From a phage, in the sequence record PV636258.1: a stretch of 64,000 nucleotides of DNA; one strand, 5' to 3'. Within the stretch, counting starts at the first letter, position 1, and the number at the start of each line of letters is the position of its first letter. Positions 1 through 64,000 of the stretch are shown piece after piece. Both the position numbers and the translations under genes were made by a program. The notes below the pieces were generated by a model that ran no database searches, was not told the DNA's origin, and saw only the letters and a list, made by a program, of their open reading frames with translations.

Positions 1-209
1 CTTTTCATGCGCCACCGATATCTGGCGGGTTTCGTTCTGTAAAGGGTGATCCATGGGATACGCGTTCAGGTCAATCCTTGTTGTCTAAAGGTCTGATCGA
101 ACCTGCGTTTACAATGGTTCACGACAACTCTGAAGAGTATAAGCATTGGCCGAAGTCTGAAGTAACATTCTATAGGCTTACAGACCTCGGTAAAGCATGT
201 ACTGAATAA
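1..209 (+). CDS. 3' end of an upstream gene, product unknown (5'-truncated by window edge)
   Basis: Reading frame 3 is open from the window edge to TAA at 207-209; a hairpin terminator follows. Confidence 0.35.
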   Translation, partial: FHAPPISGGFRSVKGDPWDTRSGQSLLSKGLIEPAFTMVHDNSEEYKHWPKSEVTFYRLTDLGKACTE

Positions 210-230
210 TATTTTAGGTTATTGAAGAAA

Positions 231-249
231 GGGGAAGGTATACTTCCCC
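231..249 (+). terminator. Stem-loop (GGGGAAG-GTATA-CTTCCCC) followed by T-rich tract
   Basis: Perfect 7-bp inverted repeat read directly, then TTAATTTATT. Confidence 0.45.
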
Positions 250-272
250 TTAATTTATTGGGAGAGACAAAC

Positions 273-590
273 ATGATTTCATTAAAAGAAATGTACGAAC
301 GCCTCGAAGAACTGAAATCTAAAGAACGTCTGTATTCAGAAGAGAATGCAGAAATGTCAGATCTTATCGAAAAAATTGCGTTGCGTGAAAAGTATCTTCA
401 ACGTTATATCAATCATCCACCTCATATGGTTGAGCGCATGTCTACAATTCTCGAATTGGACAGCAGCGGTGTAACAGGCAAAGACCTGATTGTCAAAGAG
501 GTTCATTCCATGGTGTCACTCGGTCAGATCTTTGGCCGCGCCGACCAGGATGACATGATCTTTTTACTTGAAAAGGCTCTGGTAAAATAA
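273..590 (+). CDS. Hypothetical protein
   Basis: ATG at 273 preceded by GGGAGAG; the track ORF start at 222 is TTG and overlaps the hairpin; stop overlaps next start (TAATG). Confidence 0.5.
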   Translation: MISLKEMYERLEELKSKERLYSEENAEMSDLIEKIALREKYLQRYINHPPHMVERMSTILELDSSGVTGKDLIVKEVHSMVSLGQIFGRADQDDMIFLLEKALVK

Positions 591-1111
591 TGGCTATCAA
601 ACCACGAATGATGTTCGCCCATATGCGATCAGCTGCAGCATATGGTGTAACCAGTTATGCTCGGCGTCTGCAAGTCGGTTGTGTTATCGTAAACCCTGAA
701 ACTGATCAGCCTGTGGCTATCGGATGGAACGGAACGCCTCCTGGCATGCCGAATGTTTGTGAGATGGAACAACACGGGCAAATTGTTACAAACCCGCGTG
801 TCATTCATGCGGAGGAAAATGCTCTAATGCGTATCCCCGAAAATGCAGATGATTTCACAGGGTTGGTTATGTTTGTGACACATAGCCCATGCCCTGATTG
901 CACTCAGAAGATCATCGACAACGGCAAGATCGATAAAGTATATTATCAAGAGCCATATCGTATCATGGATGGAATCAAAATATTGATGAACTCCGGAATT
1001 GAAGTTTACCGGATGGTGGGCGATATGGCAATCCTTAAACACGTTTTCGACGATCAAGGCGAAGTCGGATACGAACAAATCTTATCCAACCCAGACAAAG
1101 TAAGGAATTAA
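590..1111 (+). CDS. cd: dCMP deaminase (deoxycytidylate deaminase)
   Basis: Cytidine/dCMP deaminase zinc motifs HAEENA and PCPDC in a 173-aa protein; ATG start. Confidence 0.85.
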   Translation: MAIKPRMMFAHMRSAAAYGVTSYARRLQVGCVIVNPETDQPVAIGWNGTPPGMPNVCEMEQHGQIVTNPRVIHAEENALMRIPENADDFTGLVMFVTHSPCPDCTQKIIDNGKIDKVYYQEPYRIMDGIKILMNSGIEVYRMVGDMAILKHVFDDQGEVGYEQILSNPDKVRN

Positions 1112-1112
1112 A

Positions 1113-1520
1113 ATGCGTTATGTAGACCGCATGCTCGGCGAAAATGAACATGTCATCGCTTTCACCCGCCCGACTTGGTGGAGCGGTTTTTGGATTTATG
1201 TTCTGGTTATTTTAACGATTATCCCAACATTTGGATTCAGCTTGTTATTTCTGATACCAACAATTTTAAATGTGTTGACAACTGAATTCGCAGTCACCAA
1301 CAAGCGTGTTATTGTCAAACGGGGATTTATTCGTCGTGATGCTGATGAACTCCGTCTTGGTAAAGTAGAAACCATTAAGGTGGACCAGTCTATTACAGGC
1401 CGTATCTTGAAGTTTTCGACCATCAGTGTTATTGGTACGGGCGGTACTCGCCTGTTGGCTACAGGTTGTGCTAAAGGGAACGAATTCCGTCAAAAAATTT
1501 ATGATCATCTGGGTGACTAA
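1113..1520 (+). CDS. Membrane protein, bacterial PH-like
   Basis: N-terminal hydrophobic hairpin (two predicted TM helices) then soluble domain; AAGGAA SD before ATG. Confidence 0.45.
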   Translation: MRYVDRMLGENEHVIAFTRPTWWSGFWIYVLVILTIIPTFGFSLLFLIPTILNVLTTEFAVTNKRVIVKRGFIRRDADELRLGKVETIKVDQSITGRILKFSTISVIGTGGTRLLATGCAKGNEFRQKIYDHLGD

Positions 1521-1739
1521 ATGATTACTGCAGGATACACCGTCGATTTGTATTGTGAGTGTGTTGAATGCAAATCTTGTAATTGGGCTTGGGAAGAACA
1601 TCACCCCAGATGTGGGATGAAGTCTTATGCTGGTGAATCTTGGGGAGACTGTGCTAGACAAGCCCGTGCTGATGGGTGGATGATATGCAGGGACAAACAA
1701 ACTTGCTTTGCCCCTGGACATCCAAGGAAATCAGGGTAA
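1521..1739 (+). CDS. Small Cys-rich protein (possible zinc-binding)
   Basis: 72 aa with several Cys including CECVECKSC; ATG start immediately after previous stop. Confidence 0.4.
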   Translation: MITAGYTVDLYCECVECKSCNWAWEEHHPRCGMKSYAGESWGDCARQARADGWMICRDKQTCFAPGHPRKSG

Positions 1740-2351
1740 TAACAAACCATCATCTTCCGATTGCGTTGGTTGTTTATTAGCAGTTTCCTTCTTCATTTGC
1801 TCTTTCAACGCATTAATCCTTTGAGCGCGGCGTCGATCTTCCATTTCGACTTCGCGCTTTTTCTTAGAACGAAGAGCAAATTGTTTTTTAACTTCTGGGT
1901 CTTCACCTGGCACCAAATGTTCTTCTGTCCAGATAATGAATTTCCAACCCACCTTTGCACAATGTTCTTTAGTTGCTGTCCACTTTGCCTGATTTACCAA
2001 CCAAGTGCGCATTGAATTATTGAATGTTGATTCCTTCATCGTTTTAGTTTTGCGAGGTTCTTTAATCTGGTCTTTGGGTTTTATTTCAATAAGAGTAATT
2101 TGTAATTCATCGGAATCCTGCCGACGAGTCCAAACCTTCAAATCCATGAAATAACGATGGGCGCGGCCATCAACCGGAGATATGTAAGGGATTACACAAG
2201 TTTCCGAACCCCACTTCACGATAGCAGGATTCATGTCACAGAATTTGAATGCAACCAATTCTAAAGAGGAACGAAACACGATATCTTTTACGTCTCCGAC
2301 ATATTTTTGAGGATTTACGGGGACATACTTCCCCTGCAAATACATAGCCAT
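1731..2351 (-). CDS. gp4-like head completion protein (PD-(D/E)xK-like N-terminal domain)
   Basis: Pattern FRSSLEL...VKW.SE...IPY...HRYF.D...IEIKPK resembles the T4 gp4/gp50/gp65 family as recalled; AGGA SD. Confidence 0.5.
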   Translation of the reverse strand: MAMYLQGKYVPVNPQKYVGDVKDIVFRSSLELVAFKFCDMNPAIVKWGSETCVIPYISPVDGRAHRYFMDLKVWTRRQDSDELQITLIEIKPKDQIKEPRKTKTMKESTFNNSMRTWLVNQAKWTATKEHCAKVGWKFIIWTEEHLVPGEDPEVKKQFALRSKKKREVEMEDRRRAQRINALKEQMKKETANKQPTQSEDDGLLLP

Positions 2352-2404
2352 ATTCTAGTCCTAAATAGTGTCATCACTCTATTCTAATTAAAGGGCTTCA
2401 GACC

Positions 2405-3373
2405 ATGGCGAATTTCAAGTCGACCATCGATAAGATCAAAGTTCTGAACACAAAAGGCTTGGCCAAGTCTCAGAAGCAATTGGTCTATCCATTAGACATA
2501 ACAGGGGGTAAAACCCTGGGCCATTATGTTCTATTCAACATCAACCGAATATCTGGTTCTTCATATGGGGACACCACAACCCAAACCGTCGAAAATCCGA
2601 TACAAAATCCATTGGGTAAGACTCCTGTGGTTTATGGTTCTAAATCGGGGTCTATTAGCAAATATGCTTGGGCGCGTCATGTCCGCTCTAACGAGTCAAT
2701 CGTGTTGTGTATGCCCGAATCCATTACAACCAACTATGGCGTTGGTTGGAACGGCTCCGAGTTGGGATTAGCAGGTATGGGTGCCCAATTCTTATCACGC
2801 GCCGCCCAAGATATGAGTCAATTCAAACTTGGGGATGCTTTGAATGTTGGGAAAGAAATGGGGAGATTTGCGGCAACAAAGGCCATTCAATCTGCTTCGG
2901 AAGCAATTCCTTTCTTGCCGACAATTAATGCTCATGATACATTAGAATTGTTTACAGGTACGATGACCAACCCGTATGTGGAAATGATTTTCCAAGGGGT
3001 GCGCAACCGAGAAATCCCGTTCACATTCAAATTCACTCCAAGATCGCAAAAAGAGGCGAAAATGGTGCGGGAGATTATCCGTTTATTCAAGATGCACATG
3101 TATCCAGAATACAAATACAACAAGAATTCCAGCGCATTCTATCTTCATCCATCCACGTTTGATATCACGTTCATGGTCCAGGGAGAACGCAACAAATGGT
3201 TGCATCGGATATCGACTTGCGTCCTATCAAATATGTTTGTCAACGAGACGCCTGACTCTTCATATGCTGTACACAAAGATGACAGCATCGTGTCGACACA
3301 AATCGACATGACGTTTATAGAACTAGAACCGTTGCACAAAGGCCGCTTTGATACCGAAGGCGACAGCTTCTAA
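2405..3373 (+). CDS. Hypothetical protein, possible virion/baseplate-tail junction component
   Basis: 322-aa ORF in a plus-strand block divergent from the gp4-like gene; beta-rich composition; function inferred from position only. Confidence 0.4.
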   Translation: MANFKSTIDKIKVLNTKGLAKSQKQLVYPLDITGGKTLGHYVLFNINRISGSSYGDTTTQTVENPIQNPLGKTPVVYGSKSGSISKYAWARHVRSNESIVLCMPESITTNYGVGWNGSELGLAGMGAQFLSRAAQDMSQFKLGDALNVGKEMGRFAATKAIQSASEAIPFLPTINAHDTLELFTGTMTNPYVEMIFQGVRNREIPFTFKFTPRSQKEAKMVREIIRLFKMHMYPEYKYNKNSSAFYLHPSTFDITFMVQGERNKWLHRISTCVLSNMFVNETPDSSYAVHKDDSIVSTQIDMTFIELEPLHKGRFDTEGDSF

Positions 3374-3386
3374 GGAGAAAGATGCC

Positions 3387-3944
3387 ATGAAATATTTTGA
3401 GAAATTTCCACTCGTGTGGCATCAACTAATTGGTGTCAAAGAGGATGACCAAGTCCTGTTGCAGAACTTAACACGACGGGTTATGGTTGTTAAGAAAATT
3501 AGGGACATAGAAGGGCTTCTCCTGCCGTATACTGTTTTTGATGGGGAAACCCCAAGGTCTTTTGCCGAACGCGTCTACGGTTCCTTCGAGCTGTTTTGGA
3601 TCCCATGTCTTATCAATGGTATCATGGACATCGCAGAGGACTGGCCAAAACCAGAGCGCCGTATCATTGAAGAACTGACGGCTCGATACGGCCTTGACGG
3701 AATGTGGGATGTGAAATACTATGTTGACGAATTCGGTCATGAAACAGATCCTAGAGCAATACGTTTAGCATATGGCCTTGGTTCTATGGATGATTCCACG
3801 ATTATCGCCAACTATGGTCTGACAGGTATTACATATCATGATGATGCTATAAACAAAAACGAAGCCAAACGGAATATTCAGGTTCTAGACCCAGATTATG
3901 TTTCTTCCTTTGTTAATCAGCTGGAACAGGAGCTGACCAAATGA
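3387..3944 (+). CDS. Hypothetical protein
   Basis: ATG at 3387 with AAGGAG SD 9 nt upstream; the track start at 3348 is TTG. Confidence 0.45.
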   Translation: MKYFEKFPLVWHQLIGVKEDDQVLLQNLTRRVMVVKKIRDIEGLLLPYTVFDGETPRSFAERVYGSFELFWIPCLINGIMDIAEDWPKPERRIIEELTARYGLDGMWDVKYYVDEFGHETDPRAIRLAYGLGSMDDSTIIANYGLTGITYHDDAINKNEAKRNIQVLDPDYVSSFVNQLEQELTK

Positions 3945-5329
3945 TCGAAAATAAAGAATCCCAGGACGGAATTTTAACTCCGTCCACAACATTTGATTTG
4001 AAATATATGGCGATATTACCACACACGCCTGAAGGCGGTACTCCCAAGCCTTATGACCTTTCATCGTTGTTTCAAGAATTCAACGTATATCAGGATCTTG
4101 GTCTGGAAGGGAATGCTTCACCGTCGCTGACAGCTAATATTCTGATCAAAGAAGGCTGGGATATATTGGATACAATGCCAATCCTCGGAGGTGAGGAAGT
4201 AGTGGTATCGTTCAAATCTCCTGCAGCTTCTGATTACACTACGCTTTCATTGCGAGTCAGTCGGGTAGGAAGAGTTGCTGATGAATCGAACTCTTCTTCG
4301 AAAAAGGCATTCTGGTTACACTTGGTAACAACAGACGCGTATCGAGATAGCATGTTGCGTAAATCTCTTGGATTAAGCGGTTCTTATTCTGAGATGGCAG
4401 CTAAGATCTTTGAGCAACTGAATTCACGCACCAAATTTGAAGACATAGATCCTTCATATGGGATACAAGAAAGGTTCGCTACCCCTCTTTGGCCTGTACT
4501 CCGCTCCATAGATTATATGGCCAGCCGTGCATATGACGAATTATTCATGCCGTTCGTTTTCTATGAAGACTTTACGGGTTATCACTTCAAAAGCATGACG
4601 ACGTTGTTCAACCAGGGCAACCAGTCTATGACTGCTGAAGAGAAGCAAGAGGCTTCTATTGAAAAGAAATTCTTCCGAGACCCTCAAGACGCGCCGTTGA
4701 TGCAGGATAACAATTTCAACTCAGAACGTTTCATGCGGACTATAATCAAGGCTGAAAAGAAACTGGCGCGTGATCAATACATGGCGAATTATCGGGATAT
4801 CTTGGCAGTGAACGAGCGCGTGTATGACTTTAGTACAAAATCCACGACAGCGACCCAACGCATTTATTCAGAATGGTTTGACAGCACTGCTCACCTTGAT
4901 CCTTTCCCTTTGTTCTCTGATCAATTCGACCGCGAGAACGTTAGGTACATTGAAGCGCAACCGGATGGTGCCGAACAAATAGATTACGCACGACGCGTTA
5001 TAGAATTCAGCCTCGCGTCAACGGTTATGCGTTTGCTGGTCGTGGGGGATAACCGTCTGAATGTTGGGCAGGTTTATTATATTGAAGATTTGTCGAACCG
5101 CCCGAAATCTAATGAAAACATTGCCGAGTTAAGTAAGTTATCAACAGGCCATTATATCGTCACAAAGATACGCCACAAGATTTCACGCCTGACAAATGAT
5201 TATCAATGCGTCGCTGAGATTGCCAAAGATAGTATGATCCAGAAGGTCTTACCGCCTCAGACTGGTCAAACTGTGGCTTCTACACCAACTCCGACGCCAA
5301 TAGAGAAAGGACAAGCCCAGAAGGTCTGA
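3941..5329 (+). CDS. Hypothetical protein (462 aa), possible structural
   Basis: ATG overlapping previous stop (ATGA); no motif recognised. Confidence 0.45.
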   Translation: MIENKESQDGILTPSTTFDLKYMAILPHTPEGGTPKPYDLSSLFQEFNVYQDLGLEGNASPSLTANILIKEGWDILDTMPILGGEEVVVSFKSPAASDYTTLSLRVSRVGRVADESNSSSKKAFWLHLVTTDAYRDSMLRKSLGLSGSYSEMAAKIFEQLNSRTKFEDIDPSYGIQERFATPLWPVLRSIDYMASRAYDELFMPFVFYEDFTGYHFKSMTTLFNQGNQSMTAEEKQEASIEKKFFRDPQDAPLMQDNNFNSERFMRTIIKAEKKLARDQYMANYRDILAVNERVYDFSTKSTTATQRIYSEWFDSTAHLDPFPLFSDQFDRENVRYIEAQPDGAEQIDYARRVIEFSLASTVMRLLVVGDNRLNVGQVYYIEDLSNRPKSNENIAELSKLSTGHYIVTKIRHKISRLTNDYQCVAEIAKDSMIQKVLPPQTGQTVASTPTPTPIEKGQAQKV

Positions 5330-5339
5330 GAGGTGACAA

Positions 5340-7280
5340 ATGGCAGATAACAATCAACCGACACCAGGGCAGCAAGACATCGTCAAGGTTTTGGATAAAA
5401 TCAAAAAAGAAATGATGGAGCGCAAGCAATTGCGCGCCCAATCCGAGACGAATAAACAGCTCGCAGATGTCAACAAACAACTGCAATCTCTGAAGACACG
5501 CCAGGCGTCTAATCAGGAGCAGAAAGTACCGCCAATTAAATTCCCATCGGTGAATGACATCGTCGGTGGGTTCGTTCGCGTTAGTCCTATTTTCACAAGG
5601 GACTATAGCACGTGGATGAAAGACACTGTCAGCCTTTCCAAGGACGGAAATGAAGAACTGATGCGAATCGCAACCAAAATAGAAAAATTTGGCGAAGCGG
5701 CGAATGGTCCTGTTGATGATATGTCTGTTGAATATCTTGACATGATATCAGATCAATTGGGCGCGGCCAACGAAGATAGTCTTGAACGCCTTGATGGATT
5801 AAAGGATAAGCTGGCGTTGGTCGGAGGGGAGATCGTAAACCTGACTGACATAATGCTTCAAACGCATAAGGACACGCTGGATTTCAATAAAGATGCCAGT
5901 AACGAAACTGTTACCCGCCTCGACAGCATTGATGACAAATTGGGATACATGAACGAAGATCTTAATGATACTCTGACACGTATCTATGAAAGTGATCAAA
6001 AATATAGAGAAGAAGAGAAATTCCGTCGTGGCGAAGAAGGTAAGGAAAACAAGAACAACCCAGAGGCTGGTTCTATCCCTCCGTCTGAGCCTAAACAAGA
6101 TGGTCAATCTTCTGGGTTAGGCGCGGCGCTGGGGGCACTCCTTGGACTGGGTGCGTTAAAACTCCTGATGTCCCCATTAAAACTTGTTGGTGGCTTCATT
6201 AAATTATTCATGGGGTTTGGTGCTGGGATCGGCGGGTTGCTTGCGCCTCTGAAAGCAGCAACCAAGATGCTTCGAGTTGGACCTCTGGCGTTAATAACAT
6301 CTGTATTTGAATTCGGTAAAGGTTTCTTTAATGCTAAAGAAATCCTTGGTAAAGCGCAAGTATCGATCGTTGATCGGGTTCAGGCAGGGATAACAGAGCT
6401 GGTCGGTAGTTTCGGGGATCTCGCTGATTGGGTTGCTGAAATATTCGGATGGAACAATGCTGGGTTTGGAAAGGCGTTCCGTGAACAAGTGCTGAAAATG
6501 ACCGAAGCGCCCGTGCGTTGGTTGAACTCGATTGTTGATTGGGTCACCAACGATTTGTTTGCGGGTATCGGGAAGAGTACATCACTGACCGAAATCCCTG
6601 GTAAACTTGCAGACAACTTACAAGGCCAATTGATAAAATTGGTTGATTGGGTAACGGGCGGAATATCAGGATTGATTGATGATGGCATGGCGGCTGCAAA
6701 TAAAGTCGTTGAAGATATGAAGAAAGGATTTGCGGAAAACGTGAAGAAACCATTCTTTAATATGTTGAATGCCATAACCAATGCCATGTTTGATATCGTG
6801 GATAAATTCGTGAGTATCATACCTGATGCTCTGGGTGGTGAAGCAGCCAGGAACAAAATGGCGGAAGCAAGACAGTCTATGCTAATCAGCCAAGACGATA
6901 AGGCTCCTGAGAATGCGTCTACGCCGCCAAGCAGTCAATCACCAGCACAACCCAATGCCAATATCAGCACGTTAACTCCGATGCCTTCTGGGGTGTCCTC
7001 AGACGCTGTCAACGTTACGGATAGAACTTCACAATTGAAAGACGCATACGCGGGAATTGGGGGAGGTACTCTGGGCGGGGCTTATCCGGTTCAAGGAAGA
7101 GCAGCCAATAACATCGAAGAAGTTAAATCCGCCTATGCTAACCCGCCAGCCAGTGTTGTGGTTCCAGTACAACAAAATGTGGACAACTCGAAGAAAGTCA
7201 GTACGACGAACAACTTCAATAGTTCACAGTTGGAGCCGTCCAACCGTACTGATACAGGGCGCATTCTCTGGGATTGGTAA
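5340..7280 (+). CDS. Large coiled-coil protein with central Gly-rich hydrophobic segments (tape-measure-like or membrane-active protein)
   Basis: 646 aa; N-terminal heptad-like repeats rich in D/E/L/K; central stretch GLGAALGALLGLGALKLL...GFGAGIGGLLAPL; GAGAGGTGA SD. Confidence 0.5.
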   Translation: MADNNQPTPGQQDIVKVLDKIKKEMMERKQLRAQSETNKQLADVNKQLQSLKTRQASNQEQKVPPIKFPSVNDIVGGFVRVSPIFTRDYSTWMKDTVSLSKDGNEELMRIATKIEKFGEAANGPVDDMSVEYLDMISDQLGAANEDSLERLDGLKDKLALVGGEIVNLTDIMLQTHKDTLDFNKDASNETVTRLDSIDDKLGYMNEDLNDTLTRIYESDQKYREEEKFRRGEEGKENKNNPEAGSIPPSEPKQDGQSSGLGAALGALLGLGALKLLMSPLKLVGGFIKLFMGFGAGIGGLLAPLKAATKMLRVGPLALITSVFEFGKGFFNAKEILGKAQVSIVDRVQAGITELVGSFGDLADWVAEIFGWNNAGFGKAFREQVLKMTEAPVRWLNSIVDWVTNDLFAGIGKSTSLTEIPGKLADNLQGQLIKLVDWVTGGISGLIDDGMAAANKVVEDMKKGFAENVKKPFFNMLNAITNAMFDIVDKFVSIIPDALGGEAARNKMAEARQSMLISQDDKAPENASTPPSSQSPAQPNANISTLTPMPSGVSSDAVNVTDRTSQLKDAYAGIGGGTLGGAYPVQGRAANNIEEVKSAYANPPASVVVPVQQNVDNSKKVSTTNNFNSSQLEPSNRTDTGRILWDW

Positions 7281-7943
7281 TTAAATTCCGTGGGCAAGGA
7301 TTAGCTCACGGAGTTTTCCTTTTGTGTATTCTGTGTTTTCATCAGGAACAACTGAATTGGTTTTCTTTAATAAAAAAGACTCAGAGTTCCAATAGATGTC
7401 ATCCTTGAGTATTGTATCATATAAATGGATGAAACCCACTACTTTATTCAATCCAACGAGAAACCAAATTGGATAGCGTTTAACAATAATATCTGTCAGT
7501 AAAGGTGGATGCCCATTACCATTTCCTTTGATATATTGGATAAAATTCACGCCTCTTTCTTTTATCTCAGGGATCATATATCTCTCAAAATGTTCAAGAA
7601 AATTATATGAGAAGTTGTCATACAGGCGGCGATATTCATTATAATTTTCTTGGGCCTGTCTTGTAAGTAATGTTGTCACCCACGTCTTTGGTGATTTAAC
7701 AAAGTTGGCAATAATATAATTTTCCACCACTTCACCTTGGGACGATTCGAACCGACGAGCAAGTTTAGCAAATTGTTTGGCCACGCCCTGTTTAGAATAG
7801 AACGTTTCAAACTTGTAATTGTTCATCGGTCCATACAGGCCATAATCAAAGTCTTTTGTGGTGAAATGCAATTTGATCGCCATATAGATGCAATAAACGT
7901 TGAATGCCCTTTCATATTGCATTTTCTCCCACTCAGTTATCAT
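7281..7943 (-). CDS. gp59-like helicase loading protein (tentative)
   Basis: 220 aa; N-terminal pattern Y.IYMAIKLH...Y resembles T4 gp59 as recalled, and size matches (T4 217 aa). Confidence 0.4.
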   Translation of the reverse strand: MITEWEKMQYERAFNVYCIYMAIKLHFTTKDFDYGLYGPMNNYKFETFYSKQGVAKQFAKLARRFESSQGEVVENYIIANFVKSPKTWVTTLLTRQAQENYNEYRRLYDNFSYNFLEHFERYMIPEIKERGVNFIQYIKGNGNGHPPLLTDIIVKRYPIWFLVGLNKVVGFIHLYDTILKDDIYWNSESFLLKKTNSVVPDENTEYTKGKLRELILAHGI

Positions 7944-8086
7944 GGAGTTTCTCCTTGCGTTTCTGTCTTTGAAGTCGGTGACGTTCTGAGCAAAACTGGT
8001 AGTACTCAGACAGCAATCCTTTCTCCTTTATAAAGAGAATGGCGTTTCGAAAAGCAATTCCAATCTTGGCATATGACGGCGGATTT

Positions 8087-8350
8087 TTACCAACCACGTG
8101 ATCTCTCCTCTGATTTAACGAAACGTTGAAACTCTTCTGTTTTTCCTTGGCGATGAATAAACACCAACGCCAAAATAAAACGACGGAATGATTTTGGGAT
8201 AAGACGATAGCCGTTGGTCCAATTATAAACGACATCAGAACAATTCATCATCTTCATCATTTGCAATTCAGAAACTCCCAACTCCCGCATAATGGTTAAG
8301 AGATGTAATGAGTCATTATTCTTTCTTGGTTGTTTGTCAACAAGTTTCAT
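8087..8350 (-). CDS. Hypothetical protein
   Basis: 87-aa ORF with ATG start; preferred over the overlapping W/C-rich 7933..8235 ORF. Confidence 0.35.
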   Translation of the reverse strand: MKLVDKQPRKNNDSLHLLTIMRELGVSELQMMKMMNCSDVVYNWTNGYRLIPKSFRRFILALVFIHRQGKTEEFQRFVKSEERSRGW

Positions 8351-8427
8351 AATAACACCTGGTAATGATTTCTTGGAATTATACTGCTACTGTCTTTATT
8401 GAATGGGGTTCCGAAGAACCCCAATTT

Positions 8428-9855
8428 TCATGCCGCTTCCAACAACACCAAAATATTTTCGATATATGCTTTCTGGATAGCATAGACTTCAGCCAGTGTA
8501 TTAGCGACTTTCTTGTCTGTGCGTACTTCAACGAGACGTGGAAGGAATAGAGACTTCATGGCGTCATCGGTTTTATCCTGTACGCCATTAGAGAGCACGG
8601 CGGCAATCTTACCAATGAAGTCCTCTTGGTTTTCCCACATTCGTAGTCTCAACTCATCTGAGATCCCCGATACGCCAACAACTAAGAGGCCATCAGAGGT
8701 CTTGCAGAGGAGAGATCCAAATGTCTTGGCGTGCTTCCCTTTCTTATCGGCCTCGTTGAAGCCAACGATTTCAAGGTCACATTCTACTTCCATTTTTAGC
8801 TTTAACCCTTCAGATGATGTTCCATCTTCCCAAGGCATATCTGCGGCCTTACAAATCGTGCCTTCTTCCCGACGAGCCAAAGCGTCTTTGAAGTGTTCGA
8901 CAGCTTCTTCAAATGAATGAACAACACGGGTTTCTTGAACCTGAACCAGTCCGTCATCCCCTTCGAACAACTGTTGTATGATATCAAAACGGCGCTCATA
9001 TGGGGTGTCCACACGCTGAGCATTGAACCAATTATCATACGGCACAACGTCCCATACCCGATAGATCACCTTGTAACGATCTTCCAGGGGTTCACCCGTT
9101 TGGATAACACTGTTGAGCTTACCATTGCCGATAGCCCGAGGCAACACTGTATTCGTTTTCAGATCAATGACGAGCAGTTCACCATGGAAGACGCTTTCAC
9201 CAATCCCCGCATCGTAGATCAGGTCTTTGAAAACCAATGATAGGTTATCAACGGAACCACCCGCAATAAGAGAACCGGAACGAGAACGAATCTCTGGGTC
9301 TCTTCCATAACGACAGATGATGTTGGCAAACATGCCATCTGACTTCAGCTGGCTGAAGACGCCGCGCTTGAAGTCCATCTTCTTCAGCAAGTCAATCGTC
9401 ATGTTATCATAACGGTGATATGGAAGGATATTAATCAGACGCCCTGTACCACCTGCTGCGTTGAATGCTGCGTTTATACCTTTCTCGGCAATTCCCGCTT
9501 TGATGTCTCTGTCGAGTATAATTTGTATCAGGGTACGGTAATCCGGATGGATGTTGGTTGCAGCCTTCGCAAGTTCTTGATCTGCCTTCATCCCACCGAT
9601 CTTGCGTTCGGCCATCATATCGAGAACATCATAAACCTGATCCCAGCTACCAACAACGCCGCGCGAGAGCATGCGAGGGAATGCGTTTAGATTGAATTGA
9701 GTGCGGTAATAAGAACGCATCGGGTCGTAGACGTATTGAAGGAAATCAACCAATTCTGGGTTGTTTCTGAACGCCTCGGTCAGCACAGCTTTCTTGGCGT
9801 TGGTGCCTTTGGTATCGCGAAGATTTTGAATTATTTCTAAAAGAGGAAGCATCAT
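8428..9855 (-). CDS. 30: ATP-dependent DNA ligase (T4 gp30-like)
   Basis: 475 aa; N-terminus MLPLLEIIQNL...TKGTNAKKAVL parallels the T4 ligase N-terminus; candidate adenylation lysine in KSDGM; GGAGAC SD. Confidence 0.8.
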   Translation of the reverse strand: MMLPLLEIIQNLRDTKGTNAKKAVLTEAFRNNPELVDFLQYVYDPMRSYYRTQFNLNAFPRMLSRGVVGSWDQVYDVLDMMAERKIGGMKADQELAKAATNIHPDYRTLIQIILDRDIKAGIAEKGINAAFNAAGGTGRLINILPYHRYDNMTIDLLKKMDFKRGVFSQLKSDGMFANIICRYGRDPEIRSRSGSLIAGGSVDNLSLVFKDLIYDAGIGESVFHGELLVIDLKTNTVLPRAIGNGKLNSVIQTGEPLEDRYKVIYRVWDVVPYDNWFNAQRVDTPYERRFDIIQQLFEGDDGLVQVQETRVVHSFEEAVEHFKDALARREEGTICKAADMPWEDGTSSEGLKLKMEVECDLEIVGFNEADKKGKHAKTFGSLLCKTSDGLLVVGVSGISDELRLRMWENQEDFIGKIAAVLSNGVQDKTDDAMKSLFLPRLVEVRTDKKVANTLAEVYAIQKAYIENILVLLEAA

Positions 9856-9913
9856 GTGTCTCCAGGGTTATTCGTCATGCTATTATAACCCTAGAGACTT
9901 CAATAGAATTATT

Positions 9914-10252
9914 CTAACTCCTTTCCTTGACAGAAGTGAAAGATTCTTTCCATCCTTTAAATTGTTCGGTCAGGGATTCTTTCCCCATTTCCCCATTGGA
10001 AACGCTATGGATATATGCAAATGCATCGTAACCATAACCAGGCATTGCTTCACAAATACGAAGAGAGACCAATGTTTCGCCAACAGAAACCAGATAATGA
10101 TCACGGCGATGGCTCAAAGGATAGTGATTGTCATGGAATTTGTCGATAACAACGCAGTTCTGGGGTTCGGCGTCAATTGCCAGCCCGTTGGCTTCGCTAC
10201 CGCCGCGCCCAAGGGTGCATCCTGGGAATAATGTTTCTACGAGTGTGGTCAT
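9914..10252 (-). CDS. Hypothetical protein
   Basis: 112-aa ORF on the strand of the flanking genes, ATG start. Confidence 0.35.
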   Translation of the reverse strand: MTTLVETLFPGCTLGRGGSEANGLAIDAEPQNCVVIDKFHDNHYPLSHRRDHYLVSVGETLVSLRICEAMPGYGYDAFAYIHSVSNGEMGKESLTEQFKGWKESFTSVKERS

Positions 10253-10253
10253 A

Positions 10254-10463
10254 TTACTTCCTCATCATATTCAATAAATTAATTTTACCCTTTGCTTCTG
10301 GGGCATACCAAACGTTCTGAGAGTGCCTCTTACAGCACGGACAATCCTTGGTGGCAATTACACAGGGAGCCTTGTCCACGGCATATCCAGCGTCTTCGGC
10401 TTCCTTGACGGTGTTAAATGGCAAGTATGCACTTGTGCCTTGCCCTCCGCATGAACATTCCAT
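10254..10463 (-). CDS. Small Cys-rich protein
   Basis: 69 aa with CSCGG and CPCC clusters. Confidence 0.4.
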   Translation of the reverse strand: MECSCGGQGTSAYLPFNTVKEAEDAGYAVDKAPCVIATKDCPCCKRHSQNVWYAPEAKGKINLLNMMRK

Positions 10464-10579
10464 CAGCGTTTCCTCTTAAAGGGGATGATCAGGGCTATGA
10501 TTAACAGCATAGCTGTGATCACTCCGCATGCGATAAGACCGAATGCAAATGATTTCAAAACAAATTGAAAAATAATCAT
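10463..10579 (-). CDS. Small hydrophobic membrane peptide (38 aa), absent from the ORF track
   Basis: ATG overlaps the TGA of the upstream 397-aa gene and its stop overlaps the next ATG; translation MIIFQFVLKSFAFGLIACGVITAMLLIIALIIPFKRKR. Confidence 0.35.
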   Translation of the reverse strand: MIIFQFVLKSFAFGLIACGVITAMLLIIALIIPFKRKR

Positions 10580-11769
10580 AATTTCCTCAGTTTTGCCCTT
10601 GTGATCTGAGTTTGTTTAACACCTTTGAATTCGGTCAATTCTTTGACGCGACCACGAATGATCATATCACCTTCCAGGAATTCAGTTTCCATATAAGAAG
10701 TCTTCCATGTAATGGTATTGCCTTCCTTGGTTTTGAAAGTATACAGATACGTGTCACCATAATCAGACGAATACAGGAAAATCCTTGCTTCAAATTTGAC
10801 CTGTGCTTCTAACATTTCACCAACTTCACCAACCCAATTTGATACAGTGCGCGTTTGGCGGGGGGTGTGGATATAATCATAATACTTTGCTGCTCCCCAA
10901 CGAACTGTCGTGGAGTCCTTAACGAGGTGATATCCAGGTTCGCACATACGTTTCAACCGGACGTTGAAATCGTTATTTTCAGACAACGATGCGATGAAAA
11001 GCATCATATGATACATCTCTGATTGGGCATCTTCGCGAGCTTTGATAGCCTTATTGTAAAACATTTCTACGTCGGAACCTTTCTCCGGACGAGTGCCGCT
11101 AGAGATATGACCAAGAACCCGACCAAAATCATCACTTTTAATGCTCAGGCCGGACAGCAAAACCTGAAAGCAATTCCGCAAATAACCTTCAGTGTCAACG
11201 TAATCAGGTTCGTTCACTCGATAGATGCCTTCAGGTTCATCTTCATCAGGTGAGAACATTTCATGTATCGACATATAATAAGACATCACGGCATCAAGCG
11301 ATTTCTGATGCGGAACATAATGATGCATGCAGCTGCTACCCACGAGCATCTGTGCGCCAGATTGTTCGTTACGAACGACATATGTGTTATGACGACGCAC
11401 AGATTTGTTGCAATGCTCGCACCAAGATACGTTTTCAGCTTCAAATCTTTGAACGAAATTTGGGTGGATGTCATCTGACAGTTTATTCAGAATGACTTTT
11501 GGATACTGGTGGTTGAATTGTCCAATGATACTCCACCCACCATAAGAAACGGGGCGGTCGATGCCTTCACCAGTTAGAGTACAATCTTGCCACCAACGAT
11601 AAAATTTTTCGCCAGTGATAGAATCGCGGTGTTGTGTTTTGTATGGTTCACTGAACTCAACAAGAGGGAACTCGAGATTCAGGCGCTTGGCCGTTCTTTC
11701 AAGTTTGGCCAGACGTTCCTTGACACGACCAATGTTATCAATTGGGATGCTGAAGGTCTTGGCTTTCAT
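10576..11769 (-). CDS. Hypothetical protein (397 aa) with Cys/His cluster
   Basis: Cluster WCEHCNKSVRRHN...SSCMHHY suggests metal binding; preceded by early promoter. Confidence 0.5.
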   Translation of the reverse strand: MKAKTFSIPIDNIGRVKERLAKLERTAKRLNLEFPLVEFSEPYKTQHRDSITGEKFYRWWQDCTLTGEGIDRPVSYGGWSIIGQFNHQYPKVILNKLSDDIHPNFVQRFEAENVSWCEHCNKSVRRHNTYVVRNEQSGAQMLVGSSCMHHYVPHQKSLDAVMSYYMSIHEMFSPDEDEPEGIYRVNEPDYVDTEGYLRNCFQVLLSGLSIKSDDFGRVLGHISSGTRPEKGSDVEMFYNKAIKAREDAQSEMYHMMLFIASLSENNDFNVRLKRMCEPGYHLVKDSTTVRWGAAKYYDYIHTPRQTRTVSNWVGEVGEMLEAQVKFEARIFLYSSDYGDTYLYTFKTKEGNTITWKTSYMETEFLEGDMIIRGRVKELTEFKGVKQTQITRAKLRKL

Positions 11770-11812
11770 TTTTGCCTCTCATGATGTAGTGAAACTTTTC
11801 AATGTAGGTTAA

Positions 11813-11841
11813 ATGATAGCCGCAAGTTTTATTGAAGTAAA
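11813..11841 (-). promoter_or_regulatory. Sigma70-like early promoter (minus strand: TTTACT-N17-TATCAT)
   Basis: Located right after the hairpin, about 40 nt upstream of the ATG at 11769. Confidence 0.4.
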
Positions 11842-11857
11842 GTTTTATTGAATTAAA

Positions 11858-11875
11858 GCCCAACAAATGTTGGGC
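11858..11875 (-). terminator. Stem-loop terminator (GCCCAAC/GTTGGGC)
   Basis: 7-bp inverted repeat followed by T-tract on the minus strand. Confidence 0.45.
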
Positions 11876-11886
11876 TTTTACCGATA

Positions 11887-12189
11887 TTATTCAGCAGTGC
11901 GATCAGGTGCTGCGTTAGGATACAGTGACTCATAAAGATCCTGGTATTTGGCGCTGGTCTCGATGGTCTTGGTATAAGTTCCACCAGCGCGATCGGTAAC
12001 GACTTTGCGCAGATCAACGGCTTTGATGCCTGTTTCTTTTGCCAATTCAGCCAGGGCTTCGGTAACAAAGGTCTGTTCAGACTTGATACGGATCTGGGCG
12101 GCACGACAATTTTCTAAAGTCTGCATCATCTTTTGACGCAGTTTTGGATCAGAAGGGAGTTGATAAAAACCAATTTGTTCAACTGACAT
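11887..12189 (-). CDS. Hypothetical protein
   Basis: 100-aa ORF, ATG start. Confidence 0.45.
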   Translation of the reverse strand: MSVEQIGFYQLPSDPKLRQKMMQTLENCRAAQIRIKSEQTFVTEALAELAKETGIKAVDLRKVVTDRAGGTYTKTIETSAKYQDLYESLYPNAAPDRTAE

Positions 12190-12201
12190 AATATATCCTC
12201 A

Positions 12202-12534
12202 TTAATGACGAGAACCGAGTGGACCGATACTAGTTCCCAAACGGCGCAGGAAGAAATAAACGATACTGTGAAAACCAAACTCAGGAATAATATCAACGCC
12301 TTCAACATTGTAATATTCCTGAGTGTTGGTCTGTACTGGCAATGGAAAAGACGGAAGATCAAGCTGAACCAATTCACCTGGTTCGCAATGTATCTTGACA
12401 TTCTTACCCCAATGCCGACGATTCTTATAAAATTCTAGAGTCTGCTCTGTAGTGAGTTTGAGACTGGTTTCTCCAGACTGGCACACCTGTTGTGCCGCCC
12501 GAATCAGGTCAGCTATAAATGCAACATCCGACAT
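12202..12534 (-). CDS. Hypothetical protein
   Basis: 110-aa ORF, ATG start verified at 12532-12534. Confidence 0.45.
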   Translation of the reverse strand: MSDVAFIADLIRAAQQVCQSGETSLKLTTEQTLEFYKNRRHWGKNVKIHCEPGELVQLDLPSFPLPVQTNTQEYYNVEGVDIIPEFGFHSIVYFFLRRLGTSIGPLGSRH

Positions 12535-12597
12535 GATGTGCTCCTGGGTTAATATTCAGATCATAGAGATTATACCCTATGATCACCATTATTGAAG

Positions 12598-14022
12598 TTA
12601 ACCGAAATTCCAATTGTTCACGGTCTCGGCTTTCTTGACATCATTTACGTCGCCTGTTTTGTTTAAGTCATGTTTGATATGAACATTCTCAACATAACGG
12701 GCTTCCTCTTCTGTCAGGTCTCGCTTGACTTCATTCCAATCCAAGTCAAACAATATCTGTTTATCTTGATCCATACCGAACAAGAACGATTTGAGTTTCT
12801 GTTTATTGGCATAACGGTTTTTCAAGATAGACGCTCGGGCTTTCTTAACAGCCGCCAGTTCATCAGGGGCATAGAACGCCATGATGAAGTCTGCAACCTT
12901 CGGAATACCGATAGCATCTGCCAGGTCGCTAATATCACCATCAGTCGCCGATTGTTTTTCACGGTTAAATTGCATACCTGTCCATACAGGGCAATCAAAT
13001 TCAAATCCAAGCGCACGGAATTCACGCGCCACCGACGTATAATACACGTTGGTGTTCTGCATTAAATGGGCAGGAAGGCGAGAAGACGCTGATTCACCCA
13101 AGTAGTCTATAATAATGACGTCCGGCGTAATTCCCGTGGATGTCGCATAATCAAGGATATCGCGGCGATATAGTCCTGTATGCCCAGCGCCTGAAGGATA
13201 TTCCTTGATAACAATATCACCCTTCATGGAACCGTCTTGACGAGTTCGCAACTTTTGTATCGTGGCGACATATTCATGTCGTGAGAGCTTCTCTAAGGAC
13301 TCGAAGTCCCTGCGCATCATACGGGCATCAAGGCGGTGACGCCAGACGTTCTCAGCCACTTCTAGGGTGAATACGAATACGTTCAACCCTTGCTCGGAGT
13401 AACCAGCAGCCAAATCAATCAGAGTTGTTGTCTTACCCGCATTAATTGCACCCGTCACGATGTTCAGCGTTTTCTTACCAACACCACCACGAGTCGCTTT
13501 GTTGAATATCTCTACAGCGAAAGGAATCTTCGCTTCATTAGAGTTCATGTGGTCGTATTGTTGTTCAGCCATTTCCCAATAGATATGGCCAAGATAAGAA
13601 TCAAAACTTATCGCCAACGCCTCTTGTAGGAGAGTTGGAATCGTGTTCATCTCATCTTTACGTTTCTCATCACCATAGATGTTGACGGCGTGTTTGATCG
13701 CATTATGAACAGCTTTCTGCCGCGCCCAACTTTCTGTTTCTTTTACAAGCCATTCCTGATGGAATGTGTTGTCATTGATATTCTCAAGAGCAGAAATAGC
13801 TTGTTCAAATACGTGTTCGTTGAGCGAAGTCTTTTCCAGCATAATAGACAACGCTTCAACCGAAGGACGAGCATTATATTCGCAAGTGTAATGGTCAATG
13901 AGACCGAATATAATTTTCTCGCCTTCGTTATCGAAATAATCGGCTTTCAAATACGGCTGGATCTTTCTTTGATATTCTTCGTTATAGATTAATTGGGAAA
14001 GCACGACAGATTCGAGTAACAT
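12598..14022 (-). CDS. 41: Replicative DNA helicase (DnaB-like, T4 gp41-like)
   Basis: Walker A GAINAGKTTTL and DnaB-family C-terminal ATPase architecture; ATG is the third codon of the track ORF (TTG at 14028). Confidence 0.8.
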   Translation of the reverse strand: MLLESVVLSQLIYNEEYQRKIQPYLKADYFDNEGEKIIFGLIDHYTCEYNARPSVEALSIMLEKTSLNEHVFEQAISALENINDNTFHQEWLVKETESWARQKAVHNAIKHAVNIYGDEKRKDEMNTIPTLLQEALAISFDSYLGHIYWEMAEQQYDHMNSNEAKIPFAVEIFNKATRGGVGKKTLNIVTGAINAGKTTTLIDLAAGYSEQGLNVFVFTLEVAENVWRHRLDARMMRRDFESLEKLSRHEYVATIQKLRTRQDGSMKGDIVIKEYPSGAGHTGLYRRDILDYATSTGITPDVIIIDYLGESASSRLPAHLMQNTNVYYTSVAREFRALGFEFDCPVWTGMQFNREKQSATDGDISDLADAIGIPKVADFIMAFYAPDELAAVKKARASILKNRYANKQKLKSFLFGMDQDKQILFDLDWNEVKRDLTEEEARYVENVHIKHDLNKTGDVNDVKKAETVNNWNFG

Positions 14023-14028
14023 TGGCAA

Positions 14029-14358
14029 CTACCCCACCAAAATTTTGTTGTAATCCTGAGCATTTTGCTGTATCAGATCAACTAAGATATCCCCAGACAC
14101 CACAGTGAACAAGTCATTTTCTTTCAAATTAACAAATAACAAACGCCATGGTTTCTTCAATATATCTGTTGTAAAGGATAACCGAGGCTCTCCATTATCT
14201 AAATGGACACCCACTTTCCCTATACGAAATTGAACGCCACGGAATTTGCCTTCCGTTATTTCGATTATTGCTAACTGATCAGAACCAGGGTCGATGATTT
14301 TGTAATTAACGGGGGAGTCTCCTCCCCCTGCAATATTACTCGGTTGTTTTGATGACAT
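14029..14358 (-). CDS. Hypothetical protein (occupies the gene-40 position between uvsX and 41)
   Basis: 109-aa ORF overlapping the uvsX stop; assignment by synteny only. Confidence 0.4.
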   Translation of the reverse strand: MSSKQPSNIAGGGDSPVNYKIIDPGSDQLAIIEITEGKFRGVQFRIGKVGVHLDNGEPRLSFTTDILKKPWRLLFVNLKENDLFTVVSGDILVDLIQQNAQDYNKILVG

Positions 14359-15421
14359 TATCGAGGCGCTCCAGCATATCTGCAGGCATAACCGAACTCT
14401 GAGAGATACCGAACATGTTGTTCACATCGTCAACAAAGTCTGGGTTTTCCAGCAGCGGATACCAGAAGTCATCCCCCAGCTCTGCCTTACGATATTTCTT
14501 TTCTTTTTCTGGATCAAACCCGCCTTTGGCAGTGCGTTGATACCAAGAACCACTCACCAAATCCACATACCCCAGCATGCGCGCAATTTCTAACATACCG
14601 GACCAACGGTCAATACCGCCTTCATACAACACAGTGACAGGGAACTTGGCTTTTTCACGGACAAAGCGGCCTTTCATAATGTTGACTGTAAACTGCCATC
14701 CCAAAAGGTCTTTGTCTTCTTTAACTTGAGAACGCGTGATGAACCACAATTGGTTAGAAGACAGGAACCCCTGTTTACCGCCTTTGATGTTCGGCTCGGC
14801 GTATTGGTTCCCGATTTCATCATAGTACGAGTTGATCCATACCAAAACGAATTTCTTTTCAGTGACCAACGGGGTGATAACACGCCAAAAACTATTGAGA
14901 GCGCGAGCGCGGGTCATATCTTGTGTGTCTTTGCCCGCGATGGCATCATCAACTTCTTTGGTAGACGGCAACTGGCTGATTGAGTCAATGAATACGATGA
15001 TCTTGTCACCTTTCTGTGCATCGTTCAGAAGCTGTGTCAGCTTGATCTTCGTCTTTTCAACGTTTTCAATCGGCAGATACAAGACACGGTCCATGTCAAT
15101 ACCCATAGATGTCCAGTAGTTTTCATTCGCACCGCCTTCTGAATCCGCGAAGATACAAATTGCATCAGGAAACTTATCCATGTAAGCCTTAACATCCACC
15201 AGCCCAAACATGGTTTTGAATGTACGAGAATCCCCTACCAACTGTTTGATGCCTGATATCAGACCACCATCAATACGACCGGACCAGGCCAAATTCAGAA
15301 TAGGAATACCCGTACTGCAAATAATGTCAGGCTTCAGCGCATCGGTCTTTGACAGCACTTCGGCATTCGGGTCCAGTTTCTTTGCTGTCTTGAGCATGCG
15401 AGCCATCAATGAATCGGCCAT
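14336..15421 (-). CDS. uvsX: RecA-like recombinase UvsX
   Basis: 361 aa; segments PILNLAWSG..GG, DAICIFADSEGG, VFIDSISQL, DMTRARALNSFWR, GGIDRWSGMLE parallel T4 UvsX. Confidence 0.85.
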   Translation of the reverse strand: MADSLMARMLKTAKKLDPNAEVLSKTDALKPDIICSTGIPILNLAWSGRIDGGLISGIKQLVGDSRTFKTMFGLVDVKAYMDKFPDAICIFADSEGGANENYWTSMGIDMDRVLYLPIENVEKTKIKLTQLLNDAQKGDKIIVFIDSISQLPSTKEVDDAIAGKDTQDMTRARALNSFWRVITPLVTEKKFVLVWINSYYDEIGNQYAEPNIKGGKQGFLSSNQLWFITRSQVKEDKDLLGWQFTVNIMKGRFVREKAKFPVTVLYEGGIDRWSGMLEIARMLGYVDLVSGSWYQRTAKGGFDPEKEKKYRKAELGDDFWYPLLENPDFVDDVNNMFGISQSSVMPADMLERLDNVIKTTE

Positions 15422-15936
15422 TTCGTTTCCTCTTGCTTGTTGATCGTAATTAATAAATCGGTGCCCAAGACTTTCTTGGACAATATATTGATTGCTTCGT
15501 GAATCGCCATTATTGACGGGAGTTTTTCATCGTTAATTTCGGAACCCCCGCGTTCTGTTAAATACATATTACGCAGACGATTGTGCTGTGCCCTGTTGAC
15601 ACAAGAAACATTCAATGCGATATTCAGGATATACATCATTTGTTCAGTTGTAACATCCTTTGGAATAGCATGAACATAATATATCGCATCTTCAAAATAG
15701 ATATGCTGTAATGACTCAGGAATTTCTTCTCCACCGAAAGCAAAATCTTCAATACGTTTGAAAAGGGTTTCCGGCTCTGGTGTTGTAATATGTTGCGTTA
15801 CAGTAGCCGCACCATCTGGTTCTTTGTTGAATTTGGTCGCGATAACGACATGACCGCCTGGTTTAATAAACTCAGCGAAGTTCTCTGCCATGTGCGGGGC
15901 ATATTCCGCATAATATGATACGACAACTGTAAACAT
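15406..15936 (-). CDS. Hypothetical protein
   Basis: 176-aa ORF between uvsX and the nucleotide-metabolism genes (the position occupied by beta-gt in T4); no glycosyltransferase motif recognised. Confidence 0.4.
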   Translation of the reverse strand: MFTVVVSYYAEYAPHMAENFAEFIKPGGHVVIATKFNKEPDGAATVTQHITTPEPETLFKRIEDFAFGGEEIPESLQHIYFEDAIYYVHAIPKDVTTEQMMYILNIALNVSCVNRAQHNRLRNMYLTERGGSEINDEKLPSIMAIHEAINILSKKVLGTDLLITINKQEETKWPIH

Positions 15937-16481
15937 TAGAACTCCAGAGTCAGAGGGGTTTCGGCAGACTTGTCATAGTTCGCACCGCCAGCAGCACGTA
16001 GACGATTGCGATCGTTTTTGCGCTTGTGTGCCAGCATGTAGGTCTCAGCATCCAGCCCCAAATATCCGCAAGCCGCTGCCAAGAAGGTAGCCAAAACATT
16101 CCGAAGAGGGTGTGACATGAAATACGTGAACAGTTCAGTCACTTTCCTGAGGTCGTTAGGGGTTTGAATTGGCTGCGCCTGAACGAATCTCACCATTTCT
16201 GGAATATCGTGTGGTTTGTCTTCCTCCTGCAGGACAGCACAGAGCATGAAGTGAACAACGTCCACCAACTCGTATATGGCATCCACTTGTCGCCAATGCT
16301 TACCACCCCCATAGATCTTCCAGTCTATGGTTGTTTCGTCTAGAAACTCTGCCCACTCACGATAGATGGAGTTTGCTATCGCCACTTCGGTCCAGCGCTT
16401 CTTCCACTCTTCCCCAAAATAGGCCACGTTGGTGGCCTTTTGAAGTTCGAGCAGACTTTTAATATGCTCTGCTGTGATCAT
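15936..16481 (-). CDS. MazG-like all-alpha NTP pyrophosphohydrolase (gp56 dCTPase/dUTPase-like)
   Basis: 181 aa; helix with ELVDVVHFML resembles the T4 gp56 family as recalled; translationally coupled to neighbours. Confidence 0.5.
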   Translation of the reverse strand: MITAEHIKSLLELQKATNVAYFGEEWKKRWTEVAIANSIYREWAEFLDETTIDWKIYGGGKHWRQVDAIYELVDVVHFMLCAVLQEEDKPHDIPEMVRFVQAQPIQTPNDLRKVTELFTYFMSHPLRNVLATFLAAACGYLGLDAETYMLAHKRKNDRNRLRAAGGANYDKSAETPLTLEF

Positions 16482-17047
16482 TTCCGATCCCTATAAAATT
16501 TGACGAACGGTTGCCAACCTTCAAACGGATTGACAAATTCATAATCAACTTCCATCTTATCAATGAAAGCCTCAATGTCATCCTCTATGATACCACCGCG
16601 ATCCGCCTTTGAAATGCGGGTGATGGGACATTTAGTGCTCAGCGCCCATTCATATTCCTGAGGGGTGCGCAAATCACTCACGATATAATGAACGTGTGGG
16701 TTCTGTTCCACCAAAGGAAGTTGATATCGTTTAAAGAATGACAGAAACAGGTCTGGTTGTACGTAACGCAAGCCCGTATCGCTGCCGAGATGAAGCCAGA
16801 TCTGCCGTGGAGTTAATCCCTTGGGGTTATCAGGGTGAACATATGGCAAGTCCTTGATGTCGTCCTCTACTTCCTCTGGCAACCAAGGATAGATGTAATG
16901 AGCCACCCGACGCAACTCGTCTGAGAAAGATAAGCGCTGGATGTCCATATCACCCTGTAAATGGTGAAAGCTGATGAGGGACTCCAAACAGAAGTCCTTG
17001 CCGGAGCGCTTGCGCCCCGTAAAGAATTCCAGATTAGGGTATTTCAT
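16478..17047 (-). CDS. 1: Deoxynucleoside monophosphate kinase (T4 gp1-like)
   Basis: From the ATG at 17047 the N-terminus MKYPNLEFFTGRKRSGKD matches the T4 gp1 P-loop GVKRSGKD; the track start at 17062 is GTG. Confidence 0.7.
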   Translation of the reverse strand: MKYPNLEFFTGRKRSGKDFCLESLISFHHLQGDMDIQRLSFSDELRRVAHYIYPWLPEEVEDDIKDLPYVHPDNPKGLTPRQIWLHLGSDTGLRYVQPDLFLSFFKRYQLPLVEQNPHVHYIVSDLRTPQEYEWALSTKCPITRISKADRGGIIEDDIEAFIDKMEVDYEFVNPFEGWQPFVKFYRDRK

Positions 17048-18084
17048 TCCCCATACCCCCACATGTGTTTACGGTCAACGGGTGATTGTAACAACGCATT
17101 ACGAAGACCATCATCAGCAATCCGACGTTTATCAATTTTAGTATCATTAAGGCGACACCACAGACAATATGACATATCCATCATCAAACCTGTATCTGCG
17201 TTATATTCCTTCAAATGCTCTCTGATTTTACCAAATTCACTGCCAATGTCACAGTGATGAAGTACACCGAGGAACAGATTTTGGATGTTTTCTTGACATT
17301 TCACCTTTTCCGAAGAGAATTCCAACAAAGAATTGTACATACCAGTAGAAGTTCGGGTCTTGTTGGTTATGTTCCCGAGTTGCTTCCGACTGACTTCGTT
17401 GTTGTAATAGTGAAGGTTATTCGAGAACAGTTTATAATTCCCGACTTCCACGTTCAACACCTTCGCCAATACTTCCTGCAAAATGGAGAATTCAATGAAG
17501 TTGATTGAACTCATACCCCAGAGGACATCCTGACTTCGATTGATGACCGTGATGTTCAACCGCCCTTCTGTTATACTGAACAATAAAGCCAGATTACAGA
17601 TCATGTCTTTAGTCTTGGCTTCTCCTGTTTCACTATGCGCGGCCAAACTTTCATCTGAGTCCAGAGCTGGATCATAGATGGTGAGATACGCCTGACGGGT
17701 GTTGGGGTTATTGCGCAAACGGTTGATGACACTATTCAGCTGGCCATAGTTGTACAGGCGTGGTCCGTAAGCACCACGCCACGTTACGCCATCATCCGAG
17801 AAGTTGACCGCACGAGGGAGGACTCGGGAAAGGAAACGGATGTCATTGCGGCCTGACAGAACCCAGAATGTTTCACCAATCGCAGCAAGCGCAGATGAAT
17901 TACGACCTTCAACAGATAACCAACGATCTCGAGGGTCAGCCACCGTAATCGTCACGCCATCAATAAAACGAGTGCCGTCAGTGTTAATCTCTGCGTTGCC
18001 AGGATCTGACTCAATCCCGTGTTCACGGATAGCCAACACAGCTTTCTTCAGCATATCATTATTGTTTAAAGCAAAAATCTCCAT
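17044..18084 (-). CDS. Thymidylate-synthase-fold pyrimidine deoxynucleotide hydroxymethylase/methylase homologue with about 110-aa C-terminal extension
   Basis: TS-family blocks: candidate catalytic Cys in DMICNLALLF (vs PCHAFFQF), NRSQDVLWG (vs QRSCDVFLG), NNLHYY (vs GDTHLY); 346 aa from the ATG. Confidence 0.7.
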   Translation of the reverse strand: MEIFALNNNDMLKKAVLAIREHGIESDPGNAEINTDGTRFIDGVTITVADPRDRWLSVEGRNSSALAAIGETFWVLSGRNDIRFLSRVLPRAVNFSDDGVTWRGAYGPRLYNYGQLNSVINRLRNNPNTRQAYLTIYDPALDSDESLAAHSETGEAKTKDMICNLALLFSITEGRLNITVINRSQDVLWGMSSINFIEFSILQEVLAKVLNVEVGNYKLFSNNLHYYNNEVSRKQLGNITNKTRTSTGMYNSLLEFSSEKVKCQENIQNLFLGVLHHCDIGSEFGKIREHLKEYNADTGLMMDMSYCLWCRLNDTKIDKRRIADDGLRNALLQSPVDRKHMWGYGE

Positions 18085-18746
18085 CAATCAATACTCCCAA
18101 AATCACGATTGAGAAACGCAAAAACAGCCTGCTCTACAGTCAGGCCATCGGACTTCATCATACCTGCAGCCACCGTAGGGAACAAGCCTTTATGCCGTTG
18201 ACGGTGATCATGAACTCTCTCCCACTTCTCGACCACCAGACTTTCATTGAAGTCTGCGCCACCGTTACGCGATTTAACACGGGCAATACAGGTTTCAAGA
18301 GGGGTATCCATAAAGAGGACGACCAATTCACGTGGTGGGCGTGTCAGGCGGGGAATCCAAGAACTCAATAATGTAGACGGAATGATGCCTTCGAAAATCA
18401 CATCATATTTCAGGTATTCTGGTTGGTCAGCAATAGACAACGCGAACAACATCTGCTCAGTATCCTTCAGAGAATCAACCCCTTTGGACTTAGACTTGTC
18501 ATATTTACCGACACAGACAATATTGTAAGATGGACAAACCGTGAGCATGATCTTACTGTTATGGGTTACGACATACGCCTGAGGATCATTCTCCGCCAAA
18601 TAAGAAGGCACAGTAGACTTACCACTACCATTGGAGCCTTTAATGTAATACAACTCTCCTCGTGCCGAATATTCCCCTTCTACAGCAGGTGGTTTGACAA
18701 ACAAATGAACAGGGCGCTTCAACAGCCCTTTGAGCGAATAAGACAT
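18084..18746 (-). CDS. P-loop kinase (nucleotide or DNA kinase, specificity unknown)
   Basis: Walker A GSNGSGKST; stop overlaps the ATG of the TS-fold gene; ATG at 18746 (track start is TTG). Confidence 0.5.
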   Translation of the reverse strand: MSYSLKGLLKRPVHLFVKPPAVEGEYSARGELYYIKGSNGSGKSTVPSYLAENDPQAYVVTHNSKIMLTVCPSYNIVCVGKYDKSKSKGVDSLKDTEQMLFALSIADQPEYLKYDVIFEGIIPSTLLSSWIPRLTRPPRELVVLFMDTPLETCIARVKSRNGGADFNESLVVEKWERVHDHRQRHKGLFPTVAAGMMKSDGLTVEQAVFAFLNRDFGSID

Positions 18747-18818
18747 GACATGCTCCAATAAACAAAAGGAGCTGCTATTATAGCAGCCCCTTTATCTATT
18801 GAACGCTTCTGAATTAAA

Positions 18819-19778
18819 TTACGCAGCAGCTTTCGCTTCGGCCAACGCCTGTGGTAACCATTCATTGATTGCTTTCACCAGAGATTCGGCATCAGTTTCT
18901 TTGATTTTCTGGCGTTTGGTGAATGATTTACCATTCACATACAGACTGAACCCCCAGCCGCCGGAAACGATCGGCGCCAGATCAACATAAGTATTGGTGC
19001 GGGCGTGTGGATTGGCTTCATCTGCCAATTCGGTAACAGGGAACTGGAACCAGCGCATATCCGGATTCACATAGCTCAAATAAACCCCAGGCACAACCCC
19101 CGATTCAACCGCAGCCAGGATAGGACCATAATTGGATGCGCGAGCCGCTTCAACCATTTCTTCACGCTTGTTATGACGACGCTTGCGTTCTTCGGTAGAA
19201 GATGCAGGGCGCATTTCAGAAGATTTCTTGGCCAGAACCGCCTTCGCGTTCGCTAAAGCCTGATCATCCTTCGGATTTTCAACGTCGGCGATTGCTTCAG
19301 CAACGGTTGTGCCCAGCATACGACGGCGAACTTCTTCAGCACGGGCTTGCGCTTCTTCGTCAAGAACTTCTTCGCCTTCAACTACCAGGGAAATGGAACC
19401 GTCTTTGTTGACTTCAAGAGAACCGTCTTCGACGGTCTGGGAATTTTGATCACCGACAGGTTGCCCAACCGTTTCTTCGGCGTCAATCACCGGATTTGAT
19501 TCACCGTCGCCCTGTTTAACCCCCGCATCTTCGGTCGGTTTAACTTTTTCGGCTTCAGCGCGGTCAAGAGCTTCGAGAGTCTCTTCTTTCTCTTCCTGGC
19601 TCAGACCTTCGATGAGTTCAAAGCCATTGGCTGACTGAAGGACGCCTTCCATCATGCGGCGTAATGTTACATTGCCAATGATAAGGTCTGCACCTTTAAT
19701 TTCTGCTTGAAGTTCAGCAGCGGTTTTACCATCAATTTCAAATTTCAGGCCGGACTCGATATGAAGAATATAGGACAT
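18819..19778 (-). CDS. Hypothetical protein with acidic central linker
   Basis: 319 aa; N-terminal domain, D/E-rich low-complexity middle, C-terminal domain; preceded by early promoter. Confidence 0.5.
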   Translation of the reverse strand: MSYILHIESGLKFEIDGKTAAELQAEIKGADLIIGNVTLRRMMEGVLQSANGFELIEGLSQEEKEETLEALDRAEAEKVKPTEDAGVKQGDGESNPVIDAEETVGQPVGDQNSQTVEDGSLEVNKDGSISLVVEGEEVLDEEAQARAEEVRRRMLGTTVAEAIADVENPKDDQALANAKAVLAKKSSEMRPASSTEERKRRHNKREEMVEAARASNYGPILAAVESGVVPGVYLSYVNPDMRWFQFPVTELADEANPHARTNTYVDLAPIVSGGWGFSLYVNGKSFTKRQKIKETDAESLVKAINEWLPQALAEAKAAA

Positions 19779-19845
19779 AATAAAAACCCTTTTGTGTAGT
19801 AACCTTCTTTGGCAGTCTAATGTTCAACTGTGCGTCTGGAACATT

Positions 19846-19874
19846 AATATACTGCCTTTTTAGAAGATGTAAAC
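19846..19874 (-). promoter_or_regulatory. Sigma70-like early promoter (minus: GTTTACA-N16-TATATT)
   Basis: Read directly upstream of the 18819..19778 gene. Confidence 0.35.
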
Positions 19875-19951
19875 CACTTTTTATTGAAAAGTTGGTTAAC
19901 ACTTCTGTGTTAGACAACGGAACGCTGGAACAGCGCGGACTGACGTGAATA

Positions 19952-20239
19952 TTAACTTTGTATATCAATATTGAAAACTGTTTCAGGTGGCCACATGGCA
20001 GATAACTCGATTTGTGTGAATTTGGGTTGAACATACTGGTCCAAGACTTCGTCCCAGAGAGCATGTTCTATGTTAGCAATCAACAATTCGTCGTCCACTA
20101 TTTCGACGGAATGAACCACTATCCGGTGGTCATAAGTCAAAGCATCGCTCACATGATCATTTTCTGCTCTCAGGTGCTGCATTATGAAATATTCGATTAC
20201 AGATTCCAGTACTGTGTTCAGGCGAACATATTTCTTCAT
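19952..20239 (-). CDS. Hypothetical acidic protein
   Basis: 95-aa ORF, ATG start. Confidence 0.4.
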   Translation of the reverse strand: MKKYVRLNTVLESVIEYFIMQHLRAENDHVSDALTYDHRIVVHSVEIVDDELLIANIEHALWDEVLDQYVQPKFTQIELSAMWPPETVFNIDIQS

Positions 20240-20256
20240 ACAGCCCCCTGCTTGTG

Positions 20257-21003
20257 CTACAGATAGAAATTAGGGATTTCGCCGGATTCACAACCAAACC
20301 CGTTAAAATTCTGCTCAACATGTAAGCGAATTTTGTTCACCACTACCTGACGATGCTCTTCTTCCATACAACGTTCAATCAAAGAATACGCTGTATATGA
20401 CAGACTGTTGAACAATCTGGAAATAACAAGGCAATTCTCTTCATTGTAAACGACTTCAGTATGGATTGCGAAAGCGTGGTCTTCGTCGGTAAGAATTTTA
20501 CAGCCTTTGACCACAAATGGTTTTTCAAAGAAATCACGAGCTGAATCAGTGCCAGATTCTGGCATTAAACGGAAATCACCTTCTTCGCCGAAAACTGCTT
20601 TCAGATTTTCTTTACTGAATTCCGCTTCCATCTGTATACGTTTGTCGGCAAGATATTTCGCCGCAAAGTAGAATTTACCCACTGCATCATTAGCAGCGCG
20701 GCGGTTCGTAGCGGCTTGGGTATAACCAGAAACGAAGTCTTCAATGAATTCCAATGCTTCTGGTTTGCCAAAACGAATTTCGTCGCCCAGATCCAAGCTG
20801 GCTTCGGAATCAAGTTCAATACCCATAACCTTAAGAAGATCCGTTTCATTCAGCCTGTGCTGATTAAACAATTGTTCCTTGGAATATCCCAACTGGCTAC
20901 CGAGTTCATATCCGGTTTTACCACCCGAATCTTTATGGGTGCGATCATAGCGAACGCAATTAGAACTGAATTCAATACCAAAAATACGATGTAGCTGTGA
21001 CAT
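20257..21003 (-). CDS. Hypothetical protein
   Basis: 248-aa ORF, ATG start; no motif recognised with confidence. Confidence 0.45.
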   Translation of the reverse strand: MSQLHRIFGIEFSSNCVRYDRTHKDSGGKTGYELGSQLGYSKEQLFNQHRLNETDLLKVMGIELDSEASLDLGDEIRFGKPEALEFIEDFVSGYTQAATNRRAANDAVGKFYFAAKYLADKRIQMEAEFSKENLKAVFGEEGDFRLMPESGTDSARDFFEKPFVVKGCKILTDEDHAFAIHTEVVYNEENCLVISRLFNSLSYTAYSLIERCMEEEHRQVVVNKIRLHVEQNFNGFGCESGEIPNFYL

Positions 21004-21064
21004 ATCATAACCTCATGTTTATAGAAAGCCGTTCGCGAATTATCACGTAGAACGGCTTTTAGAA

Positions 21065-21769
21065 CTAACCATTTTTGTGTTTACGACGTGCGTCCTTCCA
21101 AACAGACATCTGACTCTGTTTCTGGAATCGAGCAGTACGCATAAACAAAACGACCTCCCAATATTGCGGTTCAATTTCATAAAGTTGTGAACGAAATTGA
21201 TCTGCGCGGTATAATTTGACACAATGATTGTACAAAGGGTGATTCGCAAACCGCTTTAGCGCATCCCAGGTAAGTCTCAAACGTGTTTTAGAACGATATG
21301 CCCGTTCATTTCTCAATTTAATGAGATCTTCAAATACCAACAATCTGAGTTTAGGCGGTAAATAATGGAGGTTTAGGCCATAAAGATAGGTTACACCACG
21401 TTCACCGAATTTCACCCCATCCCCCTTCACAAAATTGAAGAAGAACACCAGAGGATACATATCCCAATACGGGAGTTCATCTTTAGTCAGCGCATCATAT
21501 TTGAAATAATACATGCGGCCAACAATATAACGCACACCCTGAACAGGACGTTTATTTTCAGCGAATGCTTTCATCATGTGATTCGGAGATAAGTTAGCAT
21601 CTTTCGATACGCGCTCCATAAACCACACATGAGAACGACGGATATTACGCTTCGCTTCCGGCCCAAAATGTTGACGATATTTGCGGATGTAACGCTTGAC
21701 CAGTTCTGGGGCGTCCATCTCGGCGGGAAGCAACAACGGGTCTTCTTCACCCATAGCGTTCTTAGCCAT
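21065..21769 (-). CDS. Hypothetical protein
   Basis: 234-aa basic, aromatic-rich ORF, ATG start. Confidence 0.45.
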   Translation of the reverse strand: MAKNAMGEEDPLLLPAEMDAPELVKRYIRKYRQHFGPEAKRNIRRSHVWFMERVSKDANLSPNHMMKAFAENKRPVQGVRYIVGRMYYFKYDALTKDELPYWDMYPLVFFFNFVKGDGVKFGERGVTYLYGLNLHYLPPKLRLLVFEDLIKLRNERAYRSKTRLRLTWDALKRFANHPLYNHCVKLYRADQFRSQLYEIEPQYWEVVLFMRTARFQKQSQMSVWKDARRKHKNG

Positions 21770-21781
21770 TTGTCAACTCCT

Positions 21782-21789
21782 TATAAATA
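21782..21789 (+). promoter_or_regulatory. T4-type late promoter core TATAAATA
   Basis: Exact TATAAATA 35 nt upstream of a GGAG-preceded GTG start at 21824. Confidence 0.35.
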
Positions 21790-21823
21790 TCAACAGATAT
21801 ATTATTTAAATGGAGTCCTCATC

Positions 21824-22765
21824 GTGGAAGACTATCGCAATTTTCTAACGCAACTGCTTCAACGGGGTATTTCCCGCAAGAACAGATTTCGTGTTACAAT
21901 TCCGTTGCCGCCTGGAATATTTGATTCCAATGCGACACTAGCAAATGATGGGAACGCATATCCTTCATCTTCATTCGGCGATTTATTCAAACAAAGCGCC
22001 CGTATTGTAAACGCATTCTTTGGAGGGACAAACCAAACATCTCGTTCCCTGCAAATGATGTGTATGGTCGCATCTTTACCTGGTACAGGGATTGACACTA
22101 CTCCCATGACCAACAACGGCAACCACATTAAAATGCCGAACAACAAGACGAACATTGATCTGGAGTTGTCGTTCCTCCTCGCCAACGATTATTATGAAAA
22201 GTCGGTCATGGACAAATGGAAGAATCTGATATTCGACCCATACACAACCAAGATGGGTTATTATGAAGACTTCGTGACCGATATTTGTATAGAGCAAATG
22301 GATACAGAAGATCAGGTTGTTCATCGCGTTTATGTGACTGAGGCTCACCCCATCAACTTCAGTTCTATAGATCTGGATAAAAGCGCCGCCGATCAATTTA
22401 ATCAGTACAACATTTCCTTTTCTTATAACAAAGTATTATCGGAGACTGAATATGAAACGCGCAGCCTCGCCAGCGATTTTCTTCCTTTGGGTATTACTGA
22501 TGCTCTTGCTTCCGGAGACTGGGAAACCGCTGCGTCAAAAGCCGGACAGCTATATAAAAAGATCAAAGAAGGAAACTTCACAGGTGAAGCCCTGCTGGCT
22601 TATAAGCAACTCGATCAGCTTGTAAACAATCTGGCTGGTATCAGCTTGGCTGATTTCGAAAGGATCTCTATCGGCATCCAGAGGGATATCTTAGGCAATG
22701 ATAACCTGACGGCGTCTGAGAAGAGTAGTTTACTCGGATTGTTACAGGATGTTGTCAAAAACTAA
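21824..22765 (+). CDS. Hypothetical late protein (possible virion component)
   Basis: In-frame GTG with GGAG SD; the longer track ORF from 21629 overlaps the divergent gene and has no ATG before 21824. Confidence 0.4.
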   Translation: MEDYRNFLTQLLQRGISRKNRFRVTIPLPPGIFDSNATLANDGNAYPSSSFGDLFKQSARIVNAFFGGTNQTSRSLQMMCMVASLPGTGIDTTPMTNNGNHIKMPNNKTNIDLELSFLLANDYYEKSVMDKWKNLIFDPYTTKMGYYEDFVTDICIEQMDTEDQVVHRVYVTEAHPINFSSIDLDKSAADQFNQYNISFSYNKVLSETEYETRSLASDFLPLGITDALASGDWETAASKAGQLYKKIKEGNFTGEALLAYKQLDQLVNNLAGISLADFERISIGIQRDILGNDNLTASEKSSLLGLLQDVVKN

Positions 22766-22767
22766 AA

Positions 22768-22783
22768 AGCCCCCGAAGGGGCT
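22768..22783. terminator. Bidirectional stem-loop (AGCCCC-CGAA-GGGGCT) between convergent genes
   Basis: Inverted repeat flanked by A-tract on one side and T-tract on the other. Confidence 0.5.
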
Positions 22784-22792
22784 TTAGCGAAA

Positions 22793-23824
22793 TTAGTCTT
22801 GCTTCAGGAACTGCTCGAACTCATCAATGGTAGCCGTCTGTTTCGCATCGGCACCACCATTATTGGCTGGAACAGATTGCTGTGCATTAGAAGGCTGAGA
22901 TTGTTGTTGGTTCAGACTTTCCTGCGCTGTTGGGCGCTGTGGTTCCTGAGACTGGGTAGGCGCATGTGCCATAGTAGAAGCACCACCTTCAACCAGAGGC
23001 TGATTGTCAGGGATGGCCAGAACTTTGCGCAAACGTTTTTCCAGATCTTCGTACGATTTGAAGTTGGCCGGATTAAAGAACTCAAACAGACTGTGTTCTT
23101 TTTCCCAGATCTCTTCAATGTATTCGTCTGTCCCCAAAGGTGCCGGAGTATCCCACTTCACATTGGTGAAGTTAGCCACCAGACCTTTCCAGTTTCCGAA
23201 CTCTTTCTCTTCACCAAAGAGGTTCAGAATCAGGTTCGCGCCTTCCCACATATCGAACGGGTCGAATTTAGGGTCAGTTGAGAACTTAGGATTCTGAGCC
23301 GAATCCAGGATTTTCTTGACGGCATTACCGAACTCAAGCAAGAAGACCTTGCCGTTGTTTTCCGGATTGTTACCATCTTTGATCACCAGGATGTTGGCGT
23401 AGTATTTGGTGTCCGGCAGACGTTTTTTGAGAACTGTTTTCAGCTTTTCATCATTCGTTTCTTTCTGTTGTGCCCACAGAGGACGGTCATGGTCGCGAAC
23501 AGGATCATCGTTACCGAAAGTCTGAGGAGAGTTTTCGATATACCAACCACCAGCGCCCTGGAATGCGTGTTTCATGATCATGGCACACGGAGTTAACACA
23601 GCATCTTCAGGGATGGTGCCTTCTTCTTGAGCCTTCATGTCCACCAAAGGGATCGGCAGGAAACGAATGATGTTTTCAGAAGTACCCTTGTCATTCCAGG
23701 TCCACTTCCAGATGCGCGGGTCACGACCGCCACCAACACGCTGGCCTTGCTGAGCGAGTCGCTGTTGCATAGCTTCGGCTTGTTGGCCACGAGATTGTTT
23801 AAGACGATCAAATAAATTACCCAT
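22793..23824 (-). CDS. 32: Single-stranded DNA-binding protein (T4 gp32-like)
   Basis: 343 aa; IRFLPIP, WYIE, YANILVIKD..PEN.GKVFLLEFG and WEGANLIL parallel T4 gp32 blocks; acidic C-terminus. Confidence 0.75.
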   Translation of the reverse strand: MGNLFDRLKQSRGQQAEAMQQRLAQQGQRVGGGRDPRIWKWTWNDKGTSENIIRFLPIPLVDMKAQEEGTIPEDAVLTPCAMIMKHAFQGAGGWYIENSPQTFGNDDPVRDHDRPLWAQQKETNDEKLKTVLKKRLPDTKYYANILVIKDGNNPENNGKVFLLEFGNAVKKILDSAQNPKFSTDPKFDPFDMWEGANLILNLFGEEKEFGNWKGLVANFTNVKWDTPAPLGTDEYIEEIWEKEHSLFEFFNPANFKSYEDLEKRLRKVLAIPDNQPLVEGGASTMAHAPTQSQEPQRPTAQESLNQQQSQPSNAQQSVPANNGGADAKQTATIDEFEQFLKQD

Positions 23825-23896
23825 TTTAATATTCCTCTATAATCCGCCCCTTCGGGCTATTCTGTAAATGTATTTGTCAATTATTCCGACGGTGTA

Positions 23897-23925
23897 ATTA
23901 TACTGCGTTTTGCTATTGAGTTAAC
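23897..23925 (-). promoter_or_regulatory. Sigma70-like promoter upstream of gene 32 (minus: GTTAAC-N17-TATAAT)
   Basis: Read directly; a weak hairpin and AT-rich leader lie between promoter and start. Confidence 0.3.
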
Positions 23926-24160
23926 CCGCAATCATTTGTTTTGCTGGGTCTATTTCAATAATGTCGTACACATCTGAGAAGGTTTTGTGTCCTTCCAAGA
24001 ATGTATGGTATTCGATGACATAGGATTTACCTTCCGGCGTCGTGTAACGTACACGATCCATATCATCAGCATGTTCATTGAGGCTACCGTGCCGCCAGCG
24101 GATAGAACCTGGCAGATACTCTTGCGCCTTCAACATTTTATAGATTTGCTCTTTGCTCAT
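23921..24160 (-). CDS. Hypothetical protein
   Basis: 79-aa ORF, ATG start. Confidence 0.4.
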   Translation of the reverse strand: MSKEQIYKMLKAQEYLPGSIRWRHGSLNEHADDMDRVRYTTPEGKSYVIEYHTFLEGHKTFSDVYDIIEIDPAKQMIAG

Positions 24161-24169
24161 GTTACAACC

Positions 24170-24412
24170 TTAAATGAGTTTTTTAGATTTCAATTCACCC
24201 TTCAACAACCGAGCATCAGAACATTCAGCTGTTAGCCTTGACAGAAGAGGAGGCGTGATCAATTTTTTGACCTTTGCTTCTTCGATGTCATACTCTTCAC
24301 AAACACTGGCCATCGTTTCAAGGATTGATTCCTTGCGTTGGCTTGCTCTCATCAACACCAATTCGGAAAAAGAATCTGGTGTGAGCACTTGTGCTATTTG
24401 TTGATCAGACAT
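24170..24412 (-). CDS. Hypothetical protein
   Basis: ATG at 24412 overlapping the stop of the upstream gene (ATGTCTGA); the longer track ORF has an implausible N-terminus. Confidence 0.4.
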   Translation of the reverse strand: MSDQQIAQVLTPDSFSELVLMRASQRKESILETMASVCEEYDIEEAKVKKLITPPLLSRLTAECSDARLLKGELKSKKLI

Positions 24413-24650
24413 CGATTGTATTCCCCTTCCCTGATTGCTTCTTAATATGACGCAAAACGTCTTTGAAGCCATCAGGCGCGGACTGAGGACCACGAACACC
24501 AGATACGATCTTTGGTGCTCCAATAATCATTTTTATTTCACCGCCACATTCAGAACATGGCTCTAATTCAGGTGTATGACGTTCAGCACAAGATTTTCGA
24601 GCACTAAACGAATTTCCACAACCTGTACAGGCATAATCATAAAACGGCAT
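24405..24650 (-). CDS. FmdB-family zinc-ribbon protein
   Basis: From the internal ATG the protein starts MPFYDYACTGCGNSF and has a second CxxC (CSECGG); the upstream part of the track ORF is implausible. Confidence 0.5.
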   Translation of the reverse strand: MPFYDYACTGCGNSFSARKSCAERHTPELEPCSECGGEIKMIIGAPKIVSGVRGPQSAPDGFKDVLRHIKKQSGKGNTIDV

Positions 24651-24933
24651 GAATCGCCTCCAATACGTGTCGCAGAAATATAATAACTGCTCCCACCAGC
24701 GTAGAAAACAGGACAATCCTGATTGCTTTGTCACGCAGCAAAACATATTCGGCCAACATATCAGATTGATTTGCAGCTCTTACATTGACGTCACTATGTG
24801 GCGAAACCGCATAGAAAGATACCATGGCACTTAATGAATGAAGGAATGTCAAGAATCCCTTAATCCAAACAAACGCCGTCATCAACAGCAAGGCGAAAAG
24901 CAGTATATCTGCCAGCAGCCAGTAGTTAATCAT
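24637..24933 (-). CDS. Small integral membrane protein
   Basis: 98 aa with about three hydrophobic helices; overlaps neighbours by a few codons. Confidence 0.4.
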   Translation of the reverse strand: MINYWLLADILLFALLLMTAFVWIKGFLTFLHSLSAMVSFYAVSPHSDVNVRAANQSDMLAEYVLLRDKAIRIVLFSTLVGAVIIFLRHVLEAIHAVL

Positions 24934-25537
24934 TTCTTACACCTCTATTGAAATCAGGATAATTTTCTATGAAGTAAGGACCAGAAACCATATTTGCGAA
25001 CGAATCCACGAGGTCATCGATTGGCTTTGGATCCTTCACGTCCAACATGTCCATTATACCGCGCATCTTAACGTTGAACAGCTTCTCAAAGTGATCTATC
25101 ATGACCAATTTGTCGGCATTTCCTTTACCACAAAAATGTTTCTTAACAAAAGACGGGGTAACAATCTGAAATTCCATATTGTTCCGGCGCATCGCTTGTT
25201 TCAATAGAGATGTGTTCTCGGCGGTTTGGCATATGTTGTTGGAGTTTTTTGAATTCCCCATAGCATAGCCTTCTAGGGTGATGAAATCCGGCTTCTCTGT
25301 AAGAAGTACGGCTTCAGCCCATTTGGAAATGTTATAAAACCGTTCTTCGGGGGATTCATATTTGGGTTGACGTAAAATAAGAATATTGTGTCGCACTTGA
25401 CGACAGTGCTTCTCAACGGTATGATGTGCATAGAAATGAAGATGATCAAAATCCAGAGGATCTTTGTCGTCCCAGAAGCACATGGCTGGACAGCCGTAAG
25501 AATAGTCGATTCCGCAAAATTTCATAAAAATACCCAT
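24926..25537 (-). CDS. RuvC-like (RNase H-fold) Holliday junction resolvase, tentative
   Basis: N-terminal FCGIDYS, ITLEGYA, C-terminal IDDLVDSFA consistent with RuvC-type acidic residues; 203 aa. Confidence 0.4.
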   Translation of the reverse strand: MGIFMKFCGIDYSYGCPAMCFWDDKDPLDFDHLHFYAHHTVEKHCRQVRHNILILRQPKYESPEERFYNISKWAEAVLLTEKPDFITLEGYAMGNSKNSNNICQTAENTSLLKQAMRRNNMEFQIVTPSFVKKHFCGKGNADKLVMIDHFEKLFNVKMRGIMDMLDVKDPKPIDDLVDSFANMVSGPYFIENYPDFNRGVRND

Positions 25538-25574
25538 AACGAAGTTTCATTGTGTTATGGGTATTTAGACCGGA

Positions 25575-26060
25575 TTATCTGGTGACGATTTTGCTTTCCG
25601 GTAAAATCAGGCGAGGTTTGGAGTCCATTTCTTCTTGCATCTGACGTATCTGTTGCAGTAATGCAGAAGTGTCCACATGACGTTTGATCCCCCGCGCTTC
25701 ATCACCATATGACACATGGCCGTTGGCGTCCACATAATGCGCGGTGCAAACCATCAAAACATAACCCAACTCACCAACGGCAACCGTTAAATCAACCACT
25801 TCGGAAGCCAAAGATTCTCCGTCAACACTGAGATTGGGCGAATAATGGATTTTACCATCAGCCATAAATTCGCTATTCAGCATAATCATGCCAGCGATCG
25901 TTTGTACAACGGGGTTCCCCTGATCATCAGCAACGAAACCGTCGAATGCGCCTTCAAACCCTGGCGCAATTTCTCCCTTTTCATTTGTGATCACAGCGCG
26001 AAGGCGTTGAAGGATGACGTCTTGTACCTGCTGAATATCAGCGCGTTCTACGTTTGGCAT
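25575..26060 (-). CDS. Hypothetical protein
   Basis: ATG at 26060 with GGAGAA SD; the longer track ORF would overlap the upstream gene by 92 nt. Confidence 0.4.
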   Translation of the reverse strand: MPNVERADIQQVQDVILQRLRAVITNEKGEIAPGFEGAFDGFVADDQGNPVVQTIAGMIMLNSEFMADGKIHYSPNLSVDGESLASEVVDLTVAVGELGYVLMVCTAHYVDANGHVSYGDEARGIKRHVDTSALLQQIRQMQEEMDSKPRLILPESKIVTR

Positions 26061-26562
26061 TATTGTTCTCCAGTTCATAATCCCGTTCTTTAACATATTC
26101 ATAAAGACGAGAAGTAATTCGGTCGGCATTGCCTGTGGTATTCTTCACAACCCAACCGCTCGTAAGGACATCCATTTTATATCCACAATCATTATCTTGA
26201 AAATAACTTTTAATTGTTTCAAGGCGACGACGTTTATGAAAATACGGTATTAATTCGCCAATGATGACACAATCGGGATAATGCTTATCCAGAGTGTTTA
26301 TGTCTCGTTGAACCCAAACTGGAATAACATCTTCCTCGTCAATTGGGCTGTACGTTGGATCAACGATAATCACATTGAATCCATAATTCAATAAATCTTT
26401 AACTCCCAGCCACCCGAATTTCATATCGGACACGGTCATGGCGACATTCTTTATCCCCAATTTATTTGCAAAATCTGTGAGTAATACAAAAAAGTCCGTG
26501 TTTGCATCCGGATAATTAATTGCGAGTTGCTCCCCCACTTTACTGAAACAGAACGCGTGCAT
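26038..26562 (-). CDS. Hypothetical protein
   Basis: 174-aa ORF, ATG start. Confidence 0.4.
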   Translation of the reverse strand: MHAFCFSKVGEQLAINYPDANTDFFVLLTDFANKLGIKNVAMTVSDMKFGWLGVKDLLNYGFNVIIVDPTYSPIDEEDVIPVWVQRDINTLDKHYPDCVIIGELIPYFHKRRRLETIKSYFQDNDCGYKMDVLTSGWVVKNTTGNADRITSRLYEYVKERDYELENNNAKRRTR

Positions 26563-26575
26563 TTTCAGTCCTCGT

Positions 26576-26583
26576 TATAAATA
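26576..26583 (+). promoter_or_regulatory. T4-type late promoter core TATAAATA
   Basis: Exact TATAAATA 28 nt upstream of the ATG at 26612. Confidence 0.4.
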
Positions 26584-26611
26584 CAATTACAATATACCGT
26601 GGAGATACATT

Positions 26612-27415
26612 ATGAATTTACCATCATTGCCCAAAACTGAGAGAACACATAAAAGTGATTTCTGGCCGACTGTGATCAAATACCGCGCCTTTACAGCAGG
26701 GCAACAGACCATGTTACTTCAGGTTGCTGATCCGAACACTCCTATGGGTGAGCGCGTGGCAACATTGGAGCAACTATTTGACAGTTGTGTTGATGCTGGC
26801 GTTCCCTTTAGTAAACTGCCAATCGGTGTTACTGAAGAAGTATTTTTAAAGATGCGCTGTATATCTATCGGCGAGGTCATGAAGATACGTTACAAATGTA
26901 ACAATAAAGTTCAAGCCGACACAAATGAAGGTGAAGAACCAGTTTCTGGTGTTAAAGATTGTGGCCAAGAGCTTGTGTTACCGATCCCGCTCAATCAGGT
27001 AAAATGCGTGTCCCCAGAAGGCTTCAGGGAGACGTTTGATCTACCAGGTGGTTATCATATAAAGATGCGCCAGCCGTCCTTCTCGGATGCCTCAGTGCTT
27101 AATGAAGCATCCTCTGTTGAACAAATGATTGCCACCTTTATCGATTGCCTGTATGACGACGATGGTCAGGTTTGGAAGGTGGAAAATCCGGCTGAACCTG
27201 GTATCAATCCAGAAGTTGCTAAAGAACGCCAACGCATTAAGGATGAATTTGTCAAATGGGTTGGGGACAATATCGAATCTGAGATTGTTCAGGACATTTC
27301 GAATGATTTCTTTAAAAAGATTCCGCGTATTCGTTACGCGACAAAAATTAAATGCCCTTCGTGTGGGAAAGAACACGAAGTCAAATTTAACAGTGTCACC
27401 GAGATTTTCATTTAA
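26612..27415 (+). CDS. Hypothetical late protein with C-terminal CxxC (possible baseplate/hub assembly component)
   Basis: 267 aa; GGAGA SD; late-promoter motif upstream; KCPSCGKEHE near C-terminus. Confidence 0.45.
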   Translation: MNLPSLPKTERTHKSDFWPTVIKYRAFTAGQQTMLLQVADPNTPMGERVATLEQLFDSCVDAGVPFSKLPIGVTEEVFLKMRCISIGEVMKIRYKCNNKVQADTNEGEEPVSGVKDCGQELVLPIPLNQVKCVSPEGFRETFDLPGGYHIKMRQPSFSDASVLNEASSVEQMIATFIDCLYDDDGQVWKVENPAEPGINPEVAKERQRIKDEFVKWVGDNIESEIVQDISNDFFKKIPRIRYATKIKCPSCGKEHEVKFNSVTEIFI

Positions 27416-27564
27416 TTTTTGAAATTGATTTACTCTCCTATTTTGTGATGTGTGACGAATTAAAGGCACACGGCTATAGCATATTTGAAATCAGTGAATC
27501 GATGCCGTGGCATCTTGATTTGCTTACCGAGACACTGAAAATTAGATTGTCTAAGAAATCTTCC

Positions 27565-27585
27565 AACCCCACGTAATGTGGGGTT
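27565..27585 (+). terminator. Stem-loop (AACCCCAC-GTAAT-GTGGGGTT) followed by T-tract
   Basis: 8-bp inverted repeat then TTCTT; the stop codon of a possible 42-aa ORF sits in the loop. Confidence 0.4.
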
Positions 27586-27921
27586 TTCTTCGCTTACCTG
27601 TATTACCGTTTAAGAAAGGATTGTTTAACCCGAAATTGCTATATCACCATTGTTCCTGATATGAATGTTGTGTAAATCTGGTTTGAATTTGTTTTGAAAC
27701 AAAAATAATGCTTTTCTACGCATGTTCTGAGGTGTACAGTATTTTCCTCGCCTTTATGCCTCCATGGCATTGGAATGGGACTGCCTGTCAAGGCGGTGTT
27801 ACGAGCTTCAGCGAGTAGGAACGAAAAGAACAAAGGTTGAACGGAAGCAGAGCTTCCTATAATATATTATTCGACAGATTTCAAATCCCCGCCATAAATA
27901 TCACATGATTCTAATTGACTA

Positions 27922-29547
27922 ATGGGTTTCAATATGTTAGACAACTTGCGTTGGTTTTACGGGCGCGTTGAAGACGTGAATGATCCCGATCAAAACGGGC
28001 GCGTCGCAGTACGCATCTATGGGGTGCACACGGAGGATACCACTCTCCTGCCTACAGAATTATTGCCTTGGGGTAAAATGCTTATGCCAGCATCTAACGC
28101 ATCCTCGGCAGGTTTAGGCTGGTCTCCGACGGGTATCACTGTCGGCTCTGACGTTATGGGGTTTGCTTTGGATGAAGCATATCAGAACATCCGTATTGCA
28201 TGGGTATGGCCAGCAGCAACACCAACAGATGGGTCAGATACAAACCCATTGGCGCTGGGCCAGGTCGTTCAATCTATAGAAAGGCAGAAGTATAATGCCG
28301 TCGAGAATGTTCCTGTTAAGATTGAGGATGAACCACAACCGGATCCACAACCACCAGTAGACGGTTATGATCCTGAGAAGTGGATGACCGTGGCTCGTGG
28401 GGAATTGGGCGTCAAAGAATATTCTGGTAAGTTCAATAACAACCCAAGGATATTGGAATATCATAAGACAACTTCCCTGGGGGCTTCAGAAGATGAAGTT
28501 AGTTGGTGTGCGTCGTTTGTTGGATGGGTTCTGATACAGGCCGGATATACATCAACACGTTCTGCTTTGGCTCGCTCATATCTACAATGGGGGTCTCCTC
28601 TGTCAGAACCACGTTACGGCGCTGTTGTAGTGTTCCGGCGCGGGAACAACCCGACATTCGGTCACGTTGCATTCGTTCAGAAATTTGACGCCAACTACGT
28701 TTGGTGTATCGGGGGAAACCAATCCGATTCTGTGAAGGTGAGCCGTTTTAGCCGCTCATCCGTGTTGGGTTATCGTTGGCCAGGTCCAGCAACTACAGCT
28801 TCAGCAGCTCCGGCACAACAAAACGGTAAATGGTCTGAACCTATTCCAGATCGTACCCCGAAAGTCCAAGAAACACCGCCTCCTTCTGGTCGTGTTCAGG
28901 ATATTGACAACACAGGAGAGGTATCGGTTCCTTCGGCTGGGGGGTCTCGTTATCCATACAACAATGTTATGGCTTCTCGCGCTGGGCATATTATGGAGGT
29001 CGATGACACTCCAGGCGGGGAACGTTTGCATTGGATGCACTCTTCTGGGTCTTATAAGCAAATGCTTCCTGACGGTGATGTTGTTAATAAATCAGTCAAA
29101 GATCATTATGACCTAACGATGTTCGACAAACGTTATTATGTGGGGCGCGATCATAACCTGACTATCGGCGGGACTGAAGTACAGCGTAAGACAGGAGAAG
29201 TTTACCACTTGCACTCTTCTAACTATTCCAATGTGGTCGCTGGAACAGCGTTGATGAAATTTTCCCAATTGGCTGAGATACAGGCACAGAACGTGTTGCG
29301 TCTCATCTGTGAAATGTTTGAAGTGTCTAACACTTTGAAGGTTCCTAAGATACTGGCAACTGAAATAATTTGCGATAAATTATCGGTCGCACAGACTATT
29401 GAAGGCAACATCAAATATGCTGAAGGCGCTGGTCGCGCCGCCTCACGTGCGGGGGCAACTCCTGTAACAACTACAGGCCCAGGTCCAATTGATATAAAAC
29501 CGGAGTTAGAGGATAACGGTGGCAATTTTGGTGGTAAAGGCGCATGA
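27922..29547 (+). CDS. 5: Baseplate central spike/hub protein, gp5-like, with CHAP/NlpC-P60-type cell-wall hydrolase domain
   Basis: N-terminus LRWFYGRVEDVNDP..GRVAVRIYGVHTEDTTLLPTELLPWG parallels the T4 gp5 OB domain; middle domain has Cys in SWCASFVGW and His in GHVAFV. Confidence 0.7.
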   Translation: MGFNMLDNLRWFYGRVEDVNDPDQNGRVAVRIYGVHTEDTTLLPTELLPWGKMLMPASNASSAGLGWSPTGITVGSDVMGFALDEAYQNIRIAWVWPAATPTDGSDTNPLALGQVVQSIERQKYNAVENVPVKIEDEPQPDPQPPVDGYDPEKWMTVARGELGVKEYSGKFNNNPRILEYHKTTSLGASEDEVSWCASFVGWVLIQAGYTSTRSALARSYLQWGSPLSEPRYGAVVVFRRGNNPTFGHVAFVQKFDANYVWCIGGNQSDSVKVSRFSRSSVLGYRWPGPATTASAAPAQQNGKWSEPIPDRTPKVQETPPPSGRVQDIDNTGEVSVPSAGGSRYPYNNVMASRAGHIMEVDDTPGGERLHWMHSSGSYKQMLPDGDVVNKSVKDHYDLTMFDKRYYVGRDHNLTIGGTEVQRKTGEVYHLHSSNYSNVVAGTALMKFSQLAEIQAQNVLRLICEMFEVSNTLKVPKILATEIICDKLSVAQTIEGNIKYAEGAGRAASRAGATPVTTTGPGPIDIKPELEDNGGNFGGKGA

Positions 29548-29611
29548 TTACACTGGTGAGGGCAGATAATGCCCTCTCGTGCTGGAGAGGCAATATCCAA
29601 AGGGGTTTAAC

Positions 29612-29992
29612 ATGAAAGAGTACAAGGACATTGACCTGAAGTTTGGCATGCATCCGGTCACCAAAGATGTCACTAAGAAAACAGGCATTTATGCTGTACT
29701 ACAATCTGTGCGAAATATCGTGATGTCGACGGTAGGTGATTGGCCGACATATCCGAGTATTGGGGCAGGGTTGTATACCATGTTGGGGGAAAACACAAAT
29801 CCCACGATACAGGTCGACGTGAAGAACAAAGTTGAAGATGCCATTGCTCTTTTTGAGCCAAGAGCTGAATTGCAATCTGTTGATGTATCATTGTCGGACG
29901 ATTATCATTCTCTGGGCGTAACCATCACGTTCTATGTGGTCAACAACCCAGAGCCGATAACAGACACCATATGGTTAAAACGCACAAACTGA
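29612..29992 (+). CDS. 25: Baseplate wedge protein, gp25-like (GPW/gp25 family)
   Basis: 126 aa from the ATG at 29612 (track start 29579 is GTG); size and position next to the gp5-like gene; AAAGGGG SD. Confidence 0.55.
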   Translation: MKEYKDIDLKFGMHPVTKDVTKKTGIYAVLQSVRNIVMSTVGDWPTYPSIGAGLYTMLGENTNPTIQVDVKNKVEDAIALFEPRAELQSVDVSLSDDYHSLGVTITFYVVNNPEPITDTIWLKRTN

Positions 29993-30331
29993 TTAAGGTG
30001 CGTTGGTATTGGAGCGGTTGGTAATTATTTCAAAATGCGTCAGTAAACGGTACAGTAATTTCCCACCTATTCTATGGACTATGGTGGTTGACTTTAGGTT
30101 AACCACCACACCATCTAGTCTCCCCGTCAACACAAATGTTAAACGAATGCGAAGGATATCACTGCCTTCAGAACGCATTATTTGACAGTCATGGATGTAC
30201 CCTATTTCTTTCCCTTTGAGGACAAGAGGAACATGTGCGCTTTCCTTTAACAGGGTATCTAAATTTTCAAATAAAGGTTCTTCTTTGTTATTGACGGAAT
30301 ACACCGTCTCTAATATCGGGAATTTATACAT
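29993..30331 (-). CDS. Hypothetical protein
   Basis: 112-aa ORF, ATG start. Confidence 0.4.
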   Translation of the reverse strand: MYKFPILETVYSVNNKEEPLFENLDTLLKESAHVPLVLKGKEIGYIHDCQIMRSEGSDILRIRLTFVLTGRLDGVVVNLKSTTIVHRIGGKLLYRLLTHFEIITNRSNTNAP

Positions 30332-30332
30332 A

Positions 30333-30794
30333 TCATGGCACCAACGTAATCACAATCATGTTGAGTACCGTATCAACCGCGACACCAGAATCTTCTTCAT
30401 GGATAGTTGATGCACGTAAATGAATGTCAGAAATATAATTGTCTATATGCATCGATGTCAAATAAGGGCGGTGCTGATACACAGGACGGTTGACCTGAAC
30501 ATATTCACGCAGAATGCTAAATGAAAAGTCTTCACATTGAGTGGTGTCAATGCGCAAAAATCTTTGAGCATGGCAGGTCTTTAACTCGGTCACTTTCCCC
30601 AAATAATGGAGGTCTCCGGATGAACCGATACGGAACATCACGTCTACTTCAGATTTGAAAATTTCGCGTTCAATAAGGGTCGCTGGTGCCCAACAAACTT
30701 CTTCCTTGTCTTCTGGGAATAACGTATCGATCACTTCAGGCAATTGGATGTAACCGAAGTTGTGACGAGGGTTGGTCAGTAATTTGTTAGACAT
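30333..30794 (-). CDS. Hypothetical protein
   Basis: 153-aa ORF, ATG start. Confidence 0.4.
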   Translation of the reverse strand: MSNKLLTNPRHNFGYIQLPEVIDTLFPEDKEEVCWAPATLIEREIFKSEVDVMFRIGSSGDLHYLGKVTELKTCHAQRFLRIDTTQCEDFSFSILREYVQVNRPVYQHRPYLTSMHIDNYISDIHLRASTIHEEDSGVAVDTVLNMIVITLVP

Positions 30795-31029
30795 TTTGTG
30801 CCCCTATTACGTGCTCCGAGGCTTGTTCATAAGCTGTACGGAGTTCAAGATAAGAATCGGCTAACAGAGGAGATTTTTCATTGCTTCGGTTCATGATTAT
30901 TTGGTGGTTAACGACAGCACGGCGTAATCTGAGTTCTGCCACCCAGAATGCTTTTTGTTTGGCGTGTCCTGGACGGGCGCGTAGGTCGTGATAATGCATA
31001 GAAGCATGATATATTTCAGAGTTGGTCAT
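30787..31029 (-). CDS. Hypothetical protein
   Basis: 80-aa ORF, ATG start, downstream of early promoter. Confidence 0.35.
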   Translation of the reverse strand: MTNSEIYHASMHYHDLRARPGHAKQKAFWVAELRLRRAVVNHQIIMNRSNEKSPLLADSYLELRTAYEQASEHVIGAQNV

Positions 31030-31079
31030 GATGTAGTACCCGCTTTCAATTTGTGGCGTTGGCCAATGAATTACTGGGA

Positions 31080-31108
31080 AGTATAAGCGCAGGATTTATA
31101 GAAGTAAA
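31080..31108 (-). promoter_or_regulatory. Sigma70-like early promoter (minus: TTTACT-N17-TATACT)
   Basis: -35 overlaps the 3' arm/T-tract of the preceding hairpin. Confidence 0.4.
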
Positions 31109-31125
31109 GCCCCTCGATGAGGGGC
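31109..31125 (-). terminator. Stem-loop (GCCCCTC/GAGGGGC)
   Basis: 7-bp inverted repeat read directly. Confidence 0.45.
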
Positions 31126-31133
31126 TGGTCGGG

Positions 31134-31520
31134 TTACTTGATGAAGAGTACCAGAGGCAGGTTTGTGCCCTTGTCTACCACGTACAGAGCGTCATCGCCC
31201 TTCTTGAACATCAGCTGGTCGTTCTCGTACATCAGCTGAGCTTTACGGGCGTCGTTTTGGAAATCTTGGTACAGTTCTGGTTCTTCAGATAACAGTTCCG
31301 GGTCGATCAGGTGCACTTCTTTAGATCGCAACTCTTCCTTGGTCAGCGCCGCCCCGTTACGCAGGGCATCACGCAGGGCACGCAGGATAGAGCGCGGGTA
31401 TCTCTCCCCGTGGACGTTAAACGCAAAGGGGACTTGTTTAAGGAACGCTCTGGACTTCGCCAGGCCTTGGATAGGGAAAGAGATGGTGGCTTCTAATACG
31501 GCTGGTGTGTTCAGATACAT
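31134..31520 (-). CDS. Hypothetical protein
   Basis: 128-aa ORF, ATG start. Confidence 0.4.
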   Translation of the reverse strand: MYLNTPAVLEATISFPIQGLAKSRAFLKQVPFAFNVHGERYPRSILRALRDALRNGAALTKEELRSKEVHLIDPELLSEEPELYQDFQNDARKAQLMYENDQLMFKKGDDALYVVDKGTNLPLVLFIK

Positions 31521-31568
31521 GATATAGTCCTTCTGGTCAAATGTGGCGTTGTTGCCGTGACCTAGAAT

Positions 31569-31596
31569 ACTATAAACCAGGTTTTTGAAAAGTAAA
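31569..31596 (-). promoter_or_regulatory. Sigma70-like early promoter (minus: TTTACT-N16-TATAGT)
   Basis: Immediately follows the hairpin. Confidence 0.4.
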
Positions 31597-31613
31597 GCCC
31601 CTGGGTTAGGGGC
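31595..31613 (-). terminator. Stem-loop (AGCCCCT/AGGGGCT)
   Basis: 7-bp inverted repeat read directly. Confidence 0.45.
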
Positions 31614-31622
31614 TTTGAAAGA

Positions 31623-31847
31623 TCAGCGTTTCAAACTTGCGGCGAGTCCAGTAACGTCGGTCACGGTTTGGTCAGCCAGAACAATCACGGGCATAGACAT
31701 GCGTTGCTTACCAGTGATTTTCTGTAATTCTTCCAGCTTGTAGTCTTTGTCTAGCTTCAGAATTTGGTGTTCAATACCGCGAATGCGACAGATGTTTTCA
31801 GCTTGTAAACATTGCGCACAACCTTGTTTGGAATAAATCGTAATCAT
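31623..31847 (-). CDS. nrdC: Glutaredoxin/thioredoxin-like protein (NrdC/NrdH-like)
   Basis: 74 aa; N-terminal MITIYSKQGCAQC with CxxC active-site motif; adjacent to nrdB. Confidence 0.6.
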   Translation of the reverse strand: MITIYSKQGCAQCLQAENICRIRGIEHQILKLDKDYKLEELQKITGKQRMSMPVIVLADQTVTDVTGLAASLKR

Positions 31848-31856
31848 TTCTCACCT

Positions 31857-32960
31857 TTAGGCAAATTTCAGACCGTCGGAGACTGATCCAGTAAGGACAC
31901 CAGTCAGATAATCAGGGGCTTCCGCTTCCTGTAATGCATATTGCATTGTTTTATTATCTAGCCACTCATTTATCCATGGCACCGGATTGTCTTTACGGGC
32001 TTGTCCTGGATATGGGTGGCCAATAGCTCCCATACGGTGTGTTGCCAACCAGTCCACCATTTGATGAAGGATATTTGCATTCAGTCCCAGCATTGAGCCG
32101 TCTTTGAACAGATAATTCGCCCATTCTTTTTCTTGGTTGACAACGTCGACATACACCTGGGTCATTTCGCCGCGCAGTTCTTCTCTAATAATGGCAAAAT
32201 CAGGGTCCATCAGTGGCAGACGGTTCAGGAAAGTCTGGGTCAGGATGAGGTGATCTTGCTCATCACGAGCAATCTGGCGGATGATTTTAGCGTTGCCTTC
32301 CATTTTGTTGAGGAATTGCATGAAAGCCCAAGAACACGCGAATGAAACATAGAAACGAACGCCTTCGAGGGAGTTAGCAGCAAACAGAGCACGCCAGAAT
32401 GCACGCTTGGCGTTCATGATGTCTTCACGGGTGAACGCGCGTCCAGCCATACGCATCCCGCTGTAACGCACCATGTCGTCGTAGTATACGCTGATCTGTC
32501 CGGCGCAATCGACGATCTCCTGAACGTCCAGAACATGGTCAAAAACGATACCAGGATCATTCACTGTGTTACGAAGGATATGCGTGTAAGATAGTGAGTG
32601 GATGGCTTCTTGGCGCGTCCACTCCAGAATAGCAAATTGCGCTTCTGGTGTTGATGCCCATGGGCCAAACGCTTCGAACGGAGCAGCGCCCTGAATAGAG
32701 TCCAGCATGGTTTGGCGTTTCAGGTTGCTGAAGTAGATGTGTTGTTCCGCAGCGGATAGAGTGGCAAAGTCCGCTTTGTCTTTGGTGACATCCACTTCTT
32801 CCGGACGCCAGAATTGGCTGAGGCCTTTTTCATACCATTTTTGAACAAAAGGCCAAGCCACTTTGTCATAACGCTGGATACTTACAGGGTCGCCAAAGAA
32901 CGGCAAACCTGTATTATCTGAAGATGGGTCAAATACTGAAAATTGCTTTTGTTCGTTCAT
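31857..32960 (-). CDS. nrdB: Ribonucleotide reductase class Ia small subunit NrdB
   Basis: 367 aa; iron-ligand E..H block (EAIHSLSYTH) and ferritin-like architecture. Confidence 0.85.
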   Translation of the reverse strand: MNEQKQFSVFDPSSDNTGLPFFGDPVSIQRYDKVAWPFVQKWYEKGLSQFWRPEEVDVTKDKADFATLSAAEQHIYFSNLKRQTMLDSIQGAAPFEAFGPWASTPEAQFAILEWTRQEAIHSLSYTHILRNTVNDPGIVFDHVLDVQEIVDCAGQISVYYDDMVRYSGMRMAGRAFTREDIMNAKRAFWRALFAANSLEGVRFYVSFACSWAFMQFLNKMEGNAKIIRQIARDEQDHLILTQTFLNRLPLMDPDFAIIREELRGEMTQVYVDVVNQEKEWANYLFKDGSMLGLNANILHQMVDWLATHRMGAIGHPYPGQARKDNPVPWINEWLDNKTMQYALQEAEAPDYLTGVLTGSVSDGLKFA

Positions 32961-32980
32961 GTTTATTTCCTGATGAATAA

Positions 32981-32998
32981 GGGGTGACGAATCACCCC
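32981..32998 (-). terminator. Intercistronic stem-loop between nrdA and nrdB (possible attenuator)
   Basis: GGGGTGA-CGAA-TCACCCC; 7-bp perfect stem, followed by AGGAAA SD for nrdB. Confidence 0.35.
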
Positions 32999-33030
32999 TG
33001 ATATTAAACGATTGTGTGGTATAGACCTAA

Positions 33031-35307
33031 TCAAACAACACAGGTGTCACAAATTTCTTCAACTTGTTTCAGCTCCTCGTCTTCCTTGGAGTCTTTGTTG
33101 GTGTTGTAATACAGAGTTTTACCACCCCACATGTAGAAAGACAGAATATCCTGCATCATAAGAGAGCGCGGGATCTTGCCTTCTGGATATTTCTCTGGGT
33201 CATACCATGTGTTGGTGCTGATGGATTGATCTACCCAACGTTGTATGACCGCCGCCGTCTTCAGGTATTCAATACAATCCAGATTCCATTTCAGGTCATA
33301 TAGAGGACCAAGGGTTTCTACATCCGGAACGATCTGTTTATAGACGCCGTCCTTGCTGCCTTTGATGCTGATGAGACCTTTTGGTGGCTCTATACCGTTC
33401 GTTGCGTTCAGCACCTGAGAGGAGCTTTCAGTTGGTGCTACGGCTAACAACGTGGCGTTACGGATCCCATACTCGGATAGGTTCTGCTTCAGACCTTCCC
33501 AGTCAAGACCATAGGCTTGCCCAACAGGCTTTTTGCCATTGGGTAGGATGTCCAGCGGGAGAGGCTGAAGGTCGGCTGTTACAAATCCGGAATCATGGAT
33601 AGTTGACTTCTTACAAGATCCGAAACGCATGGCCAGACGGTTGGACGCTTTGACCAAGTAGAAATGAAGATGCGCCATCCACTTGTCTAGAAGTTCTAAT
33701 CCGATAGGCGATCCATAACCCGTGAAATTCTTGGCCAGGAAATGTGCGACGTTGACGATACCGATACCCAGAGGACGATATTCTTCTACGGCCAAACGGG
33801 CTTGGCGAGCTGGATAGTCCTGATATTCCAACAACATATCCAAAGCTGAAACCAGAACGAAAGCAACATCTTCCATTTCTGTTGGATCTTCAAATGCCGT
33901 CAGGTTAAATGATGCGAGTGTACATAGGGCAATGCGACCATCTTCATCATCATACTGTTGGAACTCACGAGTCGGGAGCGCGATTTCTAAACATAGATTA
34001 GAGCTATAAATCGTGTCCAAATTGAACGGACTATACTCGTTCATGTGATCAACGAATGCGATGTAGATCCGGCCAGTGTCAGAACGCTGGTCTAGTAGCA
34101 TTTGGAACACTTCTTCAGCTTGCAGCTTTTTGGAACGACATAATCCGGCGTCGGCGGCCTTGATCATATTGTCGTACATTTCGCGGAATTTATTGACGTC
34201 TGCGAAAAATGCTTCATACATTTCGCGGTTGTCTTTTGGATCAAACAGGTATAGAGGCTGTTTGTTCACCAGGCGCTCGAACATGACGCGGTTAATCTGA
34301 ATCCCATAGTCGATACGGCGTTCACGGTTCTCTTCCAATCCACGGTTGTTTTTGAGAACAACGACATCATCAAATTGATAATGCCAGATGGGAACATAGC
34401 ATGTTGCCGATCCACCACGGATACCGCCTTGAGAGCAAGACTTCAGGGCACCAGTCAAATACTTGATGAATGGAACCAGACCTGTATGGACCATTTCCCC
34501 TTTACGGATAGGGCTACCGATGCCACGAATTGCCCCAACATCGAATCCGATGCCAGCACGTTTGGAAACATAATCCACGATGCTTTTCGCAGTGGCATTA
34601 ATTGAGTCCAATGTATCACCAGTTTTGATCAATACACAAGAGCTGAACTGTCGGGTCGGGGTGCGGACGCCGGACATAATAGGTGTTGGAAGACTGAATT
34701 TGCCTGTACTGGCGTATTCATAGAACTTCTTCACCATTGTCAGTCTGCTTTCTTTATCCCACGCTGAGAATAATGCCATAGCGATTGCCATGTACATGAC
34801 TTGAGGGGTTTCATAATACACTTTGCTGTCAGAAGAACGATCACGCAAAAGATATTTTTGAGTCAGCTGGCCCATTGCTGCCCAAGTGAAATTCTTGTCG
34901 CGTTTGTGGTTGATGACTGTGTTAAGTTCTTCGAATTCTTCTTTAGAGTAAAGTTCGAGGAATTCGCGGTCATAAACACCCAGCTTGGTGTTCTTTGCAA
35001 AGATATCCAGCAAATGAGGTGGCTTGTATTGACCATAGACAACCTTTCGCAGGTCATACGACTTCAGGCGGGCAGCAACATATTGATAATTGGGTTTATC
35101 AACAGAAATTAAGGTGGCCGCAGCTTGGATAATGATATCCTGAATGCGTTCGGTTTTCATGTTATCGGTGAATTGAATCTTCGATGCAGCTTCCACCTCA
35201 GACACCGATACTCCTTCAAGGCCGTCACATGCTCGTTCAATAACGGTATGGAGTTTTTCAATGTCAAAGGGGACAGAAGATCCGTCCCGCTTTATGATGT
35301 TAATCAT
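33031..35307 (-). CDS. nrdA: Ribonucleotide reductase class Ia large subunit NrdA
   Basis: From the ATG at 35307 (GAGGA SD) the N-terminus is MINIIKRDGSSVPFD (ATP-cone); NLCLEIALPT active-site block; C-terminal Cys pair. Confidence 0.85.
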   Translation of the reverse strand: MINIIKRDGSSVPFDIEKLHTVIERACDGLEGVSVSEVEAASKIQFTDNMKTERIQDIIIQAAATLISVDKPNYQYVAARLKSYDLRKVVYGQYKPPHLLDIFAKNTKLGVYDREFLELYSKEEFEELNTVINHKRDKNFTWAAMGQLTQKYLLRDRSSDSKVYYETPQVMYMAIAMALFSAWDKESRLTMVKKFYEYASTGKFSLPTPIMSGVRTPTRQFSSCVLIKTGDTLDSINATAKSIVDYVSKRAGIGFDVGAIRGIGSPIRKGEMVHTGLVPFIKYLTGALKSCSQGGIRGGSATCYVPIWHYQFDDVVVLKNNRGLEENRERRIDYGIQINRVMFERLVNKQPLYLFDPKDNREMYEAFFADVNKFREMYDNMIKAADAGLCRSKKLQAEEVFQMLLDQRSDTGRIYIAFVDHMNEYSPFNLDTIYSSNLCLEIALPTREFQQYDDEDGRIALCTLASFNLTAFEDPTEMEDVAFVLVSALDMLLEYQDYPARQARLAVEEYRPLGIGIVNVAHFLAKNFTGYGSPIGLELLDKWMAHLHFYLVKASNRLAMRFGSCKKSTIHDSGFVTADLQPLPLDILPNGKKPVGQAYGLDWEGLKQNLSEYGIRNATLLAVAPTESSSQVLNATNGIEPPKGLISIKGSKDGVYKQIVPDVETLGPLYDLKWNLDCIEYLKTAAVIQRWVDQSISTNTWYDPEKYPEGKIPRSLMMQDILSFYMWGGKTLYYNTNKDSKEDEELKQVEEICDTCVV

Positions 35308-35391
35308 AGCGATCCTCGGTTTGTGTTTATGCAGGCTGTTATTATACACCGCCTCCATGGATTGAAGGCGGCGGGGAAGTTCGTGTGGTAT

Positions 35392-36231
35392 TTAAATGTT
35401 GTACAGGTCGTTAATTTCTAACATCAGGCGGGTGAAGTTGCCGCGACCATTACGATCAGACTTATCGAATTCGATGATGCTGAATGGTTGAACCCACTCT
35501 GGATATTCATCTCCGATTTCTACACCGTCAATTTGCAAGGAACCTGTTTCCAGCTTATTGTTGAAGTCTTTAAAGGAATCCACATACGTCTGTAACGCAC
35601 TGTCACGCAGTCGCTTGTTAGACTGTTTGATATCTCCATTCACGAAGATGTACGAAGAATCTGAAGCACGAGTCAACAAGTTTTTCAGCTGCTCCATATC
35701 ACATTCCTGTGCTTCTTCAATAATCAGGAAACAATCATCGAAAGTCATCCCCTTTACAGTTTCAAGGTCTTGAATTTCTATGATGCGTTTCTCCCACAGA
35801 TAGTTGAAGAAACCGTCGGAACCCGTATCTGTTTTGAGAACCTTTTTAAATGTCTGTATGAGCGGCATCAAATAAGGCATCAGCTTTTCATATGTGTCAC
35901 CAGGCCGGAACCCTGCTGTGGTACCAGTTGGAAGGGGAGAACGTGTGATGATGATCTTGTTGATTGTTTTGTCTATCAGATGTTTTGCTGCAGCAGATGC
36001 ACCGCAATAGGATTTGCCTGTACCTGCCGGACCGATTGCGATAGTGAGGTGTTCGTTTAATGCGGATTGATATGCGAGGTTCTGATTTTCTGAGAGGCCA
36101 TTGAACGGAGCAATTTTGAAATCACCTTTAGAAAATTTCATCCAGTCTTCTTCTTTCTGGATGGTGTCTTTCTTACGAGCAGATTTTGTCTTCGCTGGCT
36201 TCATGGATACAACTTTAGACGCAGATTGCAT
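35392..36231 (-). CDS. phoH: PhoH-like ATPase
   Basis: Walker A GPAGTGKS in PhoH-like context; ATG at 36231 with GGAAGG SD (track start is GTG). Confidence 0.7.
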   Translation of the reverse strand: MQSASKVVSMKPAKTKSARKKDTIQKEEDWMKFSKGDFKIAPFNGLSENQNLAYQSALNEHLTIAIGPAGTGKSYCGASAAAKHLIDKTINKIIITRSPLPTGTTAGFRPGDTYEKLMPYLMPLIQTFKKVLKTDTGSDGFFNYLWEKRIIEIQDLETVKGMTFDDCFLIIEEAQECDMEQLKNLLTRASDSSYIFVNGDIKQSNKRLRDSALQTYVDSFKDFNNKLETGSLQIDGVEIGDEYPEWVQPFSIIEFDKSDRNGRGNFTRLMLEINDLYNI

Positions 36232-36338
36232 GTTGAACCTTCCTATATCTACAGGGGTTGTCGACACCTTTAATTAAGCGACACGCCCAGCATACCTGTA
36301 TATCAGATAAAGAAAAAGGCCGTTTCCGGCCTTGAGAA

Positions 36339-37133
36339 TTAGCAGAAACTCTTGTATGCTGCCGCCAGTTTAGTATCATACTGGTTTTTCGCATATGCCG
36401 GACCATTGTACCGACGAGCAAACTCGGCCCAATTCTTGTTCTTCAGGGCTTTCCACATATTGGCATCTGCCTTGATGAACTTGACAAATGCCAGAAGGTG
36501 AGCGCGTTCACCAGTCAGGAAATCAGTGAACATCTCTTTGGCATTTGAATAGCCACAGATTTGGCAGTTGAACCCCATGATCTGGAATAGGCCGTAGGAA
36601 GCACTCTCGTAAGCGCAGTCCTCGTCAAGGGCGATTGCACCCTGAAGGCGTTCCAACTCCGCGTCTCCGCCGATATACCCGCCAGAATTGGGGTTAACCA
36701 ATGTTGGATAGAGTTGGTACAGAGCATTGGCTCTTGCTTGCCCGAATTTGGCCGTCACCTTTTTGTACATGATGTGGCGCTCAAACAGAGTTTTGATCTT
36801 GCCAGTTTTGGTAAAACCCGTGCCACGGGATTCTACCTGATTCACAGCTTTCATACTGGCCAGCTCAACACCAAGTTCACGTGCTGCGTCAACCAAGTCC
36901 GCTTCGGTCAGATGTTCCTGGTGAGCGTCTCCAGCGTTTCGGATAGCATAGAAGGTCTTTGGCCCAGCAATACCATCAATAACCAATCCAGCACCTGCCT
37001 GAACGGATTTGACAGCATTCTCTGTTGCCTTACCAAATATGCCATCGGCTGTAAGAGAGAAACCGATTTTGTTGAGGCTTTGTTGAAGTGCTTTGACTTC
37101 AGAACCTCGGTTGCCAAGTTTTAGAATGGCCAT
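36339..37133 (-). CDS. Endolysin: N-terminal peptidoglycan-binding domain plus C-terminal muramidase-like domain
   Basis: N-terminus MAILKLGNRGSEVKALQQSLNKIGF (PG_binding_1-like repeat); C-terminal YGLFQIMGFN block; GGAGG SD before the ATG at 37133. Confidence 0.65.
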   Translation of the reverse strand: MAILKLGNRGSEVKALQQSLNKIGFSLTADGIFGKATENAVKSVQAGAGLVIDGIAGPKTFYAIRNAGDAHQEHLTEADLVDAARELGVELASMKAVNQVESRGTGFTKTGKIKTLFERHIMYKKVTAKFGQARANALYQLYPTLVNPNSGGYIGGDAELERLQGAIALDEDCAYESASYGLFQIMGFNCQICGYSNAKEMFTDFLTGERAHLLAFVKFIKADANMWKALKNKNWAEFARRYNGPAYAKNQYDTKLAAAYKSFC

Positions 37134-37200
37134 AAGAAAATACCTCCGCAATGTATGCGAAGGTATTTAAAGTGAAAGTCGAACTTGAGGAACTGCTGGG

Positions 37201-37536
37201 TCACATCTGAGGCAACAAGGCCGCTATTTTCTCGACCTTTTGGCGTAGATGGATATACGCTTCTGAAGCCGATATGCCACGTCCTTCTAATGAATCCCGC
37301 CCGATGATTTTCACCGACCAGAGTTTCTCATACTGGTGGTAAGTCATCAAAAAAGATCCACGACACATTTTGATGTCTGCGTCCTCTATGTTTCTGAGTA
37401 CTTTCCAGTCCGCCTGGCCCAAAGAAATTCTGAGTTCATACAGAGCGAGCCTTGACAATTCCAAGTTGCTCTTAGGACTTCCTTCTGGGAAGCCTGACTC
37501 GGTTATGACCAAAGCCTCTTGTTTTGTCGGTTTCAT
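37201..37536 (-). CDS. Hypothetical protein
   Basis: 111-aa ORF, ATG start. Confidence 0.4.
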   Translation of the reverse strand: MKPTKQEALVITESGFPEGSPKSNLELSRLALYELRISLGQADWKVLRNIEDADIKMCRGSFLMTYHQYEKLWSVKIIGRDSLEGRGISASEAYIHLRQKVEKIAALLPQM

Positions 37537-37721
37537 CTTGATACCACCACTGGCATGATTTCGCTGAAGGACGTACGAACTTCGGTGTCGTACCCGTATT
37601 TTTCAAATATTTTCAACATTGCTTGTTCCAGTTCCTCTTGGAACTGAGGAAAGTGCGCGTTGGGAATTCGGTCGGCAACCCATAGAGCGCCAGGAGAGGC
37701 TTGGATAATTGCTCTACTCAT
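37533..37721 (-). CDS. Hypothetical protein
   Basis: 62-aa ORF, translationally coupled. Confidence 0.35.
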   Translation of the reverse strand: MSRAIIQASPGALWVADRIPNAHFPQFQEELEQAMLKIFEKYGYDTEVRTSFSEIMPVVVSR

Positions 37722-37776
37722 GTCTCATTCTCCTACCAAAACTTTGAAAAAGAGGGGAGAAACCTCCCCCTTGCGG

Positions 37777-38265
37777 TTAAGCCAATTTGTTCACCAGAGT
37801 TTCTACTGCGTCGGCGCTCAGTTTACCCATTTTGACATACTGGGATTTCGCTTCACCGCCAGCGGCTTTCACGATATCACTGTTGTCATAACCCTTTTTC
37901 GGGAATACCATCACGGAGAATGTTCCGTTGTTCAGCGGGTTCAGCTGAATACGACCTTTACCGACTACGATGGTGCCGTAAGTTTCGGTATTCGCTTCAA
38001 CAACGTGGATGTCATGGCCCAGGTCTTTCAGCATGCCAACTTTGTCAGCAGTCTTGGCAACTACGGCTTTGTCTACGACAACCTGCTCTACCAGGGTGAA
38101 GCCGTTGGTTGCTTTCACTTTGCCGTTCAGCAGATTCATGAAGGAAGTTTTGCCACCAGTGAATCCAGCTGCCTGAGCGATGCGGAACATCTCAACTTTT
38201 GCAACTTCGGTGTTCAGCTCAAAAGAGATGGTGCCGTTGGTGATCAGAGTTTTGGTAGTAGCCAT
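37777..38265 (-). CDS. Hypothetical protein, likely abundant early product
   Basis: 163 aa from the ATG at 38265 with GAGGAA SD; strong promoter with AT-rich upstream element; the track start further upstream is implausible. Confidence 0.5.
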   Translation of the reverse strand: MATTKTLITNGTISFELNTEVAKVEMFRIAQAAGFTGGKTSFMNLLNGKVKATNGFTLVEQVVVDKAVVAKTADKVGMLKDLGHDIHVVEANTETYGTIVVGKGRIQLNPLNNGTFSVMVFPKKGYDNSDIVKAAGGEAKSQYVKMGKLSADAVETLVNKLA

Positions 38266-38342
38266 GATGTAATTCCTCATAATGTAGTTGGGTCGTTTCA
38301 CTTTTCATTCGGCGGTGTGTTGTGTACCGCCCTATGTGAACT

Positions 38343-38371
38343 ATAATAGTGCATCATTATTGAAGAGTAAA
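38343..38371 (-). promoter_or_regulatory. Sigma70-like early promoter (minus: TTTACT-N17-TATTAT) with AT-rich upstream element
   Basis: Read directly; about 40 nt of A/T-rich sequence upstream of -35. Confidence 0.45.
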
Positions 38372-38415
38372 GTCTTTTTCAATAAATTTTTAAATTATTT
38401 TTGAAGTATTTTAAA

Positions 38416-38436
38416 AGGCCTCATAGAACGAGGCCT
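38416..38436 (-). terminator. Stem-loop (AGGCCTC/GAGGCCT)
   Basis: 7-bp inverted repeat followed by T-tract on the minus strand. Confidence 0.45.
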
Positions 38437-38464
38437 GAAGGGAAATAATTTGAGTTAAAAAGTT

Positions 38465-38674
38465 TTAGGTCGGCTTCTTTTTCAAATACTGGCGAGCCAA
38501 ATCCATTTGTTCTTCAGTGATAGGACAACCGCCGAAGTCCACCATTCCATTCCTCCAACCATGGATGAAACTCTTAGATTCTAAGCCAGATAGGACATAT
38601 CCTTCACGGGCTTGCATATACCCGCGAAGAATCTCTTCATCGTCCATACTATTCAGTTCTTTCAAATCCATCAT
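38465..38674 (-). CDS. Hypothetical protein
   Basis: 69-aa ORF overlapping the primase stop. Confidence 0.4.
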   Translation of the reverse strand: MMDLKELNSMDDEEILRGYMQAREGYVLSGLESKSFIHGWRNGMVDFGGCPITEEQMDLARQYLKKKPT

Positions 38675-39735
38675 ATCTTCCTCAAGTCAGAAAATCGTAA
38701 GGACGCCGACAGTCCCTGATATACGTTCTTGGCCATGATCTGAAGCAGATCACGTATCGGGATATTTCCCTTGTCGGGGCGAACCATATCATTGATATCC
38801 TTCCACGGTATTTCCGGTGGAAACAGAACGACTTTGACTCCGCTGTCTATCATCTTCTGTATACCGTCACAAACTTGTTTGTTCCTGTATTGGTTATCGG
38901 GGATATAGATGTCCCCCTTAGCACTTAATAAGTCGGCATCGGCAGTCGCAAGACAATTAGGTAGAAACAAGCTATCAATTGGACCTTCTACTACCAACTT
39001 TGTTTTGTTCCAAATGATGCGCTCTTCCCCGTAAATCTTAGTGTCTTCGTTCTTAGGCTTGACAGTGGCATACCGTAATACCCCATCAGGAAGGTTATCG
39101 CCGAATGCGCGCCCCTGAACTATCTTCATGCGCCCGTCTTGGGTCCAGAATGGGATTACCAGCCGCTCATCTTCGGGTATCTTCTTCTGCTTCTCAACAT
39201 CCGTTTCGAAACTCAGAAGATCTTGACGAAAATTTCTGCTGTAATATAACAAAGATAACGTGCTCTCCGGCATTCCCCTGCCTTCAACATAACGACGGGC
39301 GATATGATCACGGTCAAGAAGATCAAGGCGTATCATATTCCCAAGGTGCTCTTCATCCCGTTTGGCGACCCGAGAACCGATACGTGCTGTCTGGGTCAGG
39401 CGCTGTAGTGGTTTGAGTTTTTGTAACGGGCGGGAACTGGTATCCCCCATGATTCTGAATTTTTCAAGGTTGTATTCATTATACAGACGCTCGTCAAACT
39501 TCTTCAACCAGAATTCAAACGCCCAACCGCTCATTTCATTACAGTTGTGGCACTTGAAACGAAACACATCGTCATCACGATCATAAAAGAAGTGACCACG
39601 ACGCTTGTTAGCACTCTTCTTAGAATCCCCACATAATGGGCAACGAAATTTGGCGACAGCGCCAACACGTTCCCAGCTGAATTTATCAAGTCGGGGGGCG
39701 AGAAAATTGATGTATTGTTCGTCAAGAAATTTCAT
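38671..39735 (-). CDS. 61: DNA primase (T4 gp61-like)
   Basis: 354 aa; zinc ribbon FRCPLCGDSK...KCHNCN as in T4 gp61 (FRCPVCGDSK...CYNCN); Toprim-type acidic blocks (VVEGPIDSLF). Confidence 0.75.
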   Translation of the reverse strand: MKFLDEQYINFLAPRLDKFSWERVGAVAKFRCPLCGDSKKSANKRRGHFFYDRDDDVFRFKCHNCNEMSGWAFEFWLKKFDERLYNEYNLEKFRIMGDTSSRPLQKLKPLQRLTQTARIGSRVAKRDEEHLGNMIRLDLLDRDHIARRYVEGRGMPESTLSLLYYSRNFRQDLLSFETDVEKQKKIPEDERLVIPFWTQDGRMKIVQGRAFGDNLPDGVLRYATVKPKNEDTKIYGEERIIWNKTKLVVEGPIDSLFLPNCLATADADLLSAKGDIYIPDNQYRNKQVCDGIQKMIDSGVKVVLFPPEIPWKDINDMVRPDKGNIPIRDLLQIMAKNVYQGLSASLRFSDLRKI

Positions 39736-40007
39736 TTACCCCACCCGGTCCGGAAAAGGATAGATTTATATTCTTCTACCATGTTCTGGTCATAATGCGT
39801 AAGACGAGAATATGCTTTGGCTTCATAACTGTCAGCCCCAAGTTCAGTCGCCGCCATGGCCGCTTTCATGTTCAATGTGTTTTCATATCTGGATTCCATA
39901 CCATGGGTTTCCAAATATTCTTTCGCCTGTACAAATCGGCGCTCACTCGCAAACAAGAAGTCATAATTTATTTCTGAAAATTCTTTGTTGTATGCTGCTA
40001 ATGACAT
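39732..40007 (-). CDS. Hypothetical protein
   Basis: ATG at 40007 with AGAGGTG SD; the longer track ORF overlaps the upstream gene. Confidence 0.4.
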   Translation of the reverse strand: MSLAAYNKEFSEINYDFLFASERRFVQAKEYLETHGMESRYENTLNMKAAMAATELGADSYEAKAYSRLTHYDQNMVEEYKSILFRTGWGK

Positions 40008-40017
40008 AGTACACCTC

Positions 40018-40635
40018 TTAAATCGCGGGCCTCTGGAACACTTCTGACACATTATAATCCACCCCGCGACTTTGAGCTATGCAAAGCTGTCTCCATGCAC
40101 CATATAGAATATTCTGCTCTGCGACTTGATTGCGTTCAAAGTGGGCGAATTCTTCCAGCATCTGTTTGTACCCCAATAGATAAGGAGGGATATCTGTAGG
40201 TCTTCTTTTGCCCAAAGATTTAGACAAATATGATGCATAATGTTCCGGTGAAGACAAAGATGAATATTGCATATTTGGAACGTGAACGGGCTTCAAAGAT
40301 TTTCTAGGGGTGAAGTACAACAAACCCCACTTGGGAGGGAGGTCTTCAATTTTAATAACATCTGCTGGGCAAACATAGAAACGATATGCTCCCATGCCTA
40401 TGGAAGGATTCATGCGATGAGGTTTCTTTTTGTCTGTCAGGAAGTCGGCGCGGGAGACTTTAACTTCCATTAATATAGAACAACCCCCAGGTCTGAACCC
40501 GATGGCGTCAGGGGATTCACGATTATCGAATGAATTTGGTTCTACGAACACAGCACCACAATTCATTTGTTTGTGTAGAAATTTTGCAGCGATTTGACAA
40601 CCTTCTGAGTGAGAAGGTATAAAGATTTTGCCCAT
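40018..40635 (-). CDS. Putative PD-(D/E)xK-fold nuclease
   Basis: 205 aa; candidate motif PDAIGF...ILMEVKV (D...E.K). Confidence 0.35.
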   Translation of the reverse strand: MGKIFIPSHSEGCQIAAKFLHKQMNCGAVFVEPNSFDNRESPDAIGFRPGGCSILMEVKVSRADFLTDKKKPHRMNPSIGMGAYRFYVCPADVIKIEDLPPKWGLLYFTPRKSLKPVHVPNMQYSSLSSPEHYASYLSKSLGKRRPTDIPPYLLGYKQMLEEFAHFERNQVAEQNILYGAWRQLCIAQSRGVDYNVSEVFQRPAI

Positions 40636-40698
40636 TGTTATCTGTATCCTATTGATGACGAATGGGCAAAATTATAACCTGACGATGATCCTATTGAG

Positions 40699-41052
40699 TT
40701 AGGACAGTTGCTTCAGTTTGTAAATCGTTTGATAGCACAGAGTCTTGATTTCGTCAAGCGTATTTTGTAAATGGCTATCACACTGATTGTAGATCCCATT
40801 AACGTCGATGATCACGCTGTTGATATACGATATCGGTTCAGGATTGTACAATTTGATGTTCTCGAATCCTGGAATGTATATACCTCCCGCACCAATATAC
40901 GCTTCCGTAAAGGTGTCCAGCAAGTCCTCCAGTTCCCCGTAGAACTCCCCGAGTGCCTTGTGCTTGGCATAGGACGTTGTAACGAAGTGGAGGGCATGAG
41001 AGTGGGCTATAGCAAGCAGTCCACGGTTGATGAATATACTCGCGTTAACCAT
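40699..41052 (-). CDS. Hypothetical protein
   Basis: 117-aa ORF, ATG start. Confidence 0.4.
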   Translation of the reverse strand: MVNASIFINRGLLAIAHSHALHFVTTSYAKHKALGEFYGELEDLLDTFTEAYIGAGGIYIPGFENIKLYNPEPISYINSVIIDVNGIYNQCDSHLQNTLDEIKTLCYQTIYKLKQLS

Positions 41053-41101
41053 GATTGTTTCCTCAGAAAAAGAAATCCCCCTGTATTTAGGGGGATTGTC
41101 A

Positions 41102-41344
41102 TCAAGGCTTGATCAAAGTCAGCTTGACGGTTTCACCCGTGCTGGTGTTCGTCAGGGTCATAATGTTCTGTGCGTTCACAGACTTCACTTTCCCCTGATG
41201 TTTATCCCCGTTGCGATCATAGTAATCAATCAAATCGCCTTTGTTAGGGCGGCCAACGTCGGTGATGTCATACATGCCCTGCTGTCCAAGACGGCGATGG
41301 TCAACCTTTGCTTCCTTCAAGAGGAAGTCCTGGAATCCTTTCAT
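41102..41344 (-). CDS. Hypothetical protein
   Basis: 80-aa ORF, ATG start. Confidence 0.4.
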   Translation of the reverse strand: MKGFQDFLLKEAKVDHRRLGQQGMYDITDVGRPNKGDLIDYYDRNGDKHQGKVKSVNAQNIMTLTNTSTGETVKLTLIKP

Positions 41345-41353
41345 ACAACCTCC

Positions 41354-41923
41354 TTAGACAGGTTTAACGCCGATATATTTGGCAATGTCCGCAGCTAGGG
41401 TTTTTCCCTTACTGATGTCATGCTGTTTGCCAGCGACTGTGACAATTACATATGGATCGTCTTCTCCGCCGAAGTCGATTGCGACAGGTTTTCCAATACC
41501 AGGAATACCGGAATATTCAAACTCTGTACGACCGCTTTTACGAGATTTGCCAACGCCCAGCGCTTTACCGATCATCTTATCCATGTTCGCCAATTCTTGG
41601 GCATAGGATTCTGTGACCTGACCTTTGCTGGCATCTTTCCCAAAGAAGAACTCAAAACCGTCATGAACGGCAACCACATCTTTACCGACAGAAACTGCAT
41701 GAACCTGGTCCGGTGTGAGTTTTACTTTGGTGGTGTTGCCGTTAGTCAATTCCAGATTATAGATGTCGGCCTGATTATCTGGAGTGATCTGGGTTACGGT
41801 GGCACCAGTACACCATTGGGTTCCGTCGGCCTGTTTGGTGATGGTTACACTTTTGCCTTGTATGCCGCCATGAGTTTGCGGTTGTTGAGCTTGTTCTTTA
41901 AAATATTCGATAAACGGTTTCAT
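41354..41923 (-). CDS. Hypothetical protein
   Basis: 189-aa ORF, ATG start. Confidence 0.45.
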   Translation of the reverse strand: MKPFIEYFKEQAQQPQTHGGIQGKSVTITKQADGTQWCTGATVTQITPDNQADIYNLELTNGNTTKVKLTPDQVHAVSVGKDVVAVHDGFEFFFGKDASKGQVTESYAQELANMDKMIGKALGVGKSRKSGRTEFEYSGIPGIGKPVAIDFGGEDDPYVIVTVAGKQHDISKGKTLAADIAKYIGVKPV

Positions 41924-41952
41924 CGTGGATCTCCTAAGGATTTTGATGTATT

Positions 41953-41970
41953 TAGCCCCCGAAGGGGCTA
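41953..41970 (-). terminator. Stem-loop (TAGCCCC-CGAA-GGGGCTA)
   Basis: 7-bp perfect inverted repeat downstream of the 909-aa gene. Confidence 0.45.
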
Positions 41971-41974
41971 TGAC

Positions 41975-44704
41975 TTATTTCAGACTAATCTGAAGATTAC
42001 CACCCAGCGATTGTTCATATTCACTGTATGCACTATCACCATTACTCATAGCCCATTCGTCGGATTGGCGAGCGCGTTCAAGGGTCATGAGATTTGGCTC
42101 GGTAGGATTATAGCCTTTAGATTTCGCGTCGTTGTATACCGTTTGCAGGTATTGGTTGGCACGGTTGATCTGATCCTTGAATTCACGATATGCTCCTTCG
42201 GTCGTATTGCGACGGAAAGTGATATCCCAAGCAACATTCAGAACTGTACCATTACTGGCTGTGTATACCTGCCAATCCAGATCTCGTCCATTAGGAGCGC
42301 TGTCACGAATGGATTCGGCATAGGTGGCCAGATCACCTGCATTCTTACCTCCAGCAGCCTGATCTTTAGCCCGAGCCAGAGCATCAATGACTGCTGTGCG
42401 GTTCCTGGACTGCGCCAAATCTTTGTCTTGGAACATAATCGCGCCAAATTTACTGACAGTGATGTCATTCAGGAACAGATTGTTAGGGTTATAGTTTGAT
42501 GAACTGAGGTGGCTCAGTTGCGACGCTGCGTCTTTCAGGCGTCGAGAAATCTCATCCAATGCATCTTGCACTGATTTGACAGACAACGAAATATCATATC
42601 CATTGCTGTCTACTACATTTCGACCATTTTCAGTCAACATGGTGGTGATGTTGGCTTTGTTTCGATCGAAGTCGTAAGTTACGTTGGTAACGAATCTTGC
42701 GGCTTGCAACTTGCTGCCAGCAGGGAACTGGAAATCCCACGCTACAGAGAAGCCATGAACGGTTTCACCAAAAAATTTAGCATTGCTTGGTACTTTGATG
42801 TTTGCAGTGATCACTGCATTTTCACTGGAATTGGTGTTGATTTCACCAAAGATAGTACGCTCGTCGGAAGATTGAACCAACAGAGTATCTTTTCCACGCC
42901 AATCATAGCGGACTTTGAATGTTGTACGAGGAAACTCTTTCATCAGATCAAGTTTGACCGCCTTGCCCAAGGTAAACCGATTCAGCAGAGCGTCAGCGAT
43001 CTTCAATGTGAAAGAACCGCAATCAACGTAAGAATATCCCTGAGAACGGGAAATTTTTTGAATCGGATATGGGGCACCGTTAATAGGAACAACACGGCAT
43101 TCTACTTCTCCTGCAAATTGAGAATCGGCTGCACGGGAGATTGCGCCCACTATTTCATAAGCGGCGTTTTTCACGTCTCCTTCCAGCATAAGTTGGTCAT
43201 GACCAGACAAATCTGATACTACTTCTACAGAAAGTTTTCCGTTGACAATTCCCCAGAAATAAACCTGAATGTCCAGACCACCCGAAGTACGATATTTGCC
43301 CGCACCGATTCGTGTTAGTTTCTCACCTGCATACATACCGACCTGTTGTGGAGCATATGTATCAACGATACCCAAGATGCGGGCGATATAACCCTGGTTG
43401 CGCAGATCATCCATAGAACCGGTTTTTGGAAGAGTTTTCATGTCGACGGGAGCAGTAGCCCCTATTCCAAATTCAACATATGCCACAATCTTGCCGCCGG
43501 ACTTCAGTTCCCACCCCATTCCCTGACGGTCAGAAGCTGCCATGATTTTGCGATCCACTTCACCGCGACCGACATATTCTTTGTTGAATACGGTCACCTG
43601 AGCGATAGATTGGGAGCGGGCAATCTTCGCCATTGCGCCATCTTTGACCATGATGGCCAGATCATTGGAACTCAGAGTCACATCGTTCGCACCGACTACC
43701 TTCACAACAGAACTGAAGATACCGTTGGACTTCGCCATGATTGAAATGTTCCAGTCAGGATTGGTAGAATCTGAATTGCTGGTGTCAACATCCACAACAA
43801 GTACAACCTGCCCGCCTTTCTTGAACGTGTACTGGTCATACAACCCTTTCTTCTGTTTAGACATGTCTGCGCCGATTAAGTCCTGGTTGGTGAAACCGCG
43901 CTTCATGCTCCAGGATACTTCTGTGCCATCCAGGTATTTATCAAAATTGTAGCCATAGAAGGTGGCAACTTCACGGGAACCGCTCACCAGTCGGACGTAG
44001 TTTCCGCGGATAGGGTCGCGACCATTCTTCAATTCAAGGCTAGTGTCGGAAGAGTTATACCAATCACGGTTGACTTCAACCTCTGAACTGTTGTAAGAAG
44101 ATGAAGTCCCCACATCCAGAGTATCGTTCTGAACCGGAACGTCACCGACTTTGTCCGGATCATCCCATGTGACACCTTTCATTTTCGGGCCATCAAATAC
44201 CTGAGCAGGATCCTTACCTTTACGCACAACCCATACAAATGCACGATCAGGGATAGGGGTATACGTCAGGTCCATGACATTGAGCTTCTGCTTCAGGCCG
44301 GACTGACGGATGATCTTCGGCAGGAGGGTAACACCACGTTCCAATGCTTTCTTGGAGAAGTTAATTGCAAAGCCGTCAATGGTTTTACCCAAAGGCGTCG
44401 CCATGAATTGCTTTGTTGCTTCAATCATGGATGCGATAACGCGCATCGGATTCTTGAAACGACCGATGGCATCGGGATATGTGGAACCACGCTTCTGACC
44501 GATAAAGACTTGGCGAACATTCTTGCCTAGACCTTGTGGGGTATAGAATTGAATACGGAATTCTTTTTCGTCTTCATCAACAAATGTGAAGAAAATGTCG
44601 CCAGCGTTCTTCTTGCCGAATGTCAATTCATACGGGGATGAGTTAAACGCTTCGTCTAATTGTTTAGACTCTTCAAGAAAGTTCAAGAAAGATGGGATGG
44701 CCAT
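41975..44704 (-). CDS. Large hypothetical protein (909 aa)
   Basis: Uninterrupted 2.7-kb ORF, ATG with AGGAG SD; S/T/N/G-rich, beta-rich composition; no polymerase or ATPase motifs seen. Confidence 0.6.
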   Translation of the reverse strand: MAIPSFLNFLEESKQLDEAFNSSPYELTFGKKNAGDIFFTFVDEDEKEFRIQFYTPQGLGKNVRQVFIGQKRGSTYPDAIGRFKNPMRVIASMIEATKQFMATPLGKTIDGFAINFSKKALERGVTLLPKIIRQSGLKQKLNVMDLTYTPIPDRAFVWVVRKGKDPAQVFDGPKMKGVTWDDPDKVGDVPVQNDTLDVGTSSSYNSSEVEVNRDWYNSSDTSLELKNGRDPIRGNYVRLVSGSREVATFYGYNFDKYLDGTEVSWSMKRGFTNQDLIGADMSKQKKGLYDQYTFKKGGQVVLVVDVDTSNSDSTNPDWNISIMAKSNGIFSSVVKVVGANDVTLSSNDLAIMVKDGAMAKIARSQSIAQVTVFNKEYVGRGEVDRKIMAASDRQGMGWELKSGGKIVAYVEFGIGATAPVDMKTLPKTGSMDDLRNQGYIARILGIVDTYAPQQVGMYAGEKLTRIGAGKYRTSGGLDIQVYFWGIVNGKLSVEVVSDLSGHDQLMLEGDVKNAAYEIVGAISRAADSQFAGEVECRVVPINGAPYPIQKISRSQGYSYVDCGSFTLKIADALLNRFTLGKAVKLDLMKEFPRTTFKVRYDWRGKDTLLVQSSDERTIFGEINTNSSENAVITANIKVPSNAKFFGETVHGFSVAWDFQFPAGSKLQAARFVTNVTYDFDRNKANITTMLTENGRNVVDSNGYDISLSVKSVQDALDEISRRLKDAASQLSHLSSSNYNPNNLFLNDITVSKFGAIMFQDKDLAQSRNRTAVIDALARAKDQAAGGKNAGDLATYAESIRDSAPNGRDLDWQVYTASNGTVLNVAWDITFRRNTTEGAYREFKDQINRANQYLQTVYNDAKSKGYNPTEPNLMTLERARQSDEWAMSNGDSAYSEYEQSLGGNLQISLK

Positions 44705-44772
44705 TGTAATTCTCCTGATTATAAAATCGGTGCGGTTTCCCTTAATTAGCGAAAAGAAAGGGGTGCTTCTTA

Positions 44773-45048
44773 TTAACGACGAAACGGGCGAGACGCGTTT
44801 TGGCGATTGTTGTAATTCTTATCAAATTGTGCCAACGCCGCCGGACTCCATTCGCGTTCCCATTCTTTGTCAACTTCGGTTTGGTTGGCAGGTTCAATCA
44901 TTTCAGCAGTAGGAAAATCGCGTTTCATAATTTCACGCAATTGTTCAGAAGGGGCGGTTTGGGCGTGGACTAATTCTTCACCGTCGTAAACTTTGGCCAT
45001 CAACCATTTGCTGCCGTAACGGATATATGCGTCGAGGATGATTTTCAT
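44773..45048 (-). CDS. Hypothetical protein
   Basis: ATG at 45048 with AGGAAC SD; the track start at 45069 is TTG. Confidence 0.4.
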   Translation of the reverse strand: MKIILDAYIRYGSKWLMAKVYDGEELVHAQTAPSEQLREIMKRDFPTAEMIEPANQTEVDKEWEREWSPAALAQFDKNYNNRQNASRPFRR

Positions 45049-45096
45049 AATGTAGTTCCTGCTTTTCAAGTTGGTGTCGTACTGCTTATGTTTAGA

Positions 45097-45124
45097 ATTA
45101 TACGTGGGTTATTGAAGAAGTAAA
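45097..45124 (-). promoter_or_regulatory. Sigma70-like early promoter (minus: TTTACT-N16-TATAAT)
   Basis: Consensus -10 TATAAT; -35 abuts the hairpin. Confidence 0.45.
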
Positions 45125-45140
45125 GGGGCTTTTGCCCCTT
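45123..45140 (-). terminator. Stem-loop (AAGGGGC-TTTT-GCCCCTT)
   Basis: 7-bp inverted repeat with flanking T-tract. Confidence 0.45.
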
Positions 45141-45152
45141 TTATTGAATAAT

Positions 45153-45791
45153 TTAAGGTGTTGGGTTGACAACGGGAATATGGAACCTGATCCCAGAGAC
45201 AATGTCCTTCAACTGTGGCTGCCAACCCGTGACCAAACGGGGTAGCGCATTAGAACCAGGATAGACAATAATGATATCGCTTCCGGTTACATTATGTTGA
45301 GGGAATTGTGACATGTATTGCTCCATCGTCACCCCTGGGTCTATCAACACAGGACCGACATCCGAAGATGCATATGTTGCCCCCAAACCGTCGACGCCCC
45401 ATGCTAATATTCCATAATCAGGAATATTGGCTTCAGAAGTTATGGTGAATCCGAAGATACGATTCAGCGCAGAAAAATCATACACGCCGTGAGCACTGTC
45501 ATATGTCAGATAACCCTTTGCCAGCATATCGGCGAATATCGCGTCTGTGTCACCAGTTGCCGGAGTCGGTATGGTAAACAATAACTCACCAGCAGGAGGT
45601 GATGGATACGTGCCGAGCGCATAAAGGCACCAAGCGTCAATGCATTTCTTGATGAATGCTTCAGGCGCGACATAATCCGCAAGGCGCATTGTACCGGAAT
45701 ATTCTGAAGTAATGATCCCTTCCTTCGCGCCCTGAATAGCCAGAAACACCATTATGTGTTCATATCCGGTCTGAGATGGAGTGATATTCAT
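45153..45791 (-). CDS. Hypothetical protein
   Basis: 212-aa ORF, stop overlapping the next start. Confidence 0.45.
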   Translation of the reverse strand: MNITPSQTGYEHIMVFLAIQGAKEGIITSEYSGTMRLADYVAPEAFIKKCIDAWCLYALGTYPSPPAGELLFTIPTPATGDTDAIFADMLAKGYLTYDSAHGVYDFSALNRIFGFTITSEANIPDYGILAWGVDGLGATYASSDVGPVLIDPGVTMEQYMSQFPQHNVTGSDIIIVYPGSNALPRLVTGWQPQLKDIVSGIRFHIPVVNPTP

Positions 45792-46408
45792 TATCTGGTC
45801 CTCTTGAGTTTCTCAATCGTGCGCTTATTCATGGCGATCACTCCTGGGTCGACCTTTGGGTTTATTGCCATGCCTTTGAAAGACACACATCGTTGAAGAT
45901 ATTTAGCCTTCTTCACGACGTCGGCTGCATAAGAATTGGATTTCTGGTTACGATTGAACCCAGCATTGTAAGAGGAAAGGGATTTGCGGATGTTTTGGTT
46001 ATGATATTCTAGCCAGAAATTCATTTCATCAAGGGCAGCATTGGCAGCATATTCTTGATTGACCAGTAATTTGATCGCGACATTGGCGTAACACTTCTGC
46101 GTTTTGCATCCCTCCCGTTTCCCGACGGTTTGGACGCGATTTTGAAATGCCCCCATATTAGCCGATTTGAGGTTATTCCGCATGGATACAACATCTTCTC
46201 CGGCGCGGCTTTCCCTCCATGATATTGCGGCGAGAGTGAAACCAAGGTCTTGTTGTTTTCCCACGTGATAGGCTGTGGCCATGGTTGAAAGTTGTTGATC
46301 AGAAAACTCATAATCACATTGGGTGGTACTTTGGGAAGCGTGCACACTCCCGCTGGCAATGGTAAAGGTCACGGACAAGGCCATGGCCTTCAACGTTGTC
46401 ATCGTCAT
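45791..46408 (-). CDS. Secreted protein with lytic-transglycosylase-like (SLT) motif
   Basis: N-terminal signal peptide (MTMTTLKAMALSVTFTIASGSVHA); block AISWRESRAG...NMGAFQ resembles the SLT catalytic E-S...G.FQ region. Confidence 0.4.
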   Translation of the reverse strand: MTMTTLKAMALSVTFTIASGSVHASQSTTQCDYEFSDQQLSTMATAYHVGKQQDLGFTLAAISWRESRAGEDVVSMRNNLKSANMGAFQNRVQTVGKREGCKTQKCYANVAIKLLVNQEYAANAALDEMNFWLEYHNQNIRKSLSSYNAGFNRNQKSNSYAADVVKKAKYLQRCVSFKGMAINPKVDPGVIAMNKRTIEKLKRTR

Positions 46409-46474
46409 GATGGCGTTCCTTATGTGTTTGTCGACTTGCAGCTCGCTGGAGCCTCCTGACAGGGTTAAAAGATA

Positions 46475-46500
46475 AAGGGCACGTGATATTTAGTGCCCTT
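46475..46500 (-). terminator. Stem-loop (AAGGGCAC/GTGCCCTT)
   Basis: 8-bp inverted repeat with 10-nt loop. Confidence 0.4.
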
Positions 46501-46504
46501 CACC

Positions 46505-46789
46505 TTATTCGTAGATCAGATGGTATGATTCCTCGATGCATTCCAACCAACCGTAGACAAATTCCATAGGATCATCCCAAGCTGTATGGGAAGCAATAGT
46601 GAAATCCCCGTCCAAGATTTGCATATCAGTATATTTGTTGAAACCTAACACGGCATCAACGACTATTAAGCCACCTTGCTCTAGATAACGCTTTGGGGTC
46701 AACGTTACCTGATAATGTTTGTTTCGCTGATTCCATAACTCGACAGCGATATCACAAGCAATCTGAATTTCATCTTTCTCTTCTGACAT
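46505..46789 (-). CDS. Hypothetical protein
   Basis: 94-aa acidic ORF. Confidence 0.4.
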   Translation of the reverse strand: MSEEKDEIQIACDIAVELWNQRNKHYQVTLTPKRYLEQGGLIVVDAVLGFNKYTDMQILDGDFTIASHTAWDDPMEFVYGWLECIEESYHLIYE

Positions 46790-47099
46790 ATGTTTGTCTC
46801 AAATATTCAGTAAAAGATTTACCCAACTTGCGGAATAGTTTAATACGACCGATCACTTTGACATAAACATCTCCATGACATGGGCGCGGCTTACACCAGC
46901 ATCCCAAGGTCTTTCCATCTAATTCAAGGAGTTCATCCTCGGTGATATCCCCTTCAATCAGGCGCACATACAAATCGTCTTCAAACAACTCAATACAGTT
47001 TCCCCGCCCGTGGTCTCTGACCTCGAACGGGTTTCCCCATTTACCAGGGCGACCAATGTAGACGTCGTATGGCTCCTTCTTGAAGTGGACGACTTTCAT
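46770..47099 (-). CDS. Conserved phage protein with GKWGNPF and CWC..PCHG motifs (DUF4326-like, tentative)
   Basis: 109 aa; motifs read directly; family name from memory. Confidence 0.4.
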   Translation of the reverse strand: MKVVHFKKEPYDVYIGRPGKWGNPFEVRDHGRGNCIELFEDDLYVRLIEGDITEDELLELDGKTLGCWCKPRPCHGDVYVKVIGRIKLFRKLGKSFTEYLRQTYVRRER

Positions 47100-47404
47100 T
47101 CCAGTTCTTCATTGTCAGAGATTCTTACCAGAAACGCCTGGTCTCTGTTTGCTTCAAGATCAACGAATCTTCGACTTCCGATAGCTTCAATTTTCCACCA
47201 ATCGAAAGAACACCAATTCTTGATGATACATTTGATAGCTTTTTGCTGCATACTACAATGAGCGCGGCGATAGCGTTCCTTGTATTTCTTTGTCCAACCG
47301 TGGTTGTCCGCCTTGTGATCATAAATAAACATCAGGCGAATAGCTTTGTACAGGCGCTTTTCAGCGCCCTTAGATTTCTTCGATACCCTGATCATGATAT
47401 GCAT
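47096..47404 (-). CDS. Hypothetical basic protein
   Basis: 102-aa ORF, K/R-rich. Confidence 0.4.
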   Translation of the reverse strand: MHIMIRVSKKSKGAEKRLYKAIRLMFIYDHKADNHGWTKKYKERYRRAHCSMQQKAIKCIIKNWCSFDWWKIEAIGSRRFVDLEANRDQAFLVRISDNEELE

Positions 47405-47407
47405 GCG

Positions 47408-49741
47408 TTAATCCTTCTTAATCACTTCGGTCATGCCATTACGCAGACCATAACGAATGTTGTGCTGGAAATATTCTTGGAACTCCTGTTCACGCTGACT
47501 GATGACAAACAGATTGTTCCCACCAAATTTATGTTTCAACATCTCGACGGATTCTTGAACCCCTCGCTCACTCATGTTTTCGAGTATCTCATCCAACACG
47601 AAGAGGTTACATTGTACAGACGCCTTCAGGTTAGCGACGTCCCGCAGGGCTAATGTCACCGCCAGATTGAGTCGGCTGCGTTGTCCCGTAGACAGGGAGA
47701 ATATGCTTTGCCCTTTACGACCTGCAGCGCTCATGGTGATTTCAAATGTATCATCAACCGCAATATCCAAGAACATATTGAGTGCTTCAAGATACTCGTT
47801 TATTTTACTATTGAGGAAAGGCAAATACAGGCTGATAATTCGAGCCTTGGTCTGATCATCTTTTAGGAAGAACAGAAGATGGTTCAGGTCTTGCAATTTC
47901 TCATCCAACTCTACGCGCCGCGCATTCAGATCTTCCATTAATGCCGTGATGCGAGCGATCTCTCCTTCCAGGGCGTCAGTTGGTGTCGGCTTAACCGCCA
48001 ATTTACGCTCTAAATCGGCAATGGATGCCTCCAGAGGGGCACGGCGTGATTTCAGGCTGGTGAGTTTATCAGCCGTGTCGTTGATACTCTTAGAGAGCTG
48101 CTCACGGGCTTGGCGAATAGAAGTTGTGATATCTTCATAACGGGTGTCTACGGCCTTGAGGACGTCGTTAATTTTGGACTGTTGTTCCCGCTGTAAAGAT
48201 GTTTTCTCAACAGCAGCGACATCATAGAATCCTTGGATGTCGCGTTTTAATGTAGTGATCGCTGATTCCGCTTCTCGGATTTCATTGCGCAAAGCATCCA
48301 GTTCTTTGTCAATAACCGAAATTTGAGAAGATAATTCTGAATCTCTGACATTGTAATTCTCAATCAGGGAATTCACTTCTTCTAGGGCTGTATCAACCTG
48401 AAGAATCTTGTCAGTCAGTTCACTGATTTGTGGATAATATTGACTTTCAATGCGTGATTTGGTATCGTCCGACACTAATTGCGTACACGTAGGGCAAGTG
48501 CCCATATCGTGGAAACGTTTGATGGCAGATTCATGTCCTTCCATTTCTGTTACGAATTTGATACGGAAGTTCTCACCCTGCTGACGCCGCGCTAATGCTT
48601 TGTTCAGTTCATCCAGGTTAGCATTCCGTTGGCTGACCAGATCATTTTTACGTTCCGCGACTACCGCCATTCTCTCCCGAATTTCTTGTAATGAACGTTC
48701 TCCATCAGACACCTCGATACGCTCATAGTCTTCAGCCTTGGTATCAGCCTCATCCTGAACCGCTTGGATTTTGGCCGCATACTCTTCATTGATGGCATCG
48801 ATATCCCCTTTCATTTCGGCATTCAGTCTATTTCGAACATCTGATAATTCTGATTCCAATTTAGAGTCTTGAGCACGGGACTCTGTCAGTTGTTCCTGCA
48901 CTGCGCCGATATCTGAATTCAGGCTATTCAGACGTTCCTTCTCTTGGACAAGAATATCCGCAGATTGTTGCTGGATCATCGCATTGGAATTATTGATCTG
49001 TTCCAACTGCGCTTGCTGGCCTTTTAGATTCACATCATGAAAGGCGTAATCATTGGTGACCGTCGTGAGTTCATTCGTTACTGTCTTGATAGATGCTTTT
49101 ACATCTTCATTCATCAGACTGAAGAACCCCAAATCCCAGATTGTCTCTACCATAGCGCGACGGTCGGCAGTGTACATTTCCGTGAATGGGATGAACTTCT
49201 CTTTGCCTAGAACCAGGGAGTTCTCAAACATCTTCTGGTCTACGCCAATCAGGTTCACGATATATTTGTTCATGTCGGCTTTGGCCGCATCATTCACGAC
49301 CTGCTTCCACTGACCGTCTACCATCTGATAGACTTCTACGAAATCAGGTTTGATACCACGACGGACTTTCCATTCACTTCCTCGAGTGGAGAACTCAACT
49401 TCACCCACGCATTCCTTTTTGTTTTGAGAGTTAACCAATCCGGCTTTCTTTTCTTTCTTACTGTATGTGTCGTTGTACAGAACGAAGAATAACAACCAAA
49501 CAAGCATGGTAGATTTACCAGCGCCATTGTCATCGGATGTAACCAAGGTTGCCGAATTGCGTTGGTAATCAATTTCCATGAATTCATTACCGATGGAACG
49601 GAAGTTTTTAGCGCGACCGCGATGGAAAGTCAGTTTGTGGGTAATTTCCCCACGGATTTCAAATGGTGCTTCAACAGAAACAGGAGTGTCCGCTTCTTTC
49701 AACAGCGAACCAAATTTTGATAATAGGTCTACATTGCTCAT
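47408..49741 (-). CDS. 46: Recombination endonuclease subunit gp46 (Rad50/SbcC-like ABC ATPase)
   Basis: N-terminal Walker A DDNGAGKST, long coiled coil with zinc-hook CPTC, C-terminal signature LSTGQRSRL and Walker B LFVLDE. Confidence 0.8.
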   Translation of the reverse strand: MSNVDLLSKFGSLLKEADTPVSVEAPFEIRGEITHKLTFHRGRAKNFRSIGNEFMEIDYQRNSATLVTSDDNGAGKSTMLVWLLFFVLYNDTYSKKEKKAGLVNSQNKKECVGEVEFSTRGSEWKVRRGIKPDFVEVYQMVDGQWKQVVNDAAKADMNKYIVNLIGVDQKMFENSLVLGKEKFIPFTEMYTADRRAMVETIWDLGFFSLMNEDVKASIKTVTNELTTVTNDYAFHDVNLKGQQAQLEQINNSNAMIQQQSADILVQEKERLNSLNSDIGAVQEQLTESRAQDSKLESELSDVRNRLNAEMKGDIDAINEEYAAKIQAVQDEADTKAEDYERIEVSDGERSLQEIRERMAVVAERKNDLVSQRNANLDELNKALARRQQGENFRIKFVTEMEGHESAIKRFHDMGTCPTCTQLVSDDTKSRIESQYYPQISELTDKILQVDTALEEVNSLIENYNVRDSELSSQISVIDKELDALRNEIREAESAITTLKRDIQGFYDVAAVEKTSLQREQQSKINDVLKAVDTRYEDITTSIRQAREQLSKSINDTADKLTSLKSRRAPLEASIADLERKLAVKPTPTDALEGEIARITALMEDLNARRVELDEKLQDLNHLLFFLKDDQTKARIISLYLPFLNSKINEYLEALNMFLDIAVDDTFEITMSAAGRKGQSIFSLSTGQRSRLNLAVTLALRDVANLKASVQCNLFVLDEILENMSERGVQESVEMLKHKFGGNNLFVISQREQEFQEYFQHNIRYGLRNGMTEVIKKD

Positions 49742-49743
49742 TA

Positions 49744-50859
49744 TTATGCATCCAATGTGTTCAGGCGTTGTTGGGCAGCATTATAAAATTGTTCTGCAAG
49801 TTTGCAAACATTTTCAGGGCGCTGGATATTGTTGGCTGCGCGGATATCATTTTTCAAGACTTCCACCGCATCAGTAGCCACCATCTCTTCAGTGACTTCT
49901 ACCTTCTCGGAAGCAACAGTAATCGTCCGATCGATGAAGTTGTAATCGATGCATTTACAGCGCTTCAATGCGTCACAGAACTTTTCATAATGCTTGGCAT
50001 TGTCACGGTTCTGTACAATCACCTTAACGATTTGCCCTTCAATACCCAAAACATTGTTTAACCAATCGGGGTCGATCCAATTACCTTCAGTATCAGAAGA
50101 CATTTGTGTGTAGTCGTATTCCACGAACCGGAACAACGTTTGTTGTTCGTTGTTGGGGATAAACAATTCCCCGCCATTCATGTCGTCTACATAGAATCCT
50201 CGGTTCGTCCCGTCTTTGTGGTCTTCCCAGGTAAGGTGATAAGGAGTCCCAATATACTGAATGTTACCTTCCATCGAACGGGTATGGAAATGTCCGGTAT
50301 CCACGCGCTCGAATTTCGAAAGGAGCGCCAAGTCGATCTGACCTTTATCACATACAGAGGACTGGTACATTTTGAACCCTGCCAACTCCAGATGCGCAAA
50401 ACAGTACTTGGCGTCTGTATCTTGTATCGCTTTAATGGACGCATCATAGTTCTCTTTGTTAATCCACGGCAGTAGGAGGGTCTTGACACCTTCAATCATT
50501 ACTTCAGTTGGTTCACTGTAATAATGATAAACATCTGGTGCCAATTCATTAAGATAAGAAGGCCAGTTAATGCGATTGGACTCTTCTAACGTGATATCAT
50601 GGTTGCCGACGATGCCATTCCATTTAATACCTGCTTTGCGCAGCGCTGGCGTCAATTCATCTTTCAACCAATCTTTATCGCGACCATACATGAATTTGCG
50701 AACATCAAACGTATCACCAAATTGCCACACTTCTTTAATATCGGCGTCAACCAATTCTGGAATAAAATAATTGATGAGATAATTCTTTATGAATTCTCGA
50801 ACGTAACGGGAACCATTACGGCTCCCGATATGTAAATCACCAATTTTAGCAATCGCCAT
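49744..50859 (-). CDS. 47: Recombination nuclease subunit gp47 (Mre11/SbcD-like phosphoesterase)
   Basis: Calcineurin-like motifs IGDLHIG, GDTFD, GNHD; directly downstream of the gp46 gene. Confidence 0.8.
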   Translation of the reverse strand: MAIAKIGDLHIGSRNGSRYVREFIKNYLINYFIPELVDADIKEVWQFGDTFDVRKFMYGRDKDWLKDELTPALRKAGIKWNGIVGNHDITLEESNRINWPSYLNELAPDVYHYYSEPTEVMIEGVKTLLLPWINKENYDASIKAIQDTDAKYCFAHLELAGFKMYQSSVCDKGQIDLALLSKFERVDTGHFHTRSMEGNIQYIGTPYHLTWEDHKDGTNRGFYVDDMNGGELFIPNNEQQTLFRFVEYDYTQMSSDTEGNWIDPDWLNNVLGIEGQIVKVIVQNRDNAKHYEKFCDALKRCKCIDYNFIDRTITVASEKVEVTEEMVATDAVEVLKNDIRAANNIQRPENVCKLAEQFYNAAQQRLNTLDA

Positions 50860-51637
50860 TATTTTGTTGCTCCCGTTCTAATGCTCGTTTCTTTGCTTCT
50901 TCCCAATCTGGTTCCATAGAACATATTTCGTCTTCCAGATTGAATTGAGTAGAGCCGAAGTCATAGTCTGAATTATCTTCGGCGTCGGCGGTAATGGTAT
51001 TTTCACTCTTTGTGAGACATTGAAGTATACCGCGTGGAATTTTCTTATTCTTTTCCTCTTCTTTGATGGCGATTTGCTTTTGGCGTTCCTTTTCGCGCTG
51101 GGCTTCTTTCTTAGTTTCAAAATTTCCGATACGCTCACGAAAGTCCATTGTTATACCAGTGCTGTCTACGAACGTCTGTTGCTGGAAGTCTGGGTCATCT
51201 GATAATGCAGCGAAACCACCTGCTTCTTCAAATGAACGCAACTTGATATAATTGTGTTCTTCTTCACTGGTGAGTTTCTTGGCGAATGAACGGTCGGCGC
51301 ACATCGTTACCCAAGAGAAGAAATTGATTTTTCCTTTCTTGCCGATATGACTGACGTCAAATGTATGGAGGTAACGAAGAATGTTAACAACGGCCTCACT
51401 GACCATGTCTTCGCGGTATGGATAATCACGATAGTTGTAGCGCATACTCATGTTCTTAATAATCATCTGAACATTCATGGCCACATAATTGGGGATTCTT
51501 GGTAGGGGTGTTCCTTCGGCCAAAGCCTTTTTGCGAGCCGGAATCCAATCTCTCAATATTCCAACAACACGGTCATTATCTTCGTCTGTGAAATATTTGG
51601 TGACGTTATCACCCCTGTCTACAAAATTCATACCCAT
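50846..51637 (-). CDS. 55: gp55-like late-transcription sigma factor with C-terminal extension (tentative)
   Basis: Blocks ILRDW and EDMVSEAVVNILRYLHTFD...FFSWVTMCADRSFAKK parallel T4 gp55 as recalled; position after 46/47 as in T4; GAGGA SD before the ATG at 51637. Confidence 0.5.
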   Translation of the reverse strand: MGMNFVDRGDNVTKYFTDEDNDRVVGILRDWIPARKKALAEGTPLPRIPNYVAMNVQMIIKNMSMRYNYRDYPYREDMVSEAVVNILRYLHTFDVSHIGKKGKINFFSWVTMCADRSFAKKLTSEEEHNYIKLRSFEEAGGFAALSDDPDFQQQTFVDSTGITMDFRERIGNFETKKEAQREKERQKQIAIKEEEKNKKIPRGILQCLTKSENTITADAEDNSDYDFGSTQFNLEDEICSMEPDWEEAKKRALEREQQNNGDC

Positions 51638-51648
51638 CGTGATAATCC

Positions 51649-52176
51649 TCAAATACCAATGAATTCATTGAAAGAACCAACGACTTTCTTGACCGAGAAA
51701 CGGTTATTTTCAAGAACCATTGAACTATCTTCTTTGGCTCTAACGCTCCACTGATCCGCAATTTCGTTGCCCATCGTTCCTGCATGACCTTTCACCCATT
51801 TTAATTCAAGTTCACAAATTGAACAAACTTTGTCATAATAATCGAACAACTCGAGCAGAAGTTCTGTGTTCTTAGGCGGCATTCCTTCATATTCCCATTT
51901 ACGACGCCACTCCAAAACGCTATTGATAACATATTGGCTGTCGGATATGATGCGGGCTGGGGGAATGCAGCGTTTACCGCAATTAGAGAATTTCCATAGG
52001 ATCTTCATTGCGTTTATAACCCCGAGTAACTCAGCTATATTGTTCGTTGACGGCGGGGGTAAATACCCATAAAACACTTTCCATTGCTCTCCAGTGATTG
52101 GACTGATGGCAAATGCCCAACCAGCGGCTCGTGTCTTCTGAGGGGACGATGCCCCGTCAGTGTATATTTCAATCAT
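51649..52176 (-). CDS. Ribonuclease HI
   Basis: From the ATG at 52176: MIEIYTDGAS, NNIAEL, SDSQYVIN, WVKGHAG..GNE.AD, the RNase HI catalytic blocks. Confidence 0.8.
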   Translation of the reverse strand: MIEIYTDGASSPQKTRAAGWAFAISPITGEQWKVFYGYLPPPSTNNIAELLGVINAMKILWKFSNCGKRCIPPARIISDSQYVINSVLEWRRKWEYEGMPPKNTELLLELFDYYDKVCSICELELKWVKGHAGTMGNEIADQWSVRAKEDSSMVLENNRFSVKKVVGSFNEFIGI

Positions 52177-52218
52177 GTATAAGTATCCCAAACTGGTTTT
52201 ATCGATGAGGAACGAATC

Positions 52219-52986
52219 ATGTCAGAACGCGCATATCGTTTCAGTCTGACCGCCCCAGAAATTGAGCGTTTGCTCTTGTCTATAAATGATTCCATACAAA
52301 AGCTGGACATCATTTATGACTACACGGCGGGTGGGACTGAAGGTCAAGTCGCAGCTGCGTCAGCTGTCAAAAACATGTGGCTAAAACTTAATGAGATGGT
52401 CACAGGTGAAGGTCTTAAAGACGCAATCAATGCAGCTAACGACAGCAACGTATTCACCGATTATTATAAGTCTATTTTAGATCGCGAAACCTGGAAATTT
52501 ATTGGTTCTCCGGCAGATTTATTAGCAAGGGACGATATAGACACTTCCAATTTTGAAGGCGGTGAAGTAATCCTCCTACAAAAGAACGCTTCGGGCAACC
52601 CAGAATTCCAATACTGGAAAAGAACTCCTGTGGCAGGAGGTGATCCAATATTTGGTTGGGGATCTGTTTATGAAGGAAACTCCAACGACTCTTCTATTGA
52701 TATTCCGGTTGTTGGGACCAGCATACTGAAGACCATCCCAAAAGCATTGTTTCATATGGTCGAATTCCGAGTACATGCTCGAGAGTCTACCCTCGGTCAT
52801 TGGCAGGACACTGATGGCAAAATCGGTTATCGTGGTGAAGATCTGATTTATAGCCTGTATAATCATGTTCAAACCAAACCGATCGCAAATATATCTTTCA
52901 GCCAAGATGTGGACAATATGATTATCACGATAACGACACTTGAACCAAATATCAAGTGCCATTTATCGTTTATTGCGGGTTATTAA
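52219..52986 (+). CDS. Hypothetical protein (possibly late/structural)
   Basis: 255-aa plus-strand ORF with GAGGAA SD inside a minus-strand region; TATAAGTA (late-promoter-like) 34 nt upstream. Confidence 0.45.
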   Translation: MSERAYRFSLTAPEIERLLLSINDSIQKLDIIYDYTAGGTEGQVAAASAVKNMWLKLNEMVTGEGLKDAINAANDSNVFTDYYKSILDRETWKFIGSPADLLARDDIDTSNFEGGEVILLQKNASGNPEFQYWKRTPVAGGDPIFGWGSVYEGNSNDSSIDIPVVGTSILKTIPKALFHMVEFRVHARESTLGHWQDTDGKIGYRGEDLIYSLYNHVQTKPIANISFSQDVDNMIITITTLEPNIKCHLSFIAGY

Positions 52987-54704
52987 ACCTCAAACACTGC
53001 ATCGGTGAACCAGGTTGGGAAGAATTCTGGGTTGCGCATCATAAGAGATTCAAAGGATGAATCAATGATGTATGTCGCAGCCCAGTCATCAACACCCCTG
53101 ACCGAACGCCCACACATTTGAACAATGCGCAGTACTGCATTGCGGAAATATGCCGACGGATCCACTGAATTGATATGTGCTATCAGTGGATCGCCCAGAT
53201 AATCATAAGGGACTTTGATCAGTATTTGGAAACGGCTGTAATCCCCTTTGAAATCATAACCTTCTTCCATAGCCGGACTGGCAATGACGCATGGGGACTT
53301 TGTTCTAAAAGCATTTTCCATAATATCCATCAACGCCTTTCGGGTGCGCGGAACATGGATAAAATTCTGATATTTACTGAATTTTTGTATTGCCAAGGCG
53401 CGATCATAACTCACTGTATGGATAATGCCGGACTGACCTGGGTGGAACGCGATTATTTCATCAATATATTCCGTCAACCTTTTCATTTCATAGTCGCCCA
53501 TATTGTTAGTCATCTTCACTATGGGCATATAGTTGACTTTTCTGTTTTCAATTGGGATAGGGTTGCCGATCTGAATGGAATGATAATCCCCCTGTCGAAT
53601 ACCCAATGAACGAGCATAAGAATCTATGCCGCAGATCGTTGCTGACATATGAACGTGATAATCGGCTTTTCGGAATAACCCGAATTCACTTACATCAGAA
53701 GGCATAACAGGTTTAAACCGAATAAAATCTTCCCCCTTTTCTTGCACAATAAATGTACTTGCTTGGGTTTGTGACATAATACCGCAATAATCACTCAAGT
53801 TGTGCAAGACATCTATAATGTCTGCGAGTTTCATCACTTGGCTTTCACTCAAGCGATCATCTTCGACCAATTCTTCAAGGACTTCCAACAAATTTTCTAC
53901 TTTGAGATGGAGGTCTTCAAACATTGAATGTAGTTCACCAGACAAAGAATATAACTTGCCCAGGACATAGTCCTTGGTACGTTCTACGATATCACCAATG
54001 GTAGAGACGATCTCCTTGCCCTCAGGGATAGAACGCAGCCCCTCCACGGCCTTTGTATTGTATTCCATGATCGTGTGCTCTAGGAGCGTAGAGGGCATTT
54101 TATGGCACTCGTCAAGAATCAGCATATCGGAACGGTTTTCGGGCTTCATGCAGATGGTTGTACACATTTCGATCATCATGGCAGCATTAGTACAACGCAA
54201 TGATGAAATATCCGTCCACAAATTACGCGCCTGTACATAAGGACAGCGGCGTTTGCTACAATGCCCGTCACGGCATGCTATACGGCATTGGACAGCATTG
54301 TAATACACATCTGGATGTACGTGGCAACGATAATTCTTCTTGCCTTTTAGGATATCGATTGATACTGCTTTTTCAGCAGCATACTGATCTTGCAGACCTT
54401 TGGTCGGGGTGCTGATAGAAGTGCGAAATTGCCCATAAGGATCAGCCTGTAAAACTAGATGGCGAATCACTTTATGAATGGTAGTTCCAATCAAAGATTT
54501 ACCGACGCCTGTCGGAGCTTCAATGATGACATGTTTAACCTTTTTGTTGATAAGCGCATCTATGGCTTCGATGATGCATTCCATCTGGCCTGGGTTCGCT
54601 TTGTCATATGGGAATTCATCTTTGGCAAGGCGTTGTATTTCTTCCATAGGAACCTTACGGCCTATGGCGTCAATCGCCTTTCGGTGTTGATTAAATGCTG
54701 TCAC
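52983..54704 (-). CDS. Superfamily 2 DEAH-box helicase with internal Cys cluster (DinG/Rad3-like, tentative)
   Basis: Walker A APTGVGKS, Walker B/DEAH LILDECH, Cys-rich insert RCHVH...CRIACRDGHCSKRRC; GTG start with AAAGGAGG SD. Confidence 0.65.
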   Translation of the reverse strand: MTAFNQHRKAIDAIGRKVPMEEIQRLAKDEFPYDKANPGQMECIIEAIDALINKKVKHVIIEAPTGVGKSLIGTTIHKVIRHLVLQADPYGQFRTSISTPTKGLQDQYAAEKAVSIDILKGKKNYRCHVHPDVYYNAVQCRIACRDGHCSKRRCPYVQARNLWTDISSLRCTNAAMMIEMCTTICMKPENRSDMLILDECHKMPSTLLEHTIMEYNTKAVEGLRSIPEGKEIVSTIGDIVERTKDYVLGKLYSLSGELHSMFEDLHLKVENLLEVLEELVEDDRLSESQVMKLADIIDVLHNLSDYCGIMSQTQASTFIVQEKGEDFIRFKPVMPSDVSEFGLFRKADYHVHMSATICGIDSYARSLGIRQGDYHSIQIGNPIPIENRKVNYMPIVKMTNNMGDYEMKRLTEYIDEIIAFHPGQSGIIHTVSYDRALAIQKFSKYQNFIHVPRTRKALMDIMENAFRTKSPCVIASPAMEEGYDFKGDYSRFQILIKVPYDYLGDPLIAHINSVDPSAYFRNAVLRIVQMCGRSVRGVDDWAATYIIDSSFESLMMRNPEFFPTWFTDAVFEV

Positions 54705-54756
54705 GTTGTTCCTCCTTTGGATTCTGTTATAGTTTACCCGAATCCCAACAACGAAA

Positions 54757-54780
54757 AAGCCGAGGCATTAACCTCGGCTT
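54757..54780 (-). terminator. Stem-loop (AAGCCGAGG/CCTCGGCTT)
   Basis: 9-bp perfect inverted repeat with T-tracts on both strands. Confidence 0.5.
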
Positions 54781-54839
54781 TCTCTTTTAGCCTTGCGCCG
54801 CTGCACTGCAGACATGCGCTGGGCCGACGCCTGGTGTGA

Positions 54840-55118
54840 TTACTGGCCGTTGGCAGCAGCTTTCAGACCTTCACCGACTTTGAATTTAACTACATTTTTC
54901 GCTTCGATCTGGATCTGTTGTCCGTTCAGCGGGTTGCGGCCAGTGCGCGCTTCCTGATGTTTAACTTCGAACGCGCCGAAGCCTACGAATTGGACAGATT
55001 GGCCAGCCGCGACTGCAGTTTTCACGCCATTGATAAAAGATGCAACGATTTTCTCAGCTTCGCCTTTGGTCATACCCTGAGTCTGGGCGATGTGAGCGAT
55101 AAAATCAGTACGGTTCAT
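54840..55118 (-). CDS. HU/IHF-family histone-like DNA-binding protein
   Basis: From the ATG at 55118 (GGAG SD): MNRTDFIAHIAQ..., GFGAFEVKHQEARTGRNPLNGQQI, the hallmark HU arm motif; 92 aa. Confidence 0.8.
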   Translation of the reverse strand: MNRTDFIAHIAQTQGMTKGEAEKIVASFINGVKTAVAAGQSVQFVGFGAFEVKHQEARTGRNPLNGQQIQIEAKNVVKFKVGEGLKAAANGQ

Positions 55119-55201
55119 TCGGATTACTCCAGTTGGTTGTTTACGATGTTTCACTACAAGAGGACTACAGCTTACCTAACAAATATTATTGAATAAAGCG
55201 T

Positions 55202-55993
55202 TTATTTGCCGACGTTCAGAATTTTACCTGAGCCGGATCCGTCAACGATCAGAGTACATTTCCCGCTGTTGGCGCAAGATTGCAACACCATGTTATATTC
55301 GTGTTGTAAATATTCAGATGTCAGAGATGTCGTCAGTTTCTGATTCGCCTTGGCTTCTTGGTCGCGAATTTCAACGTTCTTTCTTGCTGTATCCAAACGT
55401 TTGTCAGCCATGACATTATCACGGATAGATTGCTCAATCGAAGGATCTGTCAGCGCCTTTTTCACCAACACGCGTGTGATTGTGAACATGCCAGGCGCAG
55501 CAGTTTCCAATTGCTGCTGGGTGCGTTCCTTGATCATCTTTTCTAACTCAGCCCGTTGGGTGTGAATTGTCATAGAATCCAAAGAAGAAACGGCGTCCAT
55601 CGTTGAGGATGCTGCGGCGGTTTTAACCAGGTTGAATCCCACCGCTATCGTGCCGTCACCGAGTTCAGCGCTCTGACCTGCAAATTTGGTATGGAACCAA
55701 GGAACCTTCGCGACGTTCGGTGTGTAATAAACGTCCACATCCAGATCTTCCAAGGTCAGGTTGTCTTTGGCCTTTGGCGTCATTTTCGTCAGACTCACGA
55801 CGGCTTCTTTAGTCGTATAGACATCTACACTTGAAACGAAACTGGTGTAGATACCTGCGGTTACAGGGTTCATGTCCACTTCACCCCATTGGGTTCGAAC
55901 ACCGACGTTTCCTTCATCGATAACACCGCCGCAGCCTGAAAGAAGGCTTGTTGCTAGGACCATAATTGCGCCAAATACCAGTTTCTTGAACAT
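55202..55993 (-). CDS. Lipoprotein with SPFH/band-7-like domain (tentative)
   Basis: Signal peptide with lipobox LLSGC; following domain GNVGVRTQWGEV...DNLTLEDLDVDVYY is compatible with an SPFH fold; coiled-coil C-terminal half. Confidence 0.45.
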   Translation of the reverse strand: MFKKLVFGAIMVLATSLLSGCGGVIDEGNVGVRTQWGEVDMNPVTAGIYTSFVSSVDVYTTKEAVVSLTKMTPKAKDNLTLEDLDVDVYYTPNVAKVPWFHTKFAGQSAELGDGTIAVGFNLVKTAAASSTMDAVSSLDSMTIHTQRAELEKMIKERTQQQLETAAPGMFTITRVLVKKALTDPSIEQSIRDNVMADKRLDTARKNVEIRDQEAKANQKLTTSLTSEYLQHEYNMVLQSCANSGKCTLIVDGSGSGKILNVGK

Positions 55994-56202
55994 CAATGTA
56001 CTCCTTCAAAAATGTAAATATAAGCACCCAATGTGAGTGCAGTTATTGTAACCGAAGAAATCAGCAGTAGGAAAGTTACTCTCACCCGTTTGCGCCAACG
56101 TTTACTTCGGTAGATTTTAGTCTCTTTCAAGTATTTGAAAAAGAAAAATAAAATGAATGTTGAAATTACGAATATGAACAGATAACGGATTAACCCGATC
56201 AT
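55993..56202 (-). CDS. Small two-TM membrane protein coupled to the lipoprotein gene
   Basis: 69 aa from the ATG at 56202; two hydrophobic helices separated by a K/R-rich loop; stop overlaps the next start. Confidence 0.45.
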   Translation of the reverse strand: MIGLIRYLFIFVISTFILFFFFKYLKETKIYRSKRWRKRVRVTFLLLISSVTITALTLGAYIYIFEGVH

Positions 56203-56519
56203 ATTTCCCACCCTGTGCTACGCAGATGATCAAAATAATCGTTGAGTTCGTCAATATCTTCGATATCAACCCAACGATCATCCAGTCCCATATCATTTAG
56301 ATCTTCTTCAGTCAGATCATGTTGATAAATCTGAATGCCCGAAGCATTACAATAATCCGGCTTGATATTGTTGTTGAACTGGAACAAATCATAATCAGCC
56401 AGAGTATTCTTCAGGCGCTGCGCTTCTTCAAATGTTGGAACCTCAACATGAAAAGCGATCCCAGGAACCTGGGGAATATGCCAAACACGAAATTTAAGTT
56501 CAAATGGTTTATTCGACAT
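56199..56519 (-). CDS. Hypothetical acidic protein
   Basis: 106-aa ORF, ATG start. Confidence 0.4.
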   Translation of the reverse strand: MSNKPFELKFRVWHIPQVPGIAFHVEVPTFEEAQRLKNTLADYDLFQFNNNIKPDYCNASGIQIYQHDLTEEDLNDMGLDDRWVDIEDIDELNDYFDHLRSTGWEI

Positions 56520-56796
56520 GTTGTTCTTCCTGCGCCAATATTACTTTCATTTGCTCACGAGTAATGATGGTTTCAACAAGATTCTCGTCAATCATCATTT
56601 CGTTTAACAGTTCACAACCCAGCACGTGTGGTCGCGCCATATACGGTATGGCGTTGAGTTTTTCTTCTATGTCAAGAACGCGCTTGACAGTCAGACCCAT
56701 AGAAGAAAAGGGAACAGGATAAAAGAATGAAATGATCTGATTATCCATCCCGTTTGAAAATCTTACCAACAATACATCACACCATACGCCGGACAT
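56509..56796 (-). CDS. Hypothetical protein
   Basis: ATG at 56796 with GGAGGTG SD; the track N-terminus upstream is implausible. Confidence 0.35.
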   Translation of the reverse strand: MSGVWCDVLLVRFSNGMDNQIISFFYPVPFSSMGLTVKRVLDIEEKLNAIPYMARPHVLGCELLNEMMIDENLVETIITREQMKVILAQEEQHVE

Positions 56797-56797
56797 A

Positions 56798-57466
56798 TTA
56801 CACCTCCAGACGGTTACAATGAGAAAGCGCGTTATCAATCTGTTCCCGAGACAGATATTCCAACGGGTTGCGAGAATACGCGTCTAACAGCAGCAGTTGG
56901 AGCACAGCGCGATTACGAGTTTCACTCTCCATCATGATACCGTTCATATGTGGTGAACGGGCTGTCCATACAACATACTGACCTAAATCGTCGTTGGCAG
57001 TCAGGCTAATGCGAAACTGATTACACAATTTGTCGATTAACGCATAATCATATGTGAACGTCCCTTCAGTTTTCCAGCTTGATTTCTTCACCTGAAGAGC
57101 TTCACCACGAGTTCTGAATTCTAACGTCACTCCATGAGTTTCATTGTCGAAATGAACAACTCTCTGAGTTTCATTTTTCAGAGTCCGGTTCATATTATAT
57201 GCGAAGAAACGGGCGTCGATCTCCCTATTGCTCATGGAATTAAAATCGATCGGCCAAAAACGAGCGCGCATAATCGCGCCTTCTGGCAATACAATTAGTC
57301 CATTTTCACGGGAGACATAGCAAAGACGTTTAACTGCAGGGTCAGGATGTTCCACACAATAAACGGAAATTCCAGTGGGAAGGATAGCGTGGGCGACAAC
57401 ACCAGATCTTTCAAAATATAAATTACCCTGGTCAGCCCCGATGATAATACGGCTCTTGTTGTTCAT
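56798..57466 (-). CDS. Hypothetical protein
   Basis: 222-aa ORF, ATG start. Confidence 0.45.
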   Translation of the reverse strand: MNNKSRIIIGADQGNLYFERSGVVAHAILPTGISVYCVEHPDPAVKRLCYVSRENGLIVLPEGAIMRARFWPIDFNSMSNREIDARFFAYNMNRTLKNETQRVVHFDNETHGVTLEFRTRGEALQVKKSSWKTEGTFTYDYALIDKLCNQFRISLTANDDLGQYVVWTARSPHMNGIMMESETRNRAVLQLLLLDAYSRNPLEYLSREQIDNALSHCNRLEV

Positions 57467-57487
57467 AATATAGATCTCTCAAATAAA

Positions 57488-57508
57488 GGCGGTTTAATAA
57501 TAACCGCC
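57488..57508 (-). terminator. Stem-loop (GGCGGTT/AACCGCC)
   Basis: 7-bp inverted repeat with AT-rich loop. Confidence 0.4.
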
Positions 57509-57522
57509 CTTGTATTATAGAA

Positions 57523-58314
57523 TTATTTTATATCACCGACATACATGTTCAAACTTTCATCCCATTCTAAACGAACGCGGATGGTTCCGGAATCGTTAGG
57601 GAAAGACAACTTACTAGACATATGTTTGTTGGCATACGTTCCGCTCTTGTTTACAGGATAATCTTTACCTTCACCGATTGCGAATCGTTTGAAGTTCCGA
57701 CTCACCATCATATTAATGTTAGGCCACTGCAATTGTTCCCGTAGGGTTTTGCACAATATAATCTTCCCATTAGACCGGAAAGACACGAATAAATCATTTG
57801 GTGAAGAAAATCGCCTTTCTTGCGGGCATAATTGCCTGATTGAAATAAACTCAGATTCTTCTTTATTCTCAACTGGAGACTTCACGGGTTCTTCTTTTCG
57901 TTTTTCTGCATATTGCTCAACAGCCTTTTGGCTGATAGGCGGCAGATCAATAGAAGGGGAGATGACTGCGGGCTTAACGACTGGTGAAGTACGAGCGACT
58001 CGAAGTTTTTCCTGAGCCTCTAAAATCCTTTCTTGGCGGGTTTTGGGTTTAGTTTCAACCTTAGAGCTGAAATCGCAGACTGTAACCCAATCACCCTGAT
58101 CATTGCGCTTGGCAACCAGAGTCAATTTATAGATGATGCCCTGCAGCTTGCTTTCGCGCATAGTATCTGCGAACCAGAAAGCGCAACCCTGCTCGAACTT
58201 TTCAGCGAAGATGACGCGCCCATCTTCGTGAATCAGAATGACCTTTGCTTTGTTGGGTGCGAACATCTTATTCTTTTCAATGATCGATTCGGCGATCTTT
58301 TTGGTAATAATCAT
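57523..58314 (-). CDS. Hypothetical protein
   Basis: 263 aa from the ATG at 58314 with AAAGGAAA SD. Confidence 0.45.
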   Translation of the reverse strand: MIITKKIAESIIEKNKMFAPNKAKVILIHEDGRVIFAEKFEQGCAFWFADTMRESKLQGIIYKLTLVAKRNDQGDWVTVCDFSSKVETKPKTRQERILEAQEKLRVARTSPVVKPAVISPSIDLPPISQKAVEQYAEKRKEEPVKSPVENKEESEFISIRQLCPQERRFSSPNDLFVSFRSNGKIILCKTLREQLQWPNINMMVSRNFKRFAIGEGKDYPVNKSGTYANKHMSSKLSFPNDSGTIRVRLEWDESLNMYVGDIK

Positions 58315-58364
58315 CACGAAGTATTTCCTTTCAGTTCAATGGAAGTTAAATTTTAACCTGAAAA

Positions 58365-58685
58365 TTATCTTTGATTTCCAACGAAATTAGTTGCAATTTC
58401 ACGGCACATAGTCAGATCTTTAATAGTCTGTTTGCTGTTGTCTGCGGCAGATTCCATCATAGATAAATCAAGCGCATTCTCTATCTGGTCCACACTATAG
58501 AGATCAAGGCGTTTCAATTCACCTTCATAATCAGATAAAAGAATTGATGTATCCTTATCATCCGGATGGAATTGTTGATATGTAGACAACCAAGCAGCAC
58601 AAATATTCAACTTACTGGCCGGAGCTGCCAATACTTGGGAAGACATGAAAGTGCACAGGAATAACAATAAGATTTTGATTTTCAT
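58365..58685 (-). CDS. Small secreted/periplasmic protein
   Basis: 106 aa with N-terminal signal peptide (MKIKILLLFLCTFMSSQVLA); start overlaps the upstream stop. Confidence 0.45.
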   Translation of the reverse strand: MKIKILLLFLCTFMSSQVLAAPASKLNICAAWLSTYQQFHPDDKDTSILLSDYEGELKRLDLYSVDQIENALDLSMMESAADNSKQTIKDLTMCREIATNFVGNQR

Positions 58686-59371
58686 CTTTCGTTCTCCTTC
58701 ATCATATTATCACAGTCAATTCTTGTTTGCTTGAGTTCACGGGAAAGCCTTGGATCATCAAGATTGACAGACAAATTAGTGGAAAGATCTTTCAAACCAT
58801 TCTGAACACGGTCTTCATAATAATGATCATTTTCCACCAGCCATGCTCTCAGGCCAAGGGCGCGAGTCCGCCATTCCTTTTTCAAACGTCGATCAGATTC
58901 TTGATCAGCACTGTATTCAAATACTCGGATACATTGGTTGCCATCATTGATGAGATCCAGCTGACGTCGGCCAACCTGCACACCTTTTTGTAATGCTGGA
59001 GAAGGAAGAGAACGGCACTGTCTTACGGTCATTCGTCCTTGTGTGACCATACGACCAGTCATGATGAGATCGCCAGCCTCCATGCCTCCTCGGTTAAATT
59101 CTTCGTCGTTCATATATCCTTTCAGGTTGAATGCGCCTTGCTTATATCGATTAAACTCGATACCAGCATTTACAACGGCATCTGTGACATTACCTGTGGC
59201 CCAGAGTTCAGCAAAGTTCTCTATGGAACCAGTTTTGTCTATAGCCACGGCTTGGGAGAACCCAGCACAGTAGGAAAGATCAGACCACAGTTTTTCACCT
59301 GTGGAATTCAGCTTGGCTGTGGCAGGAAGTGCCAGACCAGCCAGCACAACCGCGATGATTAAACGTTTCAT
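58682..59371 (-). CDS. Secreted/periplasmic protein
   Basis: From the ATG at 59371 with AAGGAG SD: signal peptide MKRLIIAVVLAGLALPATA; 229 aa. Confidence 0.5.
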   Translation of the reverse strand: MKRLIIAVVLAGLALPATAKLNSTGEKLWSDLSYCAGFSQAVAIDKTGSIENFAELWATGNVTDAVVNAGIEFNRYKQGAFNLKGYMNDEEFNRGGMEAGDLIMTGRMVTQGRMTVRQCRSLPSPALQKGVQVGRRQLDLINDGNQCIRVFEYSADQESDRRLKKEWRTRALGLRAWLVENDHYYEDRVQNGLKDLSTNLSVNLDDPRLSRELKQTRIDCDNMMKENER

Positions 59372-59399
59372 GGTGATTCTCCTTATTTCATTGGATAAA

Positions 59400-59429
59400 A
59401 TGATAGGGCTGTCACCATGTTGAGTAAAG
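59400..59429 (-). promoter_or_regulatory. Sigma70-like early promoter (minus: TTTACT-N18-TATCAT)
   Basis: Read directly upstream of the secreted-protein gene. Confidence 0.35.
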
Positions 59430-59455
59430 GGTTTCAATAAACTATCGTATTCAGA

Positions 59456-59905
59456 TCAGTATCGACTATCACTGACCGTTCTGTATCGCACACCCTGAAA
59501 CTGTTTAGCGAGTTTAACAAATTCCATCGCTGGCAAATCAACTTTGTAGACCTTCATGCGCTGTTTGCCGTCCATGTTCAACGCAGCGACAAATCGGTGA
59601 GAACCGTCAACAACGTAATTGTCAGAAGACACCCAAACTCGACCCATGGGCTTCTTATTTCTGATCTGCTTCATAATCTTCCAGACCTTCATTTTATTGA
59701 TTTCGTTCTGGGTAAGACGAAGCATTTTGATAGGCACTTGCGCAGCATCTATAGACACGCCGTTGTCTTCAAGATATTTGTGAAAATCTTCTTGTTTGTC
59801 GGCATCGATTTGCGGCATCGAAGAACGAGAAAGCCCGAGGTTCCCAACAGGAATCCTCAGGCCATTTATGATATTCATCCAGTCAATAAAGGATGTAAGG
59901 AACAT
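59456..59905 (-). CDS. ParB-like nuclease domain protein (tentative)
   Basis: 149 aa; block VVDGSHRFVAAL resembles the ParB/Srx DG.HR..A motif. Confidence 0.45.
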   Translation of the reverse strand: MFLTSFIDWMNIINGLRIPVGNLGLSRSSMPQIDADKQEDFHKYLEDNGVSIDAAQVPIKMLRLTQNEINKMKVWKIMKQIRNKKPMGRVWVSSDNYVVDGSHRFVAALNMDGKQRMKVYKVDLPAMEFVKLAKQFQGVRYRTVSDSRY

Positions 59906-59942
59906 GACACACCTCGGGATATAGGGTTATCCCTTAGTTAGT

Positions 59943-60221
59943 TCATTCGGACTTAAACAGCAATTCGCGAACAGAAGTCCCAACGATATTCTGGGTGTTC
60001 AACAAACGAGTTAAATCATCCATGTCATATGCTGAATTGGTGATATGACGCAAGATAATCGCCAACATTCCCTCCAGCGCTCTCCGATTGTTATTCTCTT
60101 CAATGTCAAACTTAATTTCAACAAATCGAGATAGCATTCTGGATTGAGCATTTGTTTCGTTGGTTTTGCTCTGTATAATATCTTTGATTTCCGAACGAGC
60201 AATACTTCTTTGATCTGTCAT
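59943..60221 (-). CDS. Hypothetical protein
   Basis: 92-aa ORF, GAAGGAAC SD. Confidence 0.4.
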   Translation of the reverse strand: MTDQRSIARSEIKDIIQSKTNETNAQSRMLSRFVEIKFDIEENNNRRALEGMLAIILRHITNSAYDMDDLTRLLNTQNIVGTSVRELLFKSE

Positions 60222-60245
60222 GATATAGTTCCTTCATTTCAAATG

Positions 60246-60267
60246 GGCGGGGCAAAGATACCCCGCC
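60246..60267 (-). terminator. GC-rich stem-loop (GGCGGGG/CCCCGCC)
   Basis: 7-bp inverted repeat between two minus-strand genes. Confidence 0.4.
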
Positions 60268-60273
60268 GTGGGT

Positions 60274-60780
60274 TTATAGGGTAATAAGTGATACGGTAAA
60301 AACCATCGTCCCATCTGTTGCCATTTTTCTTGAAACTGGGAAGACGCGAGGCTGGCAGAATATCCATTCTTTCTCCATGGACGCCAAGTCCAGCATATCC
60401 ATTTCTGATTCATCGTCTTTGTTCACAAATTTTTCTAGAGAACCAAAGACATTAAGCCCCTCTGGGAGTCCGTTTCGATGTTTGTAACAAATGCGAGCAA
60501 CAGCTCTGGTTCCATACGATTTAGAAAATTGTTTGGCCACATGCTTCAATTCACTGAAGCTGAGACAAGAATCCCATGTCTGGAACATGTCGCCTCGTTC
60601 AAACATCATCTCTAAACGCACAACGTCCTCTTTAGGCAACCCACGATAAAGTGTGGTCATCTGCGGTTCGCGAAATTCTTGCACCAGATCACGGACGACA
60701 GGAGAAACAGTGCCAGGGCGCATAATATGGGACTTATCATGGACGAGGTAAAATAAATCTTGAATTTGTTGATCGGTCAT
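60274..60780 (-). CDS. Possible mono-ADP-ribosyltransferase (R-S-E type, ModA/ModB-like), tentative
   Basis: From the ATG at 60780 (168 aa): ordered candidate triad TLYRGL (Arg), CLSFSEL (S.S), MEKEW (E.E) with ART-like spacing. Confidence 0.35.
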   Translation of the reverse strand: MTDQQIQDLFYLVHDKSHIMRPGTVSPVVRDLVQEFREPQMTTLYRGLPKEDVVRLEMMFERGDMFQTWDSCLSFSELKHVAKQFSKSYGTRAVARICYKHRNGLPEGLNVFGSLEKFVNKDDESEMDMLDLASMEKEWIFCQPRVFPVSRKMATDGTMVFTVSLITL

Positions 60781-60806
60781 GGTGTAGTTCCTGCATTTCA
60801 AATCGA

Positions 60807-60824
60807 CGGGGTAATCATACCCCG
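60807..60824 (-). terminator. GC-rich stem-loop (CGGGGTA/TACCCCG)
   Basis: 7-bp inverted repeat; overlaps the implausible 5' extension of the track ORF. Confidence 0.4.
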
Positions 60825-60839
60825 CCCTAAGTTATAGAA

Positions 60840-61079
60840 TTAACTGACGTGCTTCAGAAGAGCGAAGAGGATCACGGCCTTGGCTTTCACCTTGCCGACG
60901 ATGCCTGTCTCAACATCGACTTCTTCCGCAACCCACTCTTTACCCTTCTTGCTAATGATGACGTCGCGGCGCTGGACGTATACCTCTTTCGTCGCATACA
61001 CACGACGGAACCCTTTAGCGCGGAGCAAGCCCCAATTACGGTCAATCTCCACTGAAGTTTCTACCATTTTGTTCTTCAT
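60840..61079 (-). CDS. Hypothetical protein
   Basis: 79-aa ORF, ATG start, own promoter. Confidence 0.4.
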   Translation of the reverse strand: MKNKMVETSVEIDRNWGLLRAKGFRRVYATKEVYVQRRDVIISKKGKEWVAEEVDVETGIVGKVKAKAVILFALLKHVS

Positions 61080-61130
61080 GATATAATCTTACCTTTCAAC
61101 CTGGTGAACCCATCGTTCGCCAGTTATTGA

Positions 61131-61159
61131 ATAATACGCATTTGCCTTATAGAAGTAAA
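61131..61159 (-). promoter_or_regulatory. Sigma70-like early promoter (minus: GTTTAC-N17-TATTAT)
   Basis: Read directly. Confidence 0.4.
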
Positions 61160-61174
61160 CCCCTAAAAGTAAAA

Positions 61175-61196
61175 ATCCCCAACGTTTGTTGGGGAT
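61175..61196 (-). terminator. Stem-loop (ATCCCCAAC/GTTGGGGAT)
   Basis: 9-bp perfect inverted repeat followed by T-tract on the minus strand. Confidence 0.5.
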
Positions 61197-61202
61197 CTTC
61201 AG

Positions 61203-61520
61203 TTACTTGCGCAGGGCAACGACGAGTTCAGCTAACTCTCCGAGGGTAGGATCATCTCCATGTTTACCCACCCACTCGTCACTAATTTCTACATCGTACT
61301 CTTCTTCGATTTCCATGACCAGCTCAATCATGTCAAGATCGTCACCGCCGAGATCATTCTTAACCCGTAACGGCGCTAAAGCATCGATATTATCATCAAT
61401 GTTATCAAACTTGTCCTTGTGATCCCCGTTGCGCCAAGTTTCCATGTTCAGGTTGTCACAAGCGTACTGAGCCAGAACACGCATTACTTCAACATAAGTT
61501 GGTTTGTTTGACATAAGCAT
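61203..61520 (-). CDS. Acyl-carrier-protein-like protein with Asp at the phosphopantetheine-attachment position
   Basis: LGGDDLDMIELVMEIEEEYDVEISDE aligns with ACP helix II (GADSLDTVELVMALEEEFD); codons GAC GAT CTT GAC confirm D-D-L-D. Confidence 0.5.
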   Translation of the reverse strand: MLMSNKPTYVEVMRVLAQYACDNLNMETWRNGDHKDKFDNIDDNIDALAPLRVKNDLGGDDLDMIELVMEIEEEYDVEISDEWVGKHGDDPTLGELAELVVALRK

Positions 61521-61533
61521 ATCTCAAAATGAA

Positions 61534-61549
61534 GGCGGGTTTCCCCGCC
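61534..61549 (-). terminator. GC-rich stem-loop (GGCGGG/CCCGCC)
   Basis: 6-bp inverted repeat between the vWA gene stop and the ACP-like gene start. Confidence 0.35.
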
Positions 61550-61557
61550 AGTTGAAT

Positions 61558-63774
61558 TTAGATTTTGACTTCTTTTTCAGCCAGTTCGGCAGTGACGGTG
61601 TATTTCACCCCATCAACTTCCACATCCATAGTGGATTCTTCCAAATCCAGGTCGGTAAACCAACCATGGCCTGCAACAATCCCATAAACTACCTTGGACA
61701 GCGTTTTGTTCAGGGCGCGGACTTCGTTGATAGCTGCTTTTGCTGCGTCTCCGATCCAACTTTCGATCAGCTTTTTCTGAGTCTCTTCCGGTACGCTGGT
61801 GATCATCGGTGATTTAACGAATGCATTGTATTCAGCCAGGGCATTAGCGATCAGCTGATCAGCGACATTCAGTTTTTTACCGTCCGTCTGTTTTTTGATA
61901 ACAGACGCGATGCTCGGCAGTGAAGATGCGCCTTTGATTTTCACATTCAATTCACGACTCATATAGACATCGGTTGATTCTACAGAAGAAGTCTTCGGTG
62001 AAAATCCATAGTCGCGAATGCCGTTTGCTGACAGGAAATCAGCCGCTTCTTTGCCATATTTTGAAGCCAGACCAGTAGCGTTGCCTTTGCCAACCAGTTC
62101 ATCACGGTAGAATTTCAGAACTTTCTGTTTTGCCTTCAATGCTTCACGGCGCACATTGTCTGCAAAGAATTCAGCAGCACTGATATTCTTTGTCATGGCG
62201 CGGTTAACCATTGGGACACTTTCCAGATTTACAATGAAGACTTCCGGCCCACCAAACACATGAACACCCATGGCAGTCAAATCCTGTGCCACCTTAGCCC
62301 GAACAATCGGAGAATCTGCAGTGATAGGCATTGTTTTCAGGTTGATGATACCATCCTTGACAATAGTGTAATTACGATAACGCCAGGTTCCCAGCTCTTC
62401 AGGAAGTTCATATTTCTTCTGTACAAACTCAGGCACAACAACCGTTCCGTGTTGAACTGTCTGCACACTGATGTTAGGACGTTCTGAATTATAGACCAAA
62501 TTGCTGATCGGGACAATCCCTTTATCATCTGCTGGATTGAATTCGGGGGTCCAATCTTCGTGCTCGGCCAGTTTGAGCGCCAGGGCTTTACGCTCTTCTT
62601 TAGAAGTCGCATTCGCAATCTCTTCGGCCAACTTGTCTTCGGTGTCATCAACTTTCTGTACAGTACCGCGCCCAATGCTCTTGTAAGAGAATAGCGGATG
62701 CTTGGTGACGATAGAGACATCTGCTTCAGCCAGATACGTCAGAACATCAACAATGGTGGTGGCGTCTTCAGCCGGAACCATATTATAATCGATGCCATCA
62801 ACTCCTCGCAGAGATTCGTCTACGATAGCCTGAGTCAGATCGACTTTGATGTTGGAATAGTCCTGCTTGGTGAAACAGTTGCTGTATTGTTTGATGAAGC
62901 GGACGTCACCCGTCTTCTTCAGCGCGGCCCAGACCAAATCGGCGTCCATGGTGTACACGCCATAGAATGCCAGCACGTATGCCGCCTGGGTGTCTGCCAG
63001 ATTATCCAGCTGGTCGATCATGTTGGGGTTTACAACCCACAGCTGAGAAACGCTTTCAGGGATGCTGACGTGGCCAATAGGGTGCTCTTCATCAGGATGC
63101 ACGGCTAAAACAGTCGCCACACCATTTTCAACATAAATGGCATGGGTGTAAACCAGGGGAACATCGACCACCACTTTCGGTGAAGAAGTTTTCAGCACGT
63201 TTTCCAATTCGGTCTGATATTCATTCTGGCCTTCGGCGAATACGTGGGTCGCACCAGAACGTTCTGCCATTAGCCCCAGCAGTTCGCGATTACAATACCA
63301 ACCGTATTCGATGAAGGTAATGTTATCAAACGCTTTGGGCAGTACTTCAGCGGCATCCAGGATTTCATTAGAACGCCAGCAGTTGTCATATCCGTCGGTC
63401 ATGAATGCCAGGTTATTAACATAACCAGGTTTATTCAGGCTAATGGCAGTTTCCGCAGCCAATTTCAGCGGCTCAACAAAACCAGTACAACCAGAAGGCT
63501 TCAGGAAACGGTCAATTAGATTATTGATCTCACTGAGATCAGTTGCACTGTTAATCTGACGTCCGGCAAATACCGTTCCGAAATCACCGCGAGATGAAAA
63601 GTAAAGGATGCTCACAGTATCTTCCGGTTTCACCAGGGAAGGCAGGTTCTCCTTCAGATGCTTACGGACTTCTGGAAGTGAACGATACATGGAACCGGAG
63701 ATATCCACAACGATTACATGGTTAGACGGCGCGACGGTCGCAACCGCATTCTTAAATGTTAATGATTCAATCAT
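61558..63774 (-). CDS. Large von Willebrand factor A (vWA) domain protein
   Basis: From the ATG at 63774 (738 aa): N-terminal MIDAS-type motif VIVVDISGSM; the track 5' extension is implausible. Confidence 0.55.
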   Translation of the reverse strand: MIESLTFKNAVATVAPSNHVIVVDISGSMYRSLPEVRKHLKENLPSLVKPEDTVSILYFSSRGDFGTVFAGRQINSATDLSEINNLIDRFLKPSGCTGFVEPLKLAAETAISLNKPGYVNNLAFMTDGYDNCWRSNEILDAAEVLPKAFDNITFIEYGWYCNRELLGLMAERSGATHVFAEGQNEYQTELENVLKTSSPKVVVDVPLVYTHAIYVENGVATVLAVHPDEEHPIGHVSIPESVSQLWVVNPNMIDQLDNLADTQAAYVLAFYGVYTMDADLVWAALKKTGDVRFIKQYSNCFTKQDYSNIKVDLTQAIVDESLRGVDGIDYNMVPAEDATTIVDVLTYLAEADVSIVTKHPLFSYKSIGRGTVQKVDDTEDKLAEEIANATSKEERKALALKLAEHEDWTPEFNPADDKGIVPISNLVYNSERPNISVQTVQHGTVVVPEFVQKKYELPEELGTWRYRNYTIVKDGIINLKTMPITADSPIVRAKVAQDLTAMGVHVFGGPEVFIVNLESVPMVNRAMTKNISAAEFFADNVRREALKAKQKVLKFYRDELVGKGNATGLASKYGKEAADFLSANGIRDYGFSPKTSSVESTDVYMSRELNVKIKGASSLPSIASVIKKQTDGKKLNVADQLIANALAEYNAFVKSPMITSVPEETQKKLIESWIGDAAKAAINEVRALNKTLSKVVYGIVAGHGWFTDLDLEESTMDVEVDGVKYTVTAELAEKEVKI

Positions 63775-63943
63775 CGTTTTGACCTTTTTGGGCTTTGGAG
63801 TGTTTGGAGTTCGCGTCGGCGTTCTCCAGCATAGTTTCAATGAAATCCCGGTTGTTTTCCATTTGGGCGACCAGAACATCACTGGGACGGAATGAATTGT
63901 CAAGACAATCAAGTCCGGCGCGTTTTAATTTGTTGTCGGTCAT
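63767..63943 (-). CDS. Small hypothetical protein
   Basis: 58 aa from the ATG at 63943 (track start is TTG); stop overlaps the vWA start. Confidence 0.25.
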   Translation of the reverse strand: MTDNKLKRAGLDCLDNSFRPSDVLVAQMENNRDFIETMLENADANSKHSKAQKGQNDD

Positions 63944-64000
63944 CAGGCTCTCGTGAGTTATATTTCCCAACTATTTCAACATGGGACTATTATATTACGA

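Follow-up and report, generated by a model that had tools for sequence, protein, structure and literature searches.

Vs.1 of phage T4 (T4p112, 181 aa), listed as an 'uncharacterised 20.7 kDa protein', belongs to the phage protein family phrog_600 ('unknown function'), in which its relatives come from Straboviridae, Felixounavirus, and Vibrio, Acinetobacter, and Aeromonas phages. In the T4 genome, vs.1 lies directly downstream of regB and begins 7 nt after it. The similarity of T4 vs.1 to soluble lytic transglycosylases (SLT) has been in print since comparative-genomics work of 2006 (PMC1524935). A literature search found no enzymatic, localization, or genetic data on any Vs.1-family member, the comparative-genomics note being the only account that it returned.

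EtgA of the EPEC type III system (8urn) carries a Sec signal and a single ~150-aa GH23 domain, acts in the periplasm, and has an extra catalytic Asp in a β-hairpin. VirB1, IpgF, and P19-type proteins are likewise small specialized lytic transglycosylases of secretion systems. Among phage-encoded proteins, the N-terminal domain of T7 gp16 and the LT_GEWL domains of tape-measure and internal-core proteins are built into large structural proteins that lack signal peptides. The Sec-exported or SAR endolysins, such as P1 Lyz and phage 21 R, serve as main lysins and belong to other glycosidase families.

The SLT-like gene and its family

The window is the whole 64,000-nucleotide stretch of the phage sequence record PV636258.1. 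Positions 44700..47500 of the window are 100% identical to the Salmonella phages PM10 and Chennai (Kuttervirus, Ackermannviridae), and the Chennai annotation transfers onto it. The SLT-like gene occupies 45791..46408 on the minus strand, where the original prediction had placed a 205-aa open reading frame with no strand given. In the ORF listing it starts at an ATG and encodes 205 aa; its TAA stop codon lies at 45791..45793 (minus strand). The ribosome-binding site AAGGAA (46416..46421, minus strand), read from the sequence, stands 7 nt before the ATG.

A profile search matches residues 7-179 of the protein to phrog_600 with an E of 4e-60, and BLASTP aligns it to T4 Vs.1 at 31% identity (E 8e-21). 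On this similarity, it is the Ackermannviridae orthologue of T4 Vs.1. The family is found by tblastn in 2093 of 50,697 phage records, or ~4% of sequenced phage genomes, and an exhaustive profile search returns homologues in 614 clusters (50% identity), almost all 160-210 aa long. Judged by the phrog_600 match and by this breadth of occurrence, 45791..46408 is a genuine gene and not a chance ORF.

Vs.1-type genes are carried by T4-like, Vi1-like, and Felix O1-like phages and by many Vibrio, Acinetobacter, and Aeromonas phages, and the host genera listed for the tblastn-matched phage records are Gram-negative throughout. Among large virulent myoviruses with Gram-negative hosts, the gene is common. 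Among 72,556 plasmids, tblastn detects no relative of the SLT-like protein. Bacterial genomes scanned with alignment-derived patterns gave 139 matches; none of these codes for a relative, so the scan provides no evidence of cellular or secretion-system homologues. NCBIfam holds no model matching the SLT-like protein, T4 Vs.1, T4 RegB, or the downstream neighbor DUF7270.

The phage encodes two further wall-active proteins, both of which the original prediction had named. The endolysin (36339..37133, minus strand) combines PG_binding_1 with an N-acetylmuramidase domain (PF11860, E 3.8e-58), lacks a signal sequence, and belongs by Pfam to an enzyme class other than that of the SLT-like protein. 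The gp5-like spike (27922..29547, plus strand) contains a CHAP peptidoglycan-hydrolase domain (E 3.3e-10); CHAP in place of lysozyme on this spike was remarked on earlier for CBA120 (PMC3184105). The view that a third wall-active enzyme would be notable was overstated: the gene is the orthologue of T4 vs.1, its SLT similarity has long been published, and such genes are common. The SLT name already appears in UniRef and in some GenBank records, and a secretion signal is mentioned in one record. The SLT prediction for this gene is correct, yet already known as a prediction.

Predicted fold and active site

The Pfam SLT family (PF01464) matches the protein marginally, with 21.6 bits against a cutoff of 21.3 (E 1.6e-4). 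T4 Vs.1 scores above the cutoff at 25.1 bits, and 34 of 49 relatives match at E < 0.01, with a best E of 2.9e-9. A single-sequence PDB search gave no match for the SLT-like protein. A profile of 49 homologues does match proteins of known structure, the closest being EtgA (8urn, E 1.2e-4), followed by g-type lysozyme (E 6e-3); the ES motif lines up in both.

AlphaFold2, run with the 49-homologue alignment, yields a model with a pLDDT of 89.3 and a pTM of 0.82. It has an all-helical core and a small β region after helix 56-67, and residues 1-30 are disordered (pLDDT <55). Residues 35-174 (45887..46306, minus strand), where pLDDT is 93-98, make up the predicted lysozyme-like/GH23 catalytic domain, as delimited by pLDDT, Foldseek, and the family profile. 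The top six Foldseek matches in the PDB are MltD, a GH23 chitinase, Slt70, MltE, MltC, and T7 gp16. The best matches reach a probability of 0.96-1.0 (1.0 for the lytic transglycosylases MltD, Slt70, MltE, and MltC), but their E is only 5e-3 and their TM ~0.45 (0.45-0.47). Foldseek against BFVD returns SLT/LT_GEWL phage proteins, one of them an Aeromonas phage Vs.1. The marginal Pfam match and the modest Foldseek E and TM values suggest that the catalytic domain is divergent.

The putative catalytic residue is Glu66, whose codon forms GAA AGC (46208..46213, minus strand) with that of Ser67; the assignment follows from conservation and from alignment to EtgA and g-type lysozyme. In the AlphaFold2 model, Glu66 sits at the C-terminal end of helix 56-67, with β strands next. 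Glu66 is conserved in 206/206 aligned homologues, and the residue after it is Ser in 198 of them and Thr in the other 8. Across 208 aligned sequences, E66, Y147, G150, Y160, and Q39 are invariant. Gly fills position 86 in 200 of the 208; F or Y stands at position 88, and Q (119) or H (73) at position 89. Asn occupies position 148 in 185 sequences, and the corresponding motif of the SLT-like protein is S146-Y147-N148-A149-G150. The E-S...G-F-Q block on which the original prediction rested is thus present as E66-S67 ... G86-A87-F88-Q89, and it stands in a predicted SLT-type fold around an invariant Glu.

The protein contains both motif II (G-L-M-Q-like) and motif III (A-Y-N-x-G) of family 1, as these are reportedly defined in the Blackburn and Clarke classification. 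Positions 72, 84, and 90, where a second acid is expected in g-type lysozymes and EtgA, are variable in the homologue alignment. Because no second acid is conserved, the alignment favors lytic transglycosylase rather than hydrolase chemistry but does not prove it.

Predicted signal peptide, cysteines, and C-terminal extension

Codons 1-24 (46337..46408, minus strand), read from the sequence, encode a predicted Sec signal peptide. The N-terminus, MTMTTLKAMALSVTFTIASGSVHA up to the predicted cleavage site and SQ beyond it, has a basic n-region (MTMTTLK, with K7), an uncharged hydrophobic core (AMALSVTFTIA), and a c-region (SGSVHA) that ends in a V-H-A cleavage motif, with cleavage predicted after residue 24. 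The signal peptide was judged by rules and not by a trained predictor. Of 193 full-length homologues, 189 begin with a hydrophobic segment under a hydropathy rule, and small residues at -3 and -1 recur in relatives. The signal peptide of the original prediction is therefore a feature whose character is kept across the family, and the protein is probably Sec-exported. Detection of the peptide SQSTTQCDYEFSDQQLSTMATAYHIGK would mark signal-peptide cleavage.

Cys31 and Cys174 show a strong tendency to occur together, with both present in 109 sequences, neither in 79, and one in 20. This pattern fits a disulfide formed in the periplasm, and the Gram-negative character of all listed hosts likewise gives indirect support to export. 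In the Ackermannviridae clade, Cys101 and Cys106 are a further pair that tends to occur together. A lipoprotein reading was considered and rejected, as no lipobox precedes Cys31.

The mature protein is basic, with a pI of 9.7. Residues 175-205 (45794..45886, minus strand), delimited by comparison of relatives, pI, and the model, form a basic C-terminal extension with a pI of 11.1 and 8 K/R. It is predicted to be helical (pLDDT ~91). The extension is specific to the Ackermannviridae clade and is absent in the T4, Acinetobacter-phage, and P0025 homologues.

Genomic setting and expression

The downstream neighbor is the DUF7270 gene (45153..45791, minus strand; 212 aa; Pfam DUF7270 E 2.5e-119), and the stop codon of the SLT-like gene overlaps its ATG in the sequence TAATG. 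DUF7270 homologues are virion proteins, namely LIMEstone1 ORF085 and Vi01 Vi01_096c ('phage associated protein'). The DUF7270 model is fair (pLDDT 81) and has no match among PDB folds better than E 0.5, so the function of this partner cannot be inferred from it. The gene order gp46 - DUF4326 - (small ORF) - SLT - DUF7270 - ... - ~750-920-aa protein is retained in relatives that are merely 56% identical.

The 5′ leader of the SLT-like gene, defined by comparison with relatives, spans 46409..46480 (minus strand). A terminator-like hairpin of the upstream 94-aa ORF, recognized from sequence and folding, spans 46467..46505 (minus strand). Its arms, AAGGGCAC and GTGCCCTT, form a 13-bp stem and are followed by a T-run, and its loop carries CTAAATAT, with the late-promoter-like TAAATA at 46487..46492 (minus strand). 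The 111-nt fold that includes it (46395..46505) has a total energy of -31.6 kcal/mol (z = -3.1).

TAAATA occurs 21 times in the window, with 8 of these sites inside the intergenic 7% of the sequence. Copies stand 27-43 nt ahead of the baseplate, hub, gp5-like (spike), and endolysin genes and of two virion-protein genes, compared with 84 nt from the ATG of the SLT-like gene. From this intergenic enrichment and placement, we infer that TAAATA is the late promoter core of the phage. The exact T4-type TATAAATA occurs at two sites in the window, both before baseplate genes. In one clade, the TAAATA before the SLT-like gene is replaced by TAATTA. A sigma-70-like promoter candidate at 46434..46407 was discarded, as its -10 element overlaps the start codon.

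The 5′ leader and the first ~16 codons (to 46361) form the best-conserved stretch of the locus, at 88-100% identity to LIMEstone1, L020, and L010 where flanking coding DNA is 28-80% identical. The leader matched nothing meaningful in Rfam, and its folding energy from the presumed late start is ordinary (z +0.79). T4 vs.1 lacks both its own late promoter and any nearby TATAAATA, and expression timing of Vs.1-type genes therefore probably differs between lineages.

Proposed role and alternative readings

The SLT-like protein is probably a Sec-exported, soluble, periplasmic GH23 glycan-strand cutter that is made late and is auxiliary to the holin-dependent muramidase endolysin. Confidence is good for the predicted fold, active site, and export taken together; the specific role as an accessory to the endolysin is a tentative proposal. 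The pre-protein would be made from a late transcript shared with the virion protein DUF7270, exported by Sec, and cut after VHA24. A Cys31-Cys174 disulfide would staple the protein, probably joined by Cys101-Cys106 in the Ackermannviridae clade. Glu66 would act as a single general acid/base on MurNAc-β-1,4-GlcNAc bonds, assisted by Ser67, Gln89, and Tyr147. With no second acidic residue conserved, the expected product is 1,6-anhydroMurNAc, which corresponds to lytic transglycosylase chemistry and not to hydrolysis. Because the enzyme would reach the wall without a holin, it would most likely loosen or remodel the sacculus late in infection, as an accessory and not as the main lysin.

A periplasmic glycan cutter that is independent of the holin could alter lysis timing, lysis inhibition, burst size, or muropeptide signaling. 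Enzymes that already tolerate the periplasm are also candidate enzybiotics.

Public records offer a different identity for the gene, that of a RegB-type site-specific endoribonuclease. It is named 'endoribonuclease / RegB' in the identical records of PM10 and Chennai and in those of Maynard, AR2819, LIMEstone1, Coodle, and others, while further records call it 'hypothetical protein' or 'SLT domain-containing protein'. The name may have its origin in the label CL0037, which we take to be the Pfam lysozyme-like clan. What speaks for RegB, apart from database names, is a 2011 table that files the 205-aa protein under 'T4 RegB endoribonuclease family (CL0037)' (PMC3220722). BLASTP finds no similarity to T4 RegB (E 1.3), and the Pfam family REGB_T4 (PF10715) does not match at E <= 10, though it recovers T4 RegB itself at 8e-69; the RegB label is for these reasons a misannotation, and the identity is refuted at the sequence level. 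The lack of a sequence match between the single protein and any PDB chain also counts against it, the real T4 homologue is the product of vs.1, the neighbor of regB, and a signal peptide would make no sense on an mRNA nuclease. There is next to no chance that the protein is such a nuclease. The label is wrong across Ackermannviridae records and has already led one published proteome to class the protein under DNA/RNA processes; fixing the annotation would be of immediate value.

Within the GH23 fold, the same protein in the same location could be a hydrolytic muramidase of the g-type-lysozyme kind. GH23 includes both chemistries, the family profile also matches g-type lysozymes, the local motif AAISWRESRAG is close to the g-lysozyme IAAIISRESRAG, and E71 and D72 follow the catalytic Glu in the Ackermannviridae clade. 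Position 72, however, varies among family members (Y 51, gap 35, D 33, N 18), and the site equivalent to the Asp of the g-lysozyme 'QVD' is not acidic. Both the motifs (Y-N-x-G, G-x-F-Q) and the closest structural matches are of the family-1 lytic transglycosylase kind, which leaves hydrolysis rather unlikely. Retention of the N-terminus as an uncleaved SAR segment is less probable still, and we regard it as very unlikely. The protein would then be a second regulated endolysin, tethered to the inner membrane and inactive until the holin depolarizes it. As in SAR domains, Ala, Ser, Thr, and Gly are frequent in its hydrophobic core, AMALSVTFTIASGSV, and its putative late promoter is of the endolysin's class; the V-H-A / A-x-A cleavage motif is nevertheless preserved in relatives, T4 and other members carry ordinary, more hydrophobic signal peptides, and the first ordered residue of the model is ~Cys31, just past the predicted cleavage site.

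A further possibility is a virion-borne wall cutter like T7 gp16 or PRD1 P7, held inside the particle or stuck to it by the basic tail and acting at the next infection. In CsCl-purified Sajous1 virions, gp211, which is 99% identical and syntenic to the ORF at 45791..46408, was detected with 31 spectra, above the tail lysozyme with 20 and the endolysin with 6, and the downstream gp214-217 were likewise detected (Harris et al. 2024, Table S3). A purely periplasmic protein would not predict this detection. The gene also heads a cluster of virion-protein genes and overlaps one member, and the spike bears a CHAP peptidase and not a glycan-cutting domain, which a glycan cutter in the particle would complement. 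The virion proteomes of LIMEstone1 and Vi01, however, report DUF7270 (ORF085 and 096c) and the downstream cluster and omit the SLT homologues ORF086 and Vi01_097c, so that one of three proteomes supports virion association. The Sec-type signal peptide found throughout the family is a poor fit to particle assembly in the cytoplasm, no prohead-protease-type (L/I-x-E) targeting motif was seen near the N-terminus, and the pI of 9.7 makes sticky co-purification plausible. The Sajous1 detection could reflect such co-purification of an abundant, basic, late protein, and a virion-borne cutter is on balance unlikely. Slightly more doubtful is a combined route in Kuttervirus, in which the exported Vs.1-type enzyme ends on or in the released particle, through its basic tail after lysis or through non-canonical use of its N-terminus. 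Were this so, the glycan cutting missing from the CHAP-only spike would be supplied at the next infection by a wall enzyme routed from periplasm to virion, and the 120-nt stretch of leader and first codons, almost unchanged among relatives, could be the control element that sets its timing.

Comparison with known systems

The SLT-like protein, probably a soluble periplasmic lytic transglycosylase, most resembles T4 Vs.1. Both consist of a signal peptide and one ~150-aa SLT-like domain, share E-S, G-x-F/Y-Q/H, Y-N-x-G, and Tyr160, and have a mature pI of ~9.7. Unlike T4 Vs.1, the Ackermannviridae version carries a basic C-terminal extension of ~30 residues and the C101/C106 pair. The T4 gene follows regB closely, whereas the gene described here comes after a terminator that contains a late-like motif, and its end overlaps a virion gene.

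EtgA has the same architecture of a Sec signal and a single GH23 domain of ~150 aa. The extra Asp of EtgA has no conserved counterpart in the Vs.1-family alignment. Close homology to EtgA-type enzymes is not detectable, as neither the 72,556 plasmids nor the bacterial genomes scanned with the chosen patterns gave a relative of the SLT-like protein, and the phage shows no sign of a partner rod or secretion apparatus.

Slt70, MltC, MltD, and MltE, the family-1 enzymes of E. coli and Pseudomonas, are the best structural matches and share the ES, GLMQ-like, and AYNAG-like motifs. Unlike the Mlt enzymes, the SLT-like protein has no lipobox, and it lacks superhelical and LysM accessory domains; its identity to these structural matches is 11-18%, at a TM of ~0.45.

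The N-terminal domain of T7 gp16 and the LT_GEWL domains of tape-measure and internal-core proteins share its fold class and are likewise phage-encoded and separate from the endolysin, but the SLT-like protein is small, stands alone, and bears a Sec signal. Like P1 Lyz and phage 21 R, it would reach the periplasm without a holin pore; those enzymes are the main lysins, whereas in this phage a cytoplasmic muramidase endolysin with a peptidoglycan-binding domain is already present. By sequence and model, the SLT-like protein is a member of the Vs.1 family by descent, of the EtgA type by architecture, and a GH23 family-1-like lytic transglycosylase by predicted fold.

Annotation of the Vs.1 gene

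The gene for the predicted exported lytic-transglycosylase-like protein (45791..46408, -) is widely annotated in public records as a RegB endoribonuclease. The name is carried by the records of phages PM10, Chennai, Maynard, AR2819, LIMEstone1 (as ORF086), and Coodle. The encoded protein has no similarity to T4 RegB, and its T4 homologue is vs.1, the gene that adjoins regB. Judged from sequence comparison, a RegB identity is thus ruled out and the RegB name is an annotation error. The error has been passed on to a published proteome table, which places the Vs.1 protein under DNA/RNA processes.

Leader and hairpin elements

The interval 46361..46480 (-) comprises the 5′ leader and the first ~16 codons of the Vs.1 gene. 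Its sequence is 88-100% identical across Limestonevirus, a clade of 84% identity, and a clade of 56% identity, whereas the coding DNA on either side reaches only 28-80% identity in the same comparison. An Rfam search of this interval returned no match, and its folding energy is nothing out of the ordinary. Part of the leader is similar to DNA encoding the C-terminal end of DUF4326, whose gene directly abuts the Vs.1 gene in distant clades (loci L012, L032, and L035).

At three genes of the region, G+C-rich terminator-type hairpins contain or directly precede TAAATA, the late-promoter-like motif. One such site lies before the Vs.1 gene (46467..46505, -), and two others, at about 41075..41100 and about 41950..41975 (-), lie in front of the genes for a 117-aa and a 189-aa protein. 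This layout could stop early read-through transcripts and leave late transcripts free to start beyond the 5′ arm. TAATTA replaces TAAATA in one clade (L020-L024).

Neighbors with particle-associated homologues

Amid replication genes, 40699..45791 (-) holds a cluster whose homologues are particle-associated in published proteomes. It encodes proteins of 117, 80, 189, and 909 aa, corresponding to gp217, gp216, gp215, and gp214 (196 spectra) of the related phage Sajous1, together with DUF7270; all fall in the PHROG category of unknown function. DUF7270 (45153..45791, -; 212 aa) is a virion protein found only in Ackermannviridae-like sequences, and its start codon overlaps the Vs.1 stop codon. 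Its AlphaFold model is fair (pLDDT 81), and a PDB fold search with this model gave nothing better than E 0.5.

The gp5-like baseplate spike (27922..29547, +) contains Gp5 OB and CHAP domains and no lysozyme domain. This makes the known wall enzyme of the particle a peptidase or amidase, not an enzyme that cuts glycan strands, a point made for the CBA120 spike in 2011 (PMC3184105).

Comparison with Chennai and T4

Between about 26600 and 29600, gene coordinates are offset by 6 bases from the Chennai record (MN953776). The offset is absent at 36339 and at 45791, so the window is not identical to Chennai end to end; small indels separate the two.

The 117-aa protein (40699..41052, -), for which Harris et al. 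reported a ferritin-like model and detection in virions, matches phrog_858 (E 3e-44), the family to which T4 rI.-1 ("starvation-inducible transcriptional regulator") belongs. Because rI.-1 and vs.1 are about 3 kb apart in the T4 genome, the 117-aa and Vs.1 genes may be the remnant of a gene neighborhood shared with T4.

Follow-up and report, generated by a model that had tools for sequence, protein, structure and literature searches.

Translationally coupled genes for an SPFH lipoprotein and a two-helix membrane protein in a Kuttervirus, a recurrent phage pair and candidate membrane scaffold

The window, a stretch of 64,000 nucleotides of phage DNA (sequence record PV636258.1), is 100% identical to Salmonella phage Chennai, a Kuttervirus of the family Ackermannviridae (Vi01/CBA120 group). 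The first-pass annotation, made from the letters alone, had taken T4 as its frame of reference, which does not suit this phage, as it is not T4-type. The two ORFs it had pointed out at 55202-56202 are real and lie on the minus strand. These genes, their parts and their surroundings are as follows.

55202..55993, minus strand: SPFH/band 7 lipoprotein gene, 263 aa (CBA120 orf126; phrog_200 'lipoprotein')
55931..55993, minus strand: predicted signal peptide (residues 1-20) and lipobox L18-S19-G20-C21 of the lipoprotein, from the sequence
55367..55924, minus strand: Band_7/SPFH domain, residues 24-209, from Pfam, with AF2 strands from residue 22
55268..55444, minus strand: C-terminal helices 184-223 and 226-242 of the lipoprotein, from the AF2 model
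55256..55276, minus strand: Cys240 and Cys246 (SCANSGKC), from alignments
55993..56202, minus strand: small membrane protein gene, 69 aa, two-helix hairpin (CBA120 orf127A; phrog_11680)
56080..56136, minus strand: basic loop K23-R41 of the 69-aa protein, with 10 K/R and 1 E
55996..56010, minus strand: C-terminal tail F65-E-G-V-H69 of the 69-aa protein, short and predicted to be periplasmic
55991..55995, minus strand: TGATG overlap of the small-ORF stop and the lipoprotein start (1-nt overlap, translational coupling)
56001..56006, minus strand: AAGGAG Shine-Dalgarno sequence, 7 nt 5' of the lipoprotein ATG and within the end of the small ORF
56199..56202, minus strand: ATGA overlap of the gp17-like gene stop and the small-ORF start, from the sequence
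56199..56519, minus strand: upstream gene resembling P22 gp17 (PF17420, 'superinfection exclusion' by annotation)
57488..57508, minus strand: terminator-like hairpin with T-run, 5' of the block of 5-6 genes that holds the pair
54756..54781, minus strand: strong terminator-like hairpin with T-run, past an HU-like gene

The larger gene encodes a protein whose N-terminus is MFKKLVFGAIMVLATSLLSGC, from which the lipobox follows; the call of a 263-aa lipoprotein thus stands, with LSGC ending at Cys21. The +2 residue is Gly, not Asp, and most homologues keep the lipobox. The protein is assigned to phrog_200 (3.2e-56) and matches Pfam Band_7 (PF01145) over residues 24-209 with E=1.1e-12 and 48.7 bits (gathering cut-off, 23.6 bits). 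Since this domain starts 3 residues past the lipidated Cys, there is no disordered tether. Precomputed PF01145 matches exist for 51 of 52 homologues, the exception being a truncated entry of 209 aa. The AF2 model (pLDDT 83) has SPFH strands from residue 22, then helices and a terminal strand. When this model was compared with the PDB by Foldseek, it matched full-length cage subunits of prohibitin, erlin, HflK/C, stomatin and QmcA-YbbJ over 230-280 columns, with E-values from 2.7e-13 (prohibitin) to 1.3e-8 (QmcA). The isolated stomatin SPFH domain aligns to it at an rmsd of 2.5 A, and viral band 7 proteins in BFVD match it up to E=7e-20. The Pfam match above threshold and the agreement of model and fold search bear out the SPFH/band 7 identity first suggested. 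The coiled coil first assigned to the whole C-terminal half proved too wide: the C-terminal part is helical, but only over residues 184-242, about 22% of the protein. Judging by the model, helices 184-223 and 226-242 would be the equivalents of the coiled-coil helices in the walls of SPFH cages, and residues 184-242 with the terminal strand appear compatible with cage formation. A family profile (26 members) found no chain at E<=0.01 among PDB sequences, a set that included HflK/C. Kinship with SPFH proteins of known structure emerges from Pfam and the fold search only; aligned to E. coli QmcA with hhalign, the family matched over just 28 residues, at a marginal E=0.079.

Two further features bear on the location of the lipoprotein. 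All of the closer lipoprotein homologues keep Cys240 and Cys246, which are missing from the distant TM-anchored relatives P0046, P0051 and P0052, a pattern that suggests a disulfide in the periplasm, directly ahead of the terminal beta-strand. In the TM-anchored relatives a TM helix takes exactly the position of the lipid anchor, and for the window protein a membrane anchor directly N-terminal to the SPFH domain is likewise predicted. The gene is under purifying selection (dN/dS 0.04-0.12 against relatives with 67-78% protein identity).

The smaller gene encodes 69 aa (MIGLIRYLFIFVISTFILFFFFKYLKETKIYRSKRWRKRVRVTFLLLISSVTITALTLGAYIYIFEGVH). The conserved start is the ATG, since several Kutterviruses lack the upstream GTG that would give a 72-aa version. 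Hydrophobic stretches at about residues 2-22 and 42-65 flank the loop K23-R41; AlphaFold places helices at 2-27 and 34-68 (mean pLDDT 77), and sequence and model thus agree on the two hydrophobic helices and basic loop described at first. The inter-helix loop is net positive in all 30 tabulated family members. By the positive-inside rule it is predicted to be cytoplasmic, giving a predicted N-out/C-out topology in which the periplasmic ends are <=5 residues long. In the alignment the tails of many homologues show an acidic residue followed by H, R or G (VDHIL, VERH, LERL, FEH), and this tail may contact the SPFH protein. The protein matches phrog_11680 (1.2e-46), a PHROG family of unknown function. 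A sequence search with it returned three close relatives only; conservation in this family is architectural, and homologues were therefore located by position and hydropathy. Scanning 26 members against Pfam gave scattered matches at noise level only. Compared with relatives at 67-78% protein identity, the small ORF has a dN/dS of 0.10-0.17, a sign of purifying selection, and it behaves as a translated gene; the first-pass annotation had named an untranslated small ORF as grounds for refutation.

The 1-nt stop/start overlap of the pair noted at first is the TGATG listed above, and this or a near-identical junction recurs in relatives. The gp17-like gene lies downstream of the pair in relatives L083-L086 and is no fixed partner of it. 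The hairpin past the HU-like gene is likely the 3' end of the transcription unit. In many lineages the same-strand neighbours are genes for helicase, exonuclease, RNA and DNA ligase, clamp loader, DNA polymerase, endonuclease VII and rIIA/rIIB; the SPFH module is located among replication and nucleotide-metabolism genes and never in a lysis cassette. A search of the window for the T4-type late promoter TATAAATA gave two sites, which is chance level, neither of them near the pair. These neighbours and the lack of a T4-type late promoter nearby suggest that the pair is expressed early or in mid-infection, and not with the lysis genes.

We found a two-TM ORF of 53-69 aa directly 5' of the SPFH homologue in 19 of 21 divergent phage lineages (26-53% identity; lineages are clusters at 60% SPFH identity), against a background of two TMs in 13 of 627 (2%) same-sized ORFs at the same loci. 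The small ORF is present, though uncalled by the gene finder, past rIIA/rIIB in a T4-like contig, and also 5' of a 27%-identical cyanophage SPFH homologue. Stop and start of the pair usually overlap or nearly abut across lineages, and the pair stays adjacent and coupled despite the switch of the gp17-like gene from one side to the other. One Acinetobacter phage has the lipoprotein with no adjoining small ORF, the nearest two-TM ORF being two genes away. Chromosomal bacterial homologues of the SPFH gene (five lipobox forms and eight TM-anchored forms) have no small ORF, so the partner looks specific to the phage version. A strict rule limiting the partner to lipobox forms was considered and rejected, as in cyanophage S-CREM1 the small ORF precedes the gene of an SPFH protein with a TM anchor.

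The SPFH domain of the window protein was published in 2011 for the Vi01-like family (PMC3220722), and its SPFH/band 7 lipoprotein identity is already in GenBank annotations; the two-helix partner gene of phage SPFH genes appears to be unreported so far. Some Kutterviruses have lost the module. In STP55 an in-frame deletion of roughly 750 nt leaves little of either gene. In GG32 and SeHz-1 the match to the SPFH protein is limited to its last 66 residues, which is consistent with a loss of the STP55 type that they probably share, and in 'bering' the SPFH gene is frameshifted by a deletion of 25 nt. As the module is deleted or frameshifted in a few Kutterviruses, it is accessory.

A close parallel to the arrangement of the pair is E. 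coli QmcA(YbbK)-YbbJ (8z5g, a cage of 26 heterodimers), where an SPFH gene is likewise tightly linked to a small membrane-protein gene and the full-length SPFH subunit is the QmcA fold match given above. On this likeness, the partner in the window would be expected in the membrane under or inside a ring. Unlike YbbJ, the partner (53-69 aa in the family) is a two-TM hairpin only, and a two-helix protein of 69 aa leaves no room for the NfeD OB-fold domain (PF01957). There was no match to Pfam NfeD at E<=0.1 for the window protein and none at E<=0.05 for 26 family members, and hhalign of the small-protein profile against YbbJ (probability 0.1%, E=0.53) indicates no relation. Of the SPFH-NfeD likeness first drawn, only the gene arrangement therefore holds. 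Co-inheritance with the SPFH gene supports, by analogy, a partner that may work like NfeD rather than membership of that family. The SPFH protein of the window is phage-borne and predicted to be lipid-anchored and periplasmic, whereas QmcA is TM-anchored, with a cage protruding into the cytoplasm (PMC13086221).

HflK and HflC around FtsH likewise have periplasm-facing SPFH domains on the inner membrane, the placement predicted for the window protein, and share its domain order of SPFH domain, long helices and C-terminal strand (fold-match E of 1e-12 to 1e-8), but the module has no hetero-pair of two SPFH paralogues. Among phages, SPFH proteins of the same family, often lipoproteins, are found in T4-like phages (44RR, Aeh1, RB43), RaK2-like jumbo phages, the schitovirus GIB1 (Schitoviridae) and phrog_200. 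Reports on them call the function unknown or unclear (PMC1524935, PMC7760394, PMC13239085), and those on 44RR/Aeh1/RB43, the RaK2-like jumbo phages and GIB1 do not mention a small two-TM partner gene. A prophage-carried HflK/C-like SPFH protein of 25-35 kDa, PM0222 of Pasteurella multocida, can be compared by description only; it occurs in outer-membrane vesicles, signals by way of TLR1/2 (PMC9872710) and was investigated for its part in virulence rather than in the life of the phage. T4 Imm (83 aa, two TMs, superinfection immunity) is likewise a small inner-membrane protein and a dispensable accessory, encoded by an early gene among replication genes, between genes 42 and 43, a setting like that of the pair. 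It differs in its short loop and charged C-terminal tail, where the loop of the window protein is long and basic and its tail minimal, and in having no SPFH partner; the small-protein family is unrelated to it by hhalign (probability 0.5%).

We give about even odds to the reading that the pair forms an SPFH membrane scaffold of two components, specific to phages, that is produced in the early or middle phase of infection and has an accessory role in the host envelope. By its lipobox, the 263-aa protein is predicted to be exported and lipid-modified at Cys21. The short distance from the lipid anchor to the SPFH domain would lay that domain flat on the membrane surface, facing the periplasm, and export is further suggested by the conservation of the lipobox, by a Cys pair that is invariant only in lipoprotein forms and by the TM helix at the anchor position in relatives. 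The protein is strongly predicted to have all the domains that SPFH proteins building rings or cages have, an SPFH domain followed by long helices and a short terminal strand, and would oligomerise to a ring or dome like HflK/C, QmcA, stomatin and prohibitin. The 69-aa protein is predicted to be an inner-membrane helical hairpin, its basic loop in the cytoplasm and its periplasmic ends very short. It may serve as the membrane-embedded partner that supplies or occupies the TM part of the fenced patch, a role modelled on the NfeD partner YbbJ with QmcA or on the TM helices of HflK/C themselves. That the two genes are translationally coupled and co-inherited across distant phage lineages is seen directly or strongly predicted.

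The sorting signal of the lipoprotein counts against this scaffold. In enterobacteria, a Gly at +2 predicts Lol-dependent transport to the outer membrane, and from there the lipoprotein could not reach a hairpin that hardly extends beyond the inner membrane. With the hairpin as an inner-membrane partner, the complex would probably sit at the periplasmic face of the inner membrane despite the +2 Gly. E. coli outer-membrane lipoproteins from which the disordered N-terminal linker has been deleted are re-routed to the inner membrane (bioRxiv 10.1101/2021.01.05.425367). The lipoprotein in the window has no such linker, which fits the inner-membrane option. Adjacency of the genes can also reflect co-regulation instead of a complex.

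The role that such a scaffold would play is a guess, and so are the superinfection exclusion and membrane remodelling put forward in the first-pass annotation. It may exclude superinfecting phages or protect membrane integrity in the latent period, to the benefit of the infected cell; this guess draws on analogy and on the annotation of the gp17-like gene, which is not a fixed neighbour. The role would be neither in lysis nor in virion structure. Neither protein, nor the gp17-like neighbour, had a defence or anti-defence match in PADLOC-DB at E<=0.1, an NCBIfam scan of both proteins gave nothing usable, and we found no functional study of any phage SPFH protein in the literature. A bolder form, which we consider unlikely, is that many phage lineages carry a minimal SPFH-NfeD counterpart, an early, lipid-anchored periplasmic ring that a two-TM miniprotein would hold at the inner membrane and that would fence or stabilise an envelope patch and block superinfecting DNA or membrane-depolarising abortive-infection effectors.

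The two proteins might instead work independently and merely share an operon, the hairpin alone as an Imm-like blocker of DNA entry or a small membrane-active effector and the SPFH lipoprotein alone at the inner face of the outer membrane. The sorting predicted from the +2 Gly would place the lipoprotein away from the inner-membrane hairpin, T4 Imm is a small two-TM early protein that works with no SPFH partner, the Acinetobacter phage has its nearest two-TM ORF two genes off, and the chromosomal bacterial homologues function without the small ORF. We nevertheless find independence doubtful, given adjacency in 19 of 21 divergent lineages against the 2% background, an adjacency that outlasts local rearrangement, and given the single STP55 deletion that takes most of both genes; the lack of kinship to T4 Imm also speaks against an Imm-like hairpin. 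A different partner is proposed in the reading that the lipoprotein mimics HflK/C, its periplasmic SPFH domain joining or replacing the host HflK/C cage around the FtsH protease and altering the activity of this protease. As LpxC, sigma-32 and membrane proteins are among its substrates, a mimic could shift host physiology for the phage. The predicted fold and the periplasmic orientation of the SPFH domain agree with this, HflK/C-FtsH structures (9cz2, 7vhq, 7wi3) are among the top Foldseek matches, several homologues bear the JGI label 'regulator of protease activity HflC', and a T4-like contig with the module also encodes a Bax1-I/YccA-type protein, YccA being a modulator of FtsH. The authors of a Burkholderia phage paper speculated along these lines (PMC10269572). 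We rate it as quite improbable: the family profile shows no specific affinity to HflK or HflC (none at E<=0.01 against the PDB), prohibitin and erlin score at least equally in the fold search, the window protein has no N-terminal TM helix of the HflK/C type, and nothing in the HflK/C-FtsH system corresponds to the conserved small partner.

A lysis function, as a spanin-like pair or as a holin/antiholin with a regulator, would fit an inner-membrane protein and a lipoprotein in overlapping genes, superficially like Rz/Rz1, the more so with genes annotated as spanins 2.4 kb upstream on the same strand and a small protein that has the size and TM count of a class II holin. O-spanins are short and unstructured, however, and i-spanins have a periplasmic coiled coil, whereas here a 263-aa lipoprotein with a folded Band_7 domain is paired with a protein that has no periplasmic domain, outside any lysis cassette; the o-spanin alternative that the first-pass annotation had set against its own reading thus falls away. 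Class II holins have two TM helices, N-in/C-in, and a charged cytoplasmic C-terminal tail. We rejected this class for the small protein, as its positive charge lies in the inter-helix loop, its tail is of 5 residues with no such charge, and a holin model in Pfam matched 1 of 26 family members (Phage_holin_3_3, E=0.03). With replication-gene neighbours in many lineages and a module dispensable in natural isolates, lysis is a very remote prospect. Least probable of all is a virion-associated protein. SPFH proteins have repeatedly been detected by mass spectrometry of phage preparations, with peptides in those of Sajous1 (3 retrievals) and of Erwinia jumbo phages; the Sajous1 orthologue so detected (PMC10892097) is 97% identical to the window lipoprotein. 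Yet capsids are assembled in the cytoplasm, out of reach of a periplasmic lipoprotein exported by way of Sec and a lipobox; few peptides were counted, in crude preparations, and the gene, with early genes around it, is missing from viable phages. Detection in phage preparations would also fit contamination by outer-membrane vesicles. The two-component membrane scaffold remains our preferred reading of the pair.

Phages and giant viruses often carry SPFH/band 7 genes, whose products turn up repeatedly in phage proteomes. With its conserved two-helix partner, a lone SPFH domain becomes a defined unit of two genes, open to cloning, deletion and imaging. If the module excludes phages or shields the envelope, it would be relevant to the design of phage cocktails; a lipid-anchored periplasmic form with a non-NfeD partner would widen the range of SPFH scaffolds, and the ring with its miniprotein, if true, would be the first assigned function for a viral SPFH protein and a new class of envelope-protection module. 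If there is no phenotype, the module would be an ordinary accessory gene. Natural variants are at hand among sequenced Kutterviruses (STP55, probably GG32 and SeHz-1, and the 'bering' frameshift), and as Kutterviruses are used in biocontrol of Salmonella and E. coli O157, simple comparisons of such variants are possible. A LysM gene is present at this locus in about 51 records; we considered that it replaces the module in other Kutterviruses and rejected the idea, as Vi01 and Sajous1, which are among those records, have LysM together with an intact SPFH gene.

The pair is encoded on the minus strand. It belongs to a block of genes that overlap one another, with terminator-like hairpins at both borders (57508-57488 and 54781-54756). 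The 1-nt stop/start overlap of the two genes, proposed in the first-pass annotation, is seen as a TGATG junction.

Features of the pair and its surroundings
58682-59371, minus: about 229 aa, annotated 'i-spanin' in public records; N-terminus MKRLIIAVVLAGLALPATA, then KLN
58365-58685, minus: 106 aa, phrog_3843, annotated 'Rz-like spanin/o-spanin' in public records; N-terminus MKIKILLLFLCTFMSSQVLA, then AP
56199-56519, minus: P22 gp17-like gene (PF17420, E=9e-50), annotated 'superinfection exclusion'; shares the bases ATGA with the small ORF
56199-56202, minus: ATGA overlap, stop of the preceding gene and ATG of the small ORF
Between 56199 and 56202 (gp17-like gene / small ORF): site of a LysM-gene insertion in phage bering (L055:687-995) and Salmonella phage STP55 (L054:2145-2453)
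56202 to 55993, minus: small ORF, 69 aa from ATG
55991-55995, minus: TGATG, small-ORF stop and large-ORF start with one base in common
7 nt before the ATG of the large ORF, minus: Shine-Dalgarno AAGGAG
55993 to 55202, minus: large ORF (SPFH lipoprotein), 263 aa
54840-55154 (annotated start 55118), minus: HU/IHF-type DNA-binding protein gene (PF00216, E=1e-29), the next gene after the pair
54781-54756, minus: strong hairpin and T-run after the HU/IHF-type gene, terminator-like

Over 1.8 kb around the locus the window matches Salmonella phage Chennai at 100% identity, and identity to more than 150 further Kutterviruses (Ackermannviridae: Vi01, CBA120, Det7 and others) is 97-99%; the phage is therefore not T4-type, and the T4 framing first given to the pair falls away. 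In CBA120 the small ORF corresponds to orf127A ('hypothetical protein') and the large one to orf126 ('lipoprotein'); several public records name the large one 'SPFH domain band 7 family protein'. The SPFH identity was thus previously known, including from GenBank annotation; it was listed for T4-like phages in 2006 (PMC1524935) and for Vi01-like phages in 2011 (PMC3220722), and mass spectrometry of Sajous1 found the protein (PMC10892097). The function of phage SPFH proteins is still called unknown or unclear in papers up to 2026 (PMC7760394, PMC13239085). The literature searched makes no mention of a conserved small partner of these proteins, and it is this partner, which is not NfeD, that our analysis adds to the long-annotated SPFH identity.

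SPFH homologues were gathered from metagenomic and viral contigs, and the region directly upstream of each was inspected. The 28 non-Kuttervirus viral loci make 21 clusters when grouped at 60% SPFH identity; 19 of these clusters have an upstream ORF of 55-69 aa with two predicted TM helices that overlaps the SPFH start or stops within a few tens of bases of it; the background in the same loci is 13 two-TM ORFs among 627 of 50-75 aa (2%). In a T4-like contig this ORF, located after rIIA/rIIB, had been missed by the gene finder, and a 53-aa version precedes a cyanophage SPFH homologue (27% identical). The small proteins are alike in architecture, not in sequence: there is a basic residue near position 4-6, the loop carries net positive charge, and the last few residues often include an acidic one with H/R/G after it. 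Gene order is small ORF, SPFH, gp17-like, LysM, HU, helicase in Kuttervirus-related contigs (78% SPFH identity), and gp17-like, small ORF, SPFH, HU, helicase in the window, so that the pair remains coupled while the gp17-like neighbour changes position. Related contigs (L083-L086) have the gp17-like gene on the downstream side of SPFH, so it is no fixed part of the module. The small ORF and SPFH gene are a conserved phage module. Bacterial genome contigs also carry SPFH homologues; the small ORF accompanies those in phage-like contexts and is absent beside the chromosomal ones, five with a lipobox and eight with a TM anchor, making the small partner a feature of the phage version. The link between partner and lipobox is not absolute. 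Two betaproteobacterial MAG contigs (L064 and L080) have chromosomal lipobox homologues (37-40% identity) beside a thiL-like gene, with no small two-TM ORF, so a bacterial lipoprotein branch of the family exists outside phages.

The 69-aa protein has the two hydrophobic helices and basic loop originally described: AlphaFold places helices at 2-27 and 34-68, and there are ten K/R and a single E in K23-R41, between the hydrophobic segments. The positive-inside rule predicts a cytoplasmic loop and two short periplasmic ends. Sequence searches found three close relatives only, against which the small ORF has pN 0.16-0.21, pS 0.64-0.71 and dN/dS 0.10-0.17 (0.04-0.12 for the SPFH gene in the same comparison). 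It is under clear purifying selection, and the concern that it might not be translated is for this reason unlikely to hold. A terminator-like hairpin within its 3′ part (56024-56040, minus strand; GCACTCACATTGGGTGC then TTATATTTAC), about 30 nt ahead of the SPFH start, is probably a chance match because its T-run is weak.

The 263-aa protein begins with MFKKLVFGAIMVLATSLLSGC, a textbook lipoprotein signal whose lipobox, L-S-G-C, ends at Cys21 as first reported. Its suggested band-7 likeness was confirmed by a Pfam Band_7 match at residues 24-209 (48.7 bits, cut-off 23.6); PHROGs assigns it to phrog_200, 'lipoprotein'. In the AlphaFold model (26 homologues as input; mean pLDDT 83) beta strands start at residue 22; an alpha/beta core is followed by two helices (184-223, 226-242) and a short strand at the end. 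Foldseek against the PDB matched it solely to SPFH proteins: prohibitin (2.7e-13), erlin, HflK/C, stomatin, QmcA-YbbJ (1.3e-8), flotillin and major vault protein. The alignments span 230-280 columns, and each of these proteins is a subunit of a large ring or cage attached to a membrane. By its model the phage protein has the whole domain order of such subunits, beyond the core domain. The sequence-level relation to solved SPFH proteins is remote, a profile of the family finding no PDB chain at E<=0.01. In TM-anchored relatives the helix ends at the position of the lipidated Cys, so a TM anchor has been replaced by a lipid anchor with unchanged spacing to the SPFH domain. C240 and C246 near the C-terminus are invariant among closer lipoprotein homologues and missing from the distant TM-anchored P0046, P0051 and P0052, a pattern that fits an oxidising, periplasmic location.

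The block adjoins HU, helicase, RNase H and late sigma factor genes; same-strand neighbours in other lineages are exonuclease, RNA ligase, DNA ligase, clamp loader, DNA polymerase, endonuclease VII and rIIA/rIIB. Because the module was never seen in a lysis or structural cluster among the lineages examined, and no T4-type late promoter was found near the pair in the window, we infer that it is expressed at early or middle times. An additional LysM-domain gene (102 aa), coupled in translation to both its neighbours, is present in about 51 Kuttervirus records, Vi01, Sajous1 and Mutine among them, and missing from the window phage and CBA120; its RefSeq name is 'endolysin', with LysM the sole evident domain.

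Several Kutterviruses have damaged copies. In STP55 (L054 2450-2701) an in-frame deletion of about 750 nt joins small-ORF codon 17 to the last 66 SPFH codons, giving an 83-aa fusion, MIGLIRYLFIFVITTFI then KRLDTARK...; in GG32 and SeHz-1 tblastn matched the SPFH protein over its last 66 residues only, consistent with the same loss; and in phage bering (L055 1201-1967) the SPFH gene is frameshifted by a 25-nt deletion. By their sequences all four appear to be natural loss-of-function alleles. Judged by the hit list and by the 'no match' entry in a 2011 comparison (PMC3220722), other Ackermannviridae genera lack the module. It is an accessory function.

The likeness first drawn to bacterial SPFH-NfeD pairs holds for gene arrangement and fails for membership: the partner failed every NfeD test (Pfam scans of the protein and its family; hhalign against YbbJ), so the system would work like such a pair without being one. 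The anatomy speaks for an SPFH ring of the lipid-anchored protein that faces the periplasm, with the 69-aa hairpin as its inner-membrane partner. The lipoprotein may lie in either membrane: Gly at +2 after the lipidated Cys predicts outer-membrane sorting, but that Cys is followed by no disordered tether, and E. coli lipoproteins are re-routed to the inner membrane once such tethers are removed (bioRxiv 10.1101/2021.01.05.425367). With the partner confined to the inner membrane, a ring there would make most sense. QmcA-YbbJ has the same arrangement of ring and membrane partner, and HflK/C has it with TM helices built in (PMC13086221).

An early, dispensable, envelope-directed pair would resemble superinfection-exclusion or envelope-protection genes; T4 imm is like the small ORF in size, TM count and genomic setting but is not homologous. 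Modulation of FtsH through HflK/C mimicry is possible, but neither the profile search nor the Foldseek comparison gives it specific support. Size, fold, topology, context and export route contradict holin and virion roles for the pair as well as a spanin role, the o-spanin-like alternative named at the outset included. The spanin annotation of the ORFs at 58365-58685 and 58682-59371 itself looks doubtful, as their N-termini look like cleavable signal peptides and both lack a canonical lipobox or N-terminal TM anchor.

In one lineage (L012:2334-2549 and L013:1076-1291) the SPFH gene is directly followed by one for a 71-aa protein whose N-terminus bears a prepilin-type methylation motif (PF07963), and a 2006 T4-like genome paper lists SPFH and prepilin-type methylation domains for two neighbouring ORFs, 44RRORF097c and 098c (PMC1524935); some phages may have this protein as a third envelope component. 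In the rIIA/rIIB T4-like contig, about 3 kb downstream of the module, lies a gene for a membrane protein of Bax1-I/YccA type (PF01027; L007:8578-9270).

Follow-up and report, generated by a model that had tools for sequence, protein, structure and literature searches.

Coupled genes for two predicted soluble periplasmic proteins, widely annotated as spanins, in a Kuttervirus genome

Gene organization and promoter of the pair

The window analysed in this study, a stretch of 64,000 nucleotides from sequence record PV636258.1, belongs to a Kuttervirus (Vi01-like, Ackermannviridae). Two consecutive genes are located on its minus strand between positions 58365 and 59371, in a region that shares 98.7% identity with Salmonella phage Chennai and 95-98% with many other phages. 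The first gene, encoding a protein of 229 amino acids (referred to here as the large protein), extends from an ATG at 59371 to a stop at 58682 (58682..59371, minus strand), and the second, encoding 106 amino acids (the small protein), from an ATG at 58685 to a stop at 58365 (58365..58685, minus strand). The stop codon of the former overlaps the start codon of the latter by 4 nt in the form ATGA (58682..58685, minus strand; plus-strand letters 58682-58685 are TCAT). A sequence-only reading of this DNA had given the same coordinates and sizes, which proved exact, and left out the strand; the overlapping stop and start that it had described were read from the sequence as stated above. It was silent on the spanin labels that are already common for both genes.

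A Shine-Dalgarno sequence AAGGAG was read upstream of each gene, at 59379..59384 (minus strand) for the large gene, where it is the same in most loci, and at 58694..58699 (minus strand) for the small gene, where it lies inside the 3' end of the large gene. The junction between the two genes (...aaggagaacgaaagATGA) is conserved. An overlap of stop and start by 4 or 1 nt was present in all 21 IMG/VR loci, and also in the two most distant relatives located (loci L028 and L029), whose large proteins are 32-37% identical and in which both partners have signal peptides and the small partner has no lipobox. By their sequence, the two genes are a translationally coupled bicistron. The strict stop/start coupling, together with co-inheritance down to about 32% identity, suggests a joint action of the two proteins, probably in a stoichiometric complex.

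A sigma-70-type promoter-like site, TTTACT-17 nt-TATCAT, was located at 59400..59428 on the minus strand, 29 nt upstream of the start of the large gene. When loci of the Kuttervirus, Limestonevirus and Taipeivirus types are compared, the -35 and -10 hexamers are kept (the latter as TATCAT or TACTAT) and the sequence of the spacer differs. The window contains eight matches to TTTACT-N16-18-TAnnnT against 1.12 expected, a 7-fold enrichment. All eight are intergenic and lie on the minus strand, several of them directly after GC-rich hairpins. Upstream of the pair the exact late motif of T4, TATAAATA, is missing; in the window it occurs twice, both times on the plus strand before baseplate genes. 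The conserved TTTACT-17-TAnnAT promoter points to early transcription of the pair by the host RNA polymerase. No transcriptome of a member of the Ackermannviridae was found in the literature, and the products of the pair in phage Sajous1 (gp193 and gp194) were not detected in the published proteome of its CsCl-purified virions.

Downstream of the pair and on the same strand, the window encodes two unknown genes, a gene of the P22 gp17 family, a 72-aa protein with two transmembrane segments (2-TM) and an SPFH lipoprotein, the last two at 55202-56211.

Export signals, predicted structure and distribution

Both N-termini begin with a positive n-region. The h-region that follows is free of charges and 16 or 20 residues long, and the residues at -3/-1 are small. 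Cleavage was predicted between MKRLIIAVVLAGLALPATA and KLN in the large protein (signal peptide at residues 1-19, 59371..59315, minus strand) and between MKIKILLLFLCTFMSSQVLA and APASK in the small protein (residues 1-20, 58685..58626, minus strand), in both cases by rules and a crude hydrophobicity sum and not by a trained predictor. Neither protein of the window matched the strict lipobox or the Kongari lipobox pattern. The cleavable Sec-type signals without a lipobox that had been proposed from the letters alone thus fit the rules in both proteins, and the proposal holds across the family.

For the survey of the small protein, 36 full-length representatives of 90% clusters were combined with seven more distant sequences (43 in total). 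A lipobox was found in 7 of the 43, six of the Marshall type I[AV]GC (LIAGC or LIVGC) and one ISSC, and in three of the 21 IMG/VR loci. The distant small proteins have no lipobox and carry AxA at the aligned position. In the small proteins without a lipobox, that of the window included, AxA ends the hydrophobic region and is followed by the conserved mature start (A)P.SKLN.CAAW. As a derived feature, the Marshall-type lipobox marks a single subclade, and because it is genuine there, small proteins of this type may be membrane-tethered. On average the signal region of the small protein is 30% identical, compared with 76% for the mature part, and it is always hydrophobic and ends in AxA. A variable signal in front of a conserved mature part is what cleavage would lead one to expect, since only the physical chemistry of a cleaved signal is under constraint.

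The N-terminus of the large protein was uniform, with a KR n-region, an uncharged stretch of 16-17 residues, Pro at -4 and AxA before Lys in 30 of 30 representatives. Its best 19-mer gave +4.2 kcal/mol in a crude, position-independent Hessa sum; by the same crude sum distant homologues ranged from +2.6 to +6.5 kcal/mol, against -1.5 kcal/mol for an Rz-type anchor from the SpaninDB table.

A crude whole-genome scan was carried out for the closely related phage dinky (about 205 genes), in which the two members of the pair were the only annotated genes with a soluble signal of the signal peptidase I type. They are adjacent, and the chance that two such genes placed at random among about 205 would be neighbours is roughly 1%. 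Three other exported proteins of dinky are lipoproteins; dinky_39 and the SPFH protein dinky_68 came from the scan and dinky_192 is known from its GenBank annotation alone. One further dinky ORF with a lipobox (108153-108389), which seemed to overlap a membrane-protein gene, was antisense and was rejected as spurious. Judged by their N-termini, both products of the pair most likely pass through Sec, lose their signal peptide to signal peptidase I and are soluble in the periplasm.

The predicted mature part of the small protein comprises 86 aa (9.7 kDa) and is acidic, with a pI of 4.5 and a net charge of -6. It contains a strongly conserved core, TYQQFHPDDKDTSILLSD.EGE.KRLD, and two invariant cysteines, C29 in the first predicted helix and C94 in the last; the protein has only two prolines. 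AlphaFold2 returned a good model (pLDDT 83.7), a compact five-helix bundle with helices at residues 25-39, 44-59, 65-71, 74-81 and 85-105. Compared by Foldseek, the model had no match in the PDB (best E = 3, with no lysis protein among the hits), and in BFVD it matched only the orthologue of Erwinia phage phiEa2809.

The mature large protein (210 aa, 24 kDa) is predicted to be periplasmic and to consist of two domains. Its net charge is near neutral, its four invariant cysteines are at positions 35, 119, 147 and 220, and conserved motifs include SYCAGF, GG..A.D.IMTG and CR[ST]LP.P. The N-domain (about residues 20-134) stands alone in some phages: genomes of the Serratia phage phiMAM1 type keep the pair, with a large protein of 126 aa that consists of the N-domain and is missing the C-domain. 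The AlphaFold2 model of the 229-aa protein, built on an alignment of 30 sequences, was poor (pLDDT 53.6), and its Foldseek matches (ferritins, TDO and Tai4, 4jur_O, E = 4.3) were set aside as meaningless; that to Tai4 was non-significant and came from a low-confidence model. A paralogous relationship between the small protein and a domain of its partner was likewise unsupported (hhalign probability 15% over 21 columns, S.L..CA[WF]). The even numbers of cysteines in both proteins suggest that intramolecular disulfides are formed in the periplasm.

By tblastn the large protein was found in 271 phage records, the hosts of which include Salmonella, Klebsiella, Escherichia, Dickeya, Shigella, Serratia and Enterobacter; its identity is 97% to the protein of CBA120 and 93% to that of Vi01. 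It belongs to phrog_4260 (function unknown; E = 1.7e-155 over residues 1-229 of 229) and the small protein to phrog_3843 (E = 6.9e-58 over residues 1-106 of 106). Apart from these own families, the pair matched two further function-unknown PHROGs, and there was one borderline match. An exhaustive HMM search with the large protein through 1.84 billion protein representatives gave ten matches, all phage-like and none with a cellular annotation; four were approximately full length, one was a 126-aa N-domain and the rest were short partial or low-complexity. A profile search with the small protein added seven near relatives and no cellular homologue. Pfam, NCBIfam and PADLOC scans, which covered both proteins and six neighbours, returned nothing for the pair, and profile searches against the sequences of the PDB returned only noise. 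Scans of IMG/VR and metagenomes for distant relatives (P0068 and P0069) gave no match, the contigs having come from exact look-up. Both families are orphans.

Origin and evaluation of the spanin annotation

The genes of the pair carry various labels in GenBank and RefSeq, namely 'hypothetical', 'i-spanin', 'o-spanin', 'Rz-like spanin' and 'putative lipoprotein'. A comparative paper from 2024 names them among the core genes as 'Rz-like spanin' and 'putative i-spanin' (PMC10892097), and phrog_3843 is labelled 'Rz-like spanin', which is a putative annotation, the membership in the family itself being real. The label seems to originate from SpaninDB (Kongari et al. 2018, PMC6139136), in which only the pair of phage Marshall is listed, as two singleton families. 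The entry reports no coiled-coil segments and a helix content of 35% for the large and 56% for the small protein, and it bears the curators' remarks 'Too long?' and 'taking his word!' (PMC6139136). The small protein of Marshall starts with MKCKILLLMVLIAG followed by CVNAAPPSK, and has a real lipobox, LIAG before the C.

In our estimation, the reading given in many records, a true two-component spanin, is very improbable for the pair. The gene layout agrees with that of separated or overlapped spanins (lambda Rz/Rz1, T4 PseT.3/PseT.2; the 'separated' class of SpaninDB), with adjacent overlapping genes, the larger one upstream and N-terminal export signals on both products; this adjacent overlapped architecture, here with an ATGA, is not specific to spanins. 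The Marshall entry with its lipobox and the PHROG label also speak for a spanin, and these phages have no other known spanin candidate, nor did one emerge from the crude dinky scan. Against it, the lipobox of an o-spanin is missing from the window protein and from all distant members, and the few exceptions are the 7 representatives and 3 loci mentioned above. The transmembrane anchor of an i-spanin is also missing by the rule-based analysis, given the short uncharged stretch with Pro at -4 and AxA and the difference between +4.2 and -1.5 kcal/mol. According to the SpaninDB tables the large protein of Marshall has no coiled coil and is only 35% helical, whereas an i-spanin has a coiled-coil or extended domain with which it can cross the periplasm. 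The model of the small protein is a compact helical bundle, and its sequence has two prolines, whereas o-spanins are short and proline-rich or unstructured. In the phiMAM1 type the large protein lacks the whole C-domain, and a role that spans the periplasm is hard to reconcile with an N-domain alone. In addition, the endolysin (PG_binding_1 + Muramidase, window positions 36339-37151) is encoded 21 kb from the pair, and the promoter upstream of the pair is of the early type.

The specialists' own listing points in the same direction. Table 10 of the SpaninDB paper names Vi01, SFP10, SJ2, SJ3, Maynard, CBA120, PhaxI, ECML-4, AG3 and Dickeya RC-2014 as phages without a spanin (PMC6139136). Since orthologues of the window genes are present in phages of this list, the specialists who defined spanins did not accept them as such, and the announcement of phage Mutine, from the same centre as the SpaninDB paper, likewise stated that no spanin was reliably identifiable. 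Experiments on outer-membrane disruption or on complementation of lambda Rz/Rz1 by orthologues were not found in the literature searched.

Neither product is predicted to have the membrane anchor by which two-component spanins are defined. On this ground the pair is not counted among them, and we hold it to be highly probable that it is a soluble, coupled, non-spanin periplasmic pair. The genes have been sequenced and named many times before; what is new is the evidence that the spanin name is wrong. From a single doubtful annotation by a student, that of Marshall, the label appears to have reached GenBank, RefSeq and PHROGs. It suggests that the question of outer-membrane disruption has been solved for this family of phages, which is probably not the case.

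Possible role in superinfection and comparison with known systems

A response to superinfection is the role favoured here for the module, and exclusion in the manner of Spackle is its leading variant; we regard this reading as plausible and put it forward tentatively. The sequence-only reading had proposed lysis timing or superinfection exclusion, and these proposals gain some circumstantial weight from phage CBA120 and from the likeness of the small protein to Spackle in organisation. Counted in favour of the superinfection reading are the non-detection of the products in Sajous1 virions and the neighbouring envelope and superinfection genes, i.e. the P22 gp17-family gene annotated as 'superinfection exclusion' (PF17420, E = 9e-50), the 2-TM protein and the SPFH lipoprotein. 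Phage CBA120 was counted as well. It carries the pair, and at high multiplicity it lyses late and gives much larger bursts, a lysis inhibition like that of T4; according to its authors neither a holin nor an antiholin is known for the ViI-like phages (PMC3184105).

The predicted topology is well supported, with both proteins exported by Sec and cut by signal peptidase I into soluble periplasmic proteins, which would be stabilised by disulfides, produced early and in fixed proportion, and probably joined in a complex. In the periplasm of the infected cell the module would then bind or inhibit something that arrives with a secondary infection, as an analogue of T4 Spackle. A candidate target is the CHAP peptidase of the incoming tail hub, which in this phage consists of Gp5_OB and CHAP peptidase (window positions 27922-29547). 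The hub CHAP is unrelated to the muramidase endolysin, and the phage could therefore inhibit the incoming enzyme without blocking its own lysis enzyme. The outcome would be superinfection exclusion, and possibly also a signal for the lysis inhibition of CBA120.

Another periplasmic role, unrelated to superinfection, is possible, although we consider it doubtful. The pair might modulate an envelope factor of the host, for example a protease, a peptidoglycan enzyme or an outer-membrane receptor, and thereby shield the infected cell or the phage progeny, perhaps in concert with the 2-TM and SPFH proteins. The genes of these two directly follow the pair in locus L029, where the SPFH (Band_7) protein is also a lipoprotein, and in the window they are on the same strand as the pair, 2.2 kb downstream, and no strong terminator separates them from it. 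An orphan family without informative relatives would also agree with such a role. However, the linkage to SPFH is not universal, as phiMAM1 has a different small lipoprotein at this position and no SPFH gene within the 6 kb inspected, and the Pfam and PADLOC scans revealed neither an enzyme motif nor a known binding domain in the pair.

The sequence-only reading had likened the small protein to the periplasmic antiholin RI of T4. The likeness stands for size and for the predicted periplasmic location, and it fails for sequence (PHROGs and Pfam) and for fold (best E = 3 in the PDB). The comparison with RI, RIII, Sp and Imm that had been proposed produced no such family among all PHROGs and the Pfam entries scanned (E <= 0.1). 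The N-terminus of RI is a weakly hydrophobic signal-anchor-release (SAR) domain. By contrast, the small protein has a strongly hydrophobic signal with AxA that looks like a classical cleavable one. It is nevertheless conceivable, if unlikely, that the pair or the small protein is a periplasmic antiholin or sensor, non-homologous to that of T4, which would bind the periplasmic part of a holin and delay lysis upon superinfection. The late lysis and larger bursts of CBA120 at high multiplicity would fit such a function, as would the presence of a pair that, by the crude dinky scan, accounts for all soluble periplasmic proteins predicted in the genome, and of rIIA and rIIB homologues. Besides the differences in sequence, fold and signal, this explanation is opposed by the lack of any known holin to act on (no T-type holin is known in these phages), by the fact that RI works as a single periplasmic protein and by the absence of a physical link between the pair and any lysis gene.

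Returning to the superinfection response, its broadest formulation would be that the pair is the missing periplasmic component of this response in Vi01-like phages, a two-protein analogue of Spackle and/or RI with a novel fold that blocks the CHAP hydrolase of sibling phages and/or signals lysis inhibition. In this full form the proposal is rather speculative, and somewhat unlikely to hold in all its parts. If true, it would mean that lysis inhibition or exclusion evolved independently in the Ackermannviridae from unrelated proteins. Kutterviruses belong to the phages that are proposed most often for the biocontrol of Salmonella and E. coli O157, and no holin, antiholin or accepted spanin is known for them. 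Lysis inhibition and exclusion bear on burst size, on the design of cocktails and on phage production. Since the phage probably makes no soluble periplasmic proteins other than these two, they are prime candidates for the study of both phenomena.

Small exported binders are known from other systems. Periplasmic inhibitors of the PliC/MliC type and the immunity proteins of type VI amidases are soluble or tethered as lipoproteins, and the small protein resembles them in that its soluble and lipobox forms differ between clades. Unlike the similarity in form, no relationship in sequence or structure was seen, Tai4 being the only match, with the non-significant E = 4.3 given above. More generally, no similarity in sequence or fold to any lysozyme or peptidase inhibitor was found.

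The closest known parallel in organisation is Spackle of T4, the product of an early gene with a cleaved signal, which forms a 75-aa helical bundle with a disulfide between Cys29 and Cys81 (PMC7677548). It binds a basic surface of the gp5 tail lysozyme, and superinfecting phages are thereby excluded (PMC7677548). No similarity to Spackle was found in sequence (PHROG, Pfam) or in fold (Foldseek against the PDB). Spackle acts alone, whereas the small protein has an obligatorily coupled partner of 229 aa with no counterpart in T4, which was counted against the superinfection reading, and the target of Spackle is a tail lysozyme, whereas the tail enzyme of this phage is a CHAP peptidase. The small protein resembles Spackle in organisation, with a precursor of about 100 aa, a Sec signal predicted to be cleaved, a promoter of the early type and a predicted small all-helical bundle of similar size (86 versus 75 aa). 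In both proteins one cysteine is placed near the N-terminal helix and the other near the C-terminus. The small protein is acidic, and the surface bound by Spackle is basic; the cysteine pairs are also alike, Cys29/Cys94 in the small protein and Cys29/Cys81 in Spackle.

Variation in the small and large secreted proteins

A genuine lipobox, either I[AV]GC or MAGC, has been gained in one subclade of the small proteins, where it is situated 5 residues upstream of the AxA site predicted to be cleaved in the other small proteins. It follows that some phages probably have a lipid-tethered form of the small protein and others a soluble one. A lipobox is carried by the small proteins of loci L012, L013 and L015, the last being that of phage Marshall, and by proteins P0008, P0009, P0014, P0022, P0023, P0025 and P0032; the ISSC lipobox of P0032 is unrelated to that of the subclade. 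The "spanin" label attached to the pair appears to originate in this single subclade, which includes Marshall, whose pair entered SpaninDB under that name.

In the Serratia phage phiMAM1 type (loci L022/L023, 5977-6683), the large protein is 126 aa long and consists of the N-domain alone, and the coupled small partner is kept. Region 43-60 of this partner is markedly unlike that of the Kuttervirus proteins and could mark a contact surface for the C-domain that is missing in the phiMAM1 type.

Neighbouring genes

On its upstream side the pair adjoins a 149-aa gene (59456-59905, minus strand), annotated in relatives as "structural protein", which is also located next to the pair in phiMAM1. Its product matches an internal segment of phrog_2859 (740 positions) and, weakly, ParB-like nuclease families. 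In the distant loci L028 and L029, genes of 152 and 155 aa, similar to it in size, occupy its position. Further upstream, a 92-aa ORF (59943-60221, minus strand) showed weak matches to RmrT (PADLOC) and to spr1630-family ClpXP-sensitive toxin models, which at E = 0.003-0.011 lie far below the cut-offs and are probably due to chance. With E = 1.5e-16, the ORF at 60274-60801 (minus strand) aligns to positions 1265-1425 of the 1480 in the phrog_832 profile, at its C-terminal end; this family is named "RNA polymerase ADP-ribosylase", a label that conflicts with the annotation of its orthologue in the close relative dinky, a pyrimidine dimer DNA glycosylase.

Elsewhere in the window, a gene whose 72-aa product has two hydrophobic segments (55993-56211, minus strand) lies upstream of, and overlaps, that of an SPFH/Band_7 protein with the lipobox LLSG|C and Gly at +2 (55202-55996, minus strand). 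In L029 a unit of this type (6028-7028) directly follows the secreted pair, an adjacency which suggests that both are parts of a larger envelope-directed gene cluster.

Baseplate genes and putative transcription signals

The gp5-like baseplate hub (27922-29547, plus strand) carries a CHAP (cysteine peptidase/amidase) domain in the place after its Gp5 OB domain and no lysozyme domain; the free endolysin (36339-37151) combines PG_binding_1 with a PF11860 muramidase domain. The exact T4-type late motif TATAAATA occurs only twice in the window (21782-21789 and 26576-26583, both plus strand), and plus-strand baseplate genes, encoding the tail-tube initiator and a hub subunit, start about 30-35 nt downstream of the two copies. 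This position fits gp55-type late transcription, earlier reported as not identified in this phage family.

A motif scan of the window also revealed promoter-like sites of the class TTTAC[TA]-N16-18-TAnnnT. Its strict form gave 8 matches against 1.12 expected, all intergenic and on the minus strand (61159..61131, 59428..59400, 45124..45097, 38371..38343, 31596..31567, 31108..31080, 19873..19846 and 11841..11813). GC-rich hairpins stand immediately 5' of several sites, and a leader with ...ttgaaa...ctacat[ct]ATG comes after many of them. Since early promoters of ViI-like phages were not identifiable by informatics according to the CBA120 paper (PMC3184105), these sites may represent the missing early promoter class of this group.
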